DNA from: a virus
Taxonomy: Duplodnaviria > Caudoviricetes
Virus record (IMG/VR): IMGVR_UViG_3300008107_000072
Coordinates: 1,304-65,303 of that record
Strand: one strand, 5' to 3'
Length of the DNA stretch: 64,000 nucleotides
Shown: positions 1 to 64,000 of the stretch, in pieces
Layout of the letters: the number at the start of each line of letters is the position of its first letter
Position numbering within the stretch: the first letter of the stretch is position 1
Made by a program: the position numbers and the translations under genes
Notes under the pieces: generated by a model
Databases searched by the model: none
What the model was told of the DNA's origin: nothing
What the model saw: only the letters and a program-made list of their open reading frames with translations

Positions 1-939
1 GTACTAGTAAAAGACTTAGGAATATTTGAGTGGGTTGCAACAGGTGTTGTTGACAGCTTAAATATTTTTGAAGGGAAAAAAGGATTCTGGAGTAGAGTAA
101 TTCAATCTAGTGAAGGTAATACACTTGATTTTACTCCTGAGAATGTAGCTAATAAGTCTATTTCTGTTACAGAAGATTCATCAAGTGATACCAAGTATCC
201 TTCAGTAAAAGCTGCTAAAACTTATGCAGATTCATTGGTTGTAGGACTTTTAAACGATAGAGGTAATTTTACACCAAGTGTAAGCTCTCCTGGTTCTTGG
301 CCTACAACTGGTGGCAGTGGTACTGCTGGAGCTATTAAAAAAGGAGACTTGTGGTTTTGTGCCGCTAATGGATTTTTAGATACAACAGCTGTAGTTACAG
401 GTACTAGCTTCCGTGCACTTTCTGATGCCCCTGGTCAAACAGCAGGTAACTGGAATATCTTAGATGCAGGACTTGGATACACTCCTGAAAATGTAGCTAA
501 TAAATCTACAAGTACTTCTCTAGGTACTAGTAATACTTTATATCCTACTCAGAACGCTGTTAAAACTTACGTAGATAATAAATCAGGTATTCCATATAAA
601 GTGTATACAGCATCTCTTATATTTGGCTCAGGAGCAGTTACTGCAACAGTATATCAAAATACAATAGGTGATGGCTCTGCTGATGGCGTAAATGATATTG
701 CTTGGGTTGACCCTGGAACAGGTTCATACAATGCTAATATGACAGGAAGTACAGCATTCCCTTCTGGAAAAACATGGATTAAATCAGCTAATTATATGGG
801 TGGTAATCAATGTTTTAATTTATGGGGAGTAAGAGTTTCTAATACTCAAGTTAGATATACTAGTAGAAAAACATCAGACAATTCACTTAGTAGTGCTAAT
901 AGCATTCCTGTATTTATCGAAATTAGAGTTTACCCATAA
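1..939 (+). CDS. Tail fibre/structural protein, 5'-truncated by the window edge; paralog of 965..2134
   Basis: Frame is open from base 1 (VLVKDLGIFEWVATG...), upstream of the ORF-track start at 235. It aligns with the next ORF (VLVKDVAIFEWVSTG..., DRGNFTP, WPTTGGSGTAGAI.KGD.WFC), and both end in EIRVYP. Confidence 0.7.
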   Translation, partial: VLVKDLGIFEWVATGVVDSLNIFEGKKGFWSRVIQSSEGNTLDFTPENVANKSISVTEDSSSDTKYPSVKAAKTYADSLVVGLLNDRGNFTPSVSSPGSWPTTGGSGTAGAIKKGDLWFCAANGFLDTTAVVTGTSFRALSDAPGQTAGNWNILDAGLGYTPENVANKSTSTSLGTSNTLYPTQNAVKTYVDNKSGIPYKVYTASLIFGSGAVTATVYQNTIGDGSADGVNDIAWVDPGTGSYNANMTGSTAFPSGKTWIKSANYMGGNQCFNLWGVRVSNTQVRYTSRKTSDNSLSSANSIPVFIEIRVYP

Positions 940-964
940 CATTAAAATTAAAAAACAATAAACA

Positions 965-2134
965 ATGGCAATAATTCAAAAACCTAGAAGCAATAGTCAG
1001 GGTGTTGTAGATACAACAGCTGACTTAGCTCAATTAAATGGAAGACCAGGGTATCAAGTTCTGGTAAAAGACGTAGCTATATTCGAATGGGTATCTACAG
1101 GAGTAGTAGATAATAATAATATCTATCCAGGATTAAGTGGATTATGGAGTAAAATTATTATGTCTGCTGATGATGCTCTATCATTTACACCAGAAGATTC
1201 TGCTAATAAGTCTTTAAATGTTATTACAGATGGAGACAGCGATGTTAAATATCCTTCTGTTAAAGCTACTAAGATTTATGCAGATTCTTTAGTTACTGGT
1301 CTACTTGATGACAGAGGTAACTTTACTCCTGGACTTACATCTCCTGGCGCATGGCCTACTACAGGTGGTAGCGGTACAGCAGGAGCTATTATGAAGGGAG
1401 ATATTTGGTTTTGCTCTGCTAGTGGGTTTATGGGTACTACTGCTGTAGTTGCTGGAGCAAGTTTTAGAGCTACAGTAGACACTCCTGGTCAAACAAACGC
1501 TAACTGGAACGTTCTTAGCGCAGGTGCTATCTCTGTTGCTACTCCAAGCCTAAGCGAAGTAACAGCAGTAGGTGCATCTACTACAAGTAATATGTCTATA
1601 AGCAATGGTAACGCTGCGGTAGATTTTCAGGTATTCTCATCATCAAACGGTGGTGTTCAGCTGGCTGTAGACTCAATTAATAAAGGATATGCTTATATAG
1701 CATCAGGAAATGGAACTGGAGCAAAAATAAAAGCAAACAATATAACTGAAGATAGAAATATTCAGCTTCCAAACGCTTCAGGTACTCTTGCCCTCACTAG
1801 TGATATAACTTCTGCACCTTATTTAGTTTATTCAGCACTAATAACATATAATGGCTCATTCACGATAGATGTATTACAAAATACATTAGGGCAAACTATT
1901 ACCTGGTCTATTCCAGCTAATGGAACTTACAGAGCAACTTCAACAGGAACGCCTTTTATAGTTGGGAAAACATTTTTAATATGTCCAGGATTTTCTAATG
2001 CAGGAGTTCCATATATTATAGCTCCTGGTGCTGGAGGAAATATAGCTGATTTTAATTTCTTTAAATTTGATGGAACGAAAACTTCAACACCATTAATAAC
2101 TAGATACCCAGTAGAAATTAGAGTTTATCCATAA
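965..2134 (+). CDS. Tail fibre/structural protein (paralog of <1..939)
   Basis: 389-aa G/T/S-rich ORF with an A-rich leader. Has FTPE..ANK..KYP and LPNASGTLAL tail-fibre-type motifs. Confidence 0.7.
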   Translation: MAIIQKPRSNSQGVVDTTADLAQLNGRPGYQVLVKDVAIFEWVSTGVVDNNNIYPGLSGLWSKIIMSADDALSFTPEDSANKSLNVITDGDSDVKYPSVKATKIYADSLVTGLLDDRGNFTPGLTSPGAWPTTGGSGTAGAIMKGDIWFCSASGFMGTTAVVAGASFRATVDTPGQTNANWNVLSAGAISVATPSLSEVTAVGASTTSNMSISNGNAAVDFQVFSSSNGGVQLAVDSINKGYAYIASGNGTGAKIKANNITEDRNIQLPNASGTLALTSDITSAPYLVYSALITYNGSFTIDVLQNTLGQTITWSIPANGTYRATSTGTPFIVGKTFLICPGFSNAGVPYIIAPGAGGNIADFNFFKFDGTKTSTPLITRYPVEIRVYP

Positions 2135-2160
2135 TATTCTGTTCATGGTTTGGTTTGTAA

Positions 2161-2189
2161 GCCCCATCTATCAAGGTGGGGTTTTTTTT
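2161..2189 (+). terminator. Intrinsic terminator
   Basis: GCCCCATC-loop-GGTGGGGT followed by a T run. Confidence 0.85.
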
Positions 2190-2343
2190 ATCAAATATTT
2201 TCCATTAAATAGAATTTTGTAGCAAATATTTTCCAATAATGCGACACTTCTGTCTTTTATTTGATTGCATCATATAGACATTATTTAGACATTTATAGGT
2301 TTATTTAGGGTAGATTTGTCTATATTTTAATCACAGATTTTAC

Positions 2344-2351
2344 TATATTTG
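2344..2351 (+). promoter_or_regulatory. Bacteroidota sigma-A -7 promoter element
   Basis: TATATTTG matches TAnnTTTG, 17 nt before ATG 2369. Confidence 0.65.
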
Positions 2352-2368
2352 TGACTAAATAGAAACAG

Positions 2369-3010
2369 ATGAACTACAAACCACTAAGAGGTGAACTTCT
2401 TGTTATTGTAGACAAAGAAGATAAATACACCCACACCATTGAAGGTACAGACATAAAACTCTACATCGAAAAAGACTACGGATGGAACGAAAGGGAAAAA
2501 AATGCTGTTAACGCTATAGTCATATACGGAGCAGCAACTGGACTTGAAGAAGGAACGCCAATCGTTTGCTGGCATAACTCGTTCACCGAACATACACTTA
2601 TAGATACTATACAGACAGATGAAGACTCTCTGCACGGAGGAAAAAAGAAATTATACGTGCATACACTTAGACCAGATAGAGTGTTTTTTTATATTGAAAA
2701 CGGTATTCCAGTACCGATGGATGGGTATTTACTAGTAGATAGAGTGTACTATAAACCGGAATCTGAATCCATTATCCTAACAGAAGTATCTGAGAAGAAA
2801 GAACAAAACAGAGTGGTTGTAAAGAGTACACCGTTAGGACAAGATACTTTCTCAGTAGGGGACGTTCTTATAGTAGAGACTATGGCTGATTATGAGGTTG
2901 TGTATGCGTACGAAGGGCGTGAACACCGAATAATCCGTATAAAAGAGCAGGACATCATGGCAATAGATAATACATTCGAAATAAACGAAACAATGAGAAT
3001 AGGAGTATGA
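2369..3010 (+). CDS. Tandem GroES-like co-chaperonin
   Basis: Two GroES-like units: MNYKPLRGELLV... and PMDGYLLV...VGDVLIV...IIRIKEQDIMAI. Sits before the packaging genes. Confidence 0.6.
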   Translation: MNYKPLRGELLVIVDKEDKYTHTIEGTDIKLYIEKDYGWNEREKNAVNAIVIYGAATGLEEGTPIVCWHNSFTEHTLIDTIQTDEDSLHGGKKKLYVHTLRPDRVFFYIENGIPVPMDGYLLVDRVYYKPESESIILTEVSEKKEQNRVVVKSTPLGQDTFSVGDVLIVETMADYEVVYAYEGREHRIIRIKEQDIMAIDNTFEINETMRIGV

Positions 3011-3330
3011 CAGATATAGTAAAACTTAAACAAAGGATAGAAGAACTAGAAAAGGAGTTAGAAGCATACAAAGGAGATGGCCTTCAAGGTCTTTACCACG
3101 CACTCAACTATCAGCTGTCTAAGCTGTCAGAAGAACTCAATGGAGAGTATGTGTCCTTTAAATCCAAAAACGATAAAACATTTGAAAGAGTATGGAAAGC
3201 AATGGTAGACAGCAAAGATGTAGCACAGAACCTGCTGTGGCTAAAGAAGGAACTGAAAATAGGAACGGAGAAGGAGGAGGAGAAACCACTAATAACAAGA
3301 AATCCAATAGAGGCCTTTATAAAAAAATAG
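3007..3330 (+). CDS. Coiled-coil protein, possible terminase small subunit
   Basis: 107-aa helical ORF with an ATGA overlap on the previous gene, upstream of the large terminase. Confidence 0.5.
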   Translation: MTDIVKLKQRIEELEKELEAYKGDGLQGLYHALNYQLSKLSEELNGEYVSFKSKNDKTFERVWKAMVDSKDVAQNLLWLKKELKIGTEKEEEKPLITRNPIEAFIKK

Positions 3331-4136
3331 AGCTACACAAGATTCCAAAAATAAATGCTACAAAGACTTACAAAGGTAACGAAGTTCGCTCTATAGTAGC
3401 TTTTTATAGAGAGCAGTACTACGCCAAAAACAGAGAGCTGCTAAGAGTAAATAAAAGCCTTAAGAAACACAAGGCTAAGAAAAAGAGCATTATTGACAAG
3501 TACATAGCAAGACAGAAGGAAACATATAGAAAACTTAAAGCAGAAAAGACAAGAACAGAGAATCTTAAAAAAACACACAAAAATAAACTACTTAAAGAAA
3601 GAAAAAGAGTTGATGAATTTATAGTACTTCAAAAAAGAGAAATCAGAAAGCAGGAGAGGAATAAAGTAAAGTACAAGTACGTAGACGTAGACAGGCATAC
3701 GAACCCGCGTAATCTTGATATTATTACGTGGATTCGAATTTACACTAAGATAAATATTATTCGCAGAAGAACAAAATTAAAAGCACAAGAAGTTTTGCTA
3801 TTGTTGTGGATATACTCAAATGGAGAGGGGAATACCAGAACCCCTATGTGGAAAAAAGATACAGGAATGCACCCAACATATATTGGAAAGTTCAAACAAA
3901 GGATAATACAGTTTAACTTAGTAAAAGAAATTATGATAAAAGGCGTATATAACTATGACCTTACAGAAAGAGGGAAAAAGTTTTTAGAGCCAATAATAGA
4001 GTTTATAAAACAAAGAAACGTAGATGCAAAAAGAGTCAAACGTAAACTTGTACGGGATAGAGTACGAACTTCCGAAGCAGCCTCCGGCATACAAGATGGA
4101 GGGGATACAGTACAGCAAGAAGGAGCAGTACTTTAG
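3192..4136 (+). CDS. Basic coiled-coil protein with C-terminal winged-helix (MarR-like) domain; start uncertain
   Basis: LKAQEVLLLLWI...YIGKFKQRIIQFNLV...YDLTERGKKFL resembles a wHTH. Overlaps both neighbours. Confidence 0.55.
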   Translation: MESNGRQQRCSTEPAVAKEGTENRNGEGGGETTNNKKSNRGLYKKIELHKIPKINATKTYKGNEVRSIVAFYREQYYAKNRELLRVNKSLKKHKAKKKSIIDKYIARQKETYRKLKAEKTRTENLKKTHKNKLLKERKRVDEFIVLQKREIRKQERNKVKYKYVDVDRHTNPRNLDIITWIRIYTKINIIRRRTKLKAQEVLLLLWIYSNGEGNTRTPMWKKDTGMHPTYIGKFKQRIIQFNLVKEIMIKGVYNYDLTERGKKFLEPIIEFIKQRNVDAKRVKRKLVRDRVRTSEAASGIQDGGDTVQQEGAVL

Positions 4137-6060
4137 GTATACGGAGATTCCTGAAACATTTGAGGAGCTGGAATATGACTCTTCTGGTAATGCTATTTGG
4201 TCAGATGAGCAGTGGGAGTTTATTATGAGAGAGCTAACTCGCTGCCGTGATGGGCATTGGTTCTTAAACAACGGTCAACCAACATATATTACCGGGAAAT
4301 ACTACTACTTCCTAAACTACTTCACTCTTGAAAATGGAGAAAAGCCTCACTACAGGGATTGCGATAGGAGGTATTACCTATTTCTTGACTACTGCGAAAA
4401 GTCATCTAACATACTTGGAATCATACGCGTAAAGTCTCGACGTGAAGGTGCTACCTCACAAGCCTCGTCTAATCTTATTTATACAGCTACTACAACTGAG
4501 CAGGCTAAATGTGGTATCATATCAAAAACAGGGGATGATGCTAAATCCGTATTCAAAGAGATGGTTGTATACGCATTTCGTAACCTGCCACTATTCATGA
4601 AGCCAGACATCTCAGCAGGTGATGACCCTGAGAAGATACTTAGGTTCATGAAGCAGGTATCAAGAGTTAAGAAGAAACAGCAAACATCTATTAGAGAAAA
4701 GCCGGAAGGGTTAAACTCTCAGATAGATTTTAAAAACACAAAGCTAAACAGCTACGATTCTAAAAGAACTACAAGGCTACTTGTCGACGAGGCAGGTAAG
4801 TTTCCTACCGATGTTCCTATTCAACGCTATTGGCCTATTGTTAGAAAGACGCTAGAAAAAGGTAGTAGAAAGGTAGGATTTGCAGAGATGCCATCGACTG
4901 TAAACAAACTAAAAGACGGAGGAGCAGGATTTAAAACGCTATGGAACGAATCTAATCAGTTAACTCATAAGACAACTCCAACAGGTCTTTACAGATACTT
5001 TAAACCAGCATACGATGGGTACGAAGGGTTTATAGATAGATATGGAATGAGTATTATAGAGCCTCCAACCAAAGACCAAGAGAGATTCCTGCAAGAAACG
5101 ACTACGCTTACACTACAAGAGATACGATTAGGCGCTAAAGAATATCTTAGGCAGCGTATTGAAAAGATTGAAGATGATGAGATGAGGTTAGAAGAAAAGC
5201 GGATGATGCCATTTACAGAAGAAGAAGCATTTGCTGCGGACGATTCAGAGTCTTTCTTTAATACATCATTAATAAGAGAACAGCTTGAATACCTAAAAGA
5301 CAATAAACCATCTATGCGTAGAGTTACGTTTGGATGGGATGAGAAAAATAAAGTAGACTATAGAGATGACGCTAACGGTAAATGGCTGTTACTTAAACAA
5401 CCAAGATTTACTAATAGTGTAGTGTACGACGATTCTGGAAAGAAGCCTGCTAATACGCATCAGTATAAGATAGGAGTTGACCCTTTTGCATCAACAATTA
5501 TAGTAGGTAAAGGTTCAAACGGTGTTATCGTTGTATACGAGCAGTATGACCCTACAGACCCAGAGAATACAGGTATGCCAGTAGCTATATATGTAGGAAG
5601 GCCTAAAACTAAGAACCTATTTCATACAGAAGTATTATATGCCTGTCACTATTTCGGATGCAAGGCTACATACGAAAATGCAAATGATGACTACTTTGAA
5701 TGGTTTATAGATAAAGGACATAAGAACTTTATTACCAAAACTCCAAAATCTGTACTTGACCCTAACAGAAAATCTAAGAATGTTCAGACGTGGGGAGTAT
5801 CGCCAAAAGACCCTTTCTCATTAAATAAGCAACTTGAGCTTGCTCAATTTTGGGTTGACAACTATTCTCATAAGATGTTCTTTAAAGAAATATTTGAAGA
5901 TATGCTAGAGTATGACCATTTCAATAGAACAAAGTCGGATATTACTGTTGCATTTATGATTGCACTTGTAGCAGCGGCAGGAGACGTTAGAAATGTGTTG
6001 AAAGAAAAGAAGGACGTCGCACCACTTGTTCTAACATACGATATTAGCAACATCAGATAG
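4024..6060 (+). CDS. terL: Terminase large subunit
   Basis: Walker A-like KSRREGAT, Walker B LLVDEAGK, RNase H-like nuclease IGVDP...D; 678 aa, directly upstream of the portal. Confidence 0.92.
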   Translation: MQKESNVNLYGIEYELPKQPPAYKMEGIQYSKKEQYFRYTEIPETFEELEYDSSGNAIWSDEQWEFIMRELTRCRDGHWFLNNGQPTYITGKYYYFLNYFTLENGEKPHYRDCDRRYYLFLDYCEKSSNILGIIRVKSRREGATSQASSNLIYTATTTEQAKCGIISKTGDDAKSVFKEMVVYAFRNLPLFMKPDISAGDDPEKILRFMKQVSRVKKKQQTSIREKPEGLNSQIDFKNTKLNSYDSKRTTRLLVDEAGKFPTDVPIQRYWPIVRKTLEKGSRKVGFAEMPSTVNKLKDGGAGFKTLWNESNQLTHKTTPTGLYRYFKPAYDGYEGFIDRYGMSIIEPPTKDQERFLQETTTLTLQEIRLGAKEYLRQRIEKIEDDEMRLEEKRMMPFTEEEAFAADDSESFFNTSLIREQLEYLKDNKPSMRRVTFGWDEKNKVDYRDDANGKWLLLKQPRFTNSVVYDDSGKKPANTHQYKIGVDPFASTIIVGKGSNGVIVVYEQYDPTDPENTGMPVAIYVGRPKTKNLFHTEVLYACHYFGCKATYENANDDYFEWFIDKGHKNFITKTPKSVLDPNRKSKNVQTWGVSPKDPFSLNKQLELAQFWVDNYSHKMFFKEIFEDMLEYDHFNRTKSDITVAFMIALVAAAGDVRNVLKEKKDVAPLVLTYDISNIR

Positions 6061-6066
6061 ATTTTG

Positions 6067-6074
6067 TATTTTTG
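6067..6074 (+). promoter_or_regulatory. TAnnTTTG -7 promoter element
   Basis: TATTTTTG between the terminase and portal genes. Confidence 0.5.
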
Positions 6075-6090
6075 ATAAAATACTACAATT

Positions 6091-8499
6091 TTGACTCCGT
6101 TTTATAATCCCACATTGCAGTTTCAACTCAATCTTGAGGGTGTTTCAGACGCAGAACTTGGCGAAAAGATGGCTAAGTACGTACATTCTATCGTGTCTAA
6201 TGAATACTTTGAGAAGCGCAATGTAGAAATATCGAAGAACTATAAGTTATCTACCGGCAAACAGGATATGCGTGACTATATGCAGTTCTTGAATATTGAC
6301 GGTAAGCAATCTTACGTGAACCTAGACTGGACTCCACCTATGATTGCTCCTAAGTTTATGGAGGTATTGATTGGTGGATTTATGAAAAGAGGAGAGAAGC
6401 CAAGATGTACAGCTGTTGACCCTGTTAGCATAAGAAAGAAGAAGTATGATAAGTCTATGGCTGAGTTCCGTATGCTTGAGCCTGAGTTTAACAAGATGGC
6501 TGATGAAGCTTTAGGAACGTACAAGAACAGAGAAACATTTGAGCCGGAGAGTTATGATGAATTGGACATATTCTTTAACGTGGACTACAGAACTCCAGAA
6601 GAAATACTCATGGAGCGCGGCGCCACAATGGTTATGCACAATAACAACTGGACTGACATCAAACGTAATTTACTTTGTCACATCAGGGACGCAGGTTACG
6701 GTGTAACATTTACTAGAGCAGAATCAGACGGTACTGTAAAGGTAGAGTGCATTAATCCTATAGACTTCTTTTCGTCATACTCTGAAAGGAATGACTTAAA
6801 TGATGCCTCTGTTATGGGACATCGTAAATCAATGAGACTGTTTGAGTTACGTAAACAATTTGGGTTAAATGAAGAGCAATTATTCGAGATTGCTAAAACA
6901 TCGAAAGACTGCGTTAATCCATATACTTACAAATGGAAAAATGAATACATAAATCCGGGCTCCCGTCCTTATGACGATTACGCCATTGAGGTTTTATTCT
7001 TTGAAGCTAAAACAGTACGGCCTATGTTTTGGGTAGAAAAGAATAGGGAGAACCGGAAATATGTAGAGCGTAAAAAAGGTAAGCCTGAAAACGTAGCAGA
7101 AGATAAGATAGTTATACAAAAGGAGATGGAGGTGATATACGCAGGTGTATATCTTCCTCAATCTAACAGATTACTTAAGTTTCAGCCTAACAGCCCAATG
7201 ATTAGACCTTCTAATCCAAAGGAGTTGACAAGAGCTTATTTTAGTTATTCGGTGTATATGCCTAATAATATTGGCATGAATAATACGCCACTAGCTGAAA
7301 GGATTAGCTCTTCAGTGCGTATGATTACGCTTACACACATGAAGATTCAGCAGCTGATAGCCAAGATGAGACCATCAGGTATTGCTGTTGATATATCTGG
7401 ACTTAAGGAGGTGAACCTTGGGCAAGGACAGGTGCAACCTCTTGAAATACAACGAGTATACGACCAAACAGGTAACATATATTATAATAGTATAGATGAA
7501 GATGGTGAAAGACGCAATCTTCCGATTAATGAATTACCAAATATTGGTAACATTAACCAAATCAATGCAGCTATACAAGTTTATAACTTTTACGTATCTA
7601 AAATACGTGATGAGGTTGGTATCAACGAATACAGAGAAGGTTCAAGCGTTAATCCTAAGATGGGGTTAGGCGTTTTACAATCTCAAATCCGCGAGTCTAA
7701 CAATGCTACTGATTTCATCTATGATTCTTATTTGGAGATTACTGAGCAGACGATTACGAAAATAGGCATCCTGCTTCATGATTCTGTGGTATATGGTGGT
7801 ACAGCTTATAGGGAGTTCTTCGGTAACTCTGAACTCAAAAATATGTACTTTGAGTTTAAGATGGAGATGCTTCCTGATGATGCAGAAAAGCAGTATGTAG
7901 ACCAGCTTGTTAACATGGCTGTTACAAATAACCTTATCAACTTTGATGACGCATTTAAGATTCGCAGACTTGATAATGTTAAATTGCAGGAGTTATTTCT
8001 TACAAGAGCTAAGAATAAGAGAATGCAAGAGGAGATGCAGAAAGCTCAGCAGAACTCTGAGATGAACGCTCAGATTCAAGAGCGTTCTGCACAAGCTAAA
8101 ATGCAATCAGATGCAGTTATTGAACAGGAGAAGGCTAAAAGTAAAATAGCTATTGAAGAAACGACAGCAAGATTCCGTAATGATGAAAATATGCAGAAGT
8201 TTGTACATGAAGTGCTACTTATGTCGTTTAAAGAAAGCAAGCCTTTGGATGGTTATGTGAAGGATATAGTGGATGGATATTTTGAAGAGAAAGCTCGCCA
8301 AAAGCAGATGGAAGAGCAGGCATTAGCTGAACAGCAACAGCAAGCTCAAATGGAGTTTTTAGCACAGCAAGGTATTACTCCTGACCAAATAAATGAAATG
8401 CAAGGTCTTGTAGATGAGAACAATGCGGCTGAGCAACAGATGATGCAGCAGCAACAAATGGCTCAGATGATGCAACAACAGCAACAACAACCTCAATAA
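6091..8499 (+). CDS. Portal protein
   Basis: 802 aa following terL. SYVNLDWTP..IAPKF motif and Q-rich coiled-coil barrel are typical of crAss-like/P22-like portals. Confidence 0.85.
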   Translation: MTPFYNPTLQFQLNLEGVSDAELGEKMAKYVHSIVSNEYFEKRNVEISKNYKLSTGKQDMRDYMQFLNIDGKQSYVNLDWTPPMIAPKFMEVLIGGFMKRGEKPRCTAVDPVSIRKKKYDKSMAEFRMLEPEFNKMADEALGTYKNRETFEPESYDELDIFFNVDYRTPEEILMERGATMVMHNNNWTDIKRNLLCHIRDAGYGVTFTRAESDGTVKVECINPIDFFSSYSERNDLNDASVMGHRKSMRLFELRKQFGLNEEQLFEIAKTSKDCVNPYTYKWKNEYINPGSRPYDDYAIEVLFFEAKTVRPMFWVEKNRENRKYVERKKGKPENVAEDKIVIQKEMEVIYAGVYLPQSNRLLKFQPNSPMIRPSNPKELTRAYFSYSVYMPNNIGMNNTPLAERISSSVRMITLTHMKIQQLIAKMRPSGIAVDISGLKEVNLGQGQVQPLEIQRVYDQTGNIYYNSIDEDGERRNLPINELPNIGNINQINAAIQVYNFYVSKIRDEVGINEYREGSSVNPKMGLGVLQSQIRESNNATDFIYDSYLEITEQTITKIGILLHDSVVYGGTAYREFFGNSELKNMYFEFKMEMLPDDAEKQYVDQLVNMAVTNNLINFDDAFKIRRLDNVKLQELFLTRAKNKRMQEEMQKAQQNSEMNAQIQERSAQAKMQSDAVIEQEKAKSKIAIEETTARFRNDENMQKFVHEVLLMSFKESKPLDGYVKDIVDGYFEEKARQKQMEEQALAEQQQQAQMEFLAQQGITPDQINEMQGLVDENNAAEQQMMQQQQMAQMMQQQQQQPQ

Positions 8500-8500
8500 T

Positions 8501-8704
8501 ATGTTAGTTAAGAAAAAAAGCGAAAGCAAAGCAAAGTTTACAGCACAAGAATTTTCAAAGTTCAAAGCTATGTATAAGGCTATGGAAGAAGGAAAGGATG
8601 ACGAGGAGGAAGATGACATGGAGGAAGATAATATGGAAGAGATGCCTGCTGTAATTACAATGGGAGCACAGAAGAAGAGTAGTAAAATGATTAAAAAGTC
8701 TTAG
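8501..8704 (+). CDS. Small charged hypothetical protein
   Basis: 67 aa, tightly packed between neighbours. Confidence 0.6.
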   Translation: MLVKKKSESKAKFTAQEFSKFKAMYKAMEEGKDDEEEDDMEEDNMEEMPAVITMGAQKKSSKMIKKS

Positions 8705-8707
8705 TAT

Positions 8708-9001
8708 ATGCCAATGATTAAAAAAGACTCTCGTCTTGAGAGAGCAGGTGTGTCAGGATATAATAAGCCTAAGCGCACCCCTGACCATCCTAAAAAGTCT
8801 CATATTGTAGTAGCTAAAGAAGGTAGTCAAATTAAGACAATACGCTTTGGCGAGCAGGGAGCAGAAACTGCCGGAAAACCAAAAGCAGGAGAGTCTGATA
8901 GAATGAAAAAGAAGAGAGCATCATTTAAGGCAAGGCATTCTAAAAATATAGCGAAAGGAAAGATGAGTGCGGCATATTGGGCCAATCGCGTAAAATGGTG
9001 A
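8708..9001 (+). CDS. Small basic conserved phage protein
   Basis: GYNKPKRTP.HPKKSH.V.AK...IRFG..G...SFKARH...SAAYWA..VKW, a motif I recognise from aquatic phages. Confidence 0.75.
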   Translation: MPMIKKDSRLERAGVSGYNKPKRTPDHPKKSHIVVAKEGSQIKTIRFGEQGAETAGKPKAGESDRMKKKRASFKARHSKNIAKGKMSAAYWANRVKW

Positions 9002-9014
9002 TAATCAATAACTT

Positions 9015-9404
9015 ATGAGTGTTTCTCAAAAAACAAATCCTTCTCTTTGGAAAAGAGTAGTATCTAGCGTAAAAGCTGGCAGCAAGGGAGGAGATGCTGG
9101 TGAGTGGTCCGCAAGGAAAGCTCAGTTAGCTGTCAAGAAATACAAGGATGCAGGTGGCGGATATAAAGGTGATAAATCATCTTCTAACAGCTTATCTAAA
9201 TGGAGTAAGCAGGAGTGGACTACATCTTCAGGAAAGCCATCAGAAGGAAAGAGAAGGTATTTACCAAAAGCTGCTTGGAAAGCATTATCTTCGTCAGAGA
9301 AATCAGCTACTAACAGAGCTAAGGCAGAAGGTAATAAAGAAGGTAAACAGTTTGTAAAACAGCCTAAGGAAGTAGCTGAGAAGTCAGCCAAGTACAGGAA
9401 ATAA
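9015..9404 (+). CDS. Small basic protein, DUF5872-like
   Basis: GEWSARKAQL...YK..GGGYK...L.KW..Q.W...RYLP..AW..LS motif. Confidence 0.7.
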   Translation: MSVSQKTNPSLWKRVVSSVKAGSKGGDAGEWSARKAQLAVKKYKDAGGGYKGDKSSSNSLSKWSKQEWTTSSGKPSEGKRRYLPKAAWKALSSSEKSATNRAKAEGNKEGKQFVKQPKEVAEKSAKYRK

Positions 9405-9428
9405 TTTTTAACAATAAAAACAAATACA

Positions 9429-9617
9429 ATGCCGGGAAAAATGAAAGCAGCAAAGAATCCAGGATTCAAAGCTGTACAAAAAGGAATCGCTAAGAAGCAA
9501 GGAGTATCAATGGAGAAAGCAGGAGCAATCCTTGCATCTTCTACACGTAAGGCTTCACCTGCCGCAAAGAAAGCAAATCCTGCTTTGAAAAAGGTGAAAG
9601 GTAAGTCCAAGTATTAA
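9429..9617 (+). CDS. Small Lys/Ala-rich basic protein
   Basis: PGFKAVQ..IAKK.GVS...AGAILASSTRKAS..AKK.NP.L..VK; strong A-rich leader. Confidence 0.7.
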   Translation: MPGKMKAAKNPGFKAVQKGIAKKQGVSMEKAGAILASSTRKASPAAKKANPALKKVKGKSKY

Positions 9618-9638
9618 TAACAATAAAATAGAAAACAA

Positions 9639-10754
9639 ATGGCAGAAAATCCAAATTCCTCAATGTTTGAGGACTTAATAGAATCGGGTGAAATAAACCA
9701 AGCAGCAGAAGGTGCTCTTTCTGGAAATAGCGAAAACTTGGTATCGCAAAATGAGACATCAAGCGAAACGAACCAAGGGCAACAGCAATCTTCAACAGGT
9801 GTAGACTTTGAAACATTATTAGCAGAGAAAACAGGCGGCAAGTTTAAAAGTGTTGATGAAATACTACAACTTGCAGAAAAACCTAATAATCAAGATATTA
9901 ACTTTGCTAATGAGACTAGCAAGAAAGTATTTGAGTATTTGAAGGAAGGTAAGGTTGATGAGTTCTTAAATGTCTACCAGCAACAGCAGAAGCTGACCAG
10001 CTTAGATAAGCTTGATACAGACAACGTGCTGAAGTTGAAGATGAAGTATGAGAACCCTGAACTTACAGATGAGGAGATTGAAGATGAGTTCAACTACAAA
10101 TACGGAATCGAGCAGCCCGATATTGATGAGGATTTAGATACTCCCGAAGAGATTGCAAAAGAGAAGAAAAGACACGAGAGGGAGAAAATCAATATGGAGC
10201 GTCTTAAAAAGAAAGACTTGAAAGAAGCTAAAGACTTCTTGAAAGCAAAGAAAGAGGAGATAGTTCTTCCAGATATTGAAACGCGCCCTACTCAACAGTC
10301 GCAGTCAAATGCGGCTGACGAGGCGGAAGTAAAGGAGTTTCGTGACAAATACTTAGGAACGATTGCTGCAACCATTGATGAGATTGTGGGATTCGGAAAT
10401 AAGTATAAGGACAGCGAACTGGAGTTTGAAACTACTTATGTAATAGACCAGCAAGATAAGGCTAGTCTACAGAATAAGATGGAAAACTTCACTTTGCAAG
10501 ACTACTTTGTTCCGCGCTACATTAACGAGGATGGAAACTTTGACACGGAAGCTATAGCTCACGACTTATATGTCATCGAGAATTTGGATAAAATAATCGA
10601 AGCTCATGTAAGTCAAGCTGTAAACCAAACAAAGTCTATGTTCGTTAAGGGTCTTAAAAATGCCAACTTCCAGGAACAGGTAAGCAGGCGTTTGCCGGAC
10701 GAGCAACAGGCAAGTCAAAATGAGATGGTAGATTATTTCTTTAAAAACACATAA
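9639..10754 (+). CDS. Acidic coiled-coil protein, likely capsid scaffold
   Basis: 371 aa, E/D-rich, immediately before the major capsid gene. Confidence 0.65.
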   Translation: MAENPNSSMFEDLIESGEINQAAEGALSGNSENLVSQNETSSETNQGQQQSSTGVDFETLLAEKTGGKFKSVDEILQLAEKPNNQDINFANETSKKVFEYLKEGKVDEFLNVYQQQQKLTSLDKLDTDNVLKLKMKYENPELTDEEIEDEFNYKYGIEQPDIDEDLDTPEEIAKEKKRHEREKINMERLKKKDLKEAKDFLKAKKEEIVLPDIETRPTQQSQSNAADEAEVKEFRDKYLGTIAATIDEIVGFGNKYKDSELEFETTYVIDQQDKASLQNKMENFTLQDYFVPRYINEDGNFDTEAIAHDLYVIENLDKIIEAHVSQAVNQTKSMFVKGLKNANFQEQVSRRLPDEQQASQNEMVDYFFKNT

Positions 10755-10779
10755 TAATAACAATTAAAAACTAAAAGCA

Positions 10780-12144
10780 ATGGCATACAATTCAGCGGCG
10801 GAGAAACCGTCAGCATTTGTCAATCCCGGCGCAGGTCTAACAAGAGGCATTGTTAGTGACCTGTCTATTCTTAAGCCTCAGTATTATCCTAAGTTCATCA
10901 GCAAGTATGGTGCTCAAAACTACACTATGCTTCTTGAAATGCTTGGATTCAAAGGTCAAGTAAAAAGTAACGTAATCCGTCACTGGGAAGACCTCGGAAA
11001 GCTTCACCAAGCTGTACAGGTTAACGCAAACGTAACTGGTGCAACTAACGGTTCTGCTGTTACTTTCACATTGAAGTCTGGTTCTCACTACGATAGCGGA
11101 ACTAAATCTCCTATCCGTGTAGGTGAAGTAGTTGAAATCGCTTCTACTGGTATTCAAGGTAAAGTAATCAGCGTTGATAAAACAAACGCAGGAGCTCACG
11201 AAGCTACTGTACGTCCTCTTAGCGCTACTCAACAATTTGAGTCTGCTACTCTTGATGGTCGTTTGGACGCTGACGAGTGGATTCTCTTCCGCGGACAAGC
11301 TGCGGTAGGTGAAGCTTCTTCTAAAGGAGATGCTTTGATTCCTCGCGTTGAAGAAGTGTTGAACTACGTTTCTGAAGTTCGCGAAGACTGGAGAGTTACT
11401 GACCGTGCTATGATTGAAGAAATCTGGTTTGGTGAGAACTATTCTTACAAAGGTCTTGAAGATGCTGTAAAGCGTTTCATGAACAACAAAGAGTTTACTC
11501 TTATGTTCGGTAACACTATTACTAACACTAACGCATCTGCTACTTCTAAGAATACAATCGGGCTGTTGCAACAGATTGAAAACCGTGGTACTGGCGTATC
11601 TTATAGCGCTGGAAACCTTGACCGTGCTAAGCTTCACGAAGTAACTCGTGCTCTTGACTTTAACGGAGGTTCTCAAGAGAATCACCTTCTTTCTGACGTG
11701 TTCTTGCGTCAAGAGTTGGATGACGAACTGTTCGACCTTTACGATGCAGGAGCTATCCTTTGGGGTACTGTAGGTGGTAGCAAAGAAGCTGCTGCTATGT
11801 ACGGATTCGGTTCTATCACAATGGATGGTTATACCTTCCACATTAAGAAGTACCTTCCGTTCTCTCCTGAAGCAGTTTACGGTGCTACTCCAACTGACCA
11901 TCAGTACAAGAACTACGGTATCGTTGTTCCTATGTCTCAAGGTCGTGACCCTCAAACTGGAGAGCGTTACAACTCTATCGAAATCACTTACAACAATGTG
12001 AATGGTAAAGACCTTCATATTTGGGAAACTGGTGCTTTCGCTAAGAGTCCTACAAGCGATACAGCTGAACTTAACGTACACCACCTGTGTTACGCAGGTC
12101 TGCGCGTGTTCGGTGCAAACCGCTTCGTACGCATCAGTGGTTAA
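10780..12144 (+). CDS. Major capsid protein
   Basis: 454 aa with strong highly-expressed codon bias, between scaffold and a strong terminator. C-terminal HHLCYAGLRVFGANRF resembles crAss-like MCPs. Confidence 0.85.
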   Translation: MAYNSAAEKPSAFVNPGAGLTRGIVSDLSILKPQYYPKFISKYGAQNYTMLLEMLGFKGQVKSNVIRHWEDLGKLHQAVQVNANVTGATNGSAVTFTLKSGSHYDSGTKSPIRVGEVVEIASTGIQGKVISVDKTNAGAHEATVRPLSATQQFESATLDGRLDADEWILFRGQAAVGEASSKGDALIPRVEEVLNYVSEVREDWRVTDRAMIEEIWFGENYSYKGLEDAVKRFMNNKEFTLMFGNTITNTNASATSKNTIGLLQQIENRGTGVSYSAGNLDRAKLHEVTRALDFNGGSQENHLLSDVFLRQELDDELFDLYDAGAILWGTVGGSKEAAAMYGFGSITMDGYTFHIKKYLPFSPEAVYGATPTDHQYKNYGIVVPMSQGRDPQTGERYNSIEITYNNVNGKDLHIWETGAFAKSPTSDTAELNVHHLCYAGLRVFGANRFVRISG

Positions 12145-12162
12145 TCTTAACTAACCATAGAA

Positions 12163-12194
12163 GAAAGCCCCTCCAAAAGAGGGGTTTTTCTTTT
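12163..12194 (+). terminator. Intrinsic terminator after the MCP gene
   Basis: GAAAGCCCCT-CCAAA-AGAGGGGTTTTTCTTTT. Confidence 0.85.
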
Positions 12195-12238
12195 CGTATA
12201 TGTTGAAGATAATATCGTATCAATACGTATAACTAAAC

Positions 12239-12312
12239 TACTTTTACAGCCTTGGATTTAATCTGTTTTCTATTACCAATTCCCCCCTTTGTTTTTACTT
12301 TGGGGGATTTTT
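12239..12312 (+). ncRNA. Candidate small RNA cassette A (promoter variant, ~60 nt, terminator)
   Basis: TACTTTTA-CAGC parallels TATATTTG-CAGC of the next unit. Ends in a CCCCC/GGGGG hairpin containing GTTTTTAC, then a T run. Confidence 0.35.
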
Positions 12313-12314
12313 CT

Positions 12315-12388
12315 TATATTTGCAGCGTACATTAATAGTTTTTGTTTAGAGTGAATACCCCCCTGTTGTTTTTACAACGGGGTTTTTT
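12315..12388 (+). ncRNA. Candidate small RNA cassette B, antisense to early-gene leaders
   Basis: TATATTTG promoter at 12315-12322, ~62-nt body with CAT...TTTTGTTTAGAGTGA, then terminator CCCC.GTTGT-TTTT-ACAACGGGG-TTTTTT. Confidence 0.5.
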
Positions 12389-12390
12389 AT

Positions 12391-12398
12391 TATATTTG
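12391..12398 (+). promoter_or_regulatory. TAnnTTTG -7 promoter element
   Basis: TATATTTG immediately after a terminator, 15 nt before ATG 12414. Confidence 0.7.
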
Positions 12399-12413
12399 TA
12401 TCAAATAATTACT

Positions 12414-13373
12414 ATGTCAAAAGAAAAACAGATTAAACAAGAAGTCCAACTACCCATTTTGGACGCCATTGACGACACTAAATTTGTCGTTCACAATCCT
12501 CAGATTAAAGAATTTGAGGACGATGATACTGTACAGCTAAAGAAGATGGCTCAGAAAGTGCAGGATAAAGTAAAAGCACAGCAAAGAGAGCCTGAGATGT
12601 ACGTATTCAAGTTGCTCACTCCTTCAGGGCAGAAACCAAAAGCATACGAATCTATAGTAAACGAAATGCCTATATTTGATACAGCTTCTAATAGCGTTCG
12701 TACTATACGCCTTATCAGAGGGGCTTCCTCTATTTGGCTTGATGAGCAAGATGGGTTTACTCCTCAATATATCCAAAGAAACAAGCAGGATATAGTATTT
12801 AATAACGGATTCTTGCGTGTGCCACGTACAAATAGAACTCTTTTAAACTTCCTATTAAATAGCGATGATTACGATAAGAAAGAGAATCGTATGCGTAATA
12901 AGAGGGCAAAGTTTACTCTCGTAAACTCAACGGAGGTAGAAGCTGAGGAATTAAAGAAGGAAGAGAAGCGTCTAAGAGCTATTAACTTTGCTATGAACGC
13001 ATCTGTAGAAGATATGCTTATCCATGCTGAGTTCTTAGGTATCGGCATGACAAACGAGTTCGGGGAGCAAAAGACGATGGCTAAGGTACGTGTAGAATAC
13101 GCTAACAAGGCAGGGAACAATCCTGATGGCTTTATGAATAGCGCTGGTACTACAGCCTCTAAGGTTCAGTACTTCGTTAAGAAGGCTCTTGCCGATTCTC
13201 ATATTGACGTAACTACCAAAAAAGGGTATGCTATTTGGGCAGAAAGTGAAGCTATAATATGTGAGATACCTTTCGGAAAGAAGGCTTACGAATCTATTAG
13301 TGAGTTTGCTATGTCAAAGACAAAAGAAGGTTCTCAATTCTTTGATAGAATAAAAACGCTCACTTCGGCATGA
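12414..13373 (+). CDS. Conserved hypothetical protein downstream of the MCP gene
   Basis: Start moved to ATG 12414 (MSKEK), after the promoter. The ORF-track extension runs through a terminator. Confidence 0.75.
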   Translation: MSKEKQIKQEVQLPILDAIDDTKFVVHNPQIKEFEDDDTVQLKKMAQKVQDKVKAQQREPEMYVFKLLTPSGQKPKAYESIVNEMPIFDTASNSVRTIRLIRGASSIWLDEQDGFTPQYIQRNKQDIVFNNGFLRVPRTNRTLLNFLLNSDDYDKKENRMRNKRAKFTLVNSTEVEAEELKKEEKRLRAINFAMNASVEDMLIHAEFLGIGMTNEFGEQKTMAKVRVEYANKAGNNPDGFMNSAGTTASKVQYFVKKALADSHIDVTTKKGYAIWAESEAIICEIPFGKKAYESISEFAMSKTKEGSQFFDRIKTLTSA

Positions 13374-13392
13374 TAAAATGTAAGTGTTGATA

Positions 13393-13450
13393 TAAATTTG
13401 GTTCTTTTAAGTGTTCATGGTTAAGGCTGCTGTTTTTACAGTGGCCTTTT
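13393..13450 (+). ncRNA. Candidate small RNA cassette C, or simple terminator
   Basis: TAAATTTG promoter match, short body with GTTCATGGTT, then hairpin AAGGCTGCTGT-TTTT-ACAGTGGCCTT and T run. Confidence 0.4.
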
Positions 13451-13455
13451 CTATT

Positions 13456-13463
13456 TATCTTTG
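13456..13463 (+). promoter_or_regulatory. TAnnTTTG promoter, probably giving a leaderless mRNA
   Basis: TATCTTTG-GACT-ATG(13468). Confidence 0.6.
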
Positions 13464-13467
13464 GACT

Positions 13468-14166
13468 ATGGCTACTTCTAATTCAGTATATGAGGAAGTG
13501 CAGTTCCTCTGCAACAAATACCATCATGGGTATATAGCCCCAGATGAGTTTGTCAGCACATTTAATACAGCTCAAAGAATATACATAAATAGGATTCTTG
13601 GTCAGGTTCAAGAGTATCAGAACGGCAGGCCTGTAGCTCGTACTGGTGGTCACATGACTCAAATTGTTGAGGAAAAGTTGGCTCCATTTACAAAGAGGGT
13701 TACACTTAGGTCTTCTAATGAGATAGCTACAGTAAAGACTCAATTTGAAGATTTTCTGAAACTGCTAAGTTTAAATACAGAAGGTGGTCAAAGAGTGCGC
13801 AGGGTTCGTCACGAGCAAATACATAGCGCAATAACTTCTGTTATAGACCCCCCATCAGGTGCAAATCCATATTATTACGAGTACGATACAGGTTTTAGGA
13901 TTTTATCAGGTAGCGACGATGTTGATTCTATGATTATGACGTATGTTAGAAAGCCTGAAAATATTACATGGCCCTATGAGATGGGTTCAGGAAATATCCC
14001 TGTTTATAATGAGAATGGTCCTTTTGGTGGAGCATTGCAAAATCCAGAATGGAGAGACCAAGAGATTAACGAATTGATTTTCATACAGTTAGGTCTTATA
14101 GGAATTAACTTGAAAGATGCGGATTTGATTCGCGTATCGCAAACAGCAAAACAAATAGGTGAATGA
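13468..14166 (+). CDS. Tail ring/adaptor structural protein 1
   Basis: Start at ATG 13468 (MATSN). NK...GYI.P.EF...N.AQ and Y.RKP..ITW.Y motifs resemble crAss-like ring proteins. Confidence 0.7.
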   Translation: MATSNSVYEEVQFLCNKYHHGYIAPDEFVSTFNTAQRIYINRILGQVQEYQNGRPVARTGGHMTQIVEEKLAPFTKRVTLRSSNEIATVKTQFEDFLKLLSLNTEGGQRVRRVRHEQIHSAITSVIDPPSGANPYYYEYDTGFRILSGSDDVDSMIMTYVRKPENITWPYEMGSGNIPVYNENGPFGGALQNPEWRDQEINELIFIQLGLIGINLKDADLIRVSQTAKQIGE

Positions 14167-14777
14167 CAAGGGCACAGATGATAGAGCTTATACAGCGAGA
14201 CCTTAATAATGGTCTTCCGCATGATGACTCACAGTATACCGATAATGAGATAGGTCTGTGGCTCAGTCAGGCAATGGCTACCGTAATGGAGCAGCGGTAT
14301 AAGGAATCGGCAGAGATTGAGAGTATTACATACATGAATGATTTTTACTATGCAACTTTTAAGAATCGTTGTGTTAGTAAGGATACGGATACTGGTTATT
14401 ATTATTTTAAACTTCCTCAGTTCCCACTTGGTTTACCAAGAGGTATTTCTATTGCAGGGGTTTATTTTAAGAGCGCAGAGGGACAGCTAACTGAAACTGT
14501 TGTGCAGATTGCTCCTCAGGAGATTGACATTATGAGGGGAATACCGATGCCTAAAAATAAGGTATATGGGTGGGCTGAGGGTGATTTGTTTTACATGATT
14601 AGCTATAAGAACATAAAGGACTTAAAAGCTATTGTAAGAATGGTTACTACAAAGATTAATGATGAGGATGAGATACCTGACAACGTAGGGACGCAGGCTG
14701 CTGACTTAGTTATCCGTAGAATAAGAAGCAGAAGCGGAGTGCAGGAAATTAGCAACGACGGAACAGACATTAAATAA
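14163..14777 (+). CDS. Tail ring/adaptor structural protein 2
   Basis: 204 aa, ATGA-coupled, within the tail module. Confidence 0.6.
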   Translation: MTRAQMIELIQRDLNNGLPHDDSQYTDNEIGLWLSQAMATVMEQRYKESAEIESITYMNDFYYATFKNRCVSKDTDTGYYYFKLPQFPLGLPRGISIAGVYFKSAEGQLTETVVQIAPQEIDIMRGIPMPKNKVYGWAEGDLFYMISYKNIKDLKAIVRMVTTKINDEDEIPDNVGTQAADLVIRRIRSRSGVQEISNDGTDIK

Positions 14778-14785
14778 TTGACAGA

Positions 14786-15547
14786 ATGAATACAGCAAGA
14801 TGGGTTCAGCTTGAAGAGGTCGTTAAGGAGTATATCTCTCAGGCTGAGTTAAATATGGCTCATTACAGAAGGCTGTGGAATATAGCTTTCAGGGGTCTTG
14901 AGGATATGATGTTTAGCGTTTATGAGACTCCTAAAACTGTTAAGATACCTGTTCTGCCTAACAAGACTGTTAAGCTTCCGGGGGACTACGTTGCTTATAC
15001 TAAGATTGGCGTACTTAATAGCGAAGGGGAAGTTGCTACATTGGCTAAGAATCCAAACCTTTCACTATTTGCACAGGAGCTTTCTAACAGGACAGATTTG
15101 AATACTGATGCTCCAGTAGACCCTACAAACATACGTGACTTCGTGTATCTTAACTATGATAACAATGGTTCTCTTTTTAACCTGTATGGGCTTGGTGGGT
15201 TTTTAATGAGTGCAGGGGAGTTTAATATAGACGAAGAAACTGGGGTTATTATATTGGACAACAAGTTCGAGTACGATTATGTGATACTTGAATATCTGTC
15301 ATCACCAAGAGAGGATGAAGAATATAAGGTTCCCATTTTGGTAAAAGAGGCTTTGATTTCGTGGATAGCTTGGAAAGACCACGAGTATAAGCCGATGGGC
15401 AGAAGGTTCCAGGAGATGAGTAAGGAACAGCGTAGGATTAACTACGTAAGAGAGAAGAAGAAAGCTAAATTCAGAATCAACCCTGTAAGACTTTGGGAGG
15501 CTAATGACATTATCAGAGCCGGAGAAGTTCTTGCGGTTAAAGGATAA
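14786..15547 (+). CDS. Tail ring/tubular structural protein 3
   Basis: LP.DYV.Y.KIG...VILEYLS...VP....EAL.... motif, located before the muzzle gene. Confidence 0.7.
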   Translation: MNTARWVQLEEVVKEYISQAELNMAHYRRLWNIAFRGLEDMMFSVYETPKTVKIPVLPNKTVKLPGDYVAYTKIGVLNSEGEVATLAKNPNLSLFAQELSNRTDLNTDAPVDPTNIRDFVYLNYDNNGSLFNLYGLGGFLMSAGEFNIDEETGVIILDNKFEYDYVILEYLSSPREDEEYKVPILVKEALISWIAWKDHEYKPMGRRFQEMSKEQRRINYVREKKKAKFRINPVRLWEANDIIRAGEVLAVKG

Positions 15548-15549
15548 CA

Positions 15550-18500
15550 ATGATTGATTTAAGAAGATATACAGGAGGTTTAAACTTAGATACAGCTGCT
15601 GAGTTTTTGCCGCAAGGCGACTACATAGACGCGTTGAATGTTAGCGTAGGCTCAGAAGGTGTAGAAAAGATATTAGGCACTACAGAGATACAGAGTATAG
15701 TTAATCCGTCAAATGGTACGAATTGGGTGTGTGGTTCTCACTTTGATAAGACTAGACAGAAGGTTTACTATTTTATATTCAACTCACAGCAGTTTCACAC
15801 TATTGTATCAATAGACGTTCCTACGCTTACGTCTACTATATTGTTTCAAGACAAAACAAACACTGGAGGTACTTCTATATTAAATTGGGGTACAGATGCA
15901 AGCTACAATCCTAACAAGATAATAAAGGATATAAAAGTAATTTATAGGGATAATGGAGGTGACTTGGTGTATTTTATAGACCCATTAAAAAGGCCGCTTA
16001 AATTTAATACGTCTACTCTCCCTACTCTTTCTTCTACAAATGATGTAATATTAGATTACTTCAAGGTTATCAAAGCTCCTCCTGTATCTCAACCTATCTG
16101 TAGTTATTATGATGCGTCAGGTAGAAGTGTAAACAATCTCAGGAAGAAATTGTTTCAGTTCAAATCAAGATTTATTTATGATGATGACGAAAAGAGCGTA
16201 TGGAGTGCGGTAAGCAAGGTTCCTCTTCCAACAAAAGCAAATGATGACGCTTATTATGCTGATGGAACTAAATCAAATGCTATTTATGTAGGTGTTCAGA
16301 CGGGCGATAAAAATATTAAAAAAATAGAAGTTGCAGGAAGAGTGAATATAGATTCTGTATGGAGTGACTTCTTTTTGATAGATACAATAAATAAGTCTCA
16401 GTTATCTATTTCTGATAACTCTACATACCAGTATTCTTTCTTTAATGACGGGTCTTACGTGCCTATTGATATTGAAGAGGGGAATTTATTATTTGATTAT
16501 GTACCTGATGAGGCTAATGCGCTTGAGCTCGCTAATGGTAATACATTAGTTTATGGTGGTATTAAAGAGGGTTTGCCTAGGCTTTCTAATTTTGATGTAG
16601 ATACTTCTACTATTGAAAGTACTCCTGCTATACCTGGTAGTGTTATTTTCAATGAAAGCTCTAACAATCTTACACTAGATGACCCTTCAGCTCCTCCTTA
16701 TACATATTATAATACAGAACAAGTAGTAGAACTTACAGGAACAGTTAATCAGGGTGATATAATAACATTTGGGTTTAGTTTGTATCAGTCAGACCCGTTA
16801 GACATAAACAATCTGAACCCTATTTTTGAGCCTCCAATAACCTATACAGTAACGGCTGGTCAAACGCTTTATGATGCCATAGTTAGCATTGTTAATCAGA
16901 TAAACTCAACATCAACAAATTTAACAGCTGTAATTACATACAATTTAGGAGATTATACAATACTTAGATTTTTAACAAATAGCTTTGATAAGTATTTTAT
17001 ATCTGGTACATTTTTAGGGGGAGGTACTTCATTTACGTTTACGCCATTCGTAGGCTCTACAGGCAACTCAACAGATTCAATATCTACTCTTAAGTGGAAA
17101 GGAAGGTATAAATACGGATTAGTTTATTATTCAAATGATGGCAAGACAAATGGGGTATATATAGGCAATGATAAAAATCTTACAGTAGACATACCAGAAT
17201 ATAAGGAAGTAGCAGGACAGCCAAAGATATTTAGCGTCCAAATGGACATAAATCACGAGCCTCCATCTTGGGCGAGTTATTACCATGTTGTAAGAACAAA
17301 AGAATTAACAAGTTCATTTTCTAAGTTCTTTATTACAAAGGCGACTATAGTATCAGAAACAAGTCAAACTCCTGCTCCTTATATATATCTAAACATACAG
17401 AATATATCTGTTCATGGACAGGAAATACCTGCATCTTCTACTATTATAAATTATACTTCATCATCATTTGTAAAAGGGGATAGGGTTAGGATAATTAAAA
17501 ATACTACATCAGGAACTGTTTTTACTGGACAAAAAGATTACGAAATACTTGGTGTTGTAGCTAAAGGTGGTTCTGACATACACTTGAAACTTGCATTTGT
17601 TTCAGGTATGAATATAAGCCTTAGCCCTAATGATAAATATCTTATTGAAATATTAAGGCCTTCTGCTATCATAAGCAACGATGCTGAAAATGTTTACTAT
17701 GAAATAGGTGAGAGGTTTAATATCGGAGTAGACATTAATGGAAATCTTATCCATAACGGTTCTTCGCAAAATCAAATAATAGGGATTGGAGTTCAGCCTG
17801 CTATATTAAGGCTTACTGATGGCGATTATTATACAAGATTAAGAAAGCTCGTTACTGGTGAATTTTCAGGAGTTGCTCAATACACGGAATACACCTGCAT
17901 GGATGCGAACTTCAGCGACTTTTGGGAGAGTGGTGTATGGGGGCAGGGAAGACCATTAGTTATTGACGAAACAGCAAAGTCTCAATACTTCCCGGCATTA
18001 TTAAGGTTCTCCAATTCATATATCCAAGGTTCTAACATAAACAACCTTAACAGGTTTTATCCTGAAAACCAAGAAGAGGCAGATAATAGCTTTGGGGATA
18101 TTCTACGTTTAAAGACGCGTGAGAACTTTATTAGAATGTTCCAGCGGTACAAAGTGGCAATGATACCTATTTATCGTAGCATTATCGTGGATAACGCCAC
18201 CTCTACCCAGGTTGCACTATCTGAAAAGCTATTAAACAGACCGAATTACTACGCAGGTGAATACGGTATCGATAAGTACGGAAGTTCATTAGTATCAACA
18301 GATTATGGTGACTATTTCTTAGATACAATAAACAGGGCTATAGTAAGGGTTAGCCTAGATGGGATGACCAACATTAGCGACACTTATAATGTGTCTGCTT
18401 ACGCAAATGATAACCTGGATGAAAATAGCTATGGGTACGGATATTTCAATTATGAGAATAGGCAGGTAGTGATGCTTAGTGGAAGAGCTGGGTATCAGAA

Positions 18501-19041
18501 TAGCATCATATCATATAGCGAGCCAAGGAAGGTATTTGTATCTAGGCATGGTTATACTGGAGCTACGTCATTCCTTTTTGTAAACGGGTTTGTTTGGTCT
18601 TTCTTTGTAAACGCGTATATTCATAACAACTCAAGCAGGTGTTTGTTCTATGGGGCTCAATCAGGAGGTTCTATAACAACCGTATTCAATTCGAATGTAA
18701 ACTTCAAGAAAACATATACAGCAATAGAGATTTCTGCCACGCAATTTGTTCCTGGTAACTTGTGGGCTGGGAATCTTTCTACAGGGCCTAATACTAACCA
18801 ATCTACGTCAATAACGCAAGATGACTTTGTTAAAAGTTATGCTTCTAGCGGTATAGCGACTAAGGAGTTTAAGGGTAATGCTACTATAAAGCGTAACGAG
18901 CTTTCGTCGGCAGGAAAGTATTTTGGAGAGCCTATGAAAGGGTTGTATGCTGTTCTTACTTTATCGAATTTCACACCTTCAAATACAAAATTAATTTCTG
19001 TATCTTTGAAATATATTCAATCACCTTTAACGAATACATGA
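15550..19041 (+). CDS. Tail stabilization/muzzle protein (P22 gp10-like position)
   Basis: 1163 aa; GGLNLD....LPQGDYIDALN N-terminus and C-terminal beta-propeller-like region. Confidence 0.75.
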   Translation: MIDLRRYTGGLNLDTAAEFLPQGDYIDALNVSVGSEGVEKILGTTEIQSIVNPSNGTNWVCGSHFDKTRQKVYYFIFNSQQFHTIVSIDVPTLTSTILFQDKTNTGGTSILNWGTDASYNPNKIIKDIKVIYRDNGGDLVYFIDPLKRPLKFNTSTLPTLSSTNDVILDYFKVIKAPPVSQPICSYYDASGRSVNNLRKKLFQFKSRFIYDDDEKSVWSAVSKVPLPTKANDDAYYADGTKSNAIYVGVQTGDKNIKKIEVAGRVNIDSVWSDFFLIDTINKSQLSISDNSTYQYSFFNDGSYVPIDIEEGNLLFDYVPDEANALELANGNTLVYGGIKEGLPRLSNFDVDTSTIESTPAIPGSVIFNESSNNLTLDDPSAPPYTYYNTEQVVELTGTVNQGDIITFGFSLYQSDPLDINNLNPIFEPPITYTVTAGQTLYDAIVSIVNQINSTSTNLTAVITYNLGDYTILRFLTNSFDKYFISGTFLGGGTSFTFTPFVGSTGNSTDSISTLKWKGRYKYGLVYYSNDGKTNGVYIGNDKNLTVDIPEYKEVAGQPKIFSVQMDINHEPPSWASYYHVVRTKELTSSFSKFFITKATIVSETSQTPAPYIYLNIQNISVHGQEIPASSTIINYTSSSFVKGDRVRIIKNTTSGTVFTGQKDYEILGVVAKGGSDIHLKLAFVSGMNISLSPNDKYLIEILRPSAIISNDAENVYYEIGERFNIGVDINGNLIHNGSSQNQIIGIGVQPAILRLTDGDYYTRLRKLVTGEFSGVAQYTEYTCMDANFSDFWESGVWGQGRPLVIDETAKSQYFPALLRFSNSYIQGSNINNLNRFYPENQEEADNSFGDILRLKTRENFIRMFQRYKVAMIPIYRSIIVDNATSTQVALSEKLLNRPNYYAGEYGIDKYGSSLVSTDYGDYFLDTINRAIVRVSLDGMTNISDTYNVSAYANDNLDENSYGYGYFNYENRQVVMLSGRAGYQNSIISYSEPRKVFVSRHGYTGATSFLFVNGFVWSFFVNAYIHNNSSRCLFYGAQSGGSITTVFNSNVNFKKTYTAIEISATQFVPGNLWAGNLSTGPNTNQSTSITQDDFVKSYASSGIATKEFKGNATIKRNELSSAGKYFGEPMKGLYAVLTLSNFTPSNTKLISVSLKYIQSPLTNT

Positions 19042-19042
19042 T

Positions 19043-19762
19043 ATGATTGACCCTATTACTATGCTTGCAATAGGAGCAGGAACAAAGGCGCTTTTAGGAG
19101 TTGGGCAGGCTTTATTTTCAGGAAGGAAAAGAGCCGAGCCTAAATATGAGATACCTAAAGAGGTAGAAGAAGCTGTAGGTTTAGCTAGAGGTATGGCTGC
19201 TGAAGGTATGCCGGAGGCTCAACGTATGGCTGCTTTGCAGAATATTCAGCAATCGGCTGTGCAGGCAGGAAGGACAGCTGCTATGGCTGGAAGAGGGGCT
19301 ATGCTTGGCTCTATGGGAAATATACAAGCTCAGCAGGACAGGTCTGTTCTTAATTTAGCTTCTCAAGATGCTGCTATGCGTCAGCAGAATCAAAGATTTA
19401 TGTATTCTGCGTTGAGGGCTAAGGCTCAGGATAAGGACAAGGCTTTTGCTAATCAATGGCAGTCTTGGATGAATGAAGAGCAACGACGCAGAGCATTGAG
19501 AGGAGCTAGTATGCAGAATATAGGCGGAGCTGTTGATACGATGATGGGAGGAATGATTCAATTACAATCTATTCTTGGCACTGATAAAGTTCAAGATGAC
19601 ATGAATCAAATTACTCCTACATCAGAAAGAATCCCTATTAGCGGTGCTTTAAGTAGAGCAATATCAAGACCTACTATGCCAAGTGTTCCTCAACCAAGCT
19701 ATGGATTTACGCCTAGCCAAATGACATCTAGAGGAATTTTCCAAAGTTTAATAAGAAGATAA
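19043..19762 (+). CDS. Internal virion/ejection protein
   Basis: MIDPITMLAIGAG hydrophobic N-terminus and A/Q/M-rich helices. Confidence 0.6.
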   Translation: MIDPITMLAIGAGTKALLGVGQALFSGRKRAEPKYEIPKEVEEAVGLARGMAAEGMPEAQRMAALQNIQQSAVQAGRTAAMAGRGAMLGSMGNIQAQQDRSVLNLASQDAAMRQQNQRFMYSALRAKAQDKDKAFANQWQSWMNEEQRRRALRGASMQNIGGAVDTMMGGMIQLQSILGTDKVQDDMNQITPTSERIPISGALSRAISRPTMPSVPQPSYGFTPSQMTSRGIFQSLIRR

Positions 19763-19779
19763 AAGCAAAGTAATACAAT

Positions 19780-21351
19780 ATGGCAGAAGTAAGACAGATA
19801 CCATCGGCGGTAGGTGCTTTTGAAGCACAGGTAATAGATTTCAATAAGACGTACAGTGCCATTGTGCAGAATGCTAATGCAGCAAGAAGAAGGCAGATAC
19901 AGGCGCAGCAAGATGTAGAAAAGCGTATAGATGTATCTTTAGCCGATAAGCGCGCTATACGGCCTCAAGATAGCGACTATATTGAAGAAAAGCGTCAAGA
20001 TGTATACAATTACTATTTCCAAAATAGAGATAATATCCTTGCAGGAGGTAAGGCTGCCGGGGAGTTAAAGATGAAAATGGGGGAATTTACAAGCGCTATT
20101 AATCAATCATCATCCTTAAATAAAAGAGGCGTAAATCTTAATCCAGCTTGGAAAGAGGCAATGAAAGACAAAAATCAAATGGATGATGGTCTTACGGAAG
20201 CTTTTAACTTATGGTCTCTACCGATAAATGACCCTAAAAGAAAACAGGGAAAGTTCATGAGAGATGGCGTAGAGGCTGATATTGATGAATTTGACGTTCC
20301 TGATATTTCCTATTTCCAAAAGTTTGACGAAGCTAAAGACTTGGACAAGGTGATTACAGAAAACGTTAAGGCATATACTCCTGATAAAATGACTCTTTCT
20401 ACGAATAAAAGACTCGGGATATATGTTGACCAACTTAAGGAGTTAAGGATATATGACCCTGCTCACCAAGTAAAAGAAGTTGAGTCTGTAGCAAACTCTA
20501 AGCCTAGAGCTTTTTTAACACACTTTAAACCTCAGTTTGAGATATACAAGTCTCAGCCACAGGAGGACAGAGACCTTGAATTTAAGAAGGTTATTGATTC
20601 TTATAGAGATATGGCAGGAGTTGATATGACATCTTGGTTTGCAAAGCAAGGTGGAACTCCTGGTATAGATAATGAGTTAGAGTTAGCGGCATTTAAGCAG
20701 CTTGAAAGCCATCTTCCTAAGGTTATTAAAGATGTGTACGATTACAGAACACAGAGTATTTTGCTAAAGCAATGGCAACTAAATTTATATAGACAAAGGT
20801 TTGCTTTCCAAAAAGAGAAAGAAGCTGAACTTGAAGGATTTGATGCTGCTCTTACGAAATCAATTAAAAGTGGTAAGTTTAATAAAAATGAGTGGAACGC
20901 ATATATGAATGGTTGGTCAAACATTGACCATCCTGGAGCAGGAGGAGTAAGGGCTGGTGGATATAATTTTTCTGACCCTGACAGCAAAGGAAGGGTTACT
21001 GTTACTTACTATACGCAAGTTCCATTAACTGGTGCTGATTCAAAATATCTTACATCTGCAAATGGTGTTACTAAGCAAATGGCAGAAGCTAATGTAAAAG
21101 CAAATAGTAAGCTCAGAAGTGCATCTACAAACGTAAAGGCTGAGTTGTCAAAAGATGGTATTTGGTATGCTCAAATGGAAAGAACAGCAATATTAGACCC
21201 TAAAGCTGCTAATTTAGCTCCTGATATATCTAACATGAACTCTTATATTCAAAATGCTATACCAATAGAACAAGCTAAAACAGAATTTGACGAGGGAAGA
21301 AAAGGCAAGAAAGGGAAAGAGTCTAAACAATTTATACCAAAAAAATATTAA
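19780..21351 (+). CDS. Internal virion/cargo protein
   Basis: 523-aa helical ORF between the ejection genes. Confidence 0.6.
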   Translation: MAEVRQIPSAVGAFEAQVIDFNKTYSAIVQNANAARRRQIQAQQDVEKRIDVSLADKRAIRPQDSDYIEEKRQDVYNYYFQNRDNILAGGKAAGELKMKMGEFTSAINQSSSLNKRGVNLNPAWKEAMKDKNQMDDGLTEAFNLWSLPINDPKRKQGKFMRDGVEADIDEFDVPDISYFQKFDEAKDLDKVITENVKAYTPDKMTLSTNKRLGIYVDQLKELRIYDPAHQVKEVESVANSKPRAFLTHFKPQFEIYKSQPQEDRDLEFKKVIDSYRDMAGVDMTSWFAKQGGTPGIDNELELAAFKQLESHLPKVIKDVYDYRTQSILLKQWQLNLYRQRFAFQKEKEAELEGFDAALTKSIKSGKFNKNEWNAYMNGWSNIDHPGAGGVRAGGYNFSDPDSKGRVTVTYYTQVPLTGADSKYLTSANGVTKQMAEANVKANSKLRSASTNVKAELSKDGIWYAQMERTAILDPKAANLAPDISNMNSYIQNAIPIEQAKTEFDEGRKGKKGKESKQFIPKKY

Positions 21352-21361
21352 TATTTTAAAT

Positions 21362-21634
21362 ATGCCACTATTAAAGAAAAAGAAGAATAAGGCTTCCATG
21401 CCTGTAAAGGCGGACAACGCAATTAAGTCGCCTGTAAATCAATCAATTACAATGACTCAGCCTACAACAATGGCTCAGCCATCTCAGATGCAGCAGCCTG
21501 CTCAAATGGCTAACCCGATGAGTATGTTGAGCCCTACACAGACAGCTACTTTAGCTTCTGCGTTAGCGGATGTTACTGGTACTGTAATGGCCAATAAGAA
21601 GCCTAAGTTTTCCAAGAAGAAAACTAAAGTTTAA
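21362..21634 (+). CDS. Small protein with basic termini and an M/Q/P-rich middle
   Basis: Start moved to ATG 21362 (MPLLKKKK) with an AT-rich leader; followed by a terminator. Confidence 0.6.
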   Translation: MPLLKKKKNKASMPVKADNAIKSPVNQSITMTQPTTMAQPSQMQQPAQMANPMSMLSPTQTATLASALADVTGTVMANKKPKFSKKKTKV

Positions 21635-21656
21635 TATATTCGGCTAATATCTTAAT

Positions 21657-21690
21657 AGTCTTAATACTATATGTGTTAGGACTTTTTTTC
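21657..21690 (+). terminator. Intrinsic terminator
   Basis: AGTCTTAATAC-loop-GTGTTAGGACT followed by a T run. Confidence 0.7.
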
Positions 21691-21712
21691 TTTTATTCTT
21701 ACCAAGAATTAT

Positions 21713-21720
21713 TATATTTG
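21713..21720 (+). promoter_or_regulatory. TAnnTTTG promoter, probably giving a leaderless mRNA
   Basis: TATATTTG-GGCT-ATG(21725). Confidence 0.65.
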
Positions 21721-21724
21721 GGCT

Positions 21725-24700
21725 ATGGCAGAACAGCAATTCCCCTTAAGTCAAGAAGAGTTAAACCAAGAAGAATTTAAGCCTGACGTGGCGAATATAT
21801 TAGGCTACGATAAGGATATGTTCAACACCAAAGACTCTTTTGGAGAACTACCAAAAATAAACCCACAAGAACAGATACAGCTATTTGACGATGTGCCTGT
21901 TGGGAAAGAGCAGAAAAATGCTTTATTAAATCTAAATACAATATCGGAAGAGTCACTAGAAAACGTATCTATTGACGCAGACGGCAACTACGATTTTGCC
22001 ACTAAAGTAGATGACGGTACTGGCATTATGATGAATCAGGAGTTTGAAGACCCTATTCTTGAAAAGAAAAAGAAAGAACTGATTGATGATGTCAATAAAA
22101 GGAAAGACCAGGAAATAGAGACTCTTAAAGTAGATGCAGACCAGAAGGTAGCATCAGGGGAACTTAAAAAAAGCCGCAGAGACAGATACATAGAGAAGAA
22201 TCAGAAGGAGATAGAGAAGAGGTATAAGAAAGAAGCGGAAGATGGGTATAAAAATATATATAAAGAAGCTAATGAAAATAAGGATAAACCCTTAGTTAAA
22301 TTTAAAAATAGATTAAATAAATATAGCGAAGGTATAAATAACTTATGGGGTGTTGTTCAGAAATTACAAGCTGGAGATGTTATATCTCAAGAGGACTATA
22401 TATCAAGCTACTCAGACCCTGAATTTCAGAGTAAATATTTAGAGGTTAAAGGCAGAGGTATTTCAAGTATTAATCAGTTCAAAAGCGAATACGAAAAAGG
22501 TGGGAATGTAAAGGCAGGAGATATTTACTTAGGCTACATTACAGGAAATACATATTTAACAACCGATGCTTTTAAGAAAAGTTCAAGACCTGTATATTTC
22601 GAGGCTACGGTAGACAAAAAAGGCAATAAGACTATAAAGTCTGTTAAGCCTGCATTTGTGCATCCTGTTACCAAGCAAGTTATAGGTGCTTATGTGCCCC
22701 CACAAAGGGGCTCCAGTGATGTTTTAATTAACCCTGCTTATACTGCTATAGCTGGTTATTCTGACCAGATAGCAGGAATTGATAAAGATGTAGAGAATGG
22801 CGTTATAGATGTATCGGAGGGGCAAAGAAGAAAAGATAATGCTAAATCTAGAAGAGCAGAATATCTAAAAAATAATATCGAAGCATTTGATGAGATTATG
22901 GCCAGCGACAAGTACAGCAAAGATGTAAAGATGGCTGTAATTGCTTCAATGTATCCTAATGAATTTAAGAAGAAATATACAGAGCTTTTAGAAAGTGGAG
23001 ATAATAATATAGCAGGTTCTATTATAGGATGGAGCATAGGTCTTCCTGCAAAGGTAATATCTACTGTAACAGGTGCAGCGGCTTCCGGTATAGACAATCT
23101 TGTTCAGGCATATCTTGGCTTGGATGATATTGAGTTCCCTATGGGAACGCTTCCATTGGAGCTTAAGAGAAATCCTGAGATAGCTTTGGAGATGGACAAT
23201 GTAGTAAAATCATCCTATAACAGAAGTTCTAAATATTTAACTAGTATAGAAGGGTTGGCTGAGCTTACTCACGCCGCAAAGGTTAATGTAAATAATAAAA
23301 AAATAGGAGCTGCGATTGCTTCAGCGCAACCATTTGTTGAAGAGTTGGACTCTGTTGTTAGAGAAATAAATAACGATAAGCAGGCTCTTGATATTAATAT
23401 AAAGAATTATTCAAATGACTTACTGGGTATATTTAACAAGAAAGGATATACGACAGCATTGAATAATGCGTATAAGTTGAACAGCGAGCTTATTAATAGC
23501 AAAGATGAAGATATAAGAAACGCTTACAGGTTTATAAGATTAAAGCAGCAGGTATTGAATCATGATGGTTCGGCAGACCAAGCATTATCTAAGTTGTCTA
23601 AGGAGGACATTGAGTTTATCAATACAGTAGGTAAGGATTTGACGCAAAATAGGATTCCATTACTAAATACGGTTGTCGGTAAAATAAATGAAGTAGCGGA
23701 TGCGTTTAATTCGGCGAAAAGTCTATATCCTACAAAAGAAGTACAAGAATATGAAAGAAAGAATAAAGTAAAGTTAGAATCAGATATTAAATCCTTTAAC
23801 GACAAGGTGACTCTTTTTACGGAAAGCGATGTAATGTCATCTGAATCATCTTCTGCGTTAGATATAATTCAAAATCTTGGTATGAAATATGACCAAGAAG
23901 CCGCTGGAAATGAATCATATACCTTTCCTTCGTTAGCAAGAATTGGGCATCAGATGCCGAAGAATTTGCTTGCTATGACGAATCCGGCTACTGGATTAGT
24001 AGTAGGGATGCTTGAAGGAGTTTCGGATATACTTAGAAGCGTTGAGTCTACGGCTAACCTTGTAGGGAATATCCAGTCTTTAGACTTTGATTTGCAAAAA
24101 ACATATATTTCTGCATCGCTGAATGAGTGGAAGCGCAATTTAGAGATTAAAACACCTGATACTGGTAACTACATCTATAACCTATCTAAGCAAATAGGTG
24201 GAGCTCTTCCTCAAATGGCAGCATTTGTAGCTTCGTTTGTGGCTGGCGGTCCTATTGGTGGTGCTTCTTATTTAACAGCTACGATGACTGGGGACAAGAT
24301 GAAAGAAGCTGCTAATGCAGGACTTGACCCTATAGAGCAAATGCTTTATACAGGATTGAGTATAGGTATCGAGTATGGTTCTGAACTAGTAACATCGGAA
24401 ACTGGATTAGCAGGAGTTAGAGGAGGTAAGTCGTTGCTTACTAAAGAGTTGCTTAAAAAGATTATGAATGTACAAACAAGGAAGGAGGCTCTTAAGGAGT
24501 ACGCTAGACTTGTTTGGAATACATCTAAGAACGTGGTTAAAAGCGGAGCGCTTGAATCTTTTGAAGAGCAGGTGTCCGATAAGTCAAACTACATATTACA
24601 GAATCTGTTTAATAACGTATTTGCCACTACATTCCAACCGTCAATGATGGGGCTTAAGGAGTCTCTTGACAACCTGCTTACAATGACGGCTACGGGAGGT

Positions 24701-27700
24701 ATATTTAAGCTTACTACTGCTATGTTTAACAGGCAAGTGCCAGTAGAAGCTAAAATGAAGACGAGACTGCAAGAGCAAGGAATGTCTGATAATAGAGCTA
24801 CTCTTGTAGCAGGTGTATCTTCTCCTAGTGGACTTAAGTCGTCGATAGACTTTGTAAATGCTGTAGAATCCGGTCAAATATCATCTCAGGATATAAACAC
24901 AGAGGAGTATGAGTATTTAAAGAATAAGCTCATTCCGCAAGCAATGCGTTTGCAGACAGAGATGTTTAATATGTCTGCTAATACAAACCTAAGTATACAG
25001 CAACGTTCTGTCGCCTTGTTCAACATGATGCAGATGAATGAGGTGAATGACAGGGTTGAAAGAGGGGAGATTTCTGCTCAAATGGGGCAGGCTGAAATAG
25101 TGCAACTTCAGGATAATATAAATAAAGCATTAAAAGATAAAGCGTTTGCAAATGAGCAGTTTGGTTTAGATGATACAGGTCTTGCTCAAAAGATTAAAGA
25201 ATACATGGGTGTAGCTGACATTGCTATCAATGAAGAAGGCGCAATGGATGCAAGAACTACCACACCTGCTGCCACACAAGAGGTAGCGCCTGCTACAGAT
25301 GTAGCAAGTAGTAAGCCTGCTATGGAGGCGAGAATGGTAGAAGCTGAAAATGATGCAAGAGCAGCTGCTTCAAGTGCTACTACTGCTGCTAATCCTATAG
25401 CAAATGAGCAACAAGCAGACGCTTCGGTGCAAGCCGAAATGGGGATGCCTGCTCAGGCTCCTTCGCAAGTTGCTGGTTTTGAAGTAGTTAACAAAGCGAC
25501 CCTTGCAGAAAGGCTCATTAACATAGTAGCATCTCCTATTAGAAAGAACAAGGCAAGAGGTAGCATGGAAAGAGAGATTAATAAAAATCCTGAGAAGGCT
25601 CTTTCTATGGAGATTTACAATACGAGAGCGCAGCTTGATATGGCTCAGGACAGGTATGATAATGCTATATCAATGAAACCTGCTGCTCCTGTTGAATTAG
25701 CCGAGATTAAATTGATTACAGATAGATTAAACAAGCTTGTAGCATTAAAAGATAATTACGCTAAAACAATACAATATGCCACTGAAATCAGCCAAGGGCT
25801 CCAGCAAGAAATCGCTCAACGACGCAATCTCTTACAACCTACGGGAACTGAGCAAGGACAACCTCAAGTCGGGCAAAGAGAAGGGGGCGTCGGGCAAACC
25901 GCGCAGCAAGCAGCAGATGCTCGCAATCGCGATTTCGTCAGCCAAGCGCAAGCCGCAGTCCAAGAAATAACAGCTGTAACAGAAAAGCCACCTATCCTAA
26001 ATAGGTATCTATCAGGTATGCAGCCTGGGCAGGAGGTTCAGTTAATGGATGAAATAGCAGCACAAGTAGTTACTAATGAAGCTGCTGCGGTACGTCAATT
26101 TGGACAACCCGTCGTTGACAGGGTAAAACAATACGTTGCTGATACAAACTTTACTACAGACCTTCCTATTGTAAGAGATGCTATGGTTCGCCAAGCGGAG
26201 CAGAGCGTTGGTCAGGCAGAGCAGGAAGCTAATACAGTAATAGCAAGACAGAATCAGAATACATCTAAGCAGCATAAGAAAGCGGTAGTTAAACTCGTAG
26301 AAAGACTTAAGCAAGCCTTCCCGAATGTAAAGGTATTTATGGATAAGAAAGGGTTTGAGGCTGCTATACAAGACCCTGCTGCAAGAGAGTTGATGACAAA
26401 GGGTGGTGTGGTGTATGGTAGAGTATTAAATGGAAATGTATATCTGAATCCTGACTTTTCAAACTACAACACACCGCTGCATGAGTTTGGGCATCTATGG
26501 TTGAATGTGGCTAAGGAGGCATCTCCGAACATATACAACCGAGGGTTGGAGCTGATTCGTGATAGTGAATACGTTACACGTCTTGAAGGAGACCCTTTGT
26601 ATAATGGGTTAACCAAAGAGGAGCTTGAGGAGGAGGCGTTGGCTACTGCTATTGGAGATAGAGGTGAGCAGCTTGTATTAGAATCGCAGAAGAAAGGGTT
26701 TAGAGGATGGATGACAAGATTGCTACGCAAGATGGCTCAGTATGTAGGCATTATGAATATGTCTAGCAGCGAGCTTCGTAGTTTAGACCTTGACGCTTAT
26801 TTGAATATGGTGAATGCCAGCTTGCTTGCTGGTCAGCCATTGACCAGAGAGTCTATCAGAGCAAGTGGTTTTCAGATAATAGGAGAAAACGCACAGTTAT
26901 CTAAAAATATTATAAATAATCTTGGTGTTGCAAAAGATATGGAGGCATTAGGAAAAGATGCCTTAAATATAAGAATAGCTACGGGATGGGAAAAAGGAGC
27001 AGACAATAAATGGAGATACGAGATAATAGATGGCACATACAAAAGAAACTTATTTACTATTATTAAAGAGGCAACCGTAGGTCTTACAATAGGAGACGTA
27101 TATGATAATAAAGAATTATTCAGAGCATATCCTAAATTAAAATCTCTTCCATTTAAAGTAGAAGCGCTAAAGATTGGAGATAATGGGTACTATGATGGTT
27201 CTGGAATAGTGATGAATAAAACACTTGTTACTGATGACGAATTTTCATCAAGAGATAATATTATAAAGTCTACATTGCTTCACGAATTACAGCACGCTAT
27301 ACAAGACATAGAAGGATTCTCTATTGGTGGAAATGAATATTTTAAAGAATATACAAAATTAGCTGGAGAAGTTGAAGCCAGGAATGTTTCAAAGAGGATG
27401 AATATGACTCTTGGCGAAAGAAGAATGAATTTGCTGCAAGAAACAGAAGACGTAGCAAGAGAAGACCAAGTACTTTTCTTTAATAATTTTGCTTCACAAT
27501 TCATGGCTAAGATGGACAATAGTGTTAAAAACGCATTGACCAGAGTAGCACAGGAGCGTTTCAACTTAGCTATTGCAAAAGGAATGGATTTAGAAGCAGC
27601 TAGGGCAGAAGCGTTCACTAAACTTACAGAGTTCGTTATAGGTAATTACCTTAACAAATCAAACTATGCTGAAATATTAGATGGGCTTTCCGGCATAGTA

Positions 27701-30700
27701 TTGAACGTATCTGAGTCTGAAAGACAAAGAGTTATAGAGCAGAAGAAGACTGAAAAGTTAAATCAGCTATTTAGATTCTCTGAGATTCAGGCAATCGCAA
27801 CGATGGCAAACGAGGAGGCTTTAAGACTTGCACAAGGCAAGATTAAAGCTTCCGATGCCATCACGCAGGTTACTGAAAAAGTGAAGGCTGAAATAGAAGC
27901 TCTGTTTGCTGGCAATAAAGCTCCGGCAGGAGTATCTTGGATTAATGCAATGGCTCTTGCTCCCTCTATTGCTGCTGATGCAGTAATGGCTGCCTTCCCT
28001 GCTACAAACAGAAAGTCTTTGGTGAATGAGGATATTGTTATTATGACTACTTCTCAATTTGTTCGTAAGATTATATCTGATAAGATACGTGCTATAAAAG
28101 ATGTAGAGAAGCGTGCAGAAAAAGATATAAAAGCTACAGAGAAGCGTACAGAAAAAGCTATAAAAGATGCAGAAAAAGCTACGGAAAAAGCTATAAAAGC
28201 TACTGAAAAATCTACAAAAAAAGATATAAAAAGTAGAACAGAGTCTATAATAGAAGCTGTAAAAGAGATATTCAAGCAGATGTCAGATACTTACGGTAAG
28301 GGATTAAAACTATCTCCTTCTAAAGTAAATGCCATCATTGCCGAGATAGATGCAAATGTTTTCAGTCGGGAAGATATAATGTCAGCAACTGAGGAAGCGG
28401 CTAACGCTATATCTAACATCATTGAGAAGGAGTATAGAAAGAAACTTATTGATGAGTCTGTTGCTCTCTTGGATAAGCTAAAAGCTAAAACAGCTAAAGC
28501 TAAGTATACCGGGGATATGCTCAATAAGGCGATGACTCTTTTGGGTATAAATACTACCGATTGGAAAAATAGTGATGCTACTCTTGAAGATATATCTCTG
28601 TTCAATACAGCAATAAATAAGATTTTAGCAGGAGATGTTTCTCAGTTTGACTTTGCTATGTCTAAGGCAGGAGATATTCAGGTTGAAAATAATACTAAGA
28701 TTAGCAGTGAGTTTGACAGCCTCATGGGTAAGATGAATAGGATGATTGCTAAGGCAGGAAATCTTGATACTTCTGATTACGCATCTATAGCAGCTCTTTA
28801 TAATGCAATGATAGATGTTAAGGAGCGTAAGGGTGATTTGTCGGCTTTTACTGCTGAGCAGTTAGCTAAGCTAGAGCAGAAGTACTCTGATGTTATAGCT
28901 TCTATACCTGGCTCATTAACAATAGCTAAAATTGTAGAACAGAAAGAACGTGAAATAACTAATGACCTTAAGACGAAGGCTGATTTGCTAGCGTCTGAAT
29001 TAATATCAGAATCATCTGATATTCGGATGAAGATTAAAAATCCGCTTAGCTTACATAAGGCAATGCTGTTTTCATCATTTATACTTCAAGGTGATTATCT
29101 TGACAGCTTAGATACTAATGGTAAGCTTGCTCTTATTAACGCATTAGACAATATAATAATATACGGGAACTACAACTACGATGCTTATGTTCAGGATATA
29201 AAAGCAAGGAAGTATTACTTAAAAACTAATACTATTGATGCCGTAATGAATATGGCAAGAAGAAGAAGGACAACCTTAGCGTCTCCAGGTCATACAGGTC
29301 TTATTTTTAACAAGCTAAAAAACTTCTTAAGAATATTTACAGACGTAGAAGGTACTACTCCTTCTGCTCAGCTCATAGCAGACAACTTTGACCTATTAAG
29401 GCTTCAATCAATGGACGTAGAGCTGTTTAGCGGTTATGATGATTTCAATATGGGATTTTTGGAGAGAGATATATTCGCTCCAATGGCTTCAGGGGTAGAC
29501 GGTGCTGTAAACAGAACGCAGGCTAAGTTGCAGAACTTGCAAGATGCGATGCTGCTATTAGGCGACCAGTCTAATAGAAACGTTGTTAAAAAAGCAATTA
29601 AAGGAGTTAGAGAGCAGTATGGATTAGGCTCAGACCTTAATATGAGAAGGCTGTTTGCTATGTTTAAGAGAGGCTCAAACGAAAATATGTACGTTGAGAT
29701 TTCTACTCGCATGGCAACTATTATTGCCCATCAAATAGACCATATCTCAAACCTTAAAGAAGGTCAACAGGCTGACGATATGATTCTGAAAAGAAACATA
29801 TTAGATGGTATGGCTGAAAAGGAAAAAGAGGGTAAAACGATGGCAGATAGGTACGGTAAACTTGGTGGACTTAGCACGCTTACTGGCAAGTACGATGACC
29901 TTCTTGACGCAATAGCTTATGCCGCATTAACAAATAACGGAACAGAAACCCTTGCAGGAATAAGTCAAGAGGATTTACTAAATAAGTTAACTCCTTCTCA
30001 GAAAAAAGCGATTGTATCTTGGAGAGAGTTTATAAACGGTAACAAAGATTTGGTAGAGTCAGCGATGATTGTTAGGGGTAATATGAAGGCTCTGATTAAG
30101 AACTACTTCCCTAGAATGTTATCTTCATCTCAAGATGTAAGCAGCATAACCGATTATGATTCATACATGAATAGCCAGTCGGAAAACGTAGGGCTTAATG
30201 ATGGACAGATAAGTAGTCGTATTGGAGATAAAGGCAAGATAAGCCTTAATGGAAACAAGGTTCTTTTAAATAACCTTAAAGCACTTCATCTTCTAAACGA
30301 AATGCAGCCTTATGTCGACCAGATTAAAGCTGTTGGAGAAGCGGTTGAAGAGCTTAAGACATTAGCGTCTAAGGAAACAAATGAAGAGAAGAAAAGAGAA
30401 TATAACTTCGCAGCCGCATACGCAGAAGGTATTTCTATTACAATTAAAAACAGGCTAGATAATTCATTGCTTAATGGAGACAAGTCTTTGAATAACAGTT
30501 ACAACTTTGCTGCTAAAGCAATAGGTGTTACTCAAAAGTTTGCTGCTAAGCTTTGGTTAGTCGGTACTATCAGGCAGGTACTATCCGATTATCCTGCTAA
30601 CATAATAAAGACTTCTGCCGCTTTAGCTTCTGCTAATAAGTCTGCTAAGAGAGCGCCTAGTCTGCAAGCTTGGAGATTACTATTCCCAAGTAAGTCTGCT

Positions 30701-32257
30701 GTAAGAACAGAGCAGGGTAAGTTTGCATGGGAGGATTACGTTAAGATAGCAGAGATTACAGGTTCTCCTGTATATCGCACGGTTTCAATGTATTCCGACA
30801 ATTTCCTATACGATTACACTAAAACTCCTGCTGAGCTTCAAAGAGAGCAGAAGATTATGTCTTGGCAGGATATGGCTGTAAAGAAGCAGGCATGGATGGA
30901 AAGGTTTGAGAATGCTTTTGTAAAACTTACTGGTGAAGTATTCGACCATAAGGCTTTTGAAGATGAAAGAGGGACTTACAGAGCCATGTTCTATGAGGCT
31001 GTTCAGAAAGCGTCAAGTGCTGCCGATTCTACTGTTGATAGACAGTTTGGTCTACCTTCATTTGCTAGGCAGCCGCTAAGGACTAATATATTCTTTCCAT
31101 TCATAGGAAGACCTTTAAGGTATCTTATCAATACGTACTGGCCTTCGAAAACGGCTAATAACATCCTTACAATAAGTAAGACAAGTTGGATAGGCACTAT
31201 AACAGGATTCATGCAAGGCTATCCTGCCGTACAGTTCTCTTTATTCAGGAACTACATGAAGCTCGCATTTTCCGGCACAAGTGGCCTATCTACGAAAGAG
31301 AGGGCAGGATATATGACACAAGCGTTAACGGAGTCGTTTATCCCAACATTTGCTTATGCTATGTCTAGGAAGTTCTTTGGTGCATTGTTCGTAGGTGCTG
31401 CAATGGCTGCTAGAAATGCTGCTGGGGATGAAGATGAAGAAAAGAAGATAAGGGAGGATATGGACAATCAAGACTGGTGGAATAGGATGCTTACTTCATT
31501 TAAGTTGCAGTTCAGAGAGACAGAAGATGCGGTTATGGATAATCTAATAAACTCATTAACTGCTAACGTAGTAGACCCTAATACAACCTACTTATTAAGG
31601 ATGGCAGCAGGTCTGGTTATTTTCCAGTACTGGAAGAAAGAGGCGATTATAGCAATGGATAAAAGAGAGATTGAAACGCCTACAGGGAAGAGGATGATGA
31701 CTAAGGAAGAGAGAAAGAAAATGGGTAAGGCTATTAAAGAAAAGGAGAATAGAATATGGGATATGTTTAACGTAAGGCCTTTGGAAATATATGGAGGTAA
31801 AGACTACGAATATGCGTTAACTAAGCGTGACGTATCTTGGGCTGCCGGAAGACAAACACAAGGGTGGGAGGAGCTGTTTGAGTCTATTGGAGGATTTGGA
31901 GAGGTAGCTAAAACAGCTAGGTCTTTTGTAACAATCAAAGAGCTAACGGAGTCTGATAACAAAAATCTAGACAAGAAAGAGCTTTTAGTAGCGTCACTAA
32001 TGAAGGCTTACGCTTTAATATTTTCAAATGTTATGATTGGCGGCAAATACGGATGGGCTGCAAGTATGTTTACAGGTGACGCCAACAAGATAGCTAACAC
32101 GATACTTAAAGACTTAGAAAACGAAAACAGAGAGTTTTTAAAATCTCAAAAGAAAAGAAGTAGCGGAGGAAGCTCAGGTTCTAGAGGCGGTAGAAGGAGA
32201 GGTGGAAGCGGACGCGGTGGTGGCGGCAGAGGTGGTGGAGGAGGAAGAGGTGGATGA
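21725..32257 (+). CDS. Giant virion cargo/polyvalent protein with two zincin motifs, an LPD23-like segment and an RGG tail
   Basis: 3510 aa. HEFGH (~26480), ATGWEKGADNKWRYEI...LLHELQHAIQ..EGF...AGEVEARN (~26975-27390), C-terminal RGG repeats. Confidence 0.85.
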   Translation: MAEQQFPLSQEELNQEEFKPDVANILGYDKDMFNTKDSFGELPKINPQEQIQLFDDVPVGKEQKNALLNLNTISEESLENVSIDADGNYDFATKVDDGTGIMMNQEFEDPILEKKKKELIDDVNKRKDQEIETLKVDADQKVASGELKKSRRDRYIEKNQKEIEKRYKKEAEDGYKNIYKEANENKDKPLVKFKNRLNKYSEGINNLWGVVQKLQAGDVISQEDYISSYSDPEFQSKYLEVKGRGISSINQFKSEYEKGGNVKAGDIYLGYITGNTYLTTDAFKKSSRPVYFEATVDKKGNKTIKSVKPAFVHPVTKQVIGAYVPPQRGSSDVLINPAYTAIAGYSDQIAGIDKDVENGVIDVSEGQRRKDNAKSRRAEYLKNNIEAFDEIMASDKYSKDVKMAVIASMYPNEFKKKYTELLESGDNNIAGSIIGWSIGLPAKVISTVTGAAASGIDNLVQAYLGLDDIEFPMGTLPLELKRNPEIALEMDNVVKSSYNRSSKYLTSIEGLAELTHAAKVNVNNKKIGAAIASAQPFVEELDSVVREINNDKQALDINIKNYSNDLLGIFNKKGYTTALNNAYKLNSELINSKDEDIRNAYRFIRLKQQVLNHDGSADQALSKLSKEDIEFINTVGKDLTQNRIPLLNTVVGKINEVADAFNSAKSLYPTKEVQEYERKNKVKLESDIKSFNDKVTLFTESDVMSSESSSALDIIQNLGMKYDQEAAGNESYTFPSLARIGHQMPKNLLAMTNPATGLVVGMLEGVSDILRSVESTANLVGNIQSLDFDLQKTYISASLNEWKRNLEIKTPDTGNYIYNLSKQIGGALPQMAAFVASFVAGGPIGGASYLTATMTGDKMKEAANAGLDPIEQMLYTGLSIGIEYGSELVTSETGLAGVRGGKSLLTKELLKKIMNVQTRKEALKEYARLVWNTSKNVVKSGALESFEEQVSDKSNYILQNLFNNVFATTFQPSMMGLKESLDNLLTMTATGGIFKLTTAMFNRQVPVEAKMKTRLQEQGMSDNRATLVAGVSSPSGLKSSIDFVNAVESGQISSQDINTEEYEYLKNKLIPQAMRLQTEMFNMSANTNLSIQQRSVALFNMMQMNEVNDRVERGEISAQMGQAEIVQLQDNINKALKDKAFANEQFGLDDTGLAQKIKEYMGVADIAINEEGAMDARTTTPAATQEVAPATDVASSKPAMEARMVEAENDARAAASSATTAANPIANEQQADASVQAEMGMPAQAPSQVAGFEVVNKATLAERLINIVASPIRKNKARGSMEREINKNPEKALSMEIYNTRAQLDMAQDRYDNAISMKPAAPVELAEIKLITDRLNKLVALKDNYAKTIQYATEISQGLQQEIAQRRNLLQPTGTEQGQPQVGQREGGVGQTAQQAADARNRDFVSQAQAAVQEITAVTEKPPILNRYLSGMQPGQEVQLMDEIAAQVVTNEAAAVRQFGQPVVDRVKQYVADTNFTTDLPIVRDAMVRQAEQSVGQAEQEANTVIARQNQNTSKQHKKAVVKLVERLKQAFPNVKVFMDKKGFEAAIQDPAARELMTKGGVVYGRVLNGNVYLNPDFSNYNTPLHEFGHLWLNVAKEASPNIYNRGLELIRDSEYVTRLEGDPLYNGLTKEELEEEALATAIGDRGEQLVLESQKKGFRGWMTRLLRKMAQYVGIMNMSSSELRSLDLDAYLNMVNASLLAGQPLTRESIRASGFQIIGENAQLSKNIINNLGVAKDMEALGKDALNIRIATGWEKGADNKWRYEIIDGTYKRNLFTIIKEATVGLTIGDVYDNKELFRAYPKLKSLPFKVEALKIGDNGYYDGSGIVMNKTLVTDDEFSSRDNIIKSTLLHELQHAIQDIEGFSIGGNEYFKEYTKLAGEVEARNVSKRMNMTLGERRMNLLQETEDVAREDQVLFFNNFASQFMAKMDNSVKNALTRVAQERFNLAIAKGMDLEAARAEAFTKLTEFVIGNYLNKSNYAEILDGLSGIVLNVSESERQRVIEQKKTEKLNQLFRFSEIQAIATMANEEALRLAQGKIKASDAITQVTEKVKAEIEALFAGNKAPAGVSWINAMALAPSIAADAVMAAFPATNRKSLVNEDIVIMTTSQFVRKIISDKIRAIKDVEKRAEKDIKATEKRTEKAIKDAEKATEKAIKATEKSTKKDIKSRTESIIEAVKEIFKQMSDTYGKGLKLSPSKVNAIIAEIDANVFSREDIMSATEEAANAISNIIEKEYRKKLIDESVALLDKLKAKTAKAKYTGDMLNKAMTLLGINTTDWKNSDATLEDISLFNTAINKILAGDVSQFDFAMSKAGDIQVENNTKISSEFDSLMGKMNRMIAKAGNLDTSDYASIAALYNAMIDVKERKGDLSAFTAEQLAKLEQKYSDVIASIPGSLTIAKIVEQKEREITNDLKTKADLLASELISESSDIRMKIKNPLSLHKAMLFSSFILQGDYLDSLDTNGKLALINALDNIIIYGNYNYDAYVQDIKARKYYLKTNTIDAVMNMARRRRTTLASPGHTGLIFNKLKNFLRIFTDVEGTTPSAQLIADNFDLLRLQSMDVELFSGYDDFNMGFLERDIFAPMASGVDGAVNRTQAKLQNLQDAMLLLGDQSNRNVVKKAIKGVREQYGLGSDLNMRRLFAMFKRGSNENMYVEISTRMATIIAHQIDHISNLKEGQQADDMILKRNILDGMAEKEKEGKTMADRYGKLGGLSTLTGKYDDLLDAIAYAALTNNGTETLAGISQEDLLNKLTPSQKKAIVSWREFINGNKDLVESAMIVRGNMKALIKNYFPRMLSSSQDVSSITDYDSYMNSQSENVGLNDGQISSRIGDKGKISLNGNKVLLNNLKALHLLNEMQPYVDQIKAVGEAVEELKTLASKETNEEKKREYNFAAAYAEGISITIKNRLDNSLLNGDKSLNNSYNFAAKAIGVTQKFAAKLWLVGTIRQVLSDYPANIIKTSAALASANKSAKRAPSLQAWRLLFPSKSAVRTEQGKFAWEDYVKIAEITGSPVYRTVSMYSDNFLYDYTKTPAELQREQKIMSWQDMAVKKQAWMERFENAFVKLTGEVFDHKAFEDERGTYRAMFYEAVQKASSAADSTVDRQFGLPSFARQPLRTNIFFPFIGRPLRYLINTYWPSKTANNILTISKTSWIGTITGFMQGYPAVQFSLFRNYMKLAFSGTSGLSTKERAGYMTQALTESFIPTFAYAMSRKFFGALFVGAAMAARNAAGDEDEEKKIREDMDNQDWWNRMLTSFKLQFRETEDAVMDNLINSLTANVVDPNTTYLLRMAAGLVIFQYWKKEAIIAMDKREIETPTGKRMMTKEERKKMGKAIKEKENRIWDMFNVRPLEIYGGKDYEYALTKRDVSWAAGRQTQGWEELFESIGGFGEVAKTARSFVTIKELTESDNKNLDKKELLVASLMKAYALIFSNVMIGGKYGWAASMFTGDANKIANTILKDLENENREFLKSQKKRSSGGSSGSRGGRRRGGSGRGGGGRGGGGGRGG
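25776..25970 (+). CDS. Overprinted small basic protein nested in the giant gene (different frame)
   Basis: MPLKSAKGSSKK...ISYNLREL...GKPRSKQQMLAIAISSAK resembles the 'MPLKKG.S..AIS.NI.E....KP.KQAVAIALS' small phage proteins; A-rich leader TAAAACAATACAAT-ATG. Confidence 0.65.
   Translation: MPLKSAKGSSKKSLNDAISYNLRELSKDNLKSGKEKGASGKPRSKQQMLAIAISSAKRKPQSKK
28094..28231 (+). repeat. 33-bp (11-aa) coding tandem repeat, about 4 copies
   Basis: IKDVEKRAEKD / IKATEKRTEKA / IKDAEKATEKA / IKATEKSTKKD. Confidence 0.85.
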
Positions 32258-32290
32258 AGATAAATTCGTCTATAAAGTGTTGACATAAAT

Positions 32291-32313
32291 AGCCCCGTTT
32301 TTATACGGGGTTT
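32291..32313 (+). terminator. Terminator-like hairpin
   Basis: AGCCCCGT-TTTTAT-ACGGGGTTT after the giant gene. Confidence 0.7.
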
Positions 32314-32316
32314 ATT

Positions 32317-32324
32317 TATTTTTG
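32317..32324 (+). promoter_or_regulatory. TAnnTTTG promoter element
   Basis: TATTTTTG 15 nt before ATG 32340. Confidence 0.55.
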
Positions 32325-32339
32325 TTAAAAACAAGGACG

Positions 32340-32852
32340 ATGCCAATTACAGCGTCATTTACAGCTTCACAAGGTTCAGATTGCAGTACATTTCAAATAA
32401 CTGACACAACCAACTACGAATCCCCTGAGACTAAGTCAGAGATGACAAATCGTTATCTGTACCTGTACAATGCAGATGGAACCCTTTACAAGACGGTTAA
32501 CTTCGCATACGCTACATATCCTACAGATGTAATTACTATTACAGGAATAGATAAGGATTATGCTTTTAAAATAAACATGGAGATTACTCCTGTAACTCCT
32601 GTAGTAGGCAGTGTTTATACAGCAAGTAGAGTAGTGTCGCTAACTTGCTATTCTAAGGTAGCTTTCTTTGAGCGTCAAAATAAAATGGTCATTGAGCCAT
32701 CTCTTCTAGATAATACAGCATACTTAAAAGATAGCATGAAGATAGTGCTGGATATAGAGGCGGCTAATAATGCTGCTGTAGACTCAGACGTATTAAATGC
32801 TCAGAACGCTATTGACAGAATAAAATTCATCACCGATAACGACGGATTATAA
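32340..32852 (+). CDS. Structural protein (tail hub-like)
   Basis: Start moved to ATG 32340 (MPITASF); first gene of the tail-fibre operon. Confidence 0.6.
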   Translation: MPITASFTASQGSDCSTFQITDTTNYESPETKSEMTNRYLYLYNADGTLYKTVNFAYATYPTDVITITGIDKDYAFKINMEITPVTPVVGSVYTASRVVSLTCYSKVAFFERQNKMVIEPSLLDNTAYLKDSMKIVLDIEAANNAAVDSDVLNAQNAIDRIKFITDNDGL

Positions 32853-33421
32853 TGCCTAAGTATAGCCAAACCGAGATAGAGCTATGGATTAGTAGGGCTA
32901 ATAAAACGCTCTATAAGCTAGGAACTAAATCCACAGATGAGAGATTCTTCGAGGAGGATAGCTCATATGAGGATGAGAAGGTTTTAATATACTGTCTTAA
33001 AAAGGCTGTTTCTTGGATGTATACATCTCCTGCTGTAACTGCTAAAGATTTAGCAGCTGTAGTTTCTTTACTTATAAGCAGGATAACTATGTATGATTTC
33101 GGGAAGCAAGTTCCCATGTATAATACAGGCAGCAATGTATATGTAGGATTAAATGCAGACTACATAGGCGTTCCTGTATCCCCTAGCACTCCAGGAAGCG
33201 GTAGTACTCCTCCTGACGACATTACTCTTGTTGGTGGCGTAGATATAACTCCAGGGGTTACGTCTTTCACTGACGTTAGAATGGAGAATGAATTTAGATA
33301 TAGGGTTGTTAGAAATAGCATCAATTTCTATGACTGGTACAGGAGTGGAGATTCCATCTTTCTTACAGGTATAGGAGATGCTGTTATAGCAGGAGATGTT
33401 TTTGTAATACAATTTTATTGA
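32852..33421 (+). CDS. Hypothetical structural protein
   Basis: 189 aa, TAATG-coupled. Confidence 0.6.
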   Translation: MPKYSQTEIELWISRANKTLYKLGTKSTDERFFEEDSSYEDEKVLIYCLKKAVSWMYTSPAVTAKDLAAVVSLLISRITMYDFGKQVPMYNTGSNVYVGLNADYIGVPVSPSTPGSGSTPPDDITLVGGVDITPGVTSFTDVRMENEFRYRVVRNSINFYDWYRSGDSIFLTGIGDAVIAGDVFVIQFY

Positions 33422-33422
33422 T

Positions 33423-35864
33423 ATGAGGTTTTATTTATCTTTCTTATTGGTATTTATTTGCGTATTTGCTACTGCTCAAGTTCCTCCTATGGCAATAGGC
33501 GGCTCTCAGGGTATTGATGTGAGTCGTGTTTTAATACGTAATTGGATGAGCGTTCCATTATACGTAGATACTCCTTCTTCACCATTAACGGGTTCAGGGT
33601 GGCCTGGCAGAGGATATTTAATATTAGTAACTAAGCCTGATACGTGTATAGCAGGCAATGATTGTCCTCCTAAAGATACTTCTTTATGGGAGTATACTGG
33701 ACAGAGATGGAAGCGTGTTGGAATGGATTATCTAACAAAGCTAATATTTGGTGGTAATGTAACTCAAAACAATTCGTTTGCAAGACAGCATATTGTATCT
33801 TCTTACGGAGCTTTTATTAATGGAGGATACTATCGTCAGCCATCGGCAGTCGCTGTTACAGCAGACCCAAAAGCAGCTGATAGTACGTCAAGGATAGATG
33901 TTATTGTTATTACAAAAACGGGTCCTGTTATCAGAAAGGGGCAGGCAAGGGTTATTCCTTTTAAACCTAAGGTAGCTGGCGATGAAATAGAATTGAGTAC
34001 GATATACTTTAGGTCATTTGATACTGTTCCAAGATTTATACCATCAACGGCTACTGGTGTCACAAATCTATTCAGAGTTCCCGGAAAAGATAGCATCTAC
34101 TTCAGTATAGACACAAGTACATTAGCTATAAAGGATAGCGTAGGTATTTCTACAGCTACCAATGGTCTTAGTTATTTAGGTAAGAACGTTAAGCTAGGAG
34201 GTTCTCTAATTGAGAACACAAACATTAATCTGTCAAGTCAAAGCTTAAATGTATTGTCTGGAGCAGATACGGCAAGATTTGTAGATAATGGAGGGCTTAA
34301 TTTAATTGTAAAGGGGGCTAGTAATAGCCAAGCGGTAATAAATCAATACTATATATCTTCTGCAAATACATCAACTGGAAGGTCTGCATATTTAGAATCA
34401 AGCGGAAGTCTTGGATTGAACAATGGGACTTACGATTCTTACTTGGATAACTTAGGAGTTACTAACCCATTGGTTACATTGAGATTCCCAAACAAGCCAT
34501 CTGGAGACTACATAATAGCAACTACATCTGACCTTTCAGCCGCTAATGGTCTTACAAAAGACAGTACTGTATTTAGGTTGGGAGGCTCTTTGAATCAGAA
34601 TACGAATATTGATTTATCAACTAGAAGACTAAGCATATTGTCAGGCTCTGACACTTCAAGATTCTTTGCTAACGGAAGTTTTAGTTTAGGTGCTACTCCA
34701 TCGGATAGCACTTATCGCTTTAATGTGAACGGAGGCGCTAAAATGGATTCTTTAGTGGTTGATAGTTTGTATGCTAAGTTTGGAAGATATTTAGGTGATG
34801 GTTCTACTCCTTTTGCTCCTATTGAGTTTAGAGCCACCTCAGGCAACAGAGCAAGGATAGATTTAAGACCTGCTAGCAATGGTGGATGGAACTCAAACTG
34901 GTATGGTGCTATCACGCATAACGGAACCGAAACAGATATTTTATCAGCCAACTACGGAAGCCTTTATTTAGGCGCTTCTTTTTGGACAGCAAGTAGTGGC
35001 ATATACCTTGGGAATACAAGAAACAACCCTTCAATGTACATTAGGAACAATAACAATGTACTAATTGGAGATACTGTTAATACTAGGTTTAGGTTAGACG
35101 TAAATGGGATAGCAAGGGTTAGGGATACACTTACATTATCTACTACTCCTGTAACAGCCGATACTTCTGCTAATGACTTATTGGTAATTAACTCATCCAA
35201 TGGTCAGGTAAGAAGATTTACAGGTGCCTTCCCAGGTTGGATTCCTACCTTAGAGCAGGTTACAACAGCCGGAAACACTACAACAGATAGCTTAAATATT
35301 AAAACACCTTTAGGTAAAACAGCAGTATCTATAACCAGCTTTGATTTTGCAGGAGCTGAAAATACAAGTGGACAAATTATTTTTCGCAATACATTTGATA
35401 GCTCAAGATTAAAAATTAATGAATTAGGATTTGATAAATATTTTACGCCTACATCTTTATCAAAAGAAATTAGATTTAATAATATCCGTGACCAATATAG
35501 TCAAATTAGCTTTCCTGATTCATCTGGAACTTTAGCACAAAGAGTTAAAGCAAATGGAGTAACTTATAGTGCAGGTTTCAACGGAGTTGTAGATATTGGA
35601 GATTACTGGCTATCAGGTTCTGCTACTCTTGACTTTCCAAATACAGGACACGGAAACTCAGCAGACCTTACATTTACGCTTACAGGAGCTGCCGAAGGAG
35701 ACGTAGTTGCATTAGGAATACCTAACGCGTCTATAGTAGCAAATGGGTCTTTTATAGCATGGGTAAGTGCTACTAACACGGTAACAGTAAGGTTTAATAA
35801 CTACGCTAGTAGTGGCAGTTCTGACCCAGCAAGTGGAACATTTAAAATTAAAGTACTTAAATAA
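33423..35864 (+). CDS. Tail-fibre-like protein with an N-terminal Sec signal peptide
   Basis: MRFYLSFLLVFICVFATA|Q; duplicated A.NGL....V.LGGSL..NTNI.LS; C-terminal SATLDFP...TVTVRF domain. Confidence 0.7.
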   Translation: MRFYLSFLLVFICVFATAQVPPMAIGGSQGIDVSRVLIRNWMSVPLYVDTPSSPLTGSGWPGRGYLILVTKPDTCIAGNDCPPKDTSLWEYTGQRWKRVGMDYLTKLIFGGNVTQNNSFARQHIVSSYGAFINGGYYRQPSAVAVTADPKAADSTSRIDVIVITKTGPVIRKGQARVIPFKPKVAGDEIELSTIYFRSFDTVPRFIPSTATGVTNLFRVPGKDSIYFSIDTSTLAIKDSVGISTATNGLSYLGKNVKLGGSLIENTNINLSSQSLNVLSGADTARFVDNGGLNLIVKGASNSQAVINQYYISSANTSTGRSAYLESSGSLGLNNGTYDSYLDNLGVTNPLVTLRFPNKPSGDYIIATTSDLSAANGLTKDSTVFRLGGSLNQNTNIDLSTRRLSILSGSDTSRFFANGSFSLGATPSDSTYRFNVNGGAKMDSLVVDSLYAKFGRYLGDGSTPFAPIEFRATSGNRARIDLRPASNGGWNSNWYGAITHNGTETDILSANYGSLYLGASFWTASSGIYLGNTRNNPSMYIRNNNNVLIGDTVNTRFRLDVNGIARVRDTLTLSTTPVTADTSANDLLVINSSNGQVRRFTGAFPGWIPTLEQVTTAGNTTTDSLNIKTPLGKTAVSITSFDFAGAENTSGQIIFRNTFDSSRLKINELGFDKYFTPTSLSKEIRFNNIRDQYSQISFPDSSGTLAQRVKANGVTYSAGFNGVVDIGDYWLSGSATLDFPNTGHGNSADLTFTLTGAAEGDVVALGIPNASIVANGSFIAWVSATNTVTVRFNNYASSGSSDPASGTFKIKVLK

Positions 35865-35865
35865 T

Positions 35866-36243
35866 ATGGCAAATTGTAACGATACAACAAGCAGTAAACC
35901 GACAGAGGTTTCAAACGTAATAAAGGCAGACGTGAACTTTACGGTACTGAAAGGAGATACTTTTGATGCTGTTGTAAGTTTTAAGGATTCGGAAGGCAAG
36001 CCTCTTAACTTCGTAGGCGCTACTCTAGTTATGGATATAAGAAACGATTCTGATTCGCTAATGGTTACGCTTCAAGATGGAGCAGAATTTACCGTCGCAT
36101 CAAATATCGTTACTTTTAACTACGTTACATCATTAGCTACTGGAACGTATTTCTACGACCTTCAATGTACTTTTTCAAATGGATTGATAAAAACATTAAT
36201 AGGAGGAAAATTTAAAGTTCAAAAAGATATAACTATCCCTTAA
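35866..36243 (+). CDS. BppU-like (baseplate upper N-terminal-like) domain protein
   Basis: GDTF...F.D..G.PLN..GAT..M.IR...G.Y.YDLQ.....G..KTLI.G.F.V..DIT. Start moved to ATG 35866. Confidence 0.65.
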   Translation: MANCNDTTSSKPTEVSNVIKADVNFTVLKGDTFDAVVSFKDSEGKPLNFVGATLVMDIRNDSDSLMVTLQDGAEFTVASNIVTFNYVTSLATGTYFYDLQCTFSNGLIKTLIGGKFKVQKDITIP

Positions 36244-37070
36244 TGGCATCAGTAGAAATAATAGGACAGCAACCCCTTGTAGAAGTAAGCTCAAAAGAGC
36301 CTGCTGAAGTAATCATATCAGGAGGTTCTAAGGTTCGTATGAATGTTGTCGTATCTAGCAATGAACCTACAAGTGTTTCTATTACAGCTTCTCAGGGTAT
36401 TCAAGGGCCTCCAGGTGAAGATGGTGTTATAGGTGTTGATGGTAAGAGTGCTTATGAGATATGGTTGGATGATGGGAATACAGGTACTGAGCAGGACTTT
36501 TTAGATTCTCTTGTTGGTGCTCAAGGTCCTCAAGGCATTCAGGGGATACAAGGTATCCAAGGGATACAGGGCATACAGGGTATTCAAGGTGTCAAAGGAG
36601 ACAAGGGTGACAAAGGTGACAATGGTGTGGCTATTGACTTTATACAGAATACAACTCCTACAGGAACAGGTACAAGCTCAATCCCTTCCGGGGCTTTGTG
36701 GTTTCATACAGATAGCGGTATTCAGTACACTTATTTTAATGATGGCAACACTTATCAATGGGTACAGGAAACATTGCCTTTAGGTCCGCAAGGTCCTCAA
36801 GGCGCAAACGGTACCAATACTGTCAATGGCTCAACAGCTACAACTTTCACAGGATTACTGAAGGGGAACGGTTCGGTTATCAGCGCAACTACTGTGCTTA
36901 CTGAAATCGGTTTCACTCCTGAAAATGTGGCGAACAAAGAGAATTCAACTTTAGATACATCGTCTACAAAGTATCCTACAAATAACCTTGTAAAGACAAG
37001 TCTGGATAACTTTGCTGATGATGTGGATTATGCAATAATGACAAATCAAAGAATACTATTTAATTTTTAA
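36243..37070 (+). CDS. Collagen-like tail fibre protein
   Basis: GKSAYEIW...G.TGTEQDFL.SL, (GIQ)n and GDK repeats, FTPENVANK motif. Confidence 0.8.
   Translation: MASVEIIGQQPLVEVSSKEPAEVIISGGSKVRMNVVVSSNEPTSVSITASQGIQGPPGEDGVIGVDGKSAYEIWLDDGNTGTEQDFLDSLVGAQGPQGIQGIQGIQGIQGIQGIQGVKGDKGDKGDNGVAIDFIQNTTPTGTGTSSIPSGALWFHTDSGIQYTYFNDGNTYQWVQETLPLGPQGPQGANGTNTVNGSTATTFTGLLKGNGSVISATTVLTEIGFTPENVANKENSTLDTSSTKYPTNNLVKTSLDNFADDVDYAIMTNQRILFNF
36516..36620 (+). repeat. Gly-X-Y collagen repeat (9-bp period)
   Basis: GAQGPQGIQGIQGIQGIQGIQGIQGVKGDKGDKGD. Confidence 0.85.
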
Positions 37071-37074
37071 TATT

Positions 37075-37533
37075 ATGAGTTTACCAGCAGGAAGTTTAGT
37101 AAGAGTTGCCAATCAGCCCAATGGTGGTGTTGCGGTGCTTACAGGTACAACGATTGGTACTTTAGGAAGCAATACAAACGGAACTACTATTGAGACAGCA
37201 GGAACGTATGGTACAAGGGTAATAAGCCTTACAGCCACAACAAATGATACTGTTACTATTAACGTATTTGTTTACATTTTAAGAGGTGGTAGTACTGTTA
37301 TTCCTTTGGGACTTGTGAACGTACCTGTTTCAAGTGGTAACACGAACGCTGCAAGGTTTGCTGTGGATTTTCTGAATGGTACGAACATTCCAGGTCTTCC
37401 TTTGGACAATACAGGAAGGCAATACATCCCTCTTTTAGGTGGTGATGTACTTAGAGCAACAACTTTAGCAAACCTTTCAGGAGGTACTTCTTGCTTTATT
37501 CAGGCTTCAGGATTAGATTACTTAGCTCCTTAA
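37075..37533 (+). CDS. Tail-associated protein
   Basis: 152-aa beta-rich ORF in the fibre cluster. Confidence 0.6.
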   Translation: MSLPAGSLVRVANQPNGGVAVLTGTTIGTLGSNTNGTTIETAGTYGTRVISLTATTNDTVTINVFVYILRGGSTVIPLGLVNVPVSSGNTNAARFAVDFLNGTNIPGLPLDNTGRQYIPLLGGDVLRATTLANLSGGTSCFIQASGLDYLAP

Positions 37534-37545
37534 TTGATATAGATT

Positions 37546-37962
37546 ATGAATGGAACAGCAAATGGCTTATATGGTGGTGACTTACCGAATCAGATTAACA
37601 CTCCGTGGATAGACTTCTCGGAGCAGTCTACTATTGTTGGTTGGAGTAGTTTTACAACAAAAAGAATTTTATATAAACAATTAGGTAATATTGTTTTTGT
37701 AAGCATTATCCTTTCAGGTACTTCTAATTCTACGACAGCAACTTTTACTTTGCCTTTTACACCAACAGCAGGAACATCAGCACCTATTTCATTTACAAAT
37801 GATAATGGAGCTTCAACTATTGGCGGATATGTTGCAACACAAGCAAATACAAATATATTTTTAACAAGAAGACCAACATCTCAGACAAATATAAATATTT
37901 CAACAACTTGGACTGCCTCTGGAACAAAAGAGATAGTAGGTAATTTTTTCTTTTTAATTTAA
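37546..37962 (+). CDS. Tail fibre tip-like domain protein
   Basis: Y...GN.VFV...L.GTS...FTLPFTP receptor-binding-type motif. Confidence 0.6.
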   Translation: MNGTANGLYGGDLPNQINTPWIDFSEQSTIVGWSSFTTKRILYKQLGNIVFVSIILSGTSNSTTATFTLPFTPTAGTSAPISFTNDNGASTIGGYVATQANTNIFLTRRPTSQTNINISTTWTASGTKEIVGNFFFLI

Positions 37963-37972
37963 TACAAACATT

Positions 37973-38515
37973 ATGACATACAATTTTGACTTTAACATTG
38001 AAAAGGATGGCAGTCCTTACCTGATAAGCGATAAGGCAGCTAAATACATCAGCGATATTCTTTATACAAGAGTGTCCTCTGATAAGCCTCTTTTAGAATC
38101 AAGAGTAGCTGAAGAGCTTGCTGATACATCAGAAACAACTCTGTCTGAAGATGAAAGAGTGTACATCCTTAACATCCTTCTTTCTTTAGGAATAGACAAC
38201 TATGCTAAGGGTAAACTTGTTCATCCGCTTGTACAGGATGTGGTGAACGGTGTTCCTGTAAGAGTTACAAGGTGGCAGTTAAGAGCGCAGCTTGCTATTC
38301 AGAACCTTGAGGCAAACGTAACAGCTGCTATAAATGCACTTCCTGACAGCACACAAGAGGAGCAGGAATTTAAGATTAAGGCTCAATATGCTTGGGATTA
38401 TTCTAACAACATTGAAAGAAATAGTCCAACAGTGGCAATGATACAAGCTGTATTAAGTCTAACTAATCAAGAGGTGGATGACATATTTGTTAACGCTTAT
38501 TCAATAGATATTTAA
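37973..38515 (+). CDS. Tail fibre assembly/chaperone-like protein
   Basis: VP..VTRWQLR..L...W.Y....ER.SP.V......L.L....VD..F..A motif. Confidence 0.6.
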   Translation: MTYNFDFNIEKDGSPYLISDKAAKYISDILYTRVSSDKPLLESRVAEELADTSETTLSEDERVYILNILLSLGIDNYAKGKLVHPLVQDVVNGVPVRVTRWQLRAQLAIQNLEANVTAAINALPDSTQEEQEFKIKAQYAWDYSNNIERNSPTVAMIQAVLSLTNQEVDDIFVNAYSIDI

Positions 38516-38817
38516 TGGCATTAGACTTCCCATCTTCACCAACGCTTAATCAGGTATACACTTCAGGAGGCATCTCTTGGAAGTGGAATGGTTATGCTTG
38601 GGATGCTTACAATCCATACAATACAATAAGAAGGTTTGCTCAAAGTGGCTCATTCCTTTATTGTGGAACAGCTTTGTCAGGAAGTAGTGAAAGTGCAAAT
38701 GTGTGGACTATTATAAGATTAACAATAGCAGCAGATGGGAGTGTTAGTGCAACAGCAACAGCACAGCCTGCTGGTGGGGTGACATGGACTGGGTTTGCTG
38801 GGCACGTCTATTCTTAA
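38515..38817 (+). CDS. Small tail-associated protein
   Basis: MALDFPSSPTLNQVY......WKWNG.AW motif. Confidence 0.65.
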   Translation: MALDFPSSPTLNQVYTSGGISWKWNGYAWDAYNPYNTIRRFAQSGSFLYCGTALSGSSESANVWTIIRLTIAADGSVSATATAQPAGGVTWTGFAGHVYS

Positions 38818-38829
38818 ATAAATTAACGT

Positions 38830-40719
38830 ATGGCAGTTAGATGGCTTATTTCTGGGGGTGGTAATTTTTCTTCTACGAGTGTGTGGAATGACGGAACTTT
38901 GCTTGGTATTCCTACAACAGGAGATGATGTGTTCACCAACGGTTTTACCGTTAATATGGACACAAATGCTACTGTAAATAGTTTAAATAATACTGCAAGG
39001 GCAAGGGATATTGCTACACCACTAATGACTGCTAATAATGCTCCAAGTCCATTTGTTATCAATGCAAGTTCAATAGGTAATACAAGCTGGCAACCATATC
39101 TTGCATTTAATAGAAACTATGTTAATAATACAAATCAATTTCAAGCTGCTGCATCTTCTGCTTGGTTATCCGTAAATTACGGCTCACCAAAAGTAATAGT
39201 TCAATATAATATATGGGGTCATTCGAGTGGTGGTAATCCTAACAATTGGACGTTTGAAGGAAGTAGCGATAACGTAAATTGGACTGTATTACATACAGTA
39301 ATAAGTACGGCAGTTCCAACAAACGGTTCATATAATTCACCAAATATTGGAAATACGACCGCTTATCAATATTATAGATTAAATGTTTCTTCTATTGCAA
39401 GTGGAACAGTTGTAATAATAACTGAATTAGAAACATTTGAACAATACACAGCAGCAATAGCATCAGGAGGCTCATTCAATTTCAACACAGCAGGTGTTAC
39501 TGTTAGTGCTACGAGTACATCAGCTTCATTAAGTGCAGGTGCTACAAACCTTATTACTGTCACTGCTACAACAGGAACAGTTACATTGAGTTTGGGGAGT
39601 GCTGTGGCAGGGCTAGGCGGTTCTTCTACTCAGATATTCAACTACACAGGTAATTGCAACTTTACTTTAAATGGTGTAAGATTTACTGGTGGTGGCAATA
39701 CTAATGCTTTTTGTATAAATAAATCATCAACAGGAACTGCTACAATAACAGGGGATTTAGTTGGAGGTGGAGGAGCTTCTTCTAATGGTTTAAACTCAAC
39801 AGCAGGAAACACAGTTGTAATAGGAAGTGTATTTGGTGGTGCAGCAGGTTTTGGCATAAATCAATCAGCAGGAAACATAACAGTAACAGGAAATGTTACA
39901 GGTGGACCAAACGCATCTATTCATGGCATATCCCTAACAGGAGCAGCATCACAATTCACTATTAATGGGGATGTGAGAGGTGGTAGTGGTTCAACTGCTT
40001 ATGGTATTAACTTTGGTGGTACATTAGGAACTGTTAATGGTAATGTTACAGGTGGAGGTGGTTCAAATGGGCATGGTATTTTTTCAAATACGTCAGGCAT
40101 AAATGTAACTGGGGATGTAAGAGGATTTATAGGTTATGGTATTCAAATATCTGGAAGTTGTAATATAATTGGAAATGTATTTGGTGGAAGTGTTTTTCCT
40201 GGAATTGGTAATTTTACAAATAGTTCTTTAACAGTTACAGTAACAGGGGACGTATATTCTTCTGCAACACAAGCAGGAATAGTATTAACAGGTACAGGAA
40301 CACAAGTGGTGAACCTTACAGGAAATATGTACAACACGCTTGGAAGAAGTGCAATCTGGTGTCCTAACGTATTCATCTCTAATACAGCAACAACTCTGTG
40401 GAGAATGGATACAGGAGGTGGTAATTACAAGTTCCTTTATTCAGCAGATAGCACTCCTAATCTTCCTGCTACAACAAACGTAAGAAACGGTGTGACATTT
40501 GGGCCTGCTCTATCTTTAACAGGAACAATGGTGACAGTAAGTGCTGCTAACACAAGAAAGGATGTGCCTACAGACAACACAGTGGGAACAGGAGAGCTGA
40601 CAAGTGCTGACATCATAAGTGGCATTAATGCAAGCTCTAATGACTTAGCTGTAAGACTGAAGAACACCTTGACAGATACAACAGCAGGAAATATTATCTC
40701 ACAATATAATAACTCGTAA
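38830..40719 (+). CDS. Gly-rich beta-solenoid tail spike with a discoidin/F5-8-type C (CBM32-like) insert
   Basis: P.NWTFEGS.D...WT.L....YQYYRLNV insert; repeated TG.V.GG coils; NVR.GV motifs. Confidence 0.7.
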   Translation: MAVRWLISGGGNFSSTSVWNDGTLLGIPTTGDDVFTNGFTVNMDTNATVNSLNNTARARDIATPLMTANNAPSPFVINASSIGNTSWQPYLAFNRNYVNNTNQFQAAASSAWLSVNYGSPKVIVQYNIWGHSSGGNPNNWTFEGSSDNVNWTVLHTVISTAVPTNGSYNSPNIGNTTAYQYYRLNVSSIASGTVVIITELETFEQYTAAIASGGSFNFNTAGVTVSATSTSASLSAGATNLITVTATTGTVTLSLGSAVAGLGGSSTQIFNYTGNCNFTLNGVRFTGGGNTNAFCINKSSTGTATITGDLVGGGGASSNGLNSTAGNTVVIGSVFGGAAGFGINQSAGNITVTGNVTGGPNASIHGISLTGAASQFTINGDVRGGSGSTAYGINFGGTLGTVNGNVTGGGGSNGHGIFSNTSGINVTGDVRGFIGYGIQISGSCNIIGNVFGGSVFPGIGNFTNSSLTVTVTGDVYSSATQAGIVLTGTGTQVVNLTGNMYNTLGRSAIWCPNVFISNTATTLWRMDTGGGNYKFLYSADSTPNLPATTNVRNGVTFGPALSLTGTMVTVSAANTRKDVPTDNTVGTGELTSADIISGINASSNDLAVRLKNTLTDTTAGNIISQYNNS

Positions 40720-42008
40720 TGCCTGATAAATGGCCTTTAGCAAATGGGAACTGGAGTAATGCAGCCAACTGGAACGGTGGAACAAAGCCTGTTGCAGGAG
40801 ATGATGTATATGCAGATGGTAGAACATTGAATGTGGATGAGAGTTTCGATGTGGCTACTTTAAGAACAACACAGAGGAGTGGTGGTACGATAGGAGGTAG
40901 CTTTAACTTTAATACAGCAGGTGTTACAGGAACTGTTACTTCATCATCTCCATTAGTACCAGGTGCTACAAACATGGTTCAGGTGACAGCAACAACAGGA
41001 ACTGTTACGATTAGTTTGGGAGGGAATGTTGCTCCAAGAGCTGCTGGAAATGATGTATTGATTTTGTATAGTGGTAACTGTAACTTAAATATATCTGGTA
41101 CTAATTTTAATGGAGGCTTATCAAATACTACTTGTATAAATAAAACATCAGCTGGTTTAATAACAATTACAGGAAATATGAATGGTGCTAATGGTGGGGC
41201 AAGTAGTGGCTCTAATGCACTTCTGTCTACAAATGGCAACACTGTAATAATAGGCAATGTTACAGGAGGTATAGGTGGAGGTGGCGTTCATAGAGGAGTA
41301 AACCAATCAGCAGGAACACTTACTATTACAGGGAATGTAACAGGTGGTCAGGTAGCAATAAGCAATCAAGGTGTTCTATTTTCAGGAACATCTTTAACTG
41401 TTAATGGGACTATTTTAGGAGGAACAGCATCTGCTGCAATAGGCTCTTCAGCTCCTGTAAACAACATCACAGGAAACGTAACAGGAGGAACTGTAGAAGC
41501 TATTTCTTCTACAACAGCCAATCAAATATCTGTAACAGGTACTGTAACAGCATCTGCTACAGCAGTAGGTATAAGCATGACAAACGCAAACGGTCAAGTG
41601 TATCTAAATGGCAACATGGTGAACAACAACGGTAAGATGGCTATCTATGCTCCTATCGTTTGGCTTGATGCAAACAACACAACACAGGCTGACTTCTTTA
41701 CAAGTGGTGGTGTGGCAAGGACACTCTATTCAGAGGACACAGTGCCTAACACTCCTGCTGCAAACAATGTAAGAAGCGGAACAACATACGGAGCAGGGAA
41801 TAGTCTTGTCGGCACAGTCGTTATGCCAACAGCAGCAAACGTGAGAAACGGTGTGGTTTACGATAACGGAACAACAGGAACAGCCCTATTCACAACATCC
41901 CTATTCCTAACAGAACTATCCTCAAGCACTGTGCCTGTAGCTGTAAGGATGCAAAACCTTTGCACTCCTATGATTCTTGGGGAGCTTATGGAGGCTTATA
42001 AGAAATGA
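40719..42008 (+). CDS. Gly-rich beta-solenoid tail spike, paralog of 38830..40719
   Basis: Shares GDDV, GGSFNFNTAGVT, GATN...VTATTGTVT.SLG, Y.GNCN, CINK.S.G and NQSAG. Confidence 0.7.
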   Translation: MPDKWPLANGNWSNAANWNGGTKPVAGDDVYADGRTLNVDESFDVATLRTTQRSGGTIGGSFNFNTAGVTGTVTSSSPLVPGATNMVQVTATTGTVTISLGGNVAPRAAGNDVLILYSGNCNLNISGTNFNGGLSNTTCINKTSAGLITITGNMNGANGGASSGSNALLSTNGNTVIIGNVTGGIGGGGVHRGVNQSAGTLTITGNVTGGQVAISNQGVLFSGTSLTVNGTILGGTASAAIGSSAPVNNITGNVTGGTVEAISSTTANQISVTGTVTASATAVGISMTNANGQVYLNGNMVNNNGKMAIYAPIVWLDANNTTQADFFTSGGVARTLYSEDTVPNTPAANNVRSGTTYGAGNSLVGTVVMPTAANVRNGVVYDNGTTGTALFTTSLFLTELSSSTVPVAVRMQNLCTPMILGELMEAYKK

Positions 42009-42478
42009 TAACCTTCTATAACATACTAGACCTATACAAAAAGGGAGAGTTGTACTCAGACACTCCTTTATACAGTAAGTCTGGCAGGTTGAGAATGCTG
42101 TCCACTAAAGTATCTTTTCAATTAAGCAATGGTCAAACACTAACAATAGATAAAGGATTTACGTGGGACGAGAGCACTATACCGTGGATACTACAGCCTT
42201 TCTTCCCAAAGAGTGGACTGTACGCAGCAAGTGCCTTAGTTCATGACGCATTGTATTACTTAACAGTACATGATAAGAAGTGGGTTGAGATTGAGTATGT
42301 TAAGTGGATGATGGCCACAGGTGTTAATATGAGGCAGCTATTATTTAGGTACTGGGCGGTGTCTTTATTTGGTTACAGGTGGTGGAATAGGAATGTTAAG
42401 AGCCCGTCAAAACTCTGCTTGAGTAATAGGGAATTAATTAAACTAGAAAAAACCAAAAGTGTTGAATCTATTGACTAA
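42005..42478 (+). CDS. DUF1353-like protein
   Basis: GFTWD...IP...P...Y..A.LVHDALY. Confidence 0.65.
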   Translation: MITFYNILDLYKKGELYSDTPLYSKSGRLRMLSTKVSFQLSNGQTLTIDKGFTWDESTIPWILQPFFPKSGLYAASALVHDALYYLTVHDKKWVEIEYVKWMMATGVNMRQLLFRYWAVSLFGYRWWNRNVKSPSKLCLSNRELIKLEKTKSVESID

Positions 42479-42541
42479 CAGATTACACTTATTTTTAATT
42501 ACTTTGTGTCATACATAAAACACTATTATATCATAAATGGC

Positions 42542-42706
42542 ATGACAAAAATTGAATTAATAGCACTTTGGTTTGGAAGCATACTCGCAGCAGTTACAAG
42601 TAATGCAGTACCAGTAATACTCAGTTGCTTAGCTTCATTAAGCGTAATCATCGCACACAGGAAGCAAGTTGTAGAGTTCATTAATAAAATATTTAAAAAG
42701 AAGTAA
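42542..42706 (+). CDS. Small membrane protein (holin/antiholin candidate)
   Basis: Start moved to ATG 42542; hydrophobic segments and a basic C-terminus. Confidence 0.5.
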   Translation: MTKIELIALWFGSILAAVTSNAVPVILSCLASLSVIIAHRKQVVEFINKIFKKK

Positions 42707-42707
42707 T

Positions 42708-42944
42708 ATGCCGGAATGGTTAAAAAGGCTAACGAAAGCAGATATACGTAACAGCCTTGCGATAGTTATTGTAGTTGGCTGTTTTGGTTTAATGTATCTT
42801 TTACAGATTAAGCCCATCCCTGCTGAGAACCACGACATCGTAAACATCGTTGCAGGGTTTATTTTCGGAGGCGCACTTGCAGGTGTGGTAGGTTATTACT
42901 TCGGAGCTACTAAGCCAGAAAAAAATACAAAAGATGAGAATTGA
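42708..42944 (+). CDS. Holin-like protein
   Basis: Two TM segments ending in VVGYYFGAT, with a charged tail. Confidence 0.65.
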   Translation: MPEWLKRLTKADIRNSLAIVIVVGCFGLMYLLQIKPIPAENHDIVNIVAGFIFGGALAGVVGYYFGATKPEKNTKDEN

Positions 42945-43167
42945 CCGTAAAATGCACTTAGGTGCTGGATGTTTTATTAGCTTTATTTCTCTGATATTTT
43001 TCGAGGCAATTCACGCGCATTGGATGTGGGTAGTGGGAACTGTTGTATTTGCTGCAACATTTAAAGAGCTGAAAGACTGGTACGATTACGGAAAGTTTGA
43101 TATATTTGATTTTATTTATACCATTGCCGGGGGCAGCATTGGAATGGTACTTGCAATATTTACATAG
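42934..43167 (+). CDS. Small membrane protein
   Basis: D...H...G...KE..D......FD..D...T..GG, three hydrophobic segments. Confidence 0.6.
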   Translation: MRIDRKMHLGAGCFISFISLIFFEAIHAHWMWVVGTVVFAATFKELKDWYDYGKFDIFDFIYTIAGGSIGMVLAIFT

Positions 43168-43205
43168 TTGGAAATATACAACAATAAACAACAATAACGG
43201 GTTAT

Positions 43206-43787
43206 ATGTCGAAAATATACATCATTTTTGCGTTTTTTGGGATTACGTTATTTAGTTGCTACACTCCTAAAAAGCTTAATAAGGTAATGAATAAATTACC
43301 TGAAGCAGCCGCAAAAGAATGCGCTGCAAGGTTTCCAATAAAGGAAACTATTGATACTGTAACTGTAATAGATACCGCATTACTCAGAGCTTATGAAATG
43401 GAATTTGGCTACTTGTATAGCATTATTGACTCGCTGGTTGGTGACAAGGTGGACGATTCAACGAAGAGGGAGATTGTAACTGTATTTCAAGAGAAGAAAG
43501 TTCCTATTATTAAGTACAAATACATTACTAAAACGCAGGAGAGTACATCCAAGTGTCAAGTAAAGCTTGACAGCTTAAACAATATTATGAACGATAAAGT
43601 GTTGTATATCAACAAAATATCGAAGGAAAAAGACTCGTACTCATCTAAATATACAGAACAAAAAGACAAGGCTGATAAGTATAAGTCGCAAAGAAATAAA
43701 TTGTATTGGTGGATTATACTACTATTGATATTATTGTTTAGAAAGCCTATCTTAGCGGTAATAAGAAGATTAGTAATTAAATTCTAA
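43206..43787 (+). CDS. Lipoprotein with a C-terminal TM segment (unimolecular-spanin architecture)
   Basis: Lipobox ITLFS-C after a hydrophobic N-terminus, coiled coil, and LYWWIILLLILLF at the C-terminus. Confidence 0.6.
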   Translation: MSKIYIIFAFFGITLFSCYTPKKLNKVMNKLPEAAAKECAARFPIKETIDTVTVIDTALLRAYEMEFGYLYSIIDSLVGDKVDDSTKREIVTVFQEKKVPIIKYKYITKTQESTSKCQVKLDSLNNIMNDKVLYINKISKEKDSYSSKYTEQKDKADKYKSQRNKLYWWIILLLILLFRKPILAVIRRLVIKF

Positions 43788-43791
43788 AAAT

Positions 43792-44094
43792 ATGTTTTTG
43801 ACATTAGCTCCGCTTTCTGAAAGTTTTGATATGTTTATCGCATTGGCTTTCTGTTATCTACCGCCAATCGTTATATTTTATTTTGGATACAGGGCTTCAA
43901 AGAGTGGAAGTATATATAAGAAACAGGTAGAAGGTATGCCTGATGGATTTTACGAGTGGGCTGAATCTGATGATAATGTTTCTTTTTGGAAAACTGCTCA
44001 TTTCTATTTCGGAATTACTTGGATTATATTGGGTAGTATATTCTTTTGGGCTATGCTTTGGCCGGACCATCATGACGTTTGGTTTGTCAAGTAA
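43792..44094 (+). CDS. Membrane protein
   Basis: Two hydrophobic segments. Confidence 0.6.
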   Translation: MFLTLAPLSESFDMFIALAFCYLPPIVIFYFGYRASKSGSIYKKQVEGMPDGFYEWAESDDNVSFWKTAHFYFGITWIILGSIFFWAMLWPDHHDVWFVK

Positions 44095-44115
44095 ATTGTA
44101 CAAAAAACTATAAAT

Positions 44116-44517
44116 ATGCTTACACTAATACTACCTGTATTTGCAGCTATTATCTGTGCAGTTATTGAGTCTATCCGTATCCGTTTTAGCTACGGTGATG
44201 TAGATAATATCAATAAGCTATGGACAATTACAATCGGAGTGGTATTATTTGTAGTGTGTTTAGCTTTATCTGTTAGCTACTACGATGATATAATGCCTGG
44301 AGATGTCCTTTGCTATATGTTATACTATGTAGGCTGGAGGGGAATGATGTATGATGTTACACTTAATCTACTCAGGGGTTTAGATTTTGATTACGTATCA
44401 AATACAACAAACAGCATTATTGATAGGATGTTTGTGCGTAAAGACACATTCTTTGTACTAAAATTTGTTTATCTACTTATAGTTGTTATATTTGGGTACT
44501 TATGGCAGTTGCGTTAA
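44116..44517 (+). CDS. Membrane protein
   Basis: Three to four hydrophobic segments. Confidence 0.6.
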   Translation: MLTLILPVFAAIICAVIESIRIRFSYGDVDNINKLWTITIGVVLFVVCLALSVSYYDDIMPGDVLCYMLYYVGWRGMMYDVTLNLLRGLDFDYVSNTTNSIIDRMFVRKDTFFVLKFVYLLIVVIFGYLWQLR

Positions 44518-44732
44518 TAAAGTACGACCTAAGTAATCCTGATGATAAGTTGGATTATGCAAGGGCAAATGCTAGCTTGAATATGGCTTGTTTCATATTT
44601 GAGGTGCTAATGAATGGAAAGAAAAGATGTTTATCTAAATATGGCGAAAATGCCACAATAGATGATATATGGGATTTTTTATGGGAAACAGCAAAAGATA
44701 ATGGAGTCGAAATAGACAACCTAATCCAATGA
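44502..44732 (+). CDS. Hypothetical protein
   Basis: 76 aa, coupled to its neighbours. Confidence 0.55.
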   Translation: MAVALIKYDLSNPDDKLDYARANASLNMACFIFEVLMNGKKRCLSKYGENATIDDIWDFLWETAKDNGVEIDNLIQ

Positions 44733-45772
44733 CAGCAAAACAAAGGTCTGAACTAGTTATAGACTATTGCAAACAAAACATAGAGTCTAAGGACTACACG
44801 TTAGCAAAGAGGATTTATGATGAAAATAAGTCTGTCTTTAAATCAATCGAAAATATAAGGTCTTTAATTAGGAGGATAAGAGGCCATAGTGGAAATATCC
44901 ATAGGAGTTCTTCAAGAGACAAGTCATTATTCAAGGAGAAAAACTACGACACAACCAATTACAAGCCGTTTAAAGAGGTAATAGAGACAGGGGCTAAGAT
45001 ATTAATATTTGATATTGAAACAGCTCCTATAAGGGCTAAGGTATGGGGTATATGGAATCAGAATATATCTATAGACCAGATAGAAAGCGATTGGTTTATC
45101 TTCACTTGGGCAGCTAAGTGGCTGTTTGAGGATAAGGTTTACTCAGGATGCCTTACATCTAAGGAAGCTATAAGGCAAGATGATAAAAGAATACTTAAAG
45201 GGATATGGGAGCTGTTGAATGAGGCCGACATTGTTGTCGCTCACAACGGTGATAAGTTCGATATACCTAAGCTGAATACTAGGTTTTTACTAGCAGGAAT
45301 GGAACCGCCATTACCTTATCAATCAGTGGATACCCTTAAACATATTAAGAGGAACTTTGCATTTACGTCAAATAAACTGGAGTTCGTTAATCGGATGCTG
45401 GGGTTGCCTAGGAAGTCTAAGCACGAAGGATTCGACCTATGGAGCAAGTGCTATATTGGTGATAGTGAATCACTTAAGAATATGCTTGACTACAATGTTA
45501 ACGATGTCAGAATACTTGAGGAGACATATCTTAGGCTGAGACCTTGGATTAAACCCCACCCAAATACGTCACTATTTATTTTGGATGAACACACATACAG
45601 ATGTCCTACTTGTGGTAGCAAAGACCTTATAGAGCAGGGCAAGAAGTACTACACTACTGTAAATGCTTATAGTCAGTTCAGGTGTGGAAATTGTGGTGCT
45701 ACAGGAAGGAAAAGAATTTCCGATATTGCAATAAAGCAGCGGAGGCATATCCTTTCGAGCAACCCAAAATAA
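44729..45772 (+). CDS. RNase H-like DEDD 3'-5' exonuclease (YprB/RNase_H_2-like) with a C-terminal Zn ribbon
   Basis: IFDIET, VAHNGDKFDIP, YN..DV, CPTC...CGNC. Confidence 0.8.
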   Translation: MTAKQRSELVIDYCKQNIESKDYTLAKRIYDENKSVFKSIENIRSLIRRIRGHSGNIHRSSSRDKSLFKEKNYDTTNYKPFKEVIETGAKILIFDIETAPIRAKVWGIWNQNISIDQIESDWFIFTWAAKWLFEDKVYSGCLTSKEAIRQDDKRILKGIWELLNEADIVVAHNGDKFDIPKLNTRFLLAGMEPPLPYQSVDTLKHIKRNFAFTSNKLEFVNRMLGLPRKSKHEGFDLWSKCYIGDSESLKNMLDYNVNDVRILEETYLRLRPWIKPHPNTSLFILDEHTYRCPTCGSKDLIEQGKKYYTTVNAYSQFRCGNCGATGRKRISDIAIKQRRHILSSNPK

Positions 45773-45778
45773 TAGTAT

Positions 45779-46033
45779 ATGATAGACGAAAAAGAAGTTA
45801 TATCTCCGATAGAGTATGGTGATAATGAATTATTGAATATCATAGACAATCAGTTAATTGTATTATCTACCATTGCTGATATAGCTGATTCTGAATACAG
45901 AACGTATGATGATGAGTTACCAGAGATGAATGTAGTTAAAAAAAATGCTTATAGGATTATACACGCTGCTCAGAAGAAGATTCAGAAGTACATTAAAACA
46001 TACGAGTTTAACATAGAAAATAACGATGAGTAA
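45779..46033 (+). CDS. Hypothetical protein
   Basis: 84 aa. Confidence 0.55.
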   Translation: MIDEKEVISPIEYGDNELLNIIDNQLIVLSTIADIADSEYRTYDDELPEMNVVKKNAYRIIHAAQKKIQKYIKTYEFNIENNDE

Positions 46034-46643
46034 TATGTCATTAGGAATAGATAAGTTAAAAAACAAGATTCCACCTGTTGCTTATGACAGATTAGTGGAT
46101 TCATTATCTAGGACAAAAAGCGTAACTAACAATACTAGGCTAGCTCACTTCCTTTCTCAGGTAGCACATGAGTCTGGCAATTTTAAATTAGTAGTTGAAA
46201 ATCTAAGATATACAGCCAGTAGGTTATTAGTTATATTTCCTAGGCACTTCAAGACTATTGAAGAGGCTAGACGATATGCTTTGAATCCTGAAGCTATAGC
46301 TAATAGAGCATACGCCAATCGTATTGGAAATGGGAACGAAGCTTCTGGAGACGGATATAGGTACAGGGGAAGAGGGTACTTACAACTCACCGGAAAGGCT
46401 AACTATAAATCTTTTAGCGACTACGTAAAAGAAGATTGCGTAATTTCACCAGACCTAGTAGCTACCAAATATCCTATGGATAGTGCTATGTGGTTCTTCG
46501 ATAAGAATAGGTTGTGGAGCTTGTGCGATAAAGACGACAACGCTAGTGTTTTAGCTGTTACTAAGAGGGTTAACGGAGGCACTAATGGTCTTGCTGACAG
46601 GCTTACTAAGTTCAGTTTCTTTATGAAGTATTTAAACAGCTGA
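46026..46643 (+). CDS. Endolysin, glycoside hydrolase family 19
   Basis: HFLSQVAHES, YRGRGYLQLTG..NY, VNGGTNGL.DR. Confidence 0.92.
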   Translation: MSNMSLGIDKLKNKIPPVAYDRLVDSLSRTKSVTNNTRLAHFLSQVAHESGNFKLVVENLRYTASRLLVIFPRHFKTIEEARRYALNPEAIANRAYANRIGNGNEASGDGYRYRGRGYLQLTGKANYKSFSDYVKEDCVISPDLVATKYPMDSAMWFFDKNRLWSLCDKDDNASVLAVTKRVNGGTNGLADRLTKFSFFMKYLNS

Positions 46644-46654
46644 CTTCATTTTGT

Positions 46655-46683
46655 AGTCAACTGGTTACAATTTGTAACCGACT
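46655..46683. terminator. Hairpin at the convergence of the two transcription directions
   Basis: GGTTACAA-T-TTGTAACC (46663-46679) flanked by AGTC/GACT. Confidence 0.55.
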
Positions 46684-46697
46684 CATTTAGACATTTA

Positions 46698-47018
46698 TTA
46701 CATATTTTGTCTATATTTTTGGTTATAATATTGTTCTGCATCGTTGATATGATTACAGTTAGCGTCTTCATGTCCTGCGTTATACGCGTCAATTATATGG
46801 CTCTTAATAGTTGAATTTGGGTCTATTGGGTCATATACTTTTAATAAAACAGGCGTATATAAATATTTAACCATCTCCCTTCCTTCCATCATATTAGCTT
46901 CTAATATTTCTTCTTGCATCATTCTAGAGATGTGTTTACCGAATTTCTCTTCGTATTGTTTTACTATCCAATTTACTGGAGTAAGATTTTTTTCTAATAA
47001 TTCTACTGATGTTTGCAT
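46698..47018 (-). CDS. Hypothetical protein (MQTSVE...AEQYY family)
   Basis: MQT.VE...A..ME...IIDAY..G......AEQYY motifs common in Bacteroidota phages. Confidence 0.65.
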   Translation of the reverse strand: MQTSVELLEKNLTPVNWIVKQYEEKFGKHISRMMQEEILEANMMEGREMVKYLYTPVLLKVYDPIDPNSTIKSHIIDAYNAGHEDANCNHINDAEQYYNQKYRQNM

Positions 47019-47250
47019 AACTTATTTTTTTAAATGTTATTATCTATTTCCCAAAAAGAAAACCAAGTATAAAGTATATTACTTCTTCCATATTTTAATT
47101 ATTTAACCGATAAAAATAAGGCTTTTAAAACCCACCGATTAGGCAAGGAAACTCAGCCTTGTAGTTTTTTGCTTCTTTGTTCGGATTTATTCCGAAGTTA
47201 AGTGTCTTTTTTTGCATAAAGTAGCGGTTATCGGTACTTATTGCATTATT

Positions 47251-47316
47251 TTACTTTATATCCTTTTGGGTATAATACCTTCCGGTATAATTACTTTATA
47301 CCCGATTGCGTATAAT
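47251..47316. repeat. Two 26-nt direct repeats, each an imperfect palindrome
   Basis: TTACTTTATA-TCCTTTTGGG-TATAAT (47251) and TTACTTTATA-CCCGATTGCG-TATAAT (47291). Confidence 0.7.
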
Positions 47317-47725
47317 TATAGATATACACCTCAAGTATATCATCCGACTTCGGTGCTAACCTTTTGTAGCTTGACGTTATCTTGGCTATGAACTTGACGT
47401 TGTCATCCGGCACTATCCCATTACCCTTTATCAAATCTAACAGTACCTTTAGCCAGTACCCTGCCTTGTTGTCTAGGTCAAATGTATGCTTTGCAGAGTG
47501 GTAAACTATTTCTATGCTCAACGGATAGTTGCTTGGATTAACCTGTTTCAAATTAGGCTTTATCACGCTGAGAAGATATAGTTTACTCCACTCCACAAGT
47601 TTCTTTCTGACAGCCCAGTGAACACCACCATAAAACAAATTGTTTGTCAAGTAGTACGACTTACTGCCTACTGTCATTTTACTAGGCACATCAGGATACA
47701 ATGCGTATAATAGTATTTCAGCCAT
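47291..47725 (-). CDS. RusA-like Holliday junction resolvase
   Basis: DLDNK....K..LD......I.DDN. Confidence 0.7.
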   Translation of the reverse strand: MAEILLYALYPDVPSKMTVGSKSYYLTNNLFYGGVHWAVRKKLVEWSKLYLLSVIKPNLKQVNPSNYPLSIEIVYHSAKHTFDLDNKAGYWLKVLLDLIKGNGIVPDDNVKFIAKITSSYKRLAPKSDDILEVYIYNYTQSGIK

Positions 47726-48071
47726 GAATAAGTGCGCTAAATGGTATAAGAATAATTTTAGATGTCATATTATCTCCTCCCAAAGCAAAACCTTTTGACT
47801 TGTAGTACTGCCTTGATAGTTCCTTAAGTCGGTTAATTTCAACAATTATGGTGCATTTGTTTGGAATATAAAACACCCAGTGGTCTGCCTTAGTAACAGC
47901 TATGCCGGAAGGCTTACCTCTTGACTCAAATTCTACAGCTATATTGCCAGTGTTTTTAGTCATAAAGTCTGTCTTCACCTCTACCTTCTCGCATAGCAAC
48001 AAACATCTTACACTATTCTCACCTTCTATACCAGTAGATAAGTCTAGGTCAAAGTCGCTTTTAAAATTCAT
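47718..48071 (-). CDS. PD-(D/E)XK nuclease-like protein
   Basis: EVKTD....TGNIAVEFE.RGKPSGI..TKAD.W. Confidence 0.65.
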   Translation of the reverse strand: MNFKSDFDLDLSTGIEGENSVRCLLLCEKVEVKTDFMTKNTGNIAVEFESRGKPSGIAVTKADHWVFYIPNKCTIIVEINRLKELSRQYYKSKGFALGGDNMTSKIILIPFSALIHG

Positions 48072-48342
48072 TTTCTGCTAGGATTTTATAGTAGTAATAC
48101 TCTGCATCAAAGACGTTCTTTTTAATGATAGCCCTTTCTATTTGCTTAGTAAGTTTAGGAGAAGATTCAGGATAGTACATAAACCCTGTCAAATGGTTGC
48201 AGAATCCTTCTATCTCCCAGTTGGTTACAGTCTCATCTCCTACCGTGTTTGGCTTATAGATTGCTATGTTTACGCTGTATATAGCGTCATCTGACTTTAT
48301 TACCTGAACGAGTCTTACAAAGTCAGGCAACCTCTTTGTCAT
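48061..48342 (-). CDS. Hypothetical protein
   Basis: 93 aa, coupled. Confidence 0.55.
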   Translation of the reverse strand: MTKRLPDFVRLVQVIKSDDAIYSVNIAIYKPNTVGDETVTNWEIEGFCNHLTGFMYYPESSPKLTKQIERAIIKKNVFDAEYYYYKILAENEF

Positions 48343-48542
48343 ACAGAACTTATCATTAGTGAGTATACAGGTATAATACTTGCTCTTATGTATTCAGATA
48401 GCGTTACATCTCTATCCTTACATATCTCAACAATCTTATTGTATTCGTCCATTGTAACCCTTACAGAAATAGTAGCTACCGATTTCTTTGTTGATGAGCC
48501 TAGTCGTTGCCTTGGGTCTTTCCGTTTCTTAATACCTTTCAT
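48339..48542 (-). CDS. Ribbon-helix-helix DNA-binding protein
   Basis: ISVRVT.DEY.KI...C......LSEYIR. Confidence 0.7.
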   Translation of the reverse strand: MKGIKKRKDPRQRLGSSTKKSVATISVRVTMDEYNKIVEICKDRDVTLSEYIRASIIPVYSLMISSV

Positions 48543-48552
48543 TTTAATTTAT

Positions 48553-48954
48553 TTAGTGGTTTATATATTGAGCCTCTGTCTTTAAGTATGACAATACAGA
48601 ACGTATACTCTCTATCTGATAATGAGACTCTTTAATCATCCCTTCCAATGACTTTGGGAAGATGGTTACAAGTCCTACTGCATCCCTAACAAGGGCATCG
48701 AACTTCTTTGCTGGCATAGCATCGTGGTCCACCTTGCGCATCTCGATAGCTACTGCCCTGTCTGTAAGAAAGTCTAATGATGCCTTAAGCCTACTTGCCC
48801 ATGCGTTGTATGAGTTAAGCACCTTAAGCCTGTCTATGAGAGATTGTGGATTATTGTAGTCTACTTCTTGTAGCATCATCTGGCGGTACTCCTCGTACTC
48901 TTTCATGCCTTCCTGTAATTTCTTGTTGTAAGTTTCGTTTTCGAATTTGTACAT
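48553..48954 (-). CDS. Hypothetical helical protein
   Basis: 133 aa ending IRSVLSYLK.E. Confidence 0.6.
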   Translation of the reverse strand: MYKFENETYNKKLQEGMKEYEEYRQMMLQEVDYNNPQSLIDRLKVLNSYNAWASRLKASLDFLTDRAVAIEMRKVDHDAMPAKKFDALVRDAVGLVTIFPKSLEGMIKESHYQIESIRSVLSYLKTEAQYINH

Positions 48955-48963
48955 ATATCTGTT

Positions 48964-49173
48964 TTACATTTTACCTGAATCAATTTTACCGCAGTCGTAT
49001 CCGTCTTTCTGACCAGTAACGTAAGCATCGCATAGATGGTTGTCAATAAAGAAAGCTATTTCTTTTGCAATTTCATCTAGCTTAACTACGTCTATGGCAA
49101 TGTACCTTGGACTACCAAATGTAATACTAATCTTTGAATGTTTGGCAATAATTTCCTTAATTTTTTCTTCCAT
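48964..49173 (-). CDS. Hypothetical protein
   Basis: 69 aa. Confidence 0.5.
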   Translation of the reverse strand: MEEKIKEIIAKHSKISITFGSPRYIAIDVVKLDEIAKEIAFFIDNHLCDAYVTGQKDGYDCGKIDSGKM

Positions 49174-49603
49174 TGTTTTTGATGTTTAAAAAGTGAAAAA
49201 TAGATGAGTGACATTTATAACCTAAGAATCTTTTAATAACAGACTTATTCATAGATGGATACTTATCGAACACGGTCAAGCAAAAATCTCTTCTTGCCTC
49301 TATGTATTCGCTACTCCTTCTTTCTCCTTTACTATAGAAAGATTTGGGGCTATTTGCTTTGAGCTGCTCCAGTGTAATGCGGTGTTTATTGCATATATTC
49401 TCCGCATGGGATTGTATATCTTCAGCTGTATATGCCTCAACTCTAACCTGCTTATTTATTACCACTTCCTTTACAATAGTTACTGGCTTAACAGACTGTT
49501 CAAACTTGGTAAGAAGAAGCATTATCCGTTTCTCATCATAACTCTTCCACTCGTACTCATTAAAGTAGTCTTTCAGCTCTTTTAGAAACTCCTTCTTAGT
49601 CAT
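49157..49603 (-). CDS. DnaA C-terminal (domain IV)-like HTH protein
   Basis: R...YIEARRDFC........IKRFLG..CHSSIFH. Confidence 0.55.
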   Translation of the reverse strand: MTKKEFLKELKDYFNEYEWKSYDEKRIMLLLTKFEQSVKPVTIVKEVVINKQVRVEAYTAEDIQSHAENICNKHRITLEQLKANSPKSFYSKGERRSSEYIEARRDFCLTVFDKYPSMNKSVIKRFLGYKCHSSIFHFLNIKNNGRKN

Positions 49604-49605
49604 AT

Positions 49606-51403
49606 TTAGTAATCGTATTTAGGCAGAAAGTCTCTGTTAAATGGCAGGCATCCAGCCTCATCCACAAATTCAACAGCACCCTGCATTTTAAGTAATATAG
49701 GTTCTCCTTTTGGCGTAGGTTGACCGCCAGTATCCTTGTTCCTTACCTTGTCTACGCTAACCTCAGTAAACATCCATCTTGTATTGTCCTTAATTTTACG
49801 GTGGAAAACAACGAAGTTGTGTACTTTGTTATACAGCGCAACACCACCCTCTACCATTGTAGCATGAGGCATCTTCTGGTTGCCATCATTATCAAGCATA
49901 CGCTGTGATTCGGTATTAGTGTGAGCACTTAGAAACAAAGTAACTTTCGTCCTGCTTGTGAAAGCTAGCATATCGCTGTATGCCTCGTAGTCGTACTGAT
50001 ACTTAGTCTTTGCCATAGTTACATTGGCTTTCAGAGAGTTATACGGGTCTATAAACACCCCTTTCAAAGACTTCCTATGAAGTAACGCTTCAGCAAAACC
50101 TAGTAACTCCTTGTATTCGTACGTTTTATCATTCGTTACGATATAGAAATGGTCATTAATGAATGAGATAGCATACTTCAGCCAATGCTCAGGAACCTCT
50201 TTAATTTTTCTGCCTGTAAGGTATTCAATTAGCTTCATCTTGACAGAAGATGGGTTGTTCTCGCCAGTATAAATCATCCAGTTCCATCCATGATTGACAG
50301 CAGATACAAGCAGGAACCATAGGATAGTAGTCGTTTTACCTACGTTTGAGTGAGCCACAAAAGCGTAGAACTCAGCCTCCTTAAGCACGAAGTACTTATC
50401 AAGTTCATCATACCCAAATCCCTTACCGCTTTCTATTAGACCCTGACGGAACTGCCTGATATACAGCTCGTCAGCACCTACATCGCTAAGGAAGTTTAGT
50501 TCATCCTCCGAGTACTGTATATACTCTAGCGCTTCATTGTAGTAATTTTCGGTTTCATGGATAGGTGCAAGCATACCATAGGTGATACCATCCCTTATAG
50601 TCTGCTTTGCCGATTCAGAATCGTCAATGTTTCTCTTTACAATTTCGTGAAAAAGTAAAGCTTCAGCTATATCTTTCTCGACTTTTCCGGCTGATACGTA
50701 TCCACCCATAAGTACAGATGCCTTAAGTAGTATGTTATGCTTCTCTCCATCAGGAGCAAGCCTAATCATCCTGGCTGCTATATCTAGCTTCTTGTAGTCC
50801 GTAGTCGCTGAGCCACTGATTGATATGCCATCAGGCCTTACCTGTTCAGCGTCATCCTCTACATCATAGTACGTGCTGCTGTACGGATTTATGTACATAT
50901 CAGGGTCGTATGAAGCGTAAAGAACCCTTGACTCATTACGAGCTGTAGTATCAAGTATCTTGTACCTTTTGATAATAGCGTTGTAGTGTCTACGATGATT
51001 CCTACCGTCACCTATCTTAATCAAACCGTGACAACCTGTCCCACTTATAGATTTCCACAATGCGTAGATAAACTGGTCTTTCTTTAGCTCTTCTATTACC
51101 TCGTCTATGTTGTCAATATCGTCAATGTCTATGGGTACATAGCCGCTGTGCTTAGTCAGACACTCATCCTTTCTGCAAGTATCTGCTCCTTTGTCGTTCT
51201 TTACCTTTAAAGTAAACTCTCCTGCATACAGGATACAAGGCAACTCTGATTTTAGTTGAGGTATAAGCGATTCATCTGTGCAATTTCTGCTCAACCTTAT
51301 CCTTCCACCTGCCATCCTTGATATATGACAGCACACTGCCTAGCGGCTGCAATATAGGATTGCAAGTGTCTGTTATGTTTTTGAATAATGTGACATTTGG
51401 CAT
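49606..51403 (-). CDS. Primase-helicase (VirE-N/BT4734-like primase plus DnaB-like SF4 helicase), split by a +1 frameshift near 51289
   Basis: HSGYVPIDID, SISGTG..G, AHSNVGKTT Walker A, FIDPYN. The native-looking N-terminus MPNVTLFKNITDT (ATG 51403) is in a different frame and stops at 51272. Confidence 0.8.
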
Positions 51404-51498
51404 ATTGATGAGAGTGAAAATTTTGGAAAAATTCATGCAGATAGAACAGCCCCCCGGAATGCGAGGGGCTTGCTCTAATCATACGTACACACAAACTA

Positions 51499-51774
51499 CT
51501 AAAACGGGAGGTCGTCACTTGACGACTGCTGCACAGGCTGTGGCTTTGAATAGGTCTTTTGAGGCGTGGGCTTATCGCCGCTAGGGACCCAGTTATCAAA
51601 TACAGCGTACATCTTATCTCCCGATTTAGTTTCCTTGAGTTCGATGTTCACCCATCCATCTTTATTTTTCTTGGATTTAAGGTCATTAATAAAGTCGTCT
51701 GCCTTAATAGAAATTTTAGTTCCGAACTTACCTTTCTTTACATAAAGGTTGTTTGCATAATCTACTTTGTTCAT
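51499..51774 (-). CDS. Small SSB-like protein
   Basis: Acidic C-terminal DDLPF tail; GWVNIEL motif; next to the primase-helicase. Confidence 0.6.
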   Translation of the reverse strand: MNKVDYANNLYVKKGKFGTKISIKADDFINDLKSKKNKDGWVNIELKETKSGDKMYAVFDNWVPSGDKPTPQKTYSKPQPVQQSSSDDLPF

Positions 51775-51780
51775 TTTGAT

Positions 51781-52218
51781 TTATTTTAATGTTTGATAAT
51801 ACTCAATTAGTTCCGCATAGATGTCTACGGATTTTTTGTCAGGATACTTTCTGTATAGGTAGTTGTGTATCTTACGGATGGCGTGCAGTATGGATGTCCT
51901 GTTCTTCTGACCATTTAACAGCTTAACAATACTCTCGATGTTAATCATTGAAATAGCTGTCATCATATACCAGCACCAGTGTCTTGTCTCTACGTTTTTA
52001 CCATCCCTGATGTCGTTGTCAAGTGTCTCGTACCCTACGTTGAATACAGCGCAGCAAGCGTCTCTCCACTTGTTATACTCTTGTACTACGTAGTCGTCGT
52101 TTCTTGGCTTACGATATAGGATAAATCCTTTTGATGTTAACTGAGATGTCCACTTGGTGTTGGTCTTTGTATTTAATTCATTTAGAACCTGACCTATCAT
52201 TACCCCTATTGGTGTCAT
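51781..52218 (-). CDS. DnaA domain IV-like HTH protein
   Basis: VETRH.CWY......NRTSILHAIRKI. Start moved to ATG 52218 (ATGA overlap). Confidence 0.55.
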   Translation of the reverse strand: MTPIGVMIGQVLNELNTKTNTKWTSQLTSKGFILYRKPRNDDYVVQEYNKWRDACCAVFNVGYETLDNDIRDGKNVETRHWCWYMMTAISMINIESIVKLLNGQKNRTSILHAIRKIHNYLYRKYPDKKSVDIYAELIEYYQTLK

Positions 52219-52604
52219 ACGTTTGATTTTACCTGTTTCAATATACCGTCTTCGAAATAGAGCTCTAAGGTACAAAGTTTATCTTTAATTGTAGCATAAA
52301 CTTTTTCTGGCAGCGGTTCAATAACTACCTGATGTTCAGTATTGATAACTAAAGAAGTCCCTCCTACTGACATATTCATTACAGTCATACGCATATTCTT
52401 ATATATTAAGTTGCCTCTACTATTAATGTAATAGAAGTTAGCGTCACTACCTAGCTCATCTGTGTAGAAGTTGCATACAGGAACGCCGTCATGTTTTACA
52501 TCTTCAGTAGCAATAATCTTGAGTATGTTAGGCGGTATCCATAGCGTAGGTATCATTACCAAGTCGTCAATTTCTACTTCATAAACTCCTTCTGAATCTT
52601 GCAT
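52215..52604 (-). CDS. Hypothetical protein
   Basis: 129 aa. Confidence 0.55.
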   Translation of the reverse strand: MQDSEGVYEVEIDDLVMIPTLWIPPNILKIIATEDVKHDGVPVCNFYTDELGSDANFYYINSRGNLIYKNMRMTVMNMSVGGTSLVINTEHQVVIEPLPEKVYATIKDKLCTLELYFEDGILKQVKSNV

Positions 52605-52737
52605 ATTTCTGTTTTAAATGTTTGTATATTCTATAACCAAAATCTATTAGGGCTGCTGACACGAATAGGAAAGAATAGGTACACACCCACACTATACACA
52701 TTTTATTGTAAAGCGTCATTAGTATTTTACTCATCAT
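52579..52737 (-). CDS. Small membrane protein
   Basis: One hydrophobic segment; fills the gap between genes. Confidence 0.35.
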   Translation of the reverse strand: MMSKILMTLYNKMCIVWVCTYSFLFVSAALIDFGYRIYKHLKQKYARFRRSL

Positions 52738-53515
52738 CCGACATTCCTTTTTTAGCCCATCCTGGAAGGTCAAGCGTCATCGGGTCAGAGCCTCCGTAAA
52801 ACTCATATCCTGAATCGAACAACCCCATATCCAAGCAATAAGAGAAGTCTGCCATTGCTTTCTGAAACAGCTTTCTACCTTCATCTATGTATGTATCTGA
52901 TGGGATGAATACTCTGCTAAGGTAGGGGAAGGATGTTTCTATTACCACGTACATTACCTTCTTGCCATTCACCCAGTTGTAAATAGCTGCTTGCAGGTGA
53001 TACCTTAGATTATAGAAGTCTCTTTGTATGTCGCTGTAATCGGCAGAAGATACTGTCTTTAGCTCCACATTGTAGTCATTACCGATAGCGTCAATGTATC
53101 CGCATATAGGTAGCGACTCGTAGTTCTTATCGAACCTTTCCTCCCTTATGTCCGTACCAGTGATGTACTTATAGTTAGGGCTGTGCATGAACTGAGTAAC
53201 CATTTCCTTTGCCTTTATGAATACGTTAGGCGGTACAGATTGCAGCTTCTTCTCAGTCATGGTGTCTAAGAACTTTTGATAGTCTTCCTTGCCTTGATTG
53301 GTGCGCTTGTTGAACTCAGGCTCTACTGCAAAGTTATCATTGAACTTCTCAGGCTGAAGGATTAGGTTGTGAACTACAGAGCCAAGTAGCATAGCATCTG
53401 TTTGCTTTCTTTCCTGTGTCAGGTACTGAATGTAGTGCTGCGGTGAGCGAATGAACTGCTTGATTGAGCTGAAGGACAGCGGACGTTCAAGCAACGTCTC
53501 TCGTGTGATGTTCAT
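52727..53515 (-). CDS. RecE/ExoVIII-like PD-(D/E)XK exonuclease (DUF3799-like)
   Basis: LSFSSIK, AMLLGSVVH..IL.P, GYID......ELKT, YHLQAAIY. Confidence 0.8.
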   Translation of the reverse strand: MNITRETLLERPLSFSSIKQFIRSPQHYIQYLTQERKQTDAMLLGSVVHNLILQPEKFNDNFAVEPEFNKRTNQGKEDYQKFLDTMTEKKLQSVPPNVFIKAKEMVTQFMHSPNYKYITGTDIREERFDKNYESLPICGYIDAIGNDYNVELKTVSSADYSDIQRDFYNLRYHLQAAIYNWVNGKKVMYVVIETSFPYLSRVFIPSDTYIDEGRKLFQKAMADFSYCLDMGLFDSGYEFYGGSDPMTLDLPGWAKKGMSDDE

Positions 53516-53607
53516 CTGATTTGGTTTTGTTAATAGTTAATCGTTTCTTTTCCAATTCTTTGGATTCATTAAGTAAAGTATAAATCCAATTACATGGCAT
53601 AATCCTT

Positions 53608-53901
53608 TCATGATATTTTTATTTCAGTGCAAAATGATTCAACCTCAAACGATAGCCTAACCCACTCCTCACCATCAGAGTATTCCGTTAAGTATTGAGC
53701 CACAAATCCTCCTGTATCTATTCTAGTCTTCTTCTCTATTGCTTCGGTAATAATCTCCCTGGCTCTGCTCCTGATGGTATAGTTATCAGGGATACCTATG
53801 TCTGCCCACTCCCAGTCTAGCTTATCCATAACCATTCTGACCTTGTCAAAGTCAAATGCGTCCATTATGTCAGCAATAGCCTCGTGCTGTGCGGATGTCA
53901 T
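53608..53901 (-). CDS. Hypothetical protein
   Basis: IMD.FDF.KV...M..L.W.W...TGGF motif. Start moved to ATG 53901. Confidence 0.6.
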   Translation of the reverse strand: MTSAQHEAIADIMDAFDFDKVRMVMDKLDWEWADIGIPDNYTIRSRAREIITEAIEKKTRIDTGGFVAQYLTEYSDGEEWVRLSFEVESFCTEIKIS

Positions 53902-53911
53902 AGCTAATGTT

Positions 53912-54115
53912 TTAGATTGTTGGTATTGATTTAAAATAAAGGTCAACATCAAAGTATTCGTCTGAGTTTTTCTGCATAGCCATCGTCTTTAATTGTTTTG
54001 CGTAGTGCTGAACAACAGACCTTGTAACCCCAAGCTCTCTTGCTATTTCATATTGCTTTTTATTTAGGTTTAGGCATTCGATTATTTTAATTCTCTGTTC
54101 CGATGTTACTGCCAT
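53912..54115 (-). CDS. HTH DNA-binding protein
   Basis: QYEIARELGVTRSVVQHY. Confidence 0.7.
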   Translation of the reverse strand: MAVTSEQRIKIIECLNLNKKQYEIARELGVTRSVVQHYAKQLKTMAMQKNSDEYFDVDLYFKSIPTI

Positions 54116-54125
54116 ATACTTATTT

Positions 54126-54515
54126 TTATATGTTTTCAATAATGATATTAAACACCTTATGCGACTCTATCTCTGCCCATGTTATGATGGACTCTTCTAG
54201 GCTCATATTGTAGTAATGACTATCAAGAGAATGGTGCATTAGCTCATGAAATACACAACCGAAAGTCTCGTAGTTTTTGCCACATCGTTGCAGATTAATA
54301 AACACAAAGCGATTATCTCCTGTGTTATATTCTCCGTTTTGCTTTGGAATATAATTTGACAACCCCCAAATGTATCCGTCTTGGCTTGTGTTATTATATT
54401 CCTTACAAGCACTCAATGACAAGCCGTGCATTTCTTCTACTCCGTAGTGTATAAATATGTCGCATGGACATTTACCTAGCAGAAGAACATATCCATCTCT
54501 TTGAACCTCAACCAT
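54126..54515 (-). CDS. Zincin-motif protein
   Basis: VFHELMH...E. Confidence 0.6.
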   Translation of the reverse strand: MVEVQRDGYVLLLGKCPCDIFIHYGVEEMHGLSLSACKEYNNTSQDGYIWGLSNYIPKQNGEYNTGDNRFVFINLQRCGKNYETFGCVFHELMHHSLDSHYYNMSLEESIITWAEIESHKVFNIIIENI

Positions 54516-54519
54516 AGTA

Positions 54520-55158
54520 TTACTTTTGGAATTGCTTAGAAAACGCTTGCCTGAATGAGGCGTGAGTCTTGACAGAATCAGGCAATGTCTTTGCCCACTC
54601 TACCGCCTTTGTCTTGTCTTTTACCTTAGACAGTTCCTGCAATGCCGCTTGTAATGGATGAACGCCGTTCACCACTCCCTGCATATTGTTAATGTATTCT
54701 GTTACGTCCCATATCTTGTTGCCTTTGTCGTCTGCCGGGTATGGGTACTGCTTTCCGTTAAACTCCTTTGAGCCAGCGTTCAGGTCTACCATGTCTAGGT
54801 CATACAGGAACCTGCCAACTCCGAAGTTAACAGCTGCACGCTTGAAGGCGTCTGAGGCTGCTGACTTTTCAGCTTCGAAGTTGCCTTCTGAGCCTACATC
54901 TTGGCGTTCAAGCACAGAGCCATCAGGCATGACTACACCGATAGAGCAGTAGATGCTACCTTTCACGTCGTGGTAGGTCTTAGTCCATCCGAAAGTACAG
55001 TACTTGTCAAGGGCATCCATCGCCTGTCGTGCGTCAATGTAGGCTACGCAGGTACACTTTGTGTTGCCCTTGTTGAACGATTGTACACGCCATTGATAAG
55101 GCATTGGATTAGAAAGGTTTACGATTAGTTCGCTAAGGAACTTTGCATTGTCTGTCAT
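54520..55158 (-). CDS. Rad52/Sak-like single-strand annealing protein
   Basis: YIDAR..MD.LD, EKSAASDAFKRAAV.FGVGRFLY. Confidence 0.85.
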   Translation of the reverse strand: MTDNAKFLSELIVNLSNPMPYQWRVQSFNKGNTKCTCVAYIDARQAMDALDKYCTFGWTKTYHDVKGSIYCSIGVVMPDGSVLERQDVGSEGNFEAEKSAASDAFKRAAVNFGVGRFLYDLDMVDLNAGSKEFNGKQYPYPADDKGNKIWDVTEYINNMQGVVNGVHPLQAALQELSKVKDKTKAVEWAKTLPDSVKTHASFRQAFSKQFQK

Positions 55159-55183
55159 ATATTATGGTTTATTGGTTTAGAGA

Positions 55184-55245
55184 TAGCCCACCTTGTCCTT
55201 CTTGACCGAAAATAACTTATGTATATTTCGATTCAAAGTGGGCTA
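55184..55245 (-). other. Long intergenic stem-loop upstream of the Sak-like gene
   Basis: TAGCCCAC...GTGGGCTA perfect 8-bp clamp with an inner CGAAA/TTTCG stem. Confidence 0.55.
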
Positions 55246-55250
55246 AGAGT

Positions 55251-55337
55251 TTAAAATATACCTCTTTTAAATAGCTTTATCAGATATATTATTGTAAGTA
55301 TGTATGTTAGTAATAGTACTAGTGAAACTACAATCAT
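55251..55337 (-). CDS. 28-aa hydrophobic peptide (not in the ORF track)
   Basis: MIVVSLVLLLTYILTIIYLIKLFKRGIF*; leader AAACTCTAAA and an upstream promoter candidate. Confidence 0.5.
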   Translation of the reverse strand: MIVVSLVLLLTYILTIIYLIKLFKRGIF

Positions 55338-55363
55338 GGTTATACGTTTAGAGTTTAGATAAT

Positions 55364-55395
55364 GCAATATAATACATATTTACAGTACTTCCAAA
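55364..55395 (-). promoter_or_regulatory. Candidate sigma-A promoter
   Basis: Minus strand TTTG-N20-TATATTGC, similar geometry to the promoter at 63591-63623. Confidence 0.45.
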
Positions 55396-55402
55396 TTTAT
55401 TT

Positions 55403-55762
55403 TTAAAATGGCATCTTTGTCTTTGGTGGGTGGTAGGATGTGTTCAGCGTGTCTATGAACTCTCCGTCAGACAAGTGGTTGTATTTGAATAATATCTGCT
55501 CCCATGTTTCATTTCTGTTTGTATTTACTAGAACAGCTTGCACTTCACCTTCACCCCATGAGGAATCCTTGTACTCTTCTGGGTTAGAGAACTCGTTAAT
55601 CAGTTCAAAATCAAACAGTTTGTCTTTGACGTATTGTTCTACGTACTCTTTTGACAGACCTTTTATATAGTCGTCATGTCTCTTGCATAGAGGAACGCTT
55701 AGTTGGTCTCGGATGGCTTCGATGTGCCATACATTGTGGATAAGTTCTAATTTGCCTTGCAT
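55403..55762 (-). CDS. Hypothetical protein
   Basis: 119 aa with a conserved-type leader. Confidence 0.6.
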   Translation of the reverse strand: MQGKLELIHNVWHIEAIRDQLSVPLCKRHDDYIKGLSKEYVEQYVKDKLFDFELINEFSNPEEYKDSSWGEGEVQAVLVNTNRNETWEQILFKYNHLSDGEFIDTLNTSYHPPKTKMPF

Positions 55763-55821
55763 AGTTAAAGTTTTTTAAGTGATTGTATTTAATTTGTAAA
55801 TTCTTAATTTGTAAACATACA

Positions 55822-56118
55822 TTAATCTACTATACCGCCCCCATAATATAAGTTAAATGACTTTGATTTATAATCATCACTTTTTAACCATTCATTATAC
55901 TTGTCTTGCCAATCTTTTGTTTCGAATTTGTAATAAGAGCCATTGCAGTATCTAAGACTATTATTTAACTTATAAAATTTCTCAAATATATCTATCTCTG
56001 TAATACCATCTATTTCTATATTTCTGATTAATTTGGTAGAGGAACTTACATAATATCCACCTGATGGATATTCTTTTGTTTCTCTTACATTGTCATAATA
56101 GTTTAAATTTGCTTTCAT
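55822..56118 (-). CDS. Hypothetical protein
   Basis: 98 aa, AT-rich. Confidence 0.6.
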   Translation of the reverse strand: MKANLNYYDNVRETKEYPSGGYYVSSSTKLIRNIEIDGITEIDIFEKFYKLNNSLRYCNGSYYKFETKDWQDKYNEWLKSDDYKSKSFNLYYGGGIVD

Positions 56119-56148
56119 TTTGTTTTTCTTTTAGTGATTAAAAAAAAT

Positions 56149-56156
56149 TATATTTG
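56149..56156 (+). promoter_or_regulatory. TAnnTTTG promoter of the lone + strand gene
   Basis: TATATTTG-CTT-ATG(56160). Confidence 0.6.
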
Positions 56157-56159
56157 CTT

Positions 56160-56423
56160 ATGGCTAAGTCTCGCACACAACAGTACTACGATAAGAACCC
56201 AGACGCAAAGAAGCGTAAAGCTGCTTACGATGCGCTGTATAATAAAGACCCCAAACAGCGTAAATATAGGTCGGAATTGAATAAAGCCAACAGGGAAGCC
56301 GGAACCTATGGCAATGGGGATAAAAAAGATATGAGCCATACCAAGACTGGTAAGCTCGTTAAGGAACACCAATCTAAGAACCGTGGTCGTAACGGAGCAG
56401 ATGGGAAGTCCACAAAAAAGTGA
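56160..56423 (+). CDS. Small basic protein with a degenerate HNH-like motif, opposite to the surrounding operon
   Basis: MAKSRTQQYY...GNGDKKDMSH.K.G...EHQSKNRGRN. Confidence 0.65.
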   Translation: MAKSRTQQYYDKNPDAKKRKAAYDALYNKDPKQRKYRSELNKANREAGTYGNGDKKDMSHTKTGKLVKEHQSKNRGRNGADGKSTKK

Positions 56424-56435
56424 TAGTGAACGACA

Positions 56436-57725
56436 TTAAAATACCGGGCTGTTGTATTTACCGAAACATAGGTTACACATACCTTCGTGTGCCTCTACAT
56501 CTTTCTCTGTTGCATATCCACCACAAGACCAACAGCATTTATTATCGTCAGGAAATATAGCTATCTTCTGTTCAAGGCAGTAGTCTGCAAACTCCAAACA
56601 CTCATCGAGGGAATCCTCGGGGAGATACTGCTCGTGATACGCTACATCTATCTTACCCATCTCCTCATACTGTGTTAGGTTGCCAGTAGTCTTAGAGTAG
56701 ATACCGTTTCCGCAGTACCTATATCCTGACATTATCAGTACGGCATGGTAGTATATGTCTTCAAGCAGCATTTCCTTTAGGTCTTCATTACACGGCATAT
56801 CTGAATACCAATCTAAGTAGTACTTGTCATTAATGCTACTACCTACTACATCATCTTTGACAGCAGATGGCTTGTTGTCATATCCGCCATACCAACCGTC
56901 GTATGTATCGTAGTAGCCGTAAGGCTTTTTTCCGTATGTGTTTTTAGTAGCGTACATATCAGGCTCAGGTTTGTGCGGATACTTTTTGATAAGGCTTCCG
57001 ATGATACCATATACCATATCCTTGGTATTGTTTACATCATCCACATCTATTATCTCGTCTGTTGAGTGAGGGTTATGGTATCCGCAGCTCATGTTTGCAC
57101 AGCTTATGCCTACCTGTCTTTGTGTTAGCTTACCTACGTCTGTGATACCACCTGGATGGAACTTGTACCCATAGTTAGTAATGATTCCTAGTATGTCATA
57201 TTGAAACTCTTTTGAGGATATGTCAGTACCGGATATGGAGGTTACGAAGTCAGCGTTACCCTTCCTGTCACATTGTAGGATATACATACAATCATCGAAG
57301 AAGGATATGTCAGCAAGTCCACTGCCTACGCACCCTATCTCCTCGTCTCGGAAGAAGCAGGCTTTGATACTAGGGAAGTCTCTCACCGCAGCTAGTGCGA
57401 TATAGATACCTACCTTATCATCACCACCGATACCTGTGAAGTTACGCTTAGACAGGTCGTAGGCATACACGATACCATTCTTCTCGTCATAACCTACTGA
57501 GTAGTAGTCGTCAGGTATGATAGGGTGGACAGTATCTGTATGGGATACGATGCAAGGATAACCTGCGTTTGTCGGCATACCTTTAGTGACATATACATTA
57601 CCATCTACAACGGATACATCTGCTCCGAAGTGGTGTGCGTATTGTACTATGAGGGATGTCATACGTTCGACACTGCCGGAGTATGACTGGGTTTCGAGAA
57701 TGTCTCGGAATAATTGTTCTACCAT
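56436..57725 (-). CDS. Zn metallopeptidase (M28/M20/M42 clan)
   Basis: SHTDTVH, GGDDKVG, DEEIGC, QCDR, GYHNPH ligand motifs. Confidence 0.85.
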   Translation of the reverse strand: MVEQLFRDILETQSYSGSVERMTSLIVQYAHHFGADVSVVDGNVYVTKGMPTNAGYPCIVSHTDTVHPIIPDDYYSVGYDEKNGIVYAYDLSKRNFTGIGGDDKVGIYIALAAVRDFPSIKACFFRDEEIGCVGSGLADISFFDDCMYILQCDRKGNADFVTSISGTDISSKEFQYDILGIITNYGYKFHPGGITDVGKLTQRQVGISCANMSCGYHNPHSTDEIIDVDDVNNTKDMVYGIIGSLIKKYPHKPEPDMYATKNTYGKKPYGYYDTYDGWYGGYDNKPSAVKDDVVGSSINDKYYLDWYSDMPCNEDLKEMLLEDIYYHAVLIMSGYRYCGNGIYSKTTGNLTQYEEMGKIDVAYHEQYLPEDSLDECLEFADYCLEQKIAIFPDDNKCCWSCGGYATEKDVEAHEGMCNLCFGKYNSPVF

Positions 57726-57750
57726 TGTATTGTATTTTAATTGTTATTGA

Positions 57751-59343
57751 TTAGGGCTGCTCTTCTTCTTCGCTTTCGTTCTCTGCCATGAACTTATCGT
57801 ACTCGTCTTGTGTTACCTTGCGACCATCAGGTAGTTCTTGTGCTTCCTTCTTGAGCATCCACTCACCACTTATCTCACATTGTACGCACTTCTCTATCAG
57901 GTAGTAGCAACCATCTACATCAACAGCAACCTCATCTATATCATCCTCGTGAACATATCCGTAGTTCTCTACGTACACAGCGTCATCTATATGGATGGTT
58001 TCAGTGTTATACTCGCAGTAAATGGTATCTTCTACATGGTAGTATCTGTCTCTTGATTCAACGTATGTGATGTTCTCATCATCTTGGTGGTAGTATTGAT
58101 GTCCAACTTCAACGCTAACATCTGAATATATGTAATCTGAATACGCATCGCAGTACACTGCATTATCCTCATCTATCCATTCTTGATGCCATTCAGACCA
58201 TACCTCCCCATCGTGGTCTTCATCCTCATCATCATCGTCCACATCTTCCTCATTATCGAAGAACACCCTTGCGTCTTTTTCGTCATGATTAGGATTGAGT
58301 ATTGTATCGTAGAATATACCAGTTCTCCAACTACTTGCGTGATTATCTATTAACGACGCATCGTACGTCTTTATCATCTCATCTATTACATCCCTTCTCT
58401 TGCCACCATATAGCAAAGCGAATGATACCTCAGAGCGTAGTAGACTTGTCTCGCTGTCTACAGGGAATAGGCTTGAGATGAAAGATGGTCCGTTTGTGCT
58501 ACGAAACTGATAACATCTTAGACCTTGCTCTCTTTGTGACAGACAGTTGGTAGCGTAGAACTTATCACCATCTTTTACGATGAACACTACCGTATCCAGC
58601 CAGGGCATAGAAGACCACGACTCATCAATATGCACCGGAATCTTTACTATTTCAGGGCTAATCTTGCTGCCATTATACATATCGAATGCAAAGAAGTGAC
58701 AGCTCTGTTGAGACTTGTAGTAGAATCCATGACGCACTGCATACTCAATCATCGTAGTACAATGAGCATCTGTTGCATGGTAGATGGTATCCATGTACGT
58801 ATTCTCACCATCGAACCATAGTATTGCTCTTGCTACAATTTTGTAGTCATTGTTCCTAAGTATCAGCATGGAGATGCTATCCTGATTCTGTTCATAGAAC
58901 CTGAAGTATGGTTGACAATAGTCGTAACGCATACAGCTACCCATCAGGTTAGATGATGTACCGAAGTCAACGTAGTTATTATTAAGGTAGTAGTATCCAA
59001 TCATCTCACCACTAGCCACTGAGAAGTTAGGCGACTCAGCACCTTCTCCATGCTCATCACCGTTCATAGATATGTATGACTTAATCTTGTTGACAAAATA
59101 CTCTACATTTTTGTCGCTGTAGTTATCATTACCATTAAGCATTCTGAATAATTTACCCGGCTTCATTAGTTGCAGTCCTTTGTCGGGCCATCTGCCGTTA
59201 ACCTTTTGGACGTTACTACCTTTCTTGTAAAATCCAAACATAGCACCCCTCAGGTGCACGTTTTCGATAGGTAGGTTTGATGTCATAGAAACGAATGGGT
59301 CTGCTGCTTCGTTTAGGATTTCGAATGTTGTTACTGTGTACAT
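57751..59343 (-). CDS. Early protein with a GSCMRY core and acidic/aromatic C-terminal repeats
   Basis: KPGKL, GSCMRY, VARAILW, YMDTIY. Start moved to ATG 59343 by the conserved leader. Confidence 0.7.
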   Translation of the reverse strand: MYTVTTFEILNEAADPFVSMTSNLPIENVHLRGAMFGFYKKGSNVQKVNGRWPDKGLQLMKPGKLFRMLNGNDNYSDKNVEYFVNKIKSYISMNGDEHGEGAESPNFSVASGEMIGYYYLNNNYVDFGTSSNLMGSCMRYDYCQPYFRFYEQNQDSISMLILRNNDYKIVARAILWFDGENTYMDTIYHATDAHCTTMIEYAVRHGFYYKSQQSCHFFAFDMYNGSKISPEIVKIPVHIDESWSSMPWLDTVVFIVKDGDKFYATNCLSQREQGLRCYQFRSTNGPSFISSLFPVDSETSLLRSEVSFALLYGGKRRDVIDEMIKTYDASLIDNHASSWRTGIFYDTILNPNHDEKDARVFFDNEEDVDDDDEDEDHDGEVWSEWHQEWIDEDNAVYCDAYSDYIYSDVSVEVGHQYYHQDDENITYVESRDRYYHVEDTIYCEYNTETIHIDDAVYVENYGYVHEDDIDEVAVDVDGCYYLIEKCVQCEISGEWMLKKEAQELPDGRKVTQDEYDKFMAENESEEEEQP

Positions 59344-59421
59344 GGAGTTTTGTTTAGAGATGAGTAAAGGGGAGGAGTTGTTACACACCTCCCATGATGA
59401 TGTCATTTGAGTGCTAACGCA

Positions 59422-59811
59422 TTATCCAAGAGCTGTATATCCTATGTCAACGAGGTGCTGCTCTGCTTCGCTGTTTGCAAACACCGGAACGAGACGTACA
59501 GCTTTACCTTTCTTGGTAGGTGATGCGTACCATACGACGTTGCCACCTTGCTTGTGTAGGTAGAAGCCATGTCCTGCCTCGTCACCTGAAGCAGTAGAGT
59601 GTACTACTTCGATAAGGCGTGTGTCGTTGTAGTCGGGAACGTTAAGCGTGTCAACAAATTGTGAGAGTGAATCATAGTCTACGTTAAGCACGAAGCCTTG
59701 CTTTGATAGCAGGTCAGGTACAGCTCCGAGAATGATGTGTTGTACATTTCCATTTTGGTCGGCATTGTACATTGCTTTGAGCGTGCTGCGGTCTAATGTT
59801 ACTTGTGACAT
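59422..59811 (-). CDS. Hypothetical early protein (paralog of 59863..60333)
   Basis: GDEAGHGFYL...EAEQHLVDIGYT. Confidence 0.65.
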   Translation of the reverse strand: MSQVTLDRSTLKAMYNADQNGNVQHIILGAVPDLLSKQGFVLNVDYDSLSQFVDTLNVPDYNDTRLIEVVHSTASGDEAGHGFYLHKQGGNVVWYASPTKKGKAVRLVPVFANSEAEQHLVDIGYTALG

Positions 59812-59862
59812 TTTAGAGTGACAGTTTTTATCGTGGTGTCTCCACGTTATCGTTTAATTATT

Positions 59863-60333
59863 TTAGTTTTGTTTAGTAAATAGTTTTGATATGTTTGTGT
59901 ATCCTAGTGACTTAAGGTATTCCTGTTCGTCTTTGTCGTGTGAAAGCACCAATGCCATATCTGATGCTGAGTATTGTCTAACAAATACCTCGCTATTCAT
60001 CATATAGAATCCTAGACCTCCCTCTTCGCCTTGTGCTACACCCAATATAGGAGCGATAGTTACATTATCCCAAACTGTTCTTATATTGCAACAGTAATCA
60101 TCTATATTGCTACTAATATTTTCTCCTCTACTAGCCATCTTCATCTTCCCCCTCAATACAGCATTGTCTTCTTGTGGTTTATCTTCTTGTGCGATGAAGT
60201 CGTCTTCGATGTCGTCATCATCTTGTAGTACGTATGGGTGGTCGGATACAATTTCATCCCAGGCATCACTGAATAGCGAGTCCTTGATTGTCATTAGGCT
60301 GTTCTTGACAGATATTTTTTCTTTCTTTGTCAT
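59863..60333 (-). CDS. Hypothetical early protein
   Basis: GEEGGLGFYM...DEQEYLKSLGYT. Confidence 0.65.
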   Translation of the reverse strand: MTKKEKISVKNSLMTIKDSLFSDAWDEIVSDHPYVLQDDDDIEDDFIAQEDKPQEDNAVLRGKMKMASRGENISSNIDDYCCNIRTVWDNVTIAPILGVAQGEEGGLGFYMMNSEVFVRQYSASDMALVLSHDKDEQEYLKSLGYTNISKLFTKQN

Positions 60334-60345
60334 GTGATTTTGTTT

Positions 60346-60777
60346 TTAGTTAAAGTAATATTTCATTATACGTCTGCCAAAGTATGTGCGTAGTGCCTTT
60401 CTTATATCGTGTCCTGTTTCGTACACGTTACGCCCATCAGGATGTTTCTCGTCACGATAGTCTGCCCATATAATATCAGCGATTACCCTTGCCGCAGCTG
60501 GTCTGTATTCGGTAGGGAAGTATTGCCCGGTGATGTACTGAAGCTGTCCCCTTTCATCTATTGTCAGCCTACCTGATGACCTTTGTAGGTATGCCTTTAT
60601 CTTGTCATCAAGGTTGTTTACTCTCAGTCTTGCGTGGTTGAGTAGGTCGTGGAAGTCACCCATGTCCTTAGTTATCTCACGCCTTTCGGAGTTGTATGCT
60701 TTCCAGTCTCCGTAATTGTGGAAGTCAAGTCCAGGTCTCTGAGACACGAACTTGCATAGCAGATTGATTGTACTCAT
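60346..60777 (-). CDS. Hypothetical early protein
   Basis: QRPGLDF.NYG...Y..GQYFPTEYR.AA motif; conserved leader. Confidence 0.7.
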   Translation of the reverse strand: MSTINLLCKFVSQRPGLDFHNYGDWKAYNSERREITKDMGDFHDLLNHARLRVNNLDDKIKAYLQRSSGRLTIDERGQLQYITGQYFPTEYRPAAARVIADIIWADYRDEKHPDGRNVYETGHDIRKALRTYFGRRIMKYYFN

Positions 60778-60797
60778 ACGTTTTGTTTTTAGAGTGA

Positions 60798-61466
60798 TTA
60801 TTCGTAACGGAAATTTTTTATTGTATTACCGTGTTTACTTAGTAAAGACATATCTAAGTTACAGCTGTAATACCCACTTGCGAAATGATACCCAGGAATC
60901 TTGACTGAATGTCCATTTGTAGGGATTAGTTCAATGCCATACCCTTCTATCTTACGGAAGAATTTATCATCAGATAGGTCGAACTCTAATCCTTCAAAGT
61001 CCTGCATACCTATATGCTCAAAGTCAAAGTAAGCGTATGCGTCCATGTTTGTATCGTCATAAAATACAAGAGATAGTCCGCAGTCAAATGTGATACGCTT
61101 ATGTCCGTCATATTCTTCATCATCAACGGCATTTACACTTGTAATACTTACAACGCGACTTTTCTTGTGATATTTAGGGTCAAATATTACGTTGCTTGTA
61201 TCCAAACCTAGCACGTACATTGCGTTCATAATGAAAGCCTCCAGTGTTTCCCTGCTCAGATACATTATAGATTGTCTGACACCTAGCCTACTAGCATGAA
61301 TTACGCATGGCTTGTCAGCATCTTCGCCTACGTAGTTGTTTACGTTCAGCGTAAATAAATCGTCCGAGTTCCTGATAACTGTAACAGTTTTGTTATGGTA
61401 CTTTCTCCTTGCACCTTGCAAGAAATTAGTTTCAAGTCGTTTCGACGTGTCTTTAATCATTGCCAT
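60798..61466 (-). CDS. Hypothetical early protein
   Basis: 222 aa; conserved leader. Confidence 0.65.
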   Translation of the reverse strand: MAMIKDTSKRLETNFLQGARRKYHNKTVTVIRNSDDLFTLNVNNYVGEDADKPCVIHASRLGVRQSIMYLSRETLEAFIMNAMYVLGLDTSNVIFDPKYHKKSRVVSITSVNAVDDEEYDGHKRITFDCGLSLVFYDDTNMDAYAYFDFEHIGMQDFEGLEFDLSDDKFFRKIEGYGIELIPTNGHSVKIPGYHFASGYYSCNLDMSLLSKHGNTIKNFRYE

Positions 61467-61485
61467 AAGTTTTATTTTAGAGTGA

Positions 61486-61722
61486 TTAGGAATGTTTCAT
61501 GCCGGACATTACACCATACCCTTTGCGTTGAGCTAGTCGGTTAATCCTGTTTGCTGTATCAAGTGGTACTACCTGAATGGTGTTACCTGTTTTGTGGTTC
61601 GTTACAGGTATGCAGCCTACTCTTTGCGTATCTGAGCAGTCTATACATTTGTCGAATCCTGCACGAGTGAGCCTGAGTTCAGGCATCTGTTTACCGCAGC
61701 GTTTACATGGGATTGTCTGCAT
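61486..61722 (-). CDS. Small Zn-finger protein
   Basis: CKRC...RL......CIDC (DksA/TraR-like spacing). Confidence 0.65.
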   Translation of the reverse strand: MQTIPCKRCGKQMPELRLTRAGFDKCIDCSDTQRVGCIPVTNHKTGNTIQVVPLDTANRINRLAQRKGYGVMSGMKHS

Positions 61723-61846
61723 ATTTATCTGATTTATCGGTTTGCAAAAGTGCGATTAGAAAAAATACAGCTACGCCAATTAACATAGCGGCGATATTGT
61801 CCGTCAATAATAGTAAGCAAGCGATAATGAATAGTATTAGTTTCAC
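61703..61846 (-). CDS. Small two-TM membrane protein
   Basis: GTG 61846 after an A-rich leader; the longer ORF-track start crosses a terminator. Confidence 0.45.
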   Translation of the reverse strand: MKLILFIIACLLLLTDNIAAMLIGVAVFFLIALLQTDKSDKYADNPM

Positions 61847-61869
61847 TTTAGTTTTGTTTAGATGTAAAT

Positions 61870-61902
61870 AAAAAAGCCGGACAGCATTACCTGTTTCCGG
61901 CT
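61870..61902 (-). terminator. Intrinsic terminator (minus strand)
   Basis: AGCCGGA...TCCGGCT followed by TTTTT on the minus strand. Confidence 0.7.
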
Positions 61903-61925
61903 CGTTCTCACTCAACACAATATTT

Positions 61926-62093
61926 TTAGAATGTTACCATGTGGGCTCCTGTTCTCATTTTAGGCGCAGCACCGTTGTATTTCTTCGGCATCCATACTCC
62001 GCATCCACCACCGCCAACATTACGGTAAGAAGAGCAAGAAGACAGCATTCCAATAACAATAGCAATTCCTAAGAGTTTTTTAACTAGTTTCAT
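61926..62093 (-). CDS. Small early lipoprotein
   Basis: MKLVKKLLGIAIVIGMLSS-C lipobox from ATG 62093; an in-frame upstream ATG also exists at 62228. Confidence 0.6.
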   Translation of the reverse strand: MKLVKKLLGIAIVIGMLSSCSSYRNVGGGGCGVWMPKKYNGAAPKMRTGAHMVTF

Positions 62094-62239
62094 AATAGAA
62101 GTTTTTGTTTTTTGTGAGAGATTGTTTTTAAATACATTAACGTCGAAATAGTGTGCGTTTGGTGTAGGCGGTTTTGGCTCGTATCTAGAGCCGAATTTAA
62201 CATACTCCGCCCATTCATTCTGTGTCATGTGCTTAGAGT

Positions 62240-62431
62240 TTACTGGTTAAGGTTTGGGTTTGCTTGCATACGTTCGAACATTCTGAGACTTGCCTTTCTT
62301 CTGTAATCTTGCACGTCTTCCCCTAATAAATTAAGGAGTTCAACAGTACGTGAGTGAGTACTTTGTACCTTTACGTGTACGTTACGGCGAATAGTACCGT
62401 TAGCTTTTACGGAGAGGATTTTCTGAGCCAT
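62240..62431 (-). CDS. Small early protein
   Basis: Start moved to ATG 62431 (MAQKILS) by the TCACTCT leader; the ORF-track extension runs through the tRNA-like element. Confidence 0.6.
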   Translation of the reverse strand: MAQKILSVKANGTIRRNVHVKVQSTHSRTVELLNLLGEDVQDYRRKASLRMFERMQANPNLNQ

Positions 62432-62459
62432 AGTTTTAATGTTTAAGAGTGAATAAATA

Positions 62460-62517
62460 GGGGACAGCCGGGAATCGAACCCGGCACTACCTTTCGCCTT
62501 CACTTAGTCCCTGTCCC
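62460..62517 (-). ncRNA. 58-nt tRNA-like element (acceptor stem and T arm, no full D/anticodon arms)
   Basis: GGGACAG-N26-CCGGG-TTCGATT-CCCGG-CTGTCCC-C. Confidence 0.7.
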
Positions 62518-62519
62518 TT

Positions 62520-63065
62520 TAAGTATAAAAAAATACAAGTTACCCAAACAGAAACAGCCCTTTGTTTAACATCAGGGCGAGTATAGGCATAGCATAGCTT
62601 ACCTGTTTATGAGTGAGTAAAAAGATTTTTATTTTAGTTTTCTTAAGTTATCTTTTTATTGCGTATTCTCTACAATTCTCAGCTTCACAATTTCATACGT
62701 AACCCTTACCAATTTCCAATGGATAAGGCACTAACAGAATCCGTCCTCTGTTAGCGTGCAGACTTTTCCCCGTTAAACGGTTGGATGCACTGCAACGAAA
62801 GCAATAACATAAATATGTTTAATTGCTGTTAACTTCCGCTATGTCAATGAGCTTGCAAAGTTACATTTTCGACAAACGTAATAAAGCACCGCGCTTTGTT
62901 TGACAATATACAGGACGCACCGCGCGTTTTTTCCTGTAATATTATTACGTCTGTTTTCTATGTTGGTCGTATCCTTTGCTAGATATTTGCCGACCTTTGC
63001 GCGTCCCTAAATTTCCGAAATTTCCGCGCGTCTATTTTCAACGCGCTAAGGGACGCACCGCGTAA
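62520..63065 (-). ncRNA. Candidate large structured non-coding RNA
   Basis: ~550 nt with no ORF of 60 aa or more and many nested inverted repeats; GCACCGCG occurs three times. Strand inferred from context. Confidence 0.5.
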
Positions 63066-63067
63066 AA

Positions 63068-63553
63068 TTACGCGTGAATATCCGCGAATATTTCGCGCGT
63101 TGCGTTGTCTACATTGGCGCACTTTTCGCCGCGATAATAACGCGTAATGATATTTTTAAACTCTGTTGGGGTGATGCCACCGCGTAGCATATTTCGCGCC
63201 GCTTCTGTTTCCTTTACAAAATCCATATATTCGCGAATCGGCAATTTATACACATCATCAACTGAAATATCTTTGCCTGTTTCCGCTGATAAGTTAGCGC
63301 AAAAAATTTCAGACTTTGCGCGCGCGTTTTCTTTAAATAGTAACCGAATTACCGATAAATCCAGGAACGCGTTTTTTATTTCCTTTGCCATGTCTTTCCC
63401 CGCGTCGTTTGTTGCTTTGCGTTTTTCGCGCGCTAGTCTTTGCGCTAGTTGTCGCGCTGTCTCATTCTCTTTCGCGATGTGGTTTAATGAAATTTGTACT
63501 TTTTCGGTTTTTGTAGTTTGCCCAACTTGTGGGGCTGTTGTTGTCTTTTTCAT
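63068..63553 (-). CDS. First early gene, hypothetical protein (CGCG-rich DNA)
   Basis: 161 aa, with a consensus promoter and conserved leader upstream. Confidence 0.7.
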   Translation of the reverse strand: MKKTTTAPQVGQTTKTEKVQISLNHIAKENETARQLAQRLAREKRKATNDAGKDMAKEIKNAFLDLSVIRLLFKENARAKSEIFCANLSAETGKDISVDDVYKLPIREYMDFVKETEAARNMLRGGITPTEFKNIITRYYRGEKCANVDNATREIFADIHA

Positions 63554-63590
63554 TTTGTTTTTGTTTTTGAGTGATTGAATAAATACAATA

Positions 63591-63623
63591 CAAATATACT
63601 ACATATATATACTACATTCCAAA
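63591..63623 (-). promoter_or_regulatory. Consensus Bacteroidota sigma-A promoter driving the early operon
   Basis: Minus strand TTTG(63623-63620)-N21-TATATTTG(63598-63591). Confidence 0.75.
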
Positions 63624-64000
63624 TATTTTAATAACTATTTTTGCAACAACGTTGCAAATAACTGTTAAAATTATGTTAATGGATTACTAAAGAATTTAGC
63701 ACAACTATTGCTAATAATTTTAGTAAAAGAAAACAGGCTGTAAAATTAAAATTGTTTCACGAATTATATTACTAATAAATTTAGTACTAACAATTTTAGC
63801 AAAAACAGTTATCCTATTCGCTGATTTACCGGAAAAAGAAAAAGTAAAGAGGGGAGCTGAAATTCAATTTGCGTTATCTTTCACAAGTAAGTAACATTCA
63901 GTTGATTACGACGACAAAAGCTATTTTATTTTTTTTCGGAGGGTACACGGTAGCTGAAGTCGTTTCCCCACAAAACGAATCGATGCTGAGGGGATGGGGT

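Follow-up and report, generated by a model that had tools for sequence, protein, structure and literature searches.

A candidate antisense RNA unit after the capsid gene of a freshwater phage mirrors the shared leader of its early genes

Most known base-pairing RNAs of phages come from temperate phages that infect Proteobacteria, where they act against a single opposite target or against host genes. The c4 RNA of P1 and P7 and the CI RNA of P4 are antisense RNAs that act in trans on more than one short complementary site in the phage's own transcripts. They are excised from the operon they control and serve temperate-phage immunity. The late leader of lambda presents another arrangement, a promoter followed immediately by a terminator ahead of the virion genes. 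To our knowledge, phage riboregulation has not been described in Bacteroidota, a phylum for which we know of no obvious Hfq. The bacterial small RNA (sRNA) GibS has a length of 145 nt.

GibS is a validated trans-acting sRNA of Bacteroides thetaiotaomicron. It is AT-rich and has its own start site and an intrinsic terminator; its 5' seed, long and unstructured, binds start regions in several mRNAs, and Hfq is not needed in vitro (PMC7366714). Among phage RNAs, P22 sar, lambda OOP and aQ are small antisense RNAs that block translation or destabilise phage mRNA (PMC12197685). Lambda PreS and VpdS of VP882 are trans-acting, Hfq-dependent phage sRNAs, both made during lytic growth. The target of PreS is the host dnaN, and those of VpdS are host sRNAs (PMC12197685; bioRxiv 10.1101/2024.10.31.621285). 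In T4, RegA acts on about 30 mRNAs, and RegB cuts at GGAG in early leaders (PMC3014915). The consulted part of the phage sRNA review (PMC12197685) describes cis-antisense and host-directed sRNAs, and no shared-leader antisense RNA. Neither did we find a description of a shared-leader antisense phage RNA in the open-access literature and bioRxiv.

The locus considered here belongs to a virus with a source record of 65,303 bp (38% G+C). The window, that is, the whole stretch of 64,000 nucleotides that was analysed, corresponds to bases 1304-65303 of this record. DNA of the phage is present in freshwater and lake metagenomes. The + strand genes occupy the left part of the sequence, up to 46.6 kb, and the minus-strand genes run from 63.55 kb down to 46.7 kb. 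The + block contains the virion genes (the capsid gene, then structural proteins) and encodes a 3510-aa protein with an LPD23 domain; the minus block encodes a BT4734-like primase. At its promoter-proximal end (55-63.6 kb), the minus block encodes ten proteins, small or orphan. The PHROGs search gave a name to one of these ten, a peptidase (56436-57725), so that 'early' is here a label defined by position and gene order alone.

The intergenic regions present promoter-like boxes of the Bacteroidota TAnnTTTG kind on both strands. In flavobacteria, such a box occupies positions -12 to -5 relative to the start site (PMC9723704). Searches of known phage records by DNA and by capsid protein found no relative, and neither did a search for the host with the capsid protein in bacterial genomes. 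Likewise, the early protein encoded at 60798-61466 returned no relatives as an IMG/VR query. ARAGORN found no tRNA and no tmRNA over the window. Rfam 15 gave 0 matches at or above the gathering threshold in the whole window; in 12100-12450, its best sub-threshold matches reached 13-23 bits against thresholds of 47-114.

The intergenic region after the capsid gene (12145-12413) is organized in the order T1, variable spacer, box A, block A, T2, P1, body, T3 and P2 (Table 1), and the ATG of the next gene is at 12414, downstream of P2. The segment 12315-12388 is a self-contained + strand unit, flanked by two terminators and the next promoter. The promoter-body-terminator organization of this unit had been put forward in the original prediction; it is present as described, and it is kept in 15 of 15 distinct versions of the locus.

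Table 1. Features of the locus and of the early leaders (positions counted in the window; energies are predicted pairing with the seed of the unit)
Feature	Position	Strand	Evidence or remarks
Major capsid protein gene	10780-12144	+	phrog_13704, Pfam SU10_MCP
T1, intrinsic terminator after capsid gene	12163-12189, tail to 12196	+	11 pairs, T-rich tail
Box A, -7-like TACTTTTA, inferred promoter	12239-12246	+	identity 0.73
Block A, seed of second candidate small RNA	12250-12282	+	identity 0.93; 22/26 columns invariant
T2, hairpin and U run closing the block A unit	12283-12312	+	fold; kept in relatives
P1, -7 box TATATTTG	12315-12322	+	Bacteroidota type, TAnnTTTG
Single-stranded 5' region of candidate RNA	12327-12358	+	reverse complement of early leader and ATG
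Body GTACATTAATAGTTTTTGTTTAGAGTGAATA	12328-12358	+	between P1 and T3 (stretch 12323-12358)
Conserved anti-leader core TTTTTGTTTAGAGTGAA	12341-12357	+	pairwise identity 0.81
T3, GC hairpin and U6	12359-12388 (hairpin 12361-12382)	+	9 pairs, 5 G-C
P2, promoter of next gene, TATATTTG	12391-12398	+	invariant in 15/15 versions
Downstream gene, 319 aa, function not assigned	12414-13373	+	phrog_34748/16922
Leader, gene 55403-55762	55763-55785	-	matrix; -13.3 kcal/mol
Leader, gene 55822-56118	56119-56140	-	matrix, 18.3-20.6 bits
Leader, 529-aa gene 57751-59340	59341-59362	-	CTCTAAACAAAA; -17.5 kcal/mol; 12-nt perfect complement
Leader, gene 59422-59811	59812-59822	-	GTCACTCTAAA then ATG; -14.8 kcal/mol
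Leader, gene 60346-60777	60778-60800	-	matrix; -17.1 kcal/mol
Leader, gene 60798-61466	61467-61488	-	matrix; -18.4 kcal/mol
Leader, gene 62240-62431	62432-62455	-	best predicted partner, -22.5 kcal/mol; 10-nt perfect complement
Leader, first early gene (63068-63553)	63554-63577	-	24.8 bits; -17.8 kcal/mol; TATATTTG upstream at 63598-63591

The box of P1 occurs 13 times against 5.9 expected, a count reached by 2 of 100 shuffles. Terminator-like sites are also enriched around the locus, with five in 11000-14000 compared with 1.7 ± 1.2 in shuffles. T2 is a weaker hairpin, recognised by eye and by its fold, and unflagged by the terminator scan. In the predicted RNA 12329-12388, a stretch of 32 unpaired bases precedes a 9-bp hairpin and U6 (fold energy -13.8 kcal/mol, equalled by 3 of 200 shuffles), and the 5' region 12327-12358 is unpaired in the minimum-energy fold. 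The + strand ORFs of the unit have 21-27 aa and TTG starts, and they run through the hairpins. No reading frame is conserved in the unit on either strand among the 15 versions.

The unit had also been assigned to late expression. This is unsupported: the first early gene has the same TATATTTG box as its promoter, at 63598(-), so the box itself does not reveal the timing. Contigs of four metatranscriptomes, compared over 10700-13400, cover only 10700-12064, with none over the intergenic region or the next gene. Such contigs cannot reveal small RNAs and are uninformative either way on an RNA of 60 nt.

With its own promoter, its terminator and an AT-rich, single-stranded 5' seed for start regions, the candidate unit resembles GibS as its source describes it. 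Nevertheless, GibS is bacterial and longer, has metabolic targets and shows no sequence likeness to the candidate. The latter, a predicted RNA of about 60 nt encoded by a phage, mirrors a leader repeated among the phage's own genes.

This leader is defined by the motif WWTCACTnnAAACAAAAC, located 19-23 nt before the ATG of minus-strand genes at 55.7-63.6 kb. In the form AUUCACUCUAAACAAAA, it precedes the start codon of about eight minus-strand early genes, 43-51 kb away from the unit. On the minus strand, the body reads as one more occurrence of this motif, with an ATG 22 nt after TCACT (19-23 nt in the real leaders). The four early-start look-alikes quoted in the original prediction (59338-59359, 62429-62455, 60775-60797 and 61464-61485) are indeed present, all of them finishing with the start codon (ATG) of a minus-strand ORF. 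The start of the 529-aa gene, ATGTAC, is the same as in the cassette. The leader at 62432-62455 lies directly after a tRNA-like element. Regarding the first early gene, the leader motif lies in five genomes inside a transcript begun by an ordinary box, which identifies the motif as a leader and not a promoter.

We built a leader matrix of 22 columns from 22 leaders of four relatives, with the cassette and the window sequence excluded. The site at 12357(-) obtains 22.2 bits and takes rank 2 on both strands of the 65,303-bp genome (about 130,000 positions). All the other sites above 15 bits are real minus-strand gene leaders. The mimicry of the shared early leader thus stands, as a reverse complement. 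The shorter word TCACTCTAAA, allowing at most one mismatch, occurs no more often than by chance (6 matches for 7.9 expected, with six or more in 80 of 100 shuffles); all six matches are on the minus strand, five of them directly before start codons at 59.8-63.6 kb. More generally, TCAC is found 12-32 nt before the ATG in 8, 8, 9, 8 and 5 cases among 31, 32, 41, 31 and 22 minus-strand genes of five genomes, counts in which two genes were entered twice and one G004 case is the cassette itself. On the + strand, the same count gives 3, 2, 3, 2 and 2 sites among 46, 35, 37, 45 and 37 genes.

The pairing energies between the seed and 77 start regions (-35 to +20) were computed with RNAduplex. Ranked in this way, four early genes are among the five best partners of the 77 (starts 62431, 61466, 63553 and 59340; energies in Table 1). 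The start at 60777 ranks 6th, after a non-early minus-strand gene (53608-53949, -17.3 kcal/mol). The mean energy is -15.1 kcal/mol for 12 early start regions, compared with -10.3 for the other minus-strand regions and -9.2 for those of the + strand. On each of the four summary measures, none of 60 shuffled seeds matched the real seed. Thirteen non-self sites complement the seed perfectly over 10 nt or more; nine of them, with 10-12 nt, are on the minus strand between 59.3 and 63.6 kb. With the limit lowered to 9 nt, perfect complements are present in 8 of 77 start regions in G000 (6 on the minus strand), 6 of 67 in G001 (5), 12 of 78 in G002 (12), 3 of 59 in G005 (3) and 6 of 75 in G004 (5). 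A genome-wide energy scan places the leader at 62.4 kb as the best non-self window (-22.5 kcal/mol), with several non-leader windows around -20 kcal/mol. The specificity of the seed for early leaders is partly given by construction, and the energies are modest and not unique.

The body had been proposed to pair with both the AUG and the leader of early mRNAs. The sequence agrees with the leader part: the conserved seed faces the TCACT...AAACAAAA portion. The AUG part is unsupported, given that the 5' part of the body, which would cover the AUG, is its least conserved part (pairwise identity 0.41). The AGAGUGAA half of the seed matches the specific TCACTCT part of the leaders, beyond an A-run. 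AGAGUGAA in the seed and UUCACUCU in the leader are predicted pairing counterparts.

To follow the unit among close relatives, we used capsid-protein searches, which gave 8 IMG/VR and 23 metagenome loci with 89-98% protein identity. Whole related records are 65-91% identical in DNA. The cassette is present in all 21 loci that extend past the capsid gene, which represent 16 distinct sequences. The cassette of L034/L035 is that of L029, and after merging them 15 distinct versions were considered (the window, two IMG/VR and 12 metagenome records). All of them retain the promoter, the hairpin and the anti-leader core. P1 reads TA[TC]ATTTG in the 15 versions. The pairwise identity is 0.97 for the P1 box and 0.81 for the core (TTTTTGTnTnnAGTGAA, in which AGTGAA is invariant), compared with 0.66 for the hairpin, 0.57 for the spacer after T1 and 0.36 for the linker; the range for the flanks of the core is 0.36-0.49. 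T1 is also retained in the relatives, with altered stems.

RNAalifold called five pairs on the 15 versions; stems of three kinds misalign, so each version was folded on its own. All 15 fold as a free 5' end and a terminator, with three different stem sequences, each with a U run. Conversely, the 19-aa minus-strand ORF, of which the body could have been the leader according to the alternative first proposed, is not conserved. It has 65 aa in G004 (a difference of 1 nt) and 3 codons in L031/L037, and it is absent in L032, L036 and L002. The preservation of the promoter, terminator and core, together with the loss of the ORF, points to a constraint on the + strand unit and its anti-leader core and not on a peptide.

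Such units had been expected to covary with the early leaders in related phages. The unit is kept in all 15 versions, and the covariation is seen at the level of clades. Most leaders of G000, G004 and G005 have TCACTC, most of those of G001 and G002 have TCACTT, and the cassettes agree in this respect with the leaders of their respective genomes. An extra AAAT in the clade III cassette extends the match to TATTTATTCACT of that clade's first early leader to 12 nt. A double-centred 5 x 5 table of seeds and start regions favours the cognate cells, with a diagonal of -0.85, 0.10, -2.12, -1.27 and -1.46. The table forms two blocks, {G000, G004} and {G001, G002}, which amounts to about one event; swaps within blocks score better, so that some permutations surpass the identity assignment. 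This clade-level covariation supports an anti-leader unit weakly, since concerted evolution, gene conversion or common descent give the same pattern.

We give about an even chance to the reading in which the unit encodes a trans-acting antisense sRNA of about 60 nt, directed against early translation start regions. Sequence logic and conservation partly support this anti-leader interpretation, which is the best available. In the proposed mechanism, the host RNA polymerase with its main sigma factor would start about 5 nt after the TATATTTG box, at 12327-12329. Transcription would stop at the hairpin and U run, about 12388, leaving about 30 unpaired bases at the 5' end of the RNA. The conserved core UUUUUGUUUAGAGUGAA of this free end would pair in trans with the leader motif. 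This pairing could occlude the start region and block ribosome loading, lowering the translation, and probably the stability, of many early mRNAs together. As a speculation, gene dosage after replication could let the RNA accumulate late. The production of the RNA, its timing, and repression rather than activation or no effect are what we infer from the sequence; the unit is probably an RNA brake on early genes.

This proposed anti-leader RNA is comparable with the c4 and CI RNAs in that it has several complementary sites in the phage's own transcripts. It differs from them by having its own promoter and terminator, by its position in the virion block, and by targets located 43-51 kb away on the other strand. 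As described in the consulted sources, sar, OOP and aQ are encoded in cis, opposite a single target; the candidate has no conserved gene opposite, and its many predicted targets are distant (55.7-63.6 kb). PreS and VpdS have host targets, while those predicted for the candidate are early leaders of the phage itself. In function, the candidate would be closest to T4 RegA and RegB, as presented in their source: one product, acting on a short feature common to many early start regions, with translation shut down. However, RegA and RegB are proteins and the candidate a base-pairing RNA, without homology between them.

The neighbouring block A provides a second case of predicted pairing. It is the most conserved non-coding stretch at the locus. 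T2 comes after block A, and box A, which in clade III is TATTTTTG, a full TAnnTTTG, stands before it; the block A unit thus has the appearance of a second RNA, again of about 60 nt. Its 13-nt perfect complement lies at 12425-12437, in codons 4-9 of the next gene, and is the sole match of this length genome-wide. The predicted contact covers positions 12422-12440 of that gene and is held in the 15 versions. Three pairs covary among the 15 sequences: TTTAATCTGTTTT/AAAACAGATTAAA, TTTACCTGTTTT/AAAACAGGTAAA and TTGACTCTGTTTT/AAAACAAGTCAA. Cognate energies are -17.3, -16.6 and -16.9 kcal/mol, compared with -6.2 to -14.5 kcal/mol for non-cognate pairs and -8.3 ± 0.6 for shuffled block A. None of 5000 permutations equals the cognate mean.

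An IMG/VR search with the exact block A pattern returned four already known records only. Against all the start regions and the whole genome, block A showed no convincing target besides 12425-12437. The contact possibly acts in cis, within read-through transcripts. In either case, its compensatory covariation shows that RNA-RNA pairing at mRNA 5' ends is selected at this locus, which makes the anti-leader unit more plausible from the outset. Another unit with promoter, body and terminator, the third, is present at genome positions 638-740, left of the window and before the first + strand gene. Its architecture is kept in 4 of 4 relatives examined, and a comparison with all start regions and the whole genome gave no convincing target.

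Concerning its origin, the unit probably arose as a copy, in inverted orientation, of a 'hairpin-leader-ATG' segment from the early region. When the cassette is read backwards, it agrees with the 529-aa early gene of G004 in the leader and the first codons (ATG TAC GC). Tentatively, the region after the capsid gene might thus hold a tandem pair of RNAs of about 60 nt, one tuned to the first codons of its neighbour and the other an anti-leader RNA that silences about eight early genes and was born by inverted duplication. We hold this whole scenario to be possible, somewhat short of an even chance.

The same resemblance would also suit an evolutionary leftover. That is, an inverted early segment could have been trapped between duplicated terminator-promoter units, maybe transcribed and with no regulatory role. 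The pairs T2-P1 and T3-P2 resemble tandem copies of the single terminator-promoter unit of sister phages. The site also tolerates insertions: in L025/L043, an AT-rich ORF of 161 aa, judged from its sequence to be HNH-endonuclease-like, is inserted between T2 and P1, with the cassette intact after it.

Sister phages, moreover, manage without the unit. The sister group of the capsid protein is large (46-50% identity), with genomes similar in size. We examined 38 of its IMG/VR loci, 35 of them distinct, and 33 of the 35 present a terminator, a promoter and the ATG alone after the capsid gene, with neither unit. The unit is therefore dispensable for this kind of phage. The remaining two, L082 and L083, have one unit at the same site with an unrelated body. 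Compared with 86 start regions of G006 (a 67-kb record), it reached -21.4 kcal/mol at best; 6 of 40 shuffled seeds were as good, which indicates no anti-leader in this unit.

The strict leader pattern WWTCACTNNAAA follows a similar distribution. In the clade of the window, five genomes have 5, 4, 1, 3 and 2 matches; none of these is on the strand of the capsid gene, and two are cassettes (the low counts are G002 with 1 and G004 with 2, including the cassette). Five more distant records have 0, 0, 2, 0 and 1; four of these are sister-clade records (0, 0, 2, 0) without the unit. The leader tag and its anti-tag thus appear to occur together in one clade, with a small contrast. Against a leftover, the core has an identity of 0.81 and the flanking non-coding sequence 0.36-0.57, when a dead copy should decay like its flanks. 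Likewise, the promoter box and the terminator persist in 15 of 15 versions, and the stems have been replaced yet still pair. We consider a leftover unlikely.

A real sRNA could also act mainly on other targets, either further RNAs of the phage or mRNAs of the host. In that case, only a shared A-rich style of start regions would underlie the likeness to the leaders. Bacteroidota start regions are A-rich and without Shine-Dalgarno sequences (PMC6847099), and the U-rich half of the seed would suit many of them. The non-leader windows near -20 kcal/mol, and the block A and 638-740 units, with other targets or none found, are compatible with this explanation. Nevertheless, the AGAGUGAA half matches more than a mere A-run, and rank 2 of the leader matrix in the genome speaks against this explanation as well. 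Nothing positive supports host start regions as targets, a possibility also raised in the original prediction. We regard this explanation as quite improbable.

The unit could instead be a local cis transcription device, such as an insulator, an attenuator or a leader like PR'-tR' of lambda, or its core could be an upstream element of P2. The lambda late leader has the same anatomy, with a terminator directly behind the promoter and the virion genes beyond, and in this anatomy alone the short, promoter-proximal terminated transcript is alike. The conserved unit before the first + strand gene is in agreement with a cis role, and the P2 start is about 45-60 nt downstream of the core. However, unlike in lambda, the next gene has a full promoter of its own, P2 (8 of 8 columns in the 15 versions), 2 nt after the T3 tail, so read-through is unneeded. 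An upstream element would leave the invariant AGTGAA and the match to the early leaders unexplained. The chances of a cis device are similarly slim.

Finally, a minus-strand function, as a translated mini-ORF leader or an early-type start signal for an RNA antisense to the 3' end of the capsid gene, is very improbable: the ATG stands at 17-26 nt in 12 of 15 versions, as in real leaders, and T1 scores as a minus-strand terminator too, but the ORF varies in sequence and length (19, 65, 3 or 0 codons), several ATGs arise from TTTGCAT of the + strand promoter context, the motif is a leader and not a promoter in the five genomes, and the minus strand has neither an upstream TAnnTTTG box nor a T run after either hairpin, the U runs of both being on the + strand only.

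Block A and the next gene constitute a directly testable RNA/target pair with covariation support. If the units work as proposed, they would be short modular parts for gene control in Bacteroidota. If the anti-leader reading is true, a trans-acting RNA that recognises the leader tag of an early-gene set would be a new way of timing the lytic programme. Among the phages of Bacteroidota, whose mRNAs have no Shine-Dalgarno sequences, it would be a first example. Such an RNA would represent a counterpart of T4 RegA and RegB, switching off a whole temporal class of genes by base pairing.

Immediately 5' of the candidate small RNA unit, block A and the hairpin T2 that follows it make up a second candidate RNA of ~60 nt. 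It is complementary to the following gene at codons 4-9. Across 15 sequences, three variant pairs in this pairing are compensated, and none of 5000 permutations was equally good. For the block A RNA, action in trans is possible, as is action in cis within read-through transcripts.

Directly 3' of the terminator T1, which follows the capsid gene, lies the element TATATGTTG. Its TGTTGA is invariant in all versions of the cassette (15/15). At this position the sister phages carry TATATTTG, the only promoter they have there. The element may itself be a promoter, in degenerate or variant form, from which a longer version of the block A RNA would start.

Two related loci, L025 and L043, have an AT-rich ORF of 161 aa inserted between T2 and P1, the promoter of the candidate small RNA. 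By eye, its product appears HNH-endonuclease-like. Both small units are intact despite the insertion, so the T2-P1 site is an insertion hot spot. Contigs from four freshwater RNA libraries (four studies) cover the capsid gene, over positions 10700-12064; contigs cannot prove transcription. One of them is 99-100% identical; the others (88-99%) are from relatives. Downstream of 12064, these contigs give no cover.

In a more distant clade (L082 and L083), the capsid protein shares ~60% identity with the sister-group query. At the corresponding site, ~100-230 nt past the stop codon of the capsid gene, this clade carries an analogous unit with its own promoter, a 38-nt body and a terminator. The body is unrelated, and it shows no significant complement to start regions. 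Left of the window lies a third unit, in which TATATTTG is followed by a body of 28 nt and then by a terminator; immediately beyond the terminator comes the promoter that serves the first gene on the + strand. G001, G002, G004 and G005, all related genomes, retain this architecture, with poor conservation of the body. Searches of start regions and the whole genome found no target for this body.

Coordinates of the features (window positions unless stated)
Feature	Position	Strand
TATATGTTG element	12197-12205	
Block A plus T2	12239-12312	
Partner of block A unit	12422-12440	
Box and ATG, 3510-aa gene	21713-21727	
Box and start, gene 44502	44487-44504	
tRNA-like end	62455-62520	-
Non-coding stretch	62503-63067	
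TAnnTTTG boxes	62863, 62880	-
Third unit	genome 638-740 (about -666 to -564)	
161-aa ORF	L025 2611-3096; same in L043	

Upstream of the 3510-aa gene, 4 nt separate the end of the TATATTTG box from the ATG. Transcription is therefore predicted to start at the A of the ATG, which would make the mRNA leaderless. Gene 44502 is arranged similarly, with a gap of 7 nt.

In the early region, a tRNA-like end closes a ~560-nt non-coding stretch that contains two TAnnTTTG boxes. It combines an acceptor-like stem with a GGTTCGATTCC T-arm, which is also found in G002, G004 and G005. ARAGORN made no call here, and the best Rfam match was mascRNA-menRNA (E 0.81). An early leader begins directly after the tRNA-like end, which may be a processing signal.

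Follow-up and report, generated by a model that had tools for sequence, protein, structure and literature searches.

Is the short open reading frame (ORF) buried out of frame in the giant gene of this phage a gene at all, and if it is, which of the two overlapping frames is the older one? The window (the whole stretch of DNA that was analysed, 64,000 nucleotides) comes from an uncultivated freshwater phage that is distantly related to phages of Flavobacteriia. Its giant gene (21725..32257, plus strand, 3510 codons) follows a block of terminase, portal and virion structural genes recognized with PHROGs, and encodes a presumed virion or cargo protein of the polyvalent type. The original prediction, made from the DNA alone, was that a complete small gene with its own start is overprinted inside this giant gene. 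The ORF list and translation bear out the frame itself: 64 codons plus TAA, beginning with ATG, lie at 25776..25970 on the plus strand and encode exactly the predicted peptide. The start is one base 3' of the giant frame (25776-21725 = 4051, frame +1), and the 64-codon ORF is located entirely within the 3510-codon ORF on the same strand, which makes the pair an internal out-of-frame overlap. On the evidence presented below, this ORF is very probably a genuine, ancient small basic gene of the DUF6496 family that lies wholly within, and one base out of frame with, a giant gene for a polyvalent virion protein.

The length of the ORF was rejected as evidence for a gene. Among 1,000 synonymous-codon shuffles of the giant gene, 206 yielded a same-strand, alternative-frame ATG ORF of at least 64 codons, and 82 placed such an ORF over 25776..25970 itself. 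The Q/A/G/E-rich peptide of the host frame is intrinsically stop-poor in other frames, and these shuffles are what can be said for a chance ORF in a stop-poor, low-complexity stretch that holds no gene. We nevertheless regard chance as scarcely credible, since it is contradicted by the homology, selection and structure evidence for 25776..25970. Conservation also separates this ORF from a second alternative-frame ORF in the giant gene (24468..24647, 59 aa), which is unconserved and has no convincing relative, tblastn against all the collected loci returning only two weak matches (E 0.27 and 0.62). It is therefore homology and substitution pattern, not length, that raise the nested ORF above chance.

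The small product has a computed mass of 6.9 kDa and a pI of 10.6, and its predicted secondary structure is a helix (residues 11-29), a Gly/Lys loop and a second helix (residues 45-56). In the HMM search that had been proposed for the 64-aa peptide, Pfam DUF6496 (PF20106) was matched with a whole-protein score of 26.1 bits (E 1.1e-5) against a gathering cut-off of 24 bits, with residues 12-59 aligned to profile positions 4-50 of 58; a six-frame search of the viral record gave 24.3 bits for the same family. DUF6496 was also matched by 11 of 15 phage family members (E<=0.01). A profile of the family matched 158 representative clusters at E<=1e-3, mostly free-standing small proteins. Nearly all of the 150 listed matches are 40-100 aa long, the stand-alone size class of DUF6496; many are matched from residue 1 onward, and there are no giants among them. 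The phage branch thus resembles DUF6496 in size class and in having free-standing members, but differs from the family at large in a conserved N-terminus peculiar to it (MPLK...) and in a 10-residue insertion that many phage members have in the Gly/Lys loop. A literature search found no mention of DUF6496. AlphaFold2 returned a confident model for the small frame (pLDDT 89.1, pTM 0.72) versus 58.2 and 0.20 for the host-frame reading of the overlap, the two runs having alignments of different depth (78 and 45 rows, respectively). The expectation that gene callers would miss such a gene was also borne out, as a word-index search of 5.8 billion proteins retrieved only 4 relatives, compared with 278 viral stretches that encode one.

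Relatives of the small gene were collected from 15 and then from 80 viral loci, the 80 being kept from the 278 viral relatives, and 79 of these loci were usable. The small gene is nested in 45 of the 79 and free-standing in 34. The likeness to free-standing small basic phage proteins that had been claimed from the DNA alone is therefore real, and the nested ORFs of MP(L/F)KS type expected in the giant genes of relatives were found as MPL-starting ORFs with the frame relation seen in the window. Each of the 45 nested copies starts with MP(L/I), most free-standing homologues start with MPL at residue 1, and the nested copies lie in host ORFs of 760 to more than 3037 codons that always occupy the s-1 frame and never the s+1 frame. 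Stop codons break none of the 45, so that neither of the observations named beforehand as speaking against the gene, an absence of stand-alone homologues and a frame interrupted in relatives, was made. In a third arrangement, seen at 5 loci of another (sister) sub-clade, upstream ORFs carry the domain as an in-frame C-terminal fusion ('GGK-MPLKK') in which its Met is retained. The small protein is more conserved than its surroundings in 315 of 315 pairs for the N parts of the giants and in 274 of 276 pairs for the C parts, with a median identity of about 70% versus 29-36% for the flanks. A search of prokaryote genomes gave only 4 matches, two of them nested copies; all four are on MAG contigs, and no host can therefore be assigned from them. 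No cultured phage was found to carry the gene. There was no match when positions 24000-28000 were compared with GenBank phages by blastn, or when three family members were compared with 50,697 phage records by tblastn with the low-complexity filter on, which may hide the gene. A profile search of four whole related GenBank records (Cellulophaga phi19:3, Flavobacterium elemoE 6-9C, Maribacter Panino and one Caudoviricetes sp.) was positive in 0 of 4.

Substitution patterns show purifying selection on the protein encoded by the small frame. In 21 independent (non-overlapping) nested pairs, the pooled pN/pS was 0.26 for the small frame (pS 0.34, pN 0.09) versus 2.17 for the host frame, and the small-frame value was the lower one in all 21. 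Likewise, dN/dS of the small frame ranged from 0.04 to 0.51 in the 33 computable of 36 nested pairs, versus 1.0-2.5 for the host frame in 36 of 36. An OLGenie-style count gave a dNN/dSN of 0.26 (0.19-0.33) for the small frame and a dNN/dNS of 1.45 (bootstrap 1.13-1.94) for the host frame, the latter indicating no purifying selection on amino acids. Between two near-identical strains the pattern in the overlap is mixed: 1+1 changes are silent in the small frame, and 2 others replace amino acids in the variable N-terminal third of the small protein.

These data also bear on the idea that the conserved island is a nucleic-acid element, such as a packaging signal, a promoter, an RNA structure or a recombination hotspot, and the ORF its by-product. 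The island has an unusual composition and is the sole nucleotide-conserved part of the 10.5-kb gene, in that nucleotide similarity to the window's giant gene extends over the nested ORF only in 35 of the 45 nested loci; contigs of other phages in freshwater metagenomes similarly match the window only at about 25771-25975. The substitutions, however, track the codon periodicity of the small frame, with column entropies of 0.76/0.53/1.04 at its codon positions 1/2/3 in addition to the low pN relative to pS, and free-standing homologues encode the same protein at GC contents from 0.28 to 0.56. Together with the confident fold of the small frame, this makes a purely nucleic-acid function highly improbable.

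The host frame behaves differently. Its reading of the overlap (25775..25972, plus strand, 66 codons) is a Q/A/G/E/T-rich acidic linker (pI 4.8) that reads YATEISQGLQQE...QAAVQEIT, contains 15 Q in 66 residues, in accordance with the Q-rich linker originally described, and joins the N-terminal 1350 residues of the giant to the C-terminal 2094. The s-1 frame has no stop codon in the window or in any of the 45 nested loci, but 5-8 in the seven free copies counted, and synonymous resampling left it open in about 0 of 5,000 trials. It is stop-free because T has been purged from the third codon positions of the small gene (1% in the 45 nested copies versus 27% in 24 free ones). This avoidance of third-position T, by which the giant frame is kept open, also accounts for the locally GC-rich DNA that had been noticed from the sequence: GC peaks at 0.535 at 25800-25999, compared with 0.37 at 25600-25799 and about 0.31-0.45 over most of the giant gene, and the small ORF exceeds the giant flanks in GC in 45 of 45 nested loci. 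The rise in GC over the overlap is thus no sign of foreign origin. The host frame is a Q/E/G-rich spacer with unconstrained amino acids, merely kept open by selection. Constraint in both frames, as originally suggested, therefore holds for the small frame as purifying selection on the protein, whereas in the host frame it extends to openness and not to the amino acids. Both readings are maintained by selection, as in a true overlapping pair.

The same observations speak to the possibility that the giant is not one protein, its N and C parts being separate products with an ordinary small gene between them and a host frame that is open without function. At one locus (L025) the host ORF does end 65 codons past the small gene, with separate genes behind it, and the unconstrained host-frame amino acids without a confident fold would suit such an arrangement. 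On the other hand, the host frame is the most stop-prone frame, and its complete lack of stops in nested copies, together with the T purge, implies selection for read-through. Moreover, the giant frame continues past the overlap into real domains, namely LPD23 in the window (26882..27031, plus strand, residues 1720-1769 of the giant; Pfam PF18838, E 1.9e-12, 47.2 bits, cut-off 27) and Pfam LPD38 in the giants of two relatives (L010 and L014). Separate products are accordingly very unlikely.

Read as one protein, the giant is identified by its LPD23 domain as a relative of the polyvalent proteins of phages and conjugative elements, which are described in the excerpted text of Iyer et al. 2017 (PMC5512222). 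Like those, it is a multidomain protein with an LPD-type domain encoded beside virion genes, LPD38 being its counterpart in relatives. A gene nested in a linker is not described in that excerpted text, where the words 'overlapping' and 'frameshift' occur 0 times (PMC5512222). The metallopeptidase (MPTase) domain that the same text gives for polyvalent proteins was not detected by Pfam in the window's giant (PMC5512222); no peptidase family was found by Pfam at E<=1, and only two HExxH motifs are visible in the translation, in addition to a Gly/Arg-rich C-terminal tail. The C-terminal parts of 39 of 43 nested-locus giants, the window's included, form one BLAST-linked family, and a giant-gene segment used as query matched 4 loci, at residues 752-993 of the query only; these 4 were set aside.

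How the small protein could be translated is suggested by the region upstream of its ATG. The presumed translation-initiation region (25746..25775, plus strand, within the giant coding frame) is A-rich, G-poor and unstructured, and contains no Shine-Dalgarno (SD) sequence. The A-rich leader and the A at -3 that had been pointed out are both present: 10 of the 20 bases before the ATG are A, including those at -3 and -2, and the minimum free energy of positions -30..+21 is -1.2 kcal/mol, whereas 200 random windows taken from the giant gene average -6.8. In all 45 nested loci the leader is A-rich and unstructured and the start window is less structured than the background, and A stands at -3 in 78% of them. 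The phage's own genes resemble this, with SD sequences absent in 38 of 40 and A-rich leaders. In Flavobacterium johnsoniae, A at -3 and low structure are reported determinants of initiation in the available text of PMC6847099. The small protein would thus initiate at its own AUG on the late mRNA of the giant gene, in an SD-independent manner of the Bacteroidia kind that relies on the A-rich, unstructured leader and the A at -3. No RNA runs containing the stretch are listed.

Alternatively, a +1 frameshift just upstream could cut the giant short and give its N-terminal fragment a basic DUF6496 tail, similar to the tail-chaperone G/GT proteins of phages. The A-rich leaders, which include possibly slippery runs of 6-8 A in some loci, are compatible with this, and the in-frame fusions in the other sub-clade imply that the family tolerates an N-terminal extension. 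In the window, however, an in-frame TAA at 25746-25748 closes the small frame 9 codons before the ATG, and each of the 44 nested loci counted has such a stop 1-20 codons (median 5) ahead of its ATG, so that very little room is left for a frameshift. The 45 leaders show no slippery heptamer in common, the ATG and MP(L/I) are kept in every nested copy, as in the MPL start of most free-standing homologues, and the start region has the unstructured A-rich signature of real starts. A programmed frameshift of the G/GT type, with no start of its own and a frame open to a conserved slippery site, does not correspond to these features, and frameshifting is consequently improbable.

Initiation at an own start would place the locus among known phage overlaps. 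Rz/Rz1 of phage lambda is an internal out-of-frame overlap, and in the classic phage overlaps of this type the short nested gene is taken as the de novo one. The D/E pair of phiX174 is likewise an internal out-of-frame overlap (PMC8227390). As in both of these cases, a short gene lies in a longer same-strand gene in another frame, each gene has a start of its own, and the two have been retained through evolutionary time. The textbook view, as given in the excerpted text of PMC8227390, is that an overlap consists of one ancestral and one de novo frame, and that de novo proteins usually lack remote homologues. By the phylogenetic-distribution criterion of that source, and unlike in the classic overlaps, the nested gene of the window is the widespread one (a Pfam family, 158 clusters). 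What is new is instead the 66-codon linker reading, shifted by +2 from the ancestral frame. The long gene in which it lies exceeds 3000 codons, and its overlapped part shows no amino-acid constraint. Sequence comparison thus indicates that dual coding is real here and that the nested gene represents the ancestral frame. The notion of a small gene absorbed into a flexible linker while retaining its own start is supported by the nested loci, but the term 'overprinted' misleads: of the two frames, that of the nested gene came first, and the linker of the giant is the new reading. The lysA gene of mycobacteriophage Ms6 reportedly makes two products by means of an internal in-frame start. It resembles the window in having a second initiation site within a phage gene, as does the fused sister sub-clade that keeps the Met, and differs in that the window's two products share no residues, since their frames differ.

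A possible course of events is that an upstream gene ending in 'TAAnATG' lost its stop, so that translation continued across the small gene in the -1 frame, that the stops in this frame were then cleared by synonymous recoding of the small gene, and that the read-through reading became fused with downstream polyvalent modules. At 8 free-standing loci, the gene upstream is in the s-1 frame and ends 1-4 nt short of the ATG. The scenario is consistent with the data and goes no further than that. By BLAST, neither the 433-aa upstream genes of five loci (L016-L020) nor the genes downstream of L025 are similar to the N or C parts of the giants, and the only matches to C parts were one downstream gene (L018) and one upstream gene (L066). 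The tree, built on 60 residues, does not fix the number of origins.

The function of the helical-hairpin 7-kDa protein (pI 10.6) can be addressed speculatively: it may bind nucleic acid or be a late virion-associated accessory, a tentative proposal to which we assign a rather low probability. The virion-associated reading is weak because free-standing members are located in very different modules, including DNA metabolism, auxiliary metabolic genes, packaging and head genes. Searches with the small protein gave a best E of only 0.39 in PHROGs, one sub-threshold NCBIfam match in 6 proteins, and 0 matches in PADLOC. A sequence profile against the PDB produced only weak coiled-coil-like matches, in columns contributed by longer family members. 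At the level of structure, Foldseek found nothing in the PDB at E<=1e-3, the best Z in the VIA wide structure search was 5.0, to generic helical hairpins, and the ESM Atlas returned viral hypothetical clusters only, one of them with DUF6496 on 11% of its members. The ribosomal protein bS21, known from phages of such hosts, is close to the small product in size and charge. That the product is a divergent bS21 is conceivable but unsupported, as there was no bS21 match in Pfam at E<=1 and no bS21 chain among the 50 VIA matches listed.

More broadly, the locus raises the prospect, which we consider possible yet doubtful, that 'reverse overprinting' is a route to giant genes in which the swallowed small gene is essential and its product is the functional partner of the giant. 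A widespread freshwater phage clade, probably living on Bacteroidota, would then have built or extended a polyvalent cargo protein through a pre-existing essential small gene; third positions would have been recoded and 5-8 stops cleared, and the pair would have been locked together since. The small basic protein might, for example, be a co-packaged nucleic-acid binder or a cofactor of assembly or ejection, and its dosage relative to the giant could be set on one mRNA by internal initiation competing with elongating ribosomes.

In summary, a real and strongly conserved protein family escapes gene callers in every nested copy and is missed by standard annotation. The locus represents an unusually clean natural overlap with clear polarity, the nested gene being the older one, and the family offers free-standing, in-frame-fused and out-of-frame-nested states that lend themselves to direct comparison. 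The cost of the overlap is directly readable as the purge of third-position T and the spike in GC. These findings suggest that polyvalent proteins can grow by loss of stop codons across intervening genes, and that a swallowed gene becomes a disordered linker in the new frame. For studies of Bacteroidia translation, the locus is a test bed of SD-free internal initiation inside a translated ORF.

The small ORF at 25776..25970 (+), with an ATG start and 64 codons in the ORF listing, lies inside a giant ORF of 3510 codons at 21725..32257 (+), and its frame is offset from the giant frame by one base in the 3' direction. The original prediction described this locus accurately. The peptide it quoted is the translation of 25776..25970, the leader is A-rich (10 A in the 20 bases 5' of the ATG, with A at -3 and -2), the host frame, i.e. 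the giant's reading of the same DNA, is Q-rich (15 Q in 66 residues), and GC content rises locally to 0.535 at 25800-25999 vs 0.37 immediately upstream. The giant-frame peptide over the overlap has a pI of 4.8. The length of the small ORF by itself is no evidence for a gene, because synonymous-codon shuffling of the giant gene gave an alternative-frame ATG ORF of at least 64 codons in 206 of 1000 cases; 82 of the 1000 shuffles placed such an ORF at the site of the small gene. The giant gene contains another ATG ORF in an alternative frame (24468..24647, +; 59 codons), which served as an internal negative control; tblastn found no convincing relative of it in the fetched loci (best E 0.27).

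The window comprises 64,000 of the record's 65,303 bases, and the IMG/VR completeness estimate of the record is 94%. According to PHROG matches, the giant gene is preceded by genes for the large terminase, the portal and several virion structural proteins, and followed by tail-fibre-like genes, an endolysin and an opposite-strand replication/recombination block. Within this genome, a 415-codon antisense ORF at 10837..12084 (-), which may be compositional, spans nearly all of a 454-codon virion structural gene at 10780..12144 (+; phrog_13704). The large terminase shares ~28% identity with its counterparts in Cellulophaga phages (Pachyviridae), Flavobacterium 'elemo' phages and Maribacter phage Panino. 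Among 40 gene starts of the phage, a Shine-Dalgarno-like motif occurs at only 2, and the leaders are A-rich, a pattern described for Bacteroidia in the accessible text of PMC6847099. Lake and freshwater metagenomes from several studies contain near-identical DNA. In the giant protein Pfam identifies LPD23 (47.2 bits vs a cut-off of 27), and its relatives contain LPD38; both are domains of 'polyvalent proteins' (Iyer et al. 2017, PMC5512222, accessible text); the words 'overlapping' and 'frameshift' are absent from the same text. The giant protein also has two HExxH motifs in its middle third, although Pfam reported no peptidase family, and a Gly/Arg/Ser-rich C-terminal tail (...SSGGSSGSRGGRRRGGSGRGGGG..., window 32140..32254).

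In the HMM search proposed with the original prediction, the 64-aa peptide scored 26.1 bits for Pfam DUF6496, above the gathering cut-off of 24. A first peptide scan of viral contigs found 15 loci with 45-84% identity, all with an MPL start. The family profile built from these loci was searched against 1.84 billion representative proteins, and 158 clusters were matched at E<=1e-3, including 37 at 1e-10 or better; nearly all are 40-100 aa, with the match beginning at residue 1 in many. Relatives retrieved by word-index protein search numbered only 4, a scarcity that fits gene callers missing nested copies. The small product (6.9 kDa, pI 10.6) has 17 K+R vs 4 D+E, and was modelled by AlphaFold2 from a 78-row alignment (pLDDT 89.1, pTM 0.72) with a helix at 11-29, a Gly/Lys loop and a helix at 45-56; structural and family searches with it gave no informative match. 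Among 12 loci examined that have free-standing members (members outside any giant ORF), roughly half have packaging or head genes next to the small gene, and the others have DNA-metabolism or auxiliary metabolic genes there. As a tentative working guess, the small protein might be a nucleic-acid-binding accessory whose expression is late, together with that of the virion genes.

In viral contigs, a profile-guided scan yielded 278 encoding stretches, and the locus counts that follow rest on the best 80 of these, of which 79 were usable. The small ORF is nested in 45 of the 79 loci; it is free-standing in 34. The open frames of the nested loci are 760 to >3037 codons long, many extending past the locus end, and the long frame of every one of the 45 is s-1, the frame starting one base before the small frame, and in none s+1. 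Two further nested copies lie on MAG contigs labelled Candidatus Fokinia solitaria (L105) and Omnitrophota (L106); the host frames span 1001 and 1713 codons, and both contigs are probably of phage origin, inside MAG bins. The giants are strongly diverged from one another. Single-linkage clustering of BLAST matches places 39 of 43 C parts (the portions after the nested gene, the window's included) and 35 of 46 N parts (those before it) in one component each, which makes common descent of the nested arrangement plausible. The nested state is clustered in a tree of 69 small proteins (5 changes vs ~20 with shuffled labels), and a single origin is compatible with its well-supported branches. Identities of the small protein and of the flanks are correlated (Spearman 0.42-0.52, the pairs not being independent). 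A free-standing 'M(P)LGKDVSKNM...' group (L071-L100) occurs in higher-GC loci beside genes for 2OG-Fe(II) oxygenase, ferredoxin and DNA methyltransferase. Upstream it has a clear Shine-Dalgarno-like 'TAAGGAGAA...ATG', unlike nested-clade leaders, which are A-rich; this suggests that these phages have hosts outside Bacteroidia.

The small gene forms an island of conservation. Small-protein identity exceeds N-part identity in 315/315 pairs and C-part identity in 274/276, with medians of ~70% vs 29-36% for the flanks; between the window and its closest relative the values are 84% and 30-35%. By blastn to the window's 10.5-kb gene, 35 of the 45 nested loci match over the nested ORF only, 4 match elsewhere too and 6 match nowhere. 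In metagenome contigs of other phages, alignment to the window is confined to ~25771 to 25975, and the sequence on both sides is unlike. In two near-identical strains, with 1 and 4 differences in the overlap, both frames are still open.

Constraint in both frames had been proposed as a check, and on amino acids it was recovered for the small frame only. Nei-Gojobori dN/dS in the first locus set is 0.04-0.51 for the small frame (33 computable of 36 nested pairs) and 1.0-2.5 for the host frame (36/36). In 21 non-overlapping pairs from a larger set of loci, the small-frame pN/pS is the lower in every pair (pooled, 0.26 vs 2.17). Counts conditioned on the other frame gave a small-frame dNN/dSN of 0.26 (bootstrap 0.19-0.33) and a host-frame dNN/dNS of 1.45 (1.13-1.94), the latter speaking against constraint on host-frame amino acids. 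Column entropy at small-frame codon positions 1/2/3 is 0.76/0.53/1.04 bits, which is what coding sequence normally shows when read in the small frame, and the opposite when read in the host frame. By the substitution ratios and the entropy pattern, host-frame residues are not conserved as such.

The host frame is kept open despite its unconserved residues. It is open across the small ORF in 45/45 nested loci, and the s-1 frame holds 5-8 stops in 7 free-standing copies vs none in the window and 8 nested copies counted. When synonymous codons were redrawn for 9 nested proteins, each by the usage of its own giant gene, the host frame was open in ~0 of 5000 trials. A third-position T of the small gene followed by AA, AG or GA makes a giant-frame stop, and T stands at 1% of third positions in the 45 nested copies vs 27% in 24 free copies. 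The small ORF has higher GC than the giant flanks in 45/45 loci (medians 0.51 vs 0.35). The purge of third-position T, which keeps the giant frame free of stops, explains the GC rise noted in the original prediction. The host-frame peptide, modelled by AlphaFold2 from a 45-row alignment (pLDDT 58.2, pTM 0.20), fits a flexible spacer. The nested T-purged GC-rich stretch also has no stops in two antisense frames (L010-L013, L054-L062), with minus-strand ORFs of 105-183 codons in L010, L012 and L013 and of only 43 codons in the window; this looks like a by-product of composition.

The ATG and MP(L/I) are kept in 45/45 nested copies, and MPL stands at residue 1 in most free-standing homologues as well. 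A frameshift product appears to have little room, because an in-frame stop closes the small frame 1-20 codons 5' of the ATG in nested copies (9 in the window). In 45/45 loci, few windows of the giant gene have as little structure as the region -30..+21 at the ATG (median fraction of random windows equally unstructured, 0.03). Leader A content is within the gene's top tenth in 29/45, and A occupies position -3 in 78% and position -2 in 91% of the 45. Low structure and an A-rich leader with A at -3 are initiation determinants reported for Flavobacterium johnsoniae (PMC6847099, accessible text). The small protein is probably initiated at its own ATG inside the giant gene.

Under the phylogenetic-distribution criterion for the polarity of overlapping frames (PMC8227390, accessible text), the small gene would be the ancestral frame because it is widely distributed, and the giant's linker a de novo reading at a +2 shift from that frame. 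Nested out-of-frame phage genes are already known, and the classic cases are the same kind of arrangement; the present pair is unlike them in its polarity, in the size and nature of its giant host gene, in a host reading with complete absence of amino-acid constraint, and in how widely it occurs, across dozens of uncultivated phages. The searched literature (main texts, most subscription journals being outside its scope) contained no description of such a nested pair and no mention of 'DUF6496'.

A route to nesting by stop loss and read-through is plausible. The gene upstream of the small ORF is in the s-1 frame and stops 1-4 nt 5' of the ATG ('TAAnATG') in 8 free-standing loci; stop loss in such a gene would begin the observed s-1 read-through. 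An apparent part-way state is seen in locus L025: its host ORF (L025:3116-5386, only 756 codons), which contains the small ORF at 5001-5189, stops 65 codons past the small gene; separate 165- and 948-codon genes come next, and BLAST found them dissimilar to the other giants' C parts. The route is no more than plausible because BLAST does not join the 433-aa upstream genes of free-standing loci to the giants' N parts. For an upstream gene that shares the small gene's frame, stop loss would be expected to give an in-frame fusion. In five loci of a sister sub-clade (L109, L110, L112-L114), unrelated upstream ORFs (138-314 aa) carry the small domain as an in-frame C-terminal fusion, with a conserved 'GGK-MPLKK' junction and the Met kept; in their close relatives L115-L118 it is free-standing, with a stop 4 codons upstream. 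The family seems prone to capture by upstream genes.

Follow-up and report, generated by a model that had tools for sequence, protein, structure and literature searches.

What is encoded in the stretch of about 550 nt that follows a small basic gene near the end of this uncultured phage genome? The stretch belongs to an IMG/VR virus record of 65,303 bases, classed as linear and 94% complete, and the window, that is, the 64,000 nucleotides of DNA analysed here, covers nearly all of that record. The genes for the terminase, the portal and the tail proteins lie on the plus strand of the window, and a primase/helicase gene lies on the minus strand together with many orphan genes. The host of this phage is likely to be a member of the Bacteroidota, because the terminase shows a distant kinship (28-30% identity) to the terminases of Cellulophaga, Flavobacterium and Maribacter podoviruses. 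On the minus strand, gene X is followed by the structured RNA that is the subject of this work, then by a tRNA-like element and by gene Y. The elements that frame the RNA are the following:

63623..63591, minus strand: promoter-like site 5' of gene X, made of TTTG (63623..63620), a 21-nt spacer and TATATTTG (63598..63591).
63553..63068, minus strand: gene X, coding for a 161-aa basic protein (pI 9.3) of an orphan family, directly 5' of the RNA in every case.
62431..62240, minus strand: gene Y, coding for a 63-aa basic protein (MAQKI...), the conserved downstream neighbour.

At this locus the RNA comprises about 550 nt plus a tRNA-like 3' element of 58 nt (63067..62460, minus strand), and it reaches up to about 800 nt in relatives. 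The original prediction held that these 550 nt are devoid of ORFs, that they contain ten stems, and that one motif recurs three times, twice at hairpin tips. All of this was borne out. Between gene X (63553..63068) and the tRNA-like element (62517..62460), the minus strand has ORFs of only 31, 36 and 47 aa, and no reading frame is open in all 14 homologous copies of the first 243 nt. The ten stems are present, each of them exactly where it had been placed or within a few bases. The recurring motif is GCACCGCG, whose three copies in the 64-kb window (62886, 62917 and 63055) all fall within the stretch, against an expectation of 0.27; at least three copies were seen in none of 100 shuffles. Two of these copies are the tips of hairpins P3c and P3e, and the third lies at the 5' foot of helix P1. 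The expected folding energy below that of shuffled controls was also found: on the minus (gene-sense) strand it is -158.3 kcal/mol, compared with -128.4 +/- 5.9 in 100 shuffles (z -5.07). The plus strand gives a z of -3.73; with the tRNA-like piece added (608 nt), z is -6.84, a value obtained with 20 shuffles only. Single-sequence minimum free energy (MFE) folds are unreliable in detail, as 22 of the 81 MFE pairs of the middle part are broken in the related locus L006 and 7 more are gapped. For this part, only the comparative structure is trustworthy.

We found the same arrangement in about 16 distinct metagenomic phage loci, in which a small basic gene is followed by 546-802 nt free of genes, a 3' element and a gene of about 60 aa. 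The order of gene X, a gap without a conserved ORF, the 3' element and gene Y is kept in every true relative, and some relatives have sporadic ORFs of 64-111 aa within the gap. The collection of homologs via the 161-aa gene, suggested at the outset, thus delivered relatives with the same gene order and with covariation in every domain. The gene X family has 31 members at E<=0.01, gene X itself counted; alignment A1, built from 30 of them, brought in one IMG/VR locus and 10 metagenome loci. Scans of IMG/VR with DNA patterns of the conserved RNA motifs added L013, L016/L017, L018, L019, L020 and L021. There is some redundancy among the loci, since L002 equals L008, L010 equals L011 over the shared part, and L003 is close to L012. 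Altogether, at least five lineages of uncultured freshwater phages, diverged from one another, have kept the RNA. A covariance model of its first 243 nt (R1, see below) finds one copy in the genome of the window, and no copy in four terminase-related phage records (Cellulophaga, Flavobacterium and Maribacter phages and one uncultured spring virus). A blastn search of the region against GenBank phages gave no close relative, and neither tblastn of gene X against the same phages nor a single-protein locus search with gene X in IMG/VR gave any match. DNA contigs from sequencing runs yielded L004-like variants only, plus one 42-kb contig from another run in which positions 62420-62641 are kept with five differing letters and which diverges upstream. 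The stretch turned up in none of the listed runs recorded as RNA, and the single RNA run of the probable source sample yielded nothing. L015, from a Prevotella MAG, was rejected as a chance match; so were L028 and L029, reached through a 17-nt motif of the long middle domain, which have no R1 match and an unrelated context.

By blastn, the gap is conserved at least as well as the genes on its flanks. For L010/L011, the alignment covers 131 nt of gene X at 69.6% and 253 nt of the RNA at 72.3%. In L018-L021, the sole blastn-detectable similarity to a 1.4-kb query is a run of 40-42 nt within the first module of the RNA, just past the stop codon, and the similarity of gene X is weak or undetectable. 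The names given to the proteins of the gene X family are placeholders or, in one instance, evidently wrong, and the gene X protein has no match in Pfam, PHROG, NCBIfam or the PDB sequences. Judged by family or by solved-structure sequence matches, nothing would mark it as RNA-binding. The protein is small and basic, with an Arg/Lys-rich stretch at the N-terminus; across four lineages the pI is 9.3-10 and a shared C-terminal motif ends in RYYR/KYFK. Searches for longer fused forms and in a protein atlas yielded nothing usable.

The 5' part of the RNA, domain A, begins 3-12 nt past the stop codon of gene X. It runs from helix P1, which encloses hairpins H1 and H2, through the stem-loop P2 to a four-way junction P3 and a conserved AAGUUCAUUGAAAUA at its end:

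63067..63001, minus strand: module 1 of domain A, with the 5' tail UUUUACGCGG, then P1 enclosing H1 and H2.
63056-63049 / 63008-63001, minus strand: P1, with compensatory changes in 8/8 pairs.
63046-63040 / 63032-63026, minus strand: H1, whose loop UGAAAAUAG is invariant in 14/14 sequences.
63023-63018 / 63014-63009, minus strand: H2, with loop CGG and the consensus AAAUNU-CGN-ANAUUU.
63000..62851, minus strand: remainder of domain A, with Px, P2, P3o, the four-way junction P3a-P3e and the 3' motif AAGCUCAUUGACAUA.
62999-62996 / 62859-62856, minus strand: Px.
62995-62991 / 62969-62965, minus strand: P2, 5/5 pairs compensatory.
62985-62982 / 62973-62970, minus strand: P2b, which goes with P2.
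62963-62960 / 62866-62863, minus strand: P3o, 4/4 pairs compensatory.
62951-62942 / 62884-62875, minus strand: P3a, in the four-way junction, 10/10 pairs compensatory.
62938-62933 / 62914-62909, minus strand: P3b, in the four-way junction.
62927-62924 / 62918-62915, minus strand: P3c, with loop GCGGU.
62906-62903 / 62899-62896, minus strand: P3d, 4/4 pairs compensatory.
62895-62893 / 62887-62885, minus strand: P3e, with loop GCGGU.

In the most distant phages, blastn picks up module 1 and nothing else of the RNA. Two arms of junction P3 are tipped by matching pentaloops, which differ between lineages and agree within each of them: GCGGU in the group of the window, GCAAU in the L018 group and ACGGA in L013. 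A scan for further covarying helices returned one candidate tertiary contact, between the CGG/CAA hairpin tips and the UUG/UCG of the conserved UUCAUUGA, with one-sided changes only.

The structure of domain A was written by hand on an alignment of nine sequences and turned into covariance model R1 (243 positions, 66 pairs). Full-length matches were obtained in 14 of the 15 sources searched, with scores of 251-266 bits for nine close sequences, 120.8 for L013, 69-71 for L018, L020 and L021, and 48.3 for L019. In the fifteenth source, L016, the score is 12.5 bits (E 0.004) for a site immediately behind its gene X, and this sequence, folded alone, has the same start, P1 with two hairpins. The 14 sequences represent about five lineages. 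In their alignment, which was fitted to R1 and therefore leans towards the structure, 96.3% of the 833 cells are paired (73.6% in shuffled and 38-50% in slid controls), 49 of the 66 pairs change on both sides (27.6 and 14-26, respectively), and the covariation score is 0.519 (0.152 and 0.06-0.09). No shuffle out of 500 attains a value as high for any of the five measures computed. Alignments made with MAFFT only provide an independent check: RNAalifold finds 54 pairs, 26 of them compensatory, in nine sequences, and 60 pairs, 11 compensatory, with the same architecture in three sequences of the distant L018 group. Among the relatives, compensatory changes occur in nine of the ten stems that had been named beforehand. 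The tenth, GCAAAG/CTTTGC, is invariant among close relatives, and two of its four pairs change on both sides in the model-fitted alignment of 14 sequences.

Domain A is followed by a middle domain, which in the window has a short form with five arms, four of the initially named stems among them:

62835..62645, minus strand: middle domain, short form, a closing helix M0 around five arms M1-M5.
62835-62831 / 62649-62645, minus strand: M0, the closing helix.
62827-62823 / 62804-62800, tip 62818-62815 / 62810-62807, minus strand: M1.
62794-62787 / 62763-62757, tip 62780-62777 / 62773-62770, minus strand: M2.
62756-62746 / 62739-62729, minus strand: M3, which covaries also in L002, L007 and L009.
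62728-62722 / 62710-62704, minus strand: M4.
62703-62696 / 62665-62658, minus strand: M5.

The consensus fold of this domain, taken from two sequences only (the window and L006, 70% identical there), has 49 pairs, of which 13 are compensatory and none is broken. A different, longer middle domain is found in L003, L004, L005, L013 and L016, with 59 pairs and 22 compensatory ones. Hence, the RNA is modular, because lineages carry different middle domains and each of these is structured.

Might these palindromes act as DNA instead, as a replication origin, a packaging site, operators or hairpin promoters of an N4-type virion RNA polymerase? About 1 kb separates the region from the end of the linear contig, several 5-6-bp stems have 3-nt loops, and the H1 stem hardly varies, as 5 of its 7 pairs never change or change on one side only. 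The genome also has a 3510-aa ORF, without a PHROG match, that recalls the N4-type polymerases in size only. However, G-U/U-G cells number 56 and A-C/C-A cells 9 on the gene-sense strand. Pairing is kept on this one strand, and therefore RNA, not duplex DNA, is what has been conserved. Moreover, the long-range nested helices P1, P3a and M0 covary, which sites in duplex DNA do not need, and the genome encodes no integrase. We consider a function at the DNA level very unlikely. A phage attachment site (attP) with a tRNA 3' fragment was likewise dropped, since there is no integrase.

The conserved molecule, then, is an RNA, and its 3' part consists of a linker, the hairpin of domain B and the tRNA-like element:

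62644..62579, minus strand: A/U-rich linker, in which the gene-start motif UCACUCAUAAAC occurs (62616..62605), followed by CUAUACUC (62586..62579), which is invariant.
62578..62557, minus strand: domain B hairpin, GCCCU-GA-UGU-UAA-ACA-A-AGGGC, with a conserved loop.
62517..62460, minus strand: tRNA-like element, with a 7-bp acceptor (62517-62511 / 62467-62461) and a T arm (62484-62480 / 62472-62468).

The domain B hairpin has 8 pairs, 3 of them compensatory, and 95.3% of its cells are paired in eight sequences. A hammerhead ribozyme in domain B (CUGAUGU..AAAC) was considered and dropped, as there is neither a stem II nor an Rfam match. The tRNA-like element has the make-up of mascRNA: the acceptor GGGACAG/CUGUCCC is stacked on the T arm CCGGG-UUCGAUU-CCCGG, with a canonical 7-nt T-loop (UUCGAUU), and between the 5' strand of the acceptor and the T arm, 26 nt stand in for the D and anticodon arms. 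The discriminator is C (62460), and CCA is not encoded. Covariation is seen in both the acceptor stem and the T stem, and seven of eight aligned sequences retain the T-loop. Taken together, the domain B hairpin and the tRNA-like stems have 20 pairs, 8 of them compensatory, and 90% of cells paired; none of 500 shuffles scored as high. The element is not a full cloverleaf, given that no tRNA model of Rfam matches within 62200-63700 at E<=10 and that the window and 17 related loci are without any tRNA called by ARAGORN. Its best Rfam match is mascRNA-menRNA (RF01684), at 17.9 bits and E 1.7, below the gathering score of 42.5. It is not a tmRNA either, as tmRNA_permuted scores 13.8 bits (E 3.5; gathering score 47) and ARAGORN makes no call.

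The tRNA-like piece seems to be tied to the RNA and not to gene Y, because an additional ORF stands between it and gene Y in L003/L012; the 42-kb contig, which shares 62420-62641 and then diverges upstream, was read in the same sense. Trimming of the RNA at this 3' element is plausible from its predicted shape. L013 and the L018 group keep an acceptor-like stem, which covaries between L018 and L021, and have no T-loop, so cleavage by RNase P and RNase Z may not be universal. In L019, a match to the twister-P1 ribozyme (RF03160) reaches 45.5 bits, less than the gathering score of 67.2; the E-value is 3.4e-7 for a search of 28.9 kb and 7.7e-9 for one of 651 nt. The score is lowered because the internal stems are shortened; the core is intact, with the UAA cleavage site, GUCCCAAG, UAAA, GAGGG and the P1/P2 pairing. 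This twister match lies 3' of a decayed tRNA-like hairpin, which it does not replace, and ends 26 nt before gene Y. Among 31 loci with twister-core patterns in IMG/VR, L019 is the only one that carries the RNA (0 of the 30 others). The candidate twister of L019 may serve ordinary mRNA processing, since twister-core patterns in unrelated phage contigs also stand 25-100 nt before ORFs.

The state of this 3' element, clearly tRNA-derived and degenerate in some lineages, raises the question of whether the whole region is decaying sequence, that is, the remnant of a tRNA gene, an intron or a short protein gene with incidental hairpins, and the sporadic ORFs of 64-111 aa in the gap of some relatives could be read in the same way. 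We regard this explanation as hardly credible. Pairing has survived many double changes in every domain, and loops are invariant across lineages whose flanking proteins can barely be aligned. In addition, no frame is open in all 14 sequences, and neither an intron nor a tRNA was recognized, the former by Rfam and the latter by Rfam or by ARAGORN in the window and 17 loci.

The region is, in summary, a set of three covarying domains on the gene-sense strand, always located between gene X and gene Y and belonging to no catalogued family. The reading that we prefer, with a probability of roughly 55%, is that of a large modular structured non-coding RNA of phages that is co-transcribed with gene X, cut free at its tRNA-like 3' end and active in trans. 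We infer co-transcription because the RNA starts 3-12 nt after the stop codon of gene X and the only Bacteroidota-type promoter-like site found is upstream of that gene. This site, TTTG-N21-TATATTTG, lies 38 nt upstream of gene X and resembles what we take to be the Bacteroidota promoter consensus. It coincides with a match to TANNTTTG at 63591-63598 on the minus strand, a motif mildly enriched in the window (87 occurrences vs 70.4 expected). Over 62000-64000, sigma-70-type promoters (5 vs 5.0 expected) and intrinsic terminators (3 vs 2.0 expected) are at chance level, and this interval shows no better start site.

In the proposed mechanism, the host polymerase would transcribe gene X and the RNA together from the promoter-like site. 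Host tRNA-processing enzymes would then cut at the tRNA-like element, its 5' side being cleaved by RNase P and its 3' side by RNase Z or an equivalent enzyme, and so excise the RNA from the polycistronic transcript; in the L019 lineage, the candidate twister ribozyme beside the decayed tRNA-like hairpin may cut instead. Once freed, the RNA would work in trans during early infection as a folded and stable particle, possibly in complex with the basic gene X protein or as an assembly of several copies. An RNP, a sponge and an antitermination system had been proposed at the outset as candidate functions. Loops that never vary, and the pentaloops that match one another, look like contact sites for a protein or for tertiary or quaternary RNA interactions, and the candidate sites are the loop UGAAAAUAG, the CGG hairpin tips and UUCAUUGA.

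A competing explanation is that the RNA works only in cis, as a long 3' UTR of gene X, as a leader of gene Y or as both, with a role in mRNA stability, in translation or in antitermination of the kind known from lambda N/nut and HK022 put. Much of the local arrangement would fit such a role: the stretch comes directly after the first gene of the operon, which follows the promoter-like site; that gene codes for a small basic protein whose N-terminus has a stretch rich in Arg and Lys; short hairpins, two or three of them, carry matching pentaloops that change together between lineages (GCGGU, GCAAU, ACGGA); and the linker contains the gene-start motif UCACUCAUAAAC. However, a length of 550-800 nt, about 130 conserved pairs, multi-way junctions and swappable domains go far beyond the cis elements whose sizes we are aware of. 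The unit of RNA and tRNA-like element also stays intact where an extra gene parts it from gene Y (L003/L012), and the putative 3' cleavage signal, which would free the RNA from an elongating polymerase, counts mildly against antitermination in cis. As for lambda N/nut, where an arginine-rich peptide binds the boxB hairpin with its GNRA-like pentaloop, pentaloop hairpins occur here too; they read GCGGU, which is not GNRA-like, in the window's group, GCAAU in the L018 group and ACGGA in L013. Altogether, we think that an exclusively cis-acting element is rather unlikely.

If the RNA is released and acts in trans, a further reading can be considered, namely that it represents a fourth class of ornate giant phage RNA that, like GOLLD and ROOL, forms a defined higher-order particle, either an RNA-only multimer or a ribonucleoprotein with the gene X protein, and that combines a tRNA-like release handle with swappable middle domains. 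We advance this reading tentatively, with the odds against it. To our knowledge, very few natural RNAs above 500 nt have elaborate conserved folds outside ribosomes, RNase P and introns. The best known of the large ornate RNAs are GOLLD, ROOL (which stands for Rumen-Originating, Ornate, Large) as well as OLE, and the functions of all three are poorly understood. The present family is characterized by covariation in every domain, a constant place at the head of what is probably an early operon, the same protein neighbour throughout, a probable built-in signal for processing and natural domain swaps, and it indicates that uncultured freshwater phages hold large RNA families absent from Rfam. If it were indeed a fourth class, no earlier RNA of this kind would have been linked to a specific partner gene and to the onset of infection, probably in phages of Bacteroidota. 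The function of ornate phage RNAs would then become approachable by experiment, with the partner protein, the predicted cleavage and the timing as handles.

How does this RNA compare with known families and systems? With the models of Rfam 15, cmscan gives no match in the window at gathering scores, which agrees with the original prediction, and there is good support for a large RNA, multibranched, structured and so far undescribed, that is encoded on the same strand as gene X. Over 62200-63700, only mascRNA-menRNA and tmRNA_permuted appear at E<=10, and in 19 related loci a threshold of E<=1 brings up no relevant family. The full-text literature searched gave no description of this RNA; fragments of it may be among the 8,495 candidate structured RNAs, 67 nt in mean length, that Fremin et al. 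2023 (PMC10690425) predicted from IMG/VR. Retrons or other RNAs linked to a reverse transcriptase were dropped as candidates, given that no reverse transcriptase is encoded. The bacterial Y RNAs (YrlA) are also non-coding RNAs with a covalently attached tRNA-like module and are sometimes encoded by phages, but here the genome encodes no TROVE domain, there is no match to them in Rfam and the RNA is several times larger; a Ro/Y-RNA system was dropped for lack of the TROVE domain.

The lambda N/nut boxB and HK022 put systems resemble this locus in their location beside the first gene of an early operon, in the small basic protein and in the short pentaloop hairpins. Their elements measure tens of nucleotides and work in cis, whereas here about 130 conserved pairs are distributed over three domains with a putative 3' cleavage signal. 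MALAT1 and MEN-beta share with our RNA the succession of a large RNA and, directly after it, a tRNA-like element without a normal anticodon arm. These RNAs are eukaryotic, however, and the likeness extends to shape alone (17.9 bits, far below the gathering score of 42.5).

The closest in kind are the large RNAs of phages. According to the accessible text of Kretsch et al. (bioRxiv 10.1101/2024.12.08.627333), GOLLD is an ornate RNA of phages, prophages and lake metagenomes, over 800 nt long in many members, with one conserved and one variable part and with tRNAs adjacent to it or within a linker. As far as that text describes GOLLD, our RNA is likewise large, ornate and phage-encoded, with conserved and variable parts and a tRNA(-like) piece close by; it differs in that conservation is highest in the 5' module and the variable part is the middle, and in that the 3' piece is a truncated tRNA mimic and not a tRNA. 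For ROOL, the same text describes a large non-coding RNA of about 600 nt in phages and prophages, often near tRNA islands, and gives no known protein partner (bioRxiv 10.1101/2024.12.08.627333). On this description, the two share a similar size and the proximity of a tRNA(-like) sequence, and they differ in habitat and secondary structure and in the specific basic gene that always adjoins the RNA described here. Neither the window nor the related loci match the Rfam models of GOLLD or ROOL, even at lax E-values. Since a match to an Rfam model is the only operational test of membership, the RNA stands outside GOLLD, ROOL and any catalogued family. We class this RNA as a new family among the large ornate phage RNAs, a loosely defined kind in which GOLLD and ROOL are its nearest counterparts.

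Along the minus strand of window 59810-63574, the motif TCACTC-WW-AAAC/T lies 0-10 nt 5' of the ATG in at least five consecutive genes, which start as follows:

59811, minus strand, gene with the motif before its ATG
60777, minus strand, gene with the motif before its ATG
61466, minus strand, gene with the motif before its ATG
62431, minus strand, gene with the motif before its ATG (gene Y, 63 aa, downstream of the RNA)
63553, minus strand, gene with the motif before its ATG (gene X, the 161-aa basic protein gene upstream of the RNA)

Across the whole window the motif has 8 matches against 4.75 expected, a count that is not significant, as 8 or more were obtained in 11 of 100 shuffles. Placement rather than count is its notable feature. 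TCACTC-WW-AAAC/T may mark translation starts in this phage group or act as a leader signal. An additional copy is found within the A/U-rich linker of the RNA (62616..62605); after it comes a mini-ORF of 7 codons, which is kept in the related locus L004 and is absent from L003. In two relatives, L003 and L012, the leader motif precedes both gene Y and an additional ORF:

L003 4254-4466, inserted 70-aa ORF that separates the tRNA-like element from gene Y
L012 937-1149, 70-aa ORF at the same place

The region upstream of gene X (window 63554-63870) is AT-rich (21-28% GC), with recurring TTAGTA/TTAGCA/CTAATA words and one perfect palindrome:

63658..63640, TTTGCAAC-GTT-GTTGCAAA, 8 bp with a 3-nt loop

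Conservation of this region among close relatives is only partial. It may harbor early promoters or operators.

Within gene X, the final codons contain (63085-63100) an 81% near-copy of the junction between hairpins H1 and H2 of the RNA (63016-63031; CGAATATTTCGCGCGT vs CGAAATTTCCGCGCGT), and the covariance model of the RNA's 5' domain, R1, gave a weak match of 14 bits at 63207-63454, minus strand. Both resemblances could be due to chance or represent the trace of a duplication.

In L003, L004, L005, L013 and L016/L017, the RNA carries a different, longer middle domain (for example, L013 5820-6215). This domain, whose conserved core is AACGGACAAAGUAGCCC, is independently structured: its consensus fold has 59 pairs, and 22 of these show compensatory changes. 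Besides the relative L019, 30 IMG/VR contigs contain twister-core patterns, including L049, L036 and L040. An ORF starts 25-306 nt past the core in five of the six loci inspected, and within 25-45 nt in three of these.

Finally, a single ORF of 3510 aa occupies window 21725-32257 on the plus strand. A PHROG search with this ORF returned no match; in size alone, it is reminiscent of the virion RNA polymerases that N4-like and crAss-like phages encode.
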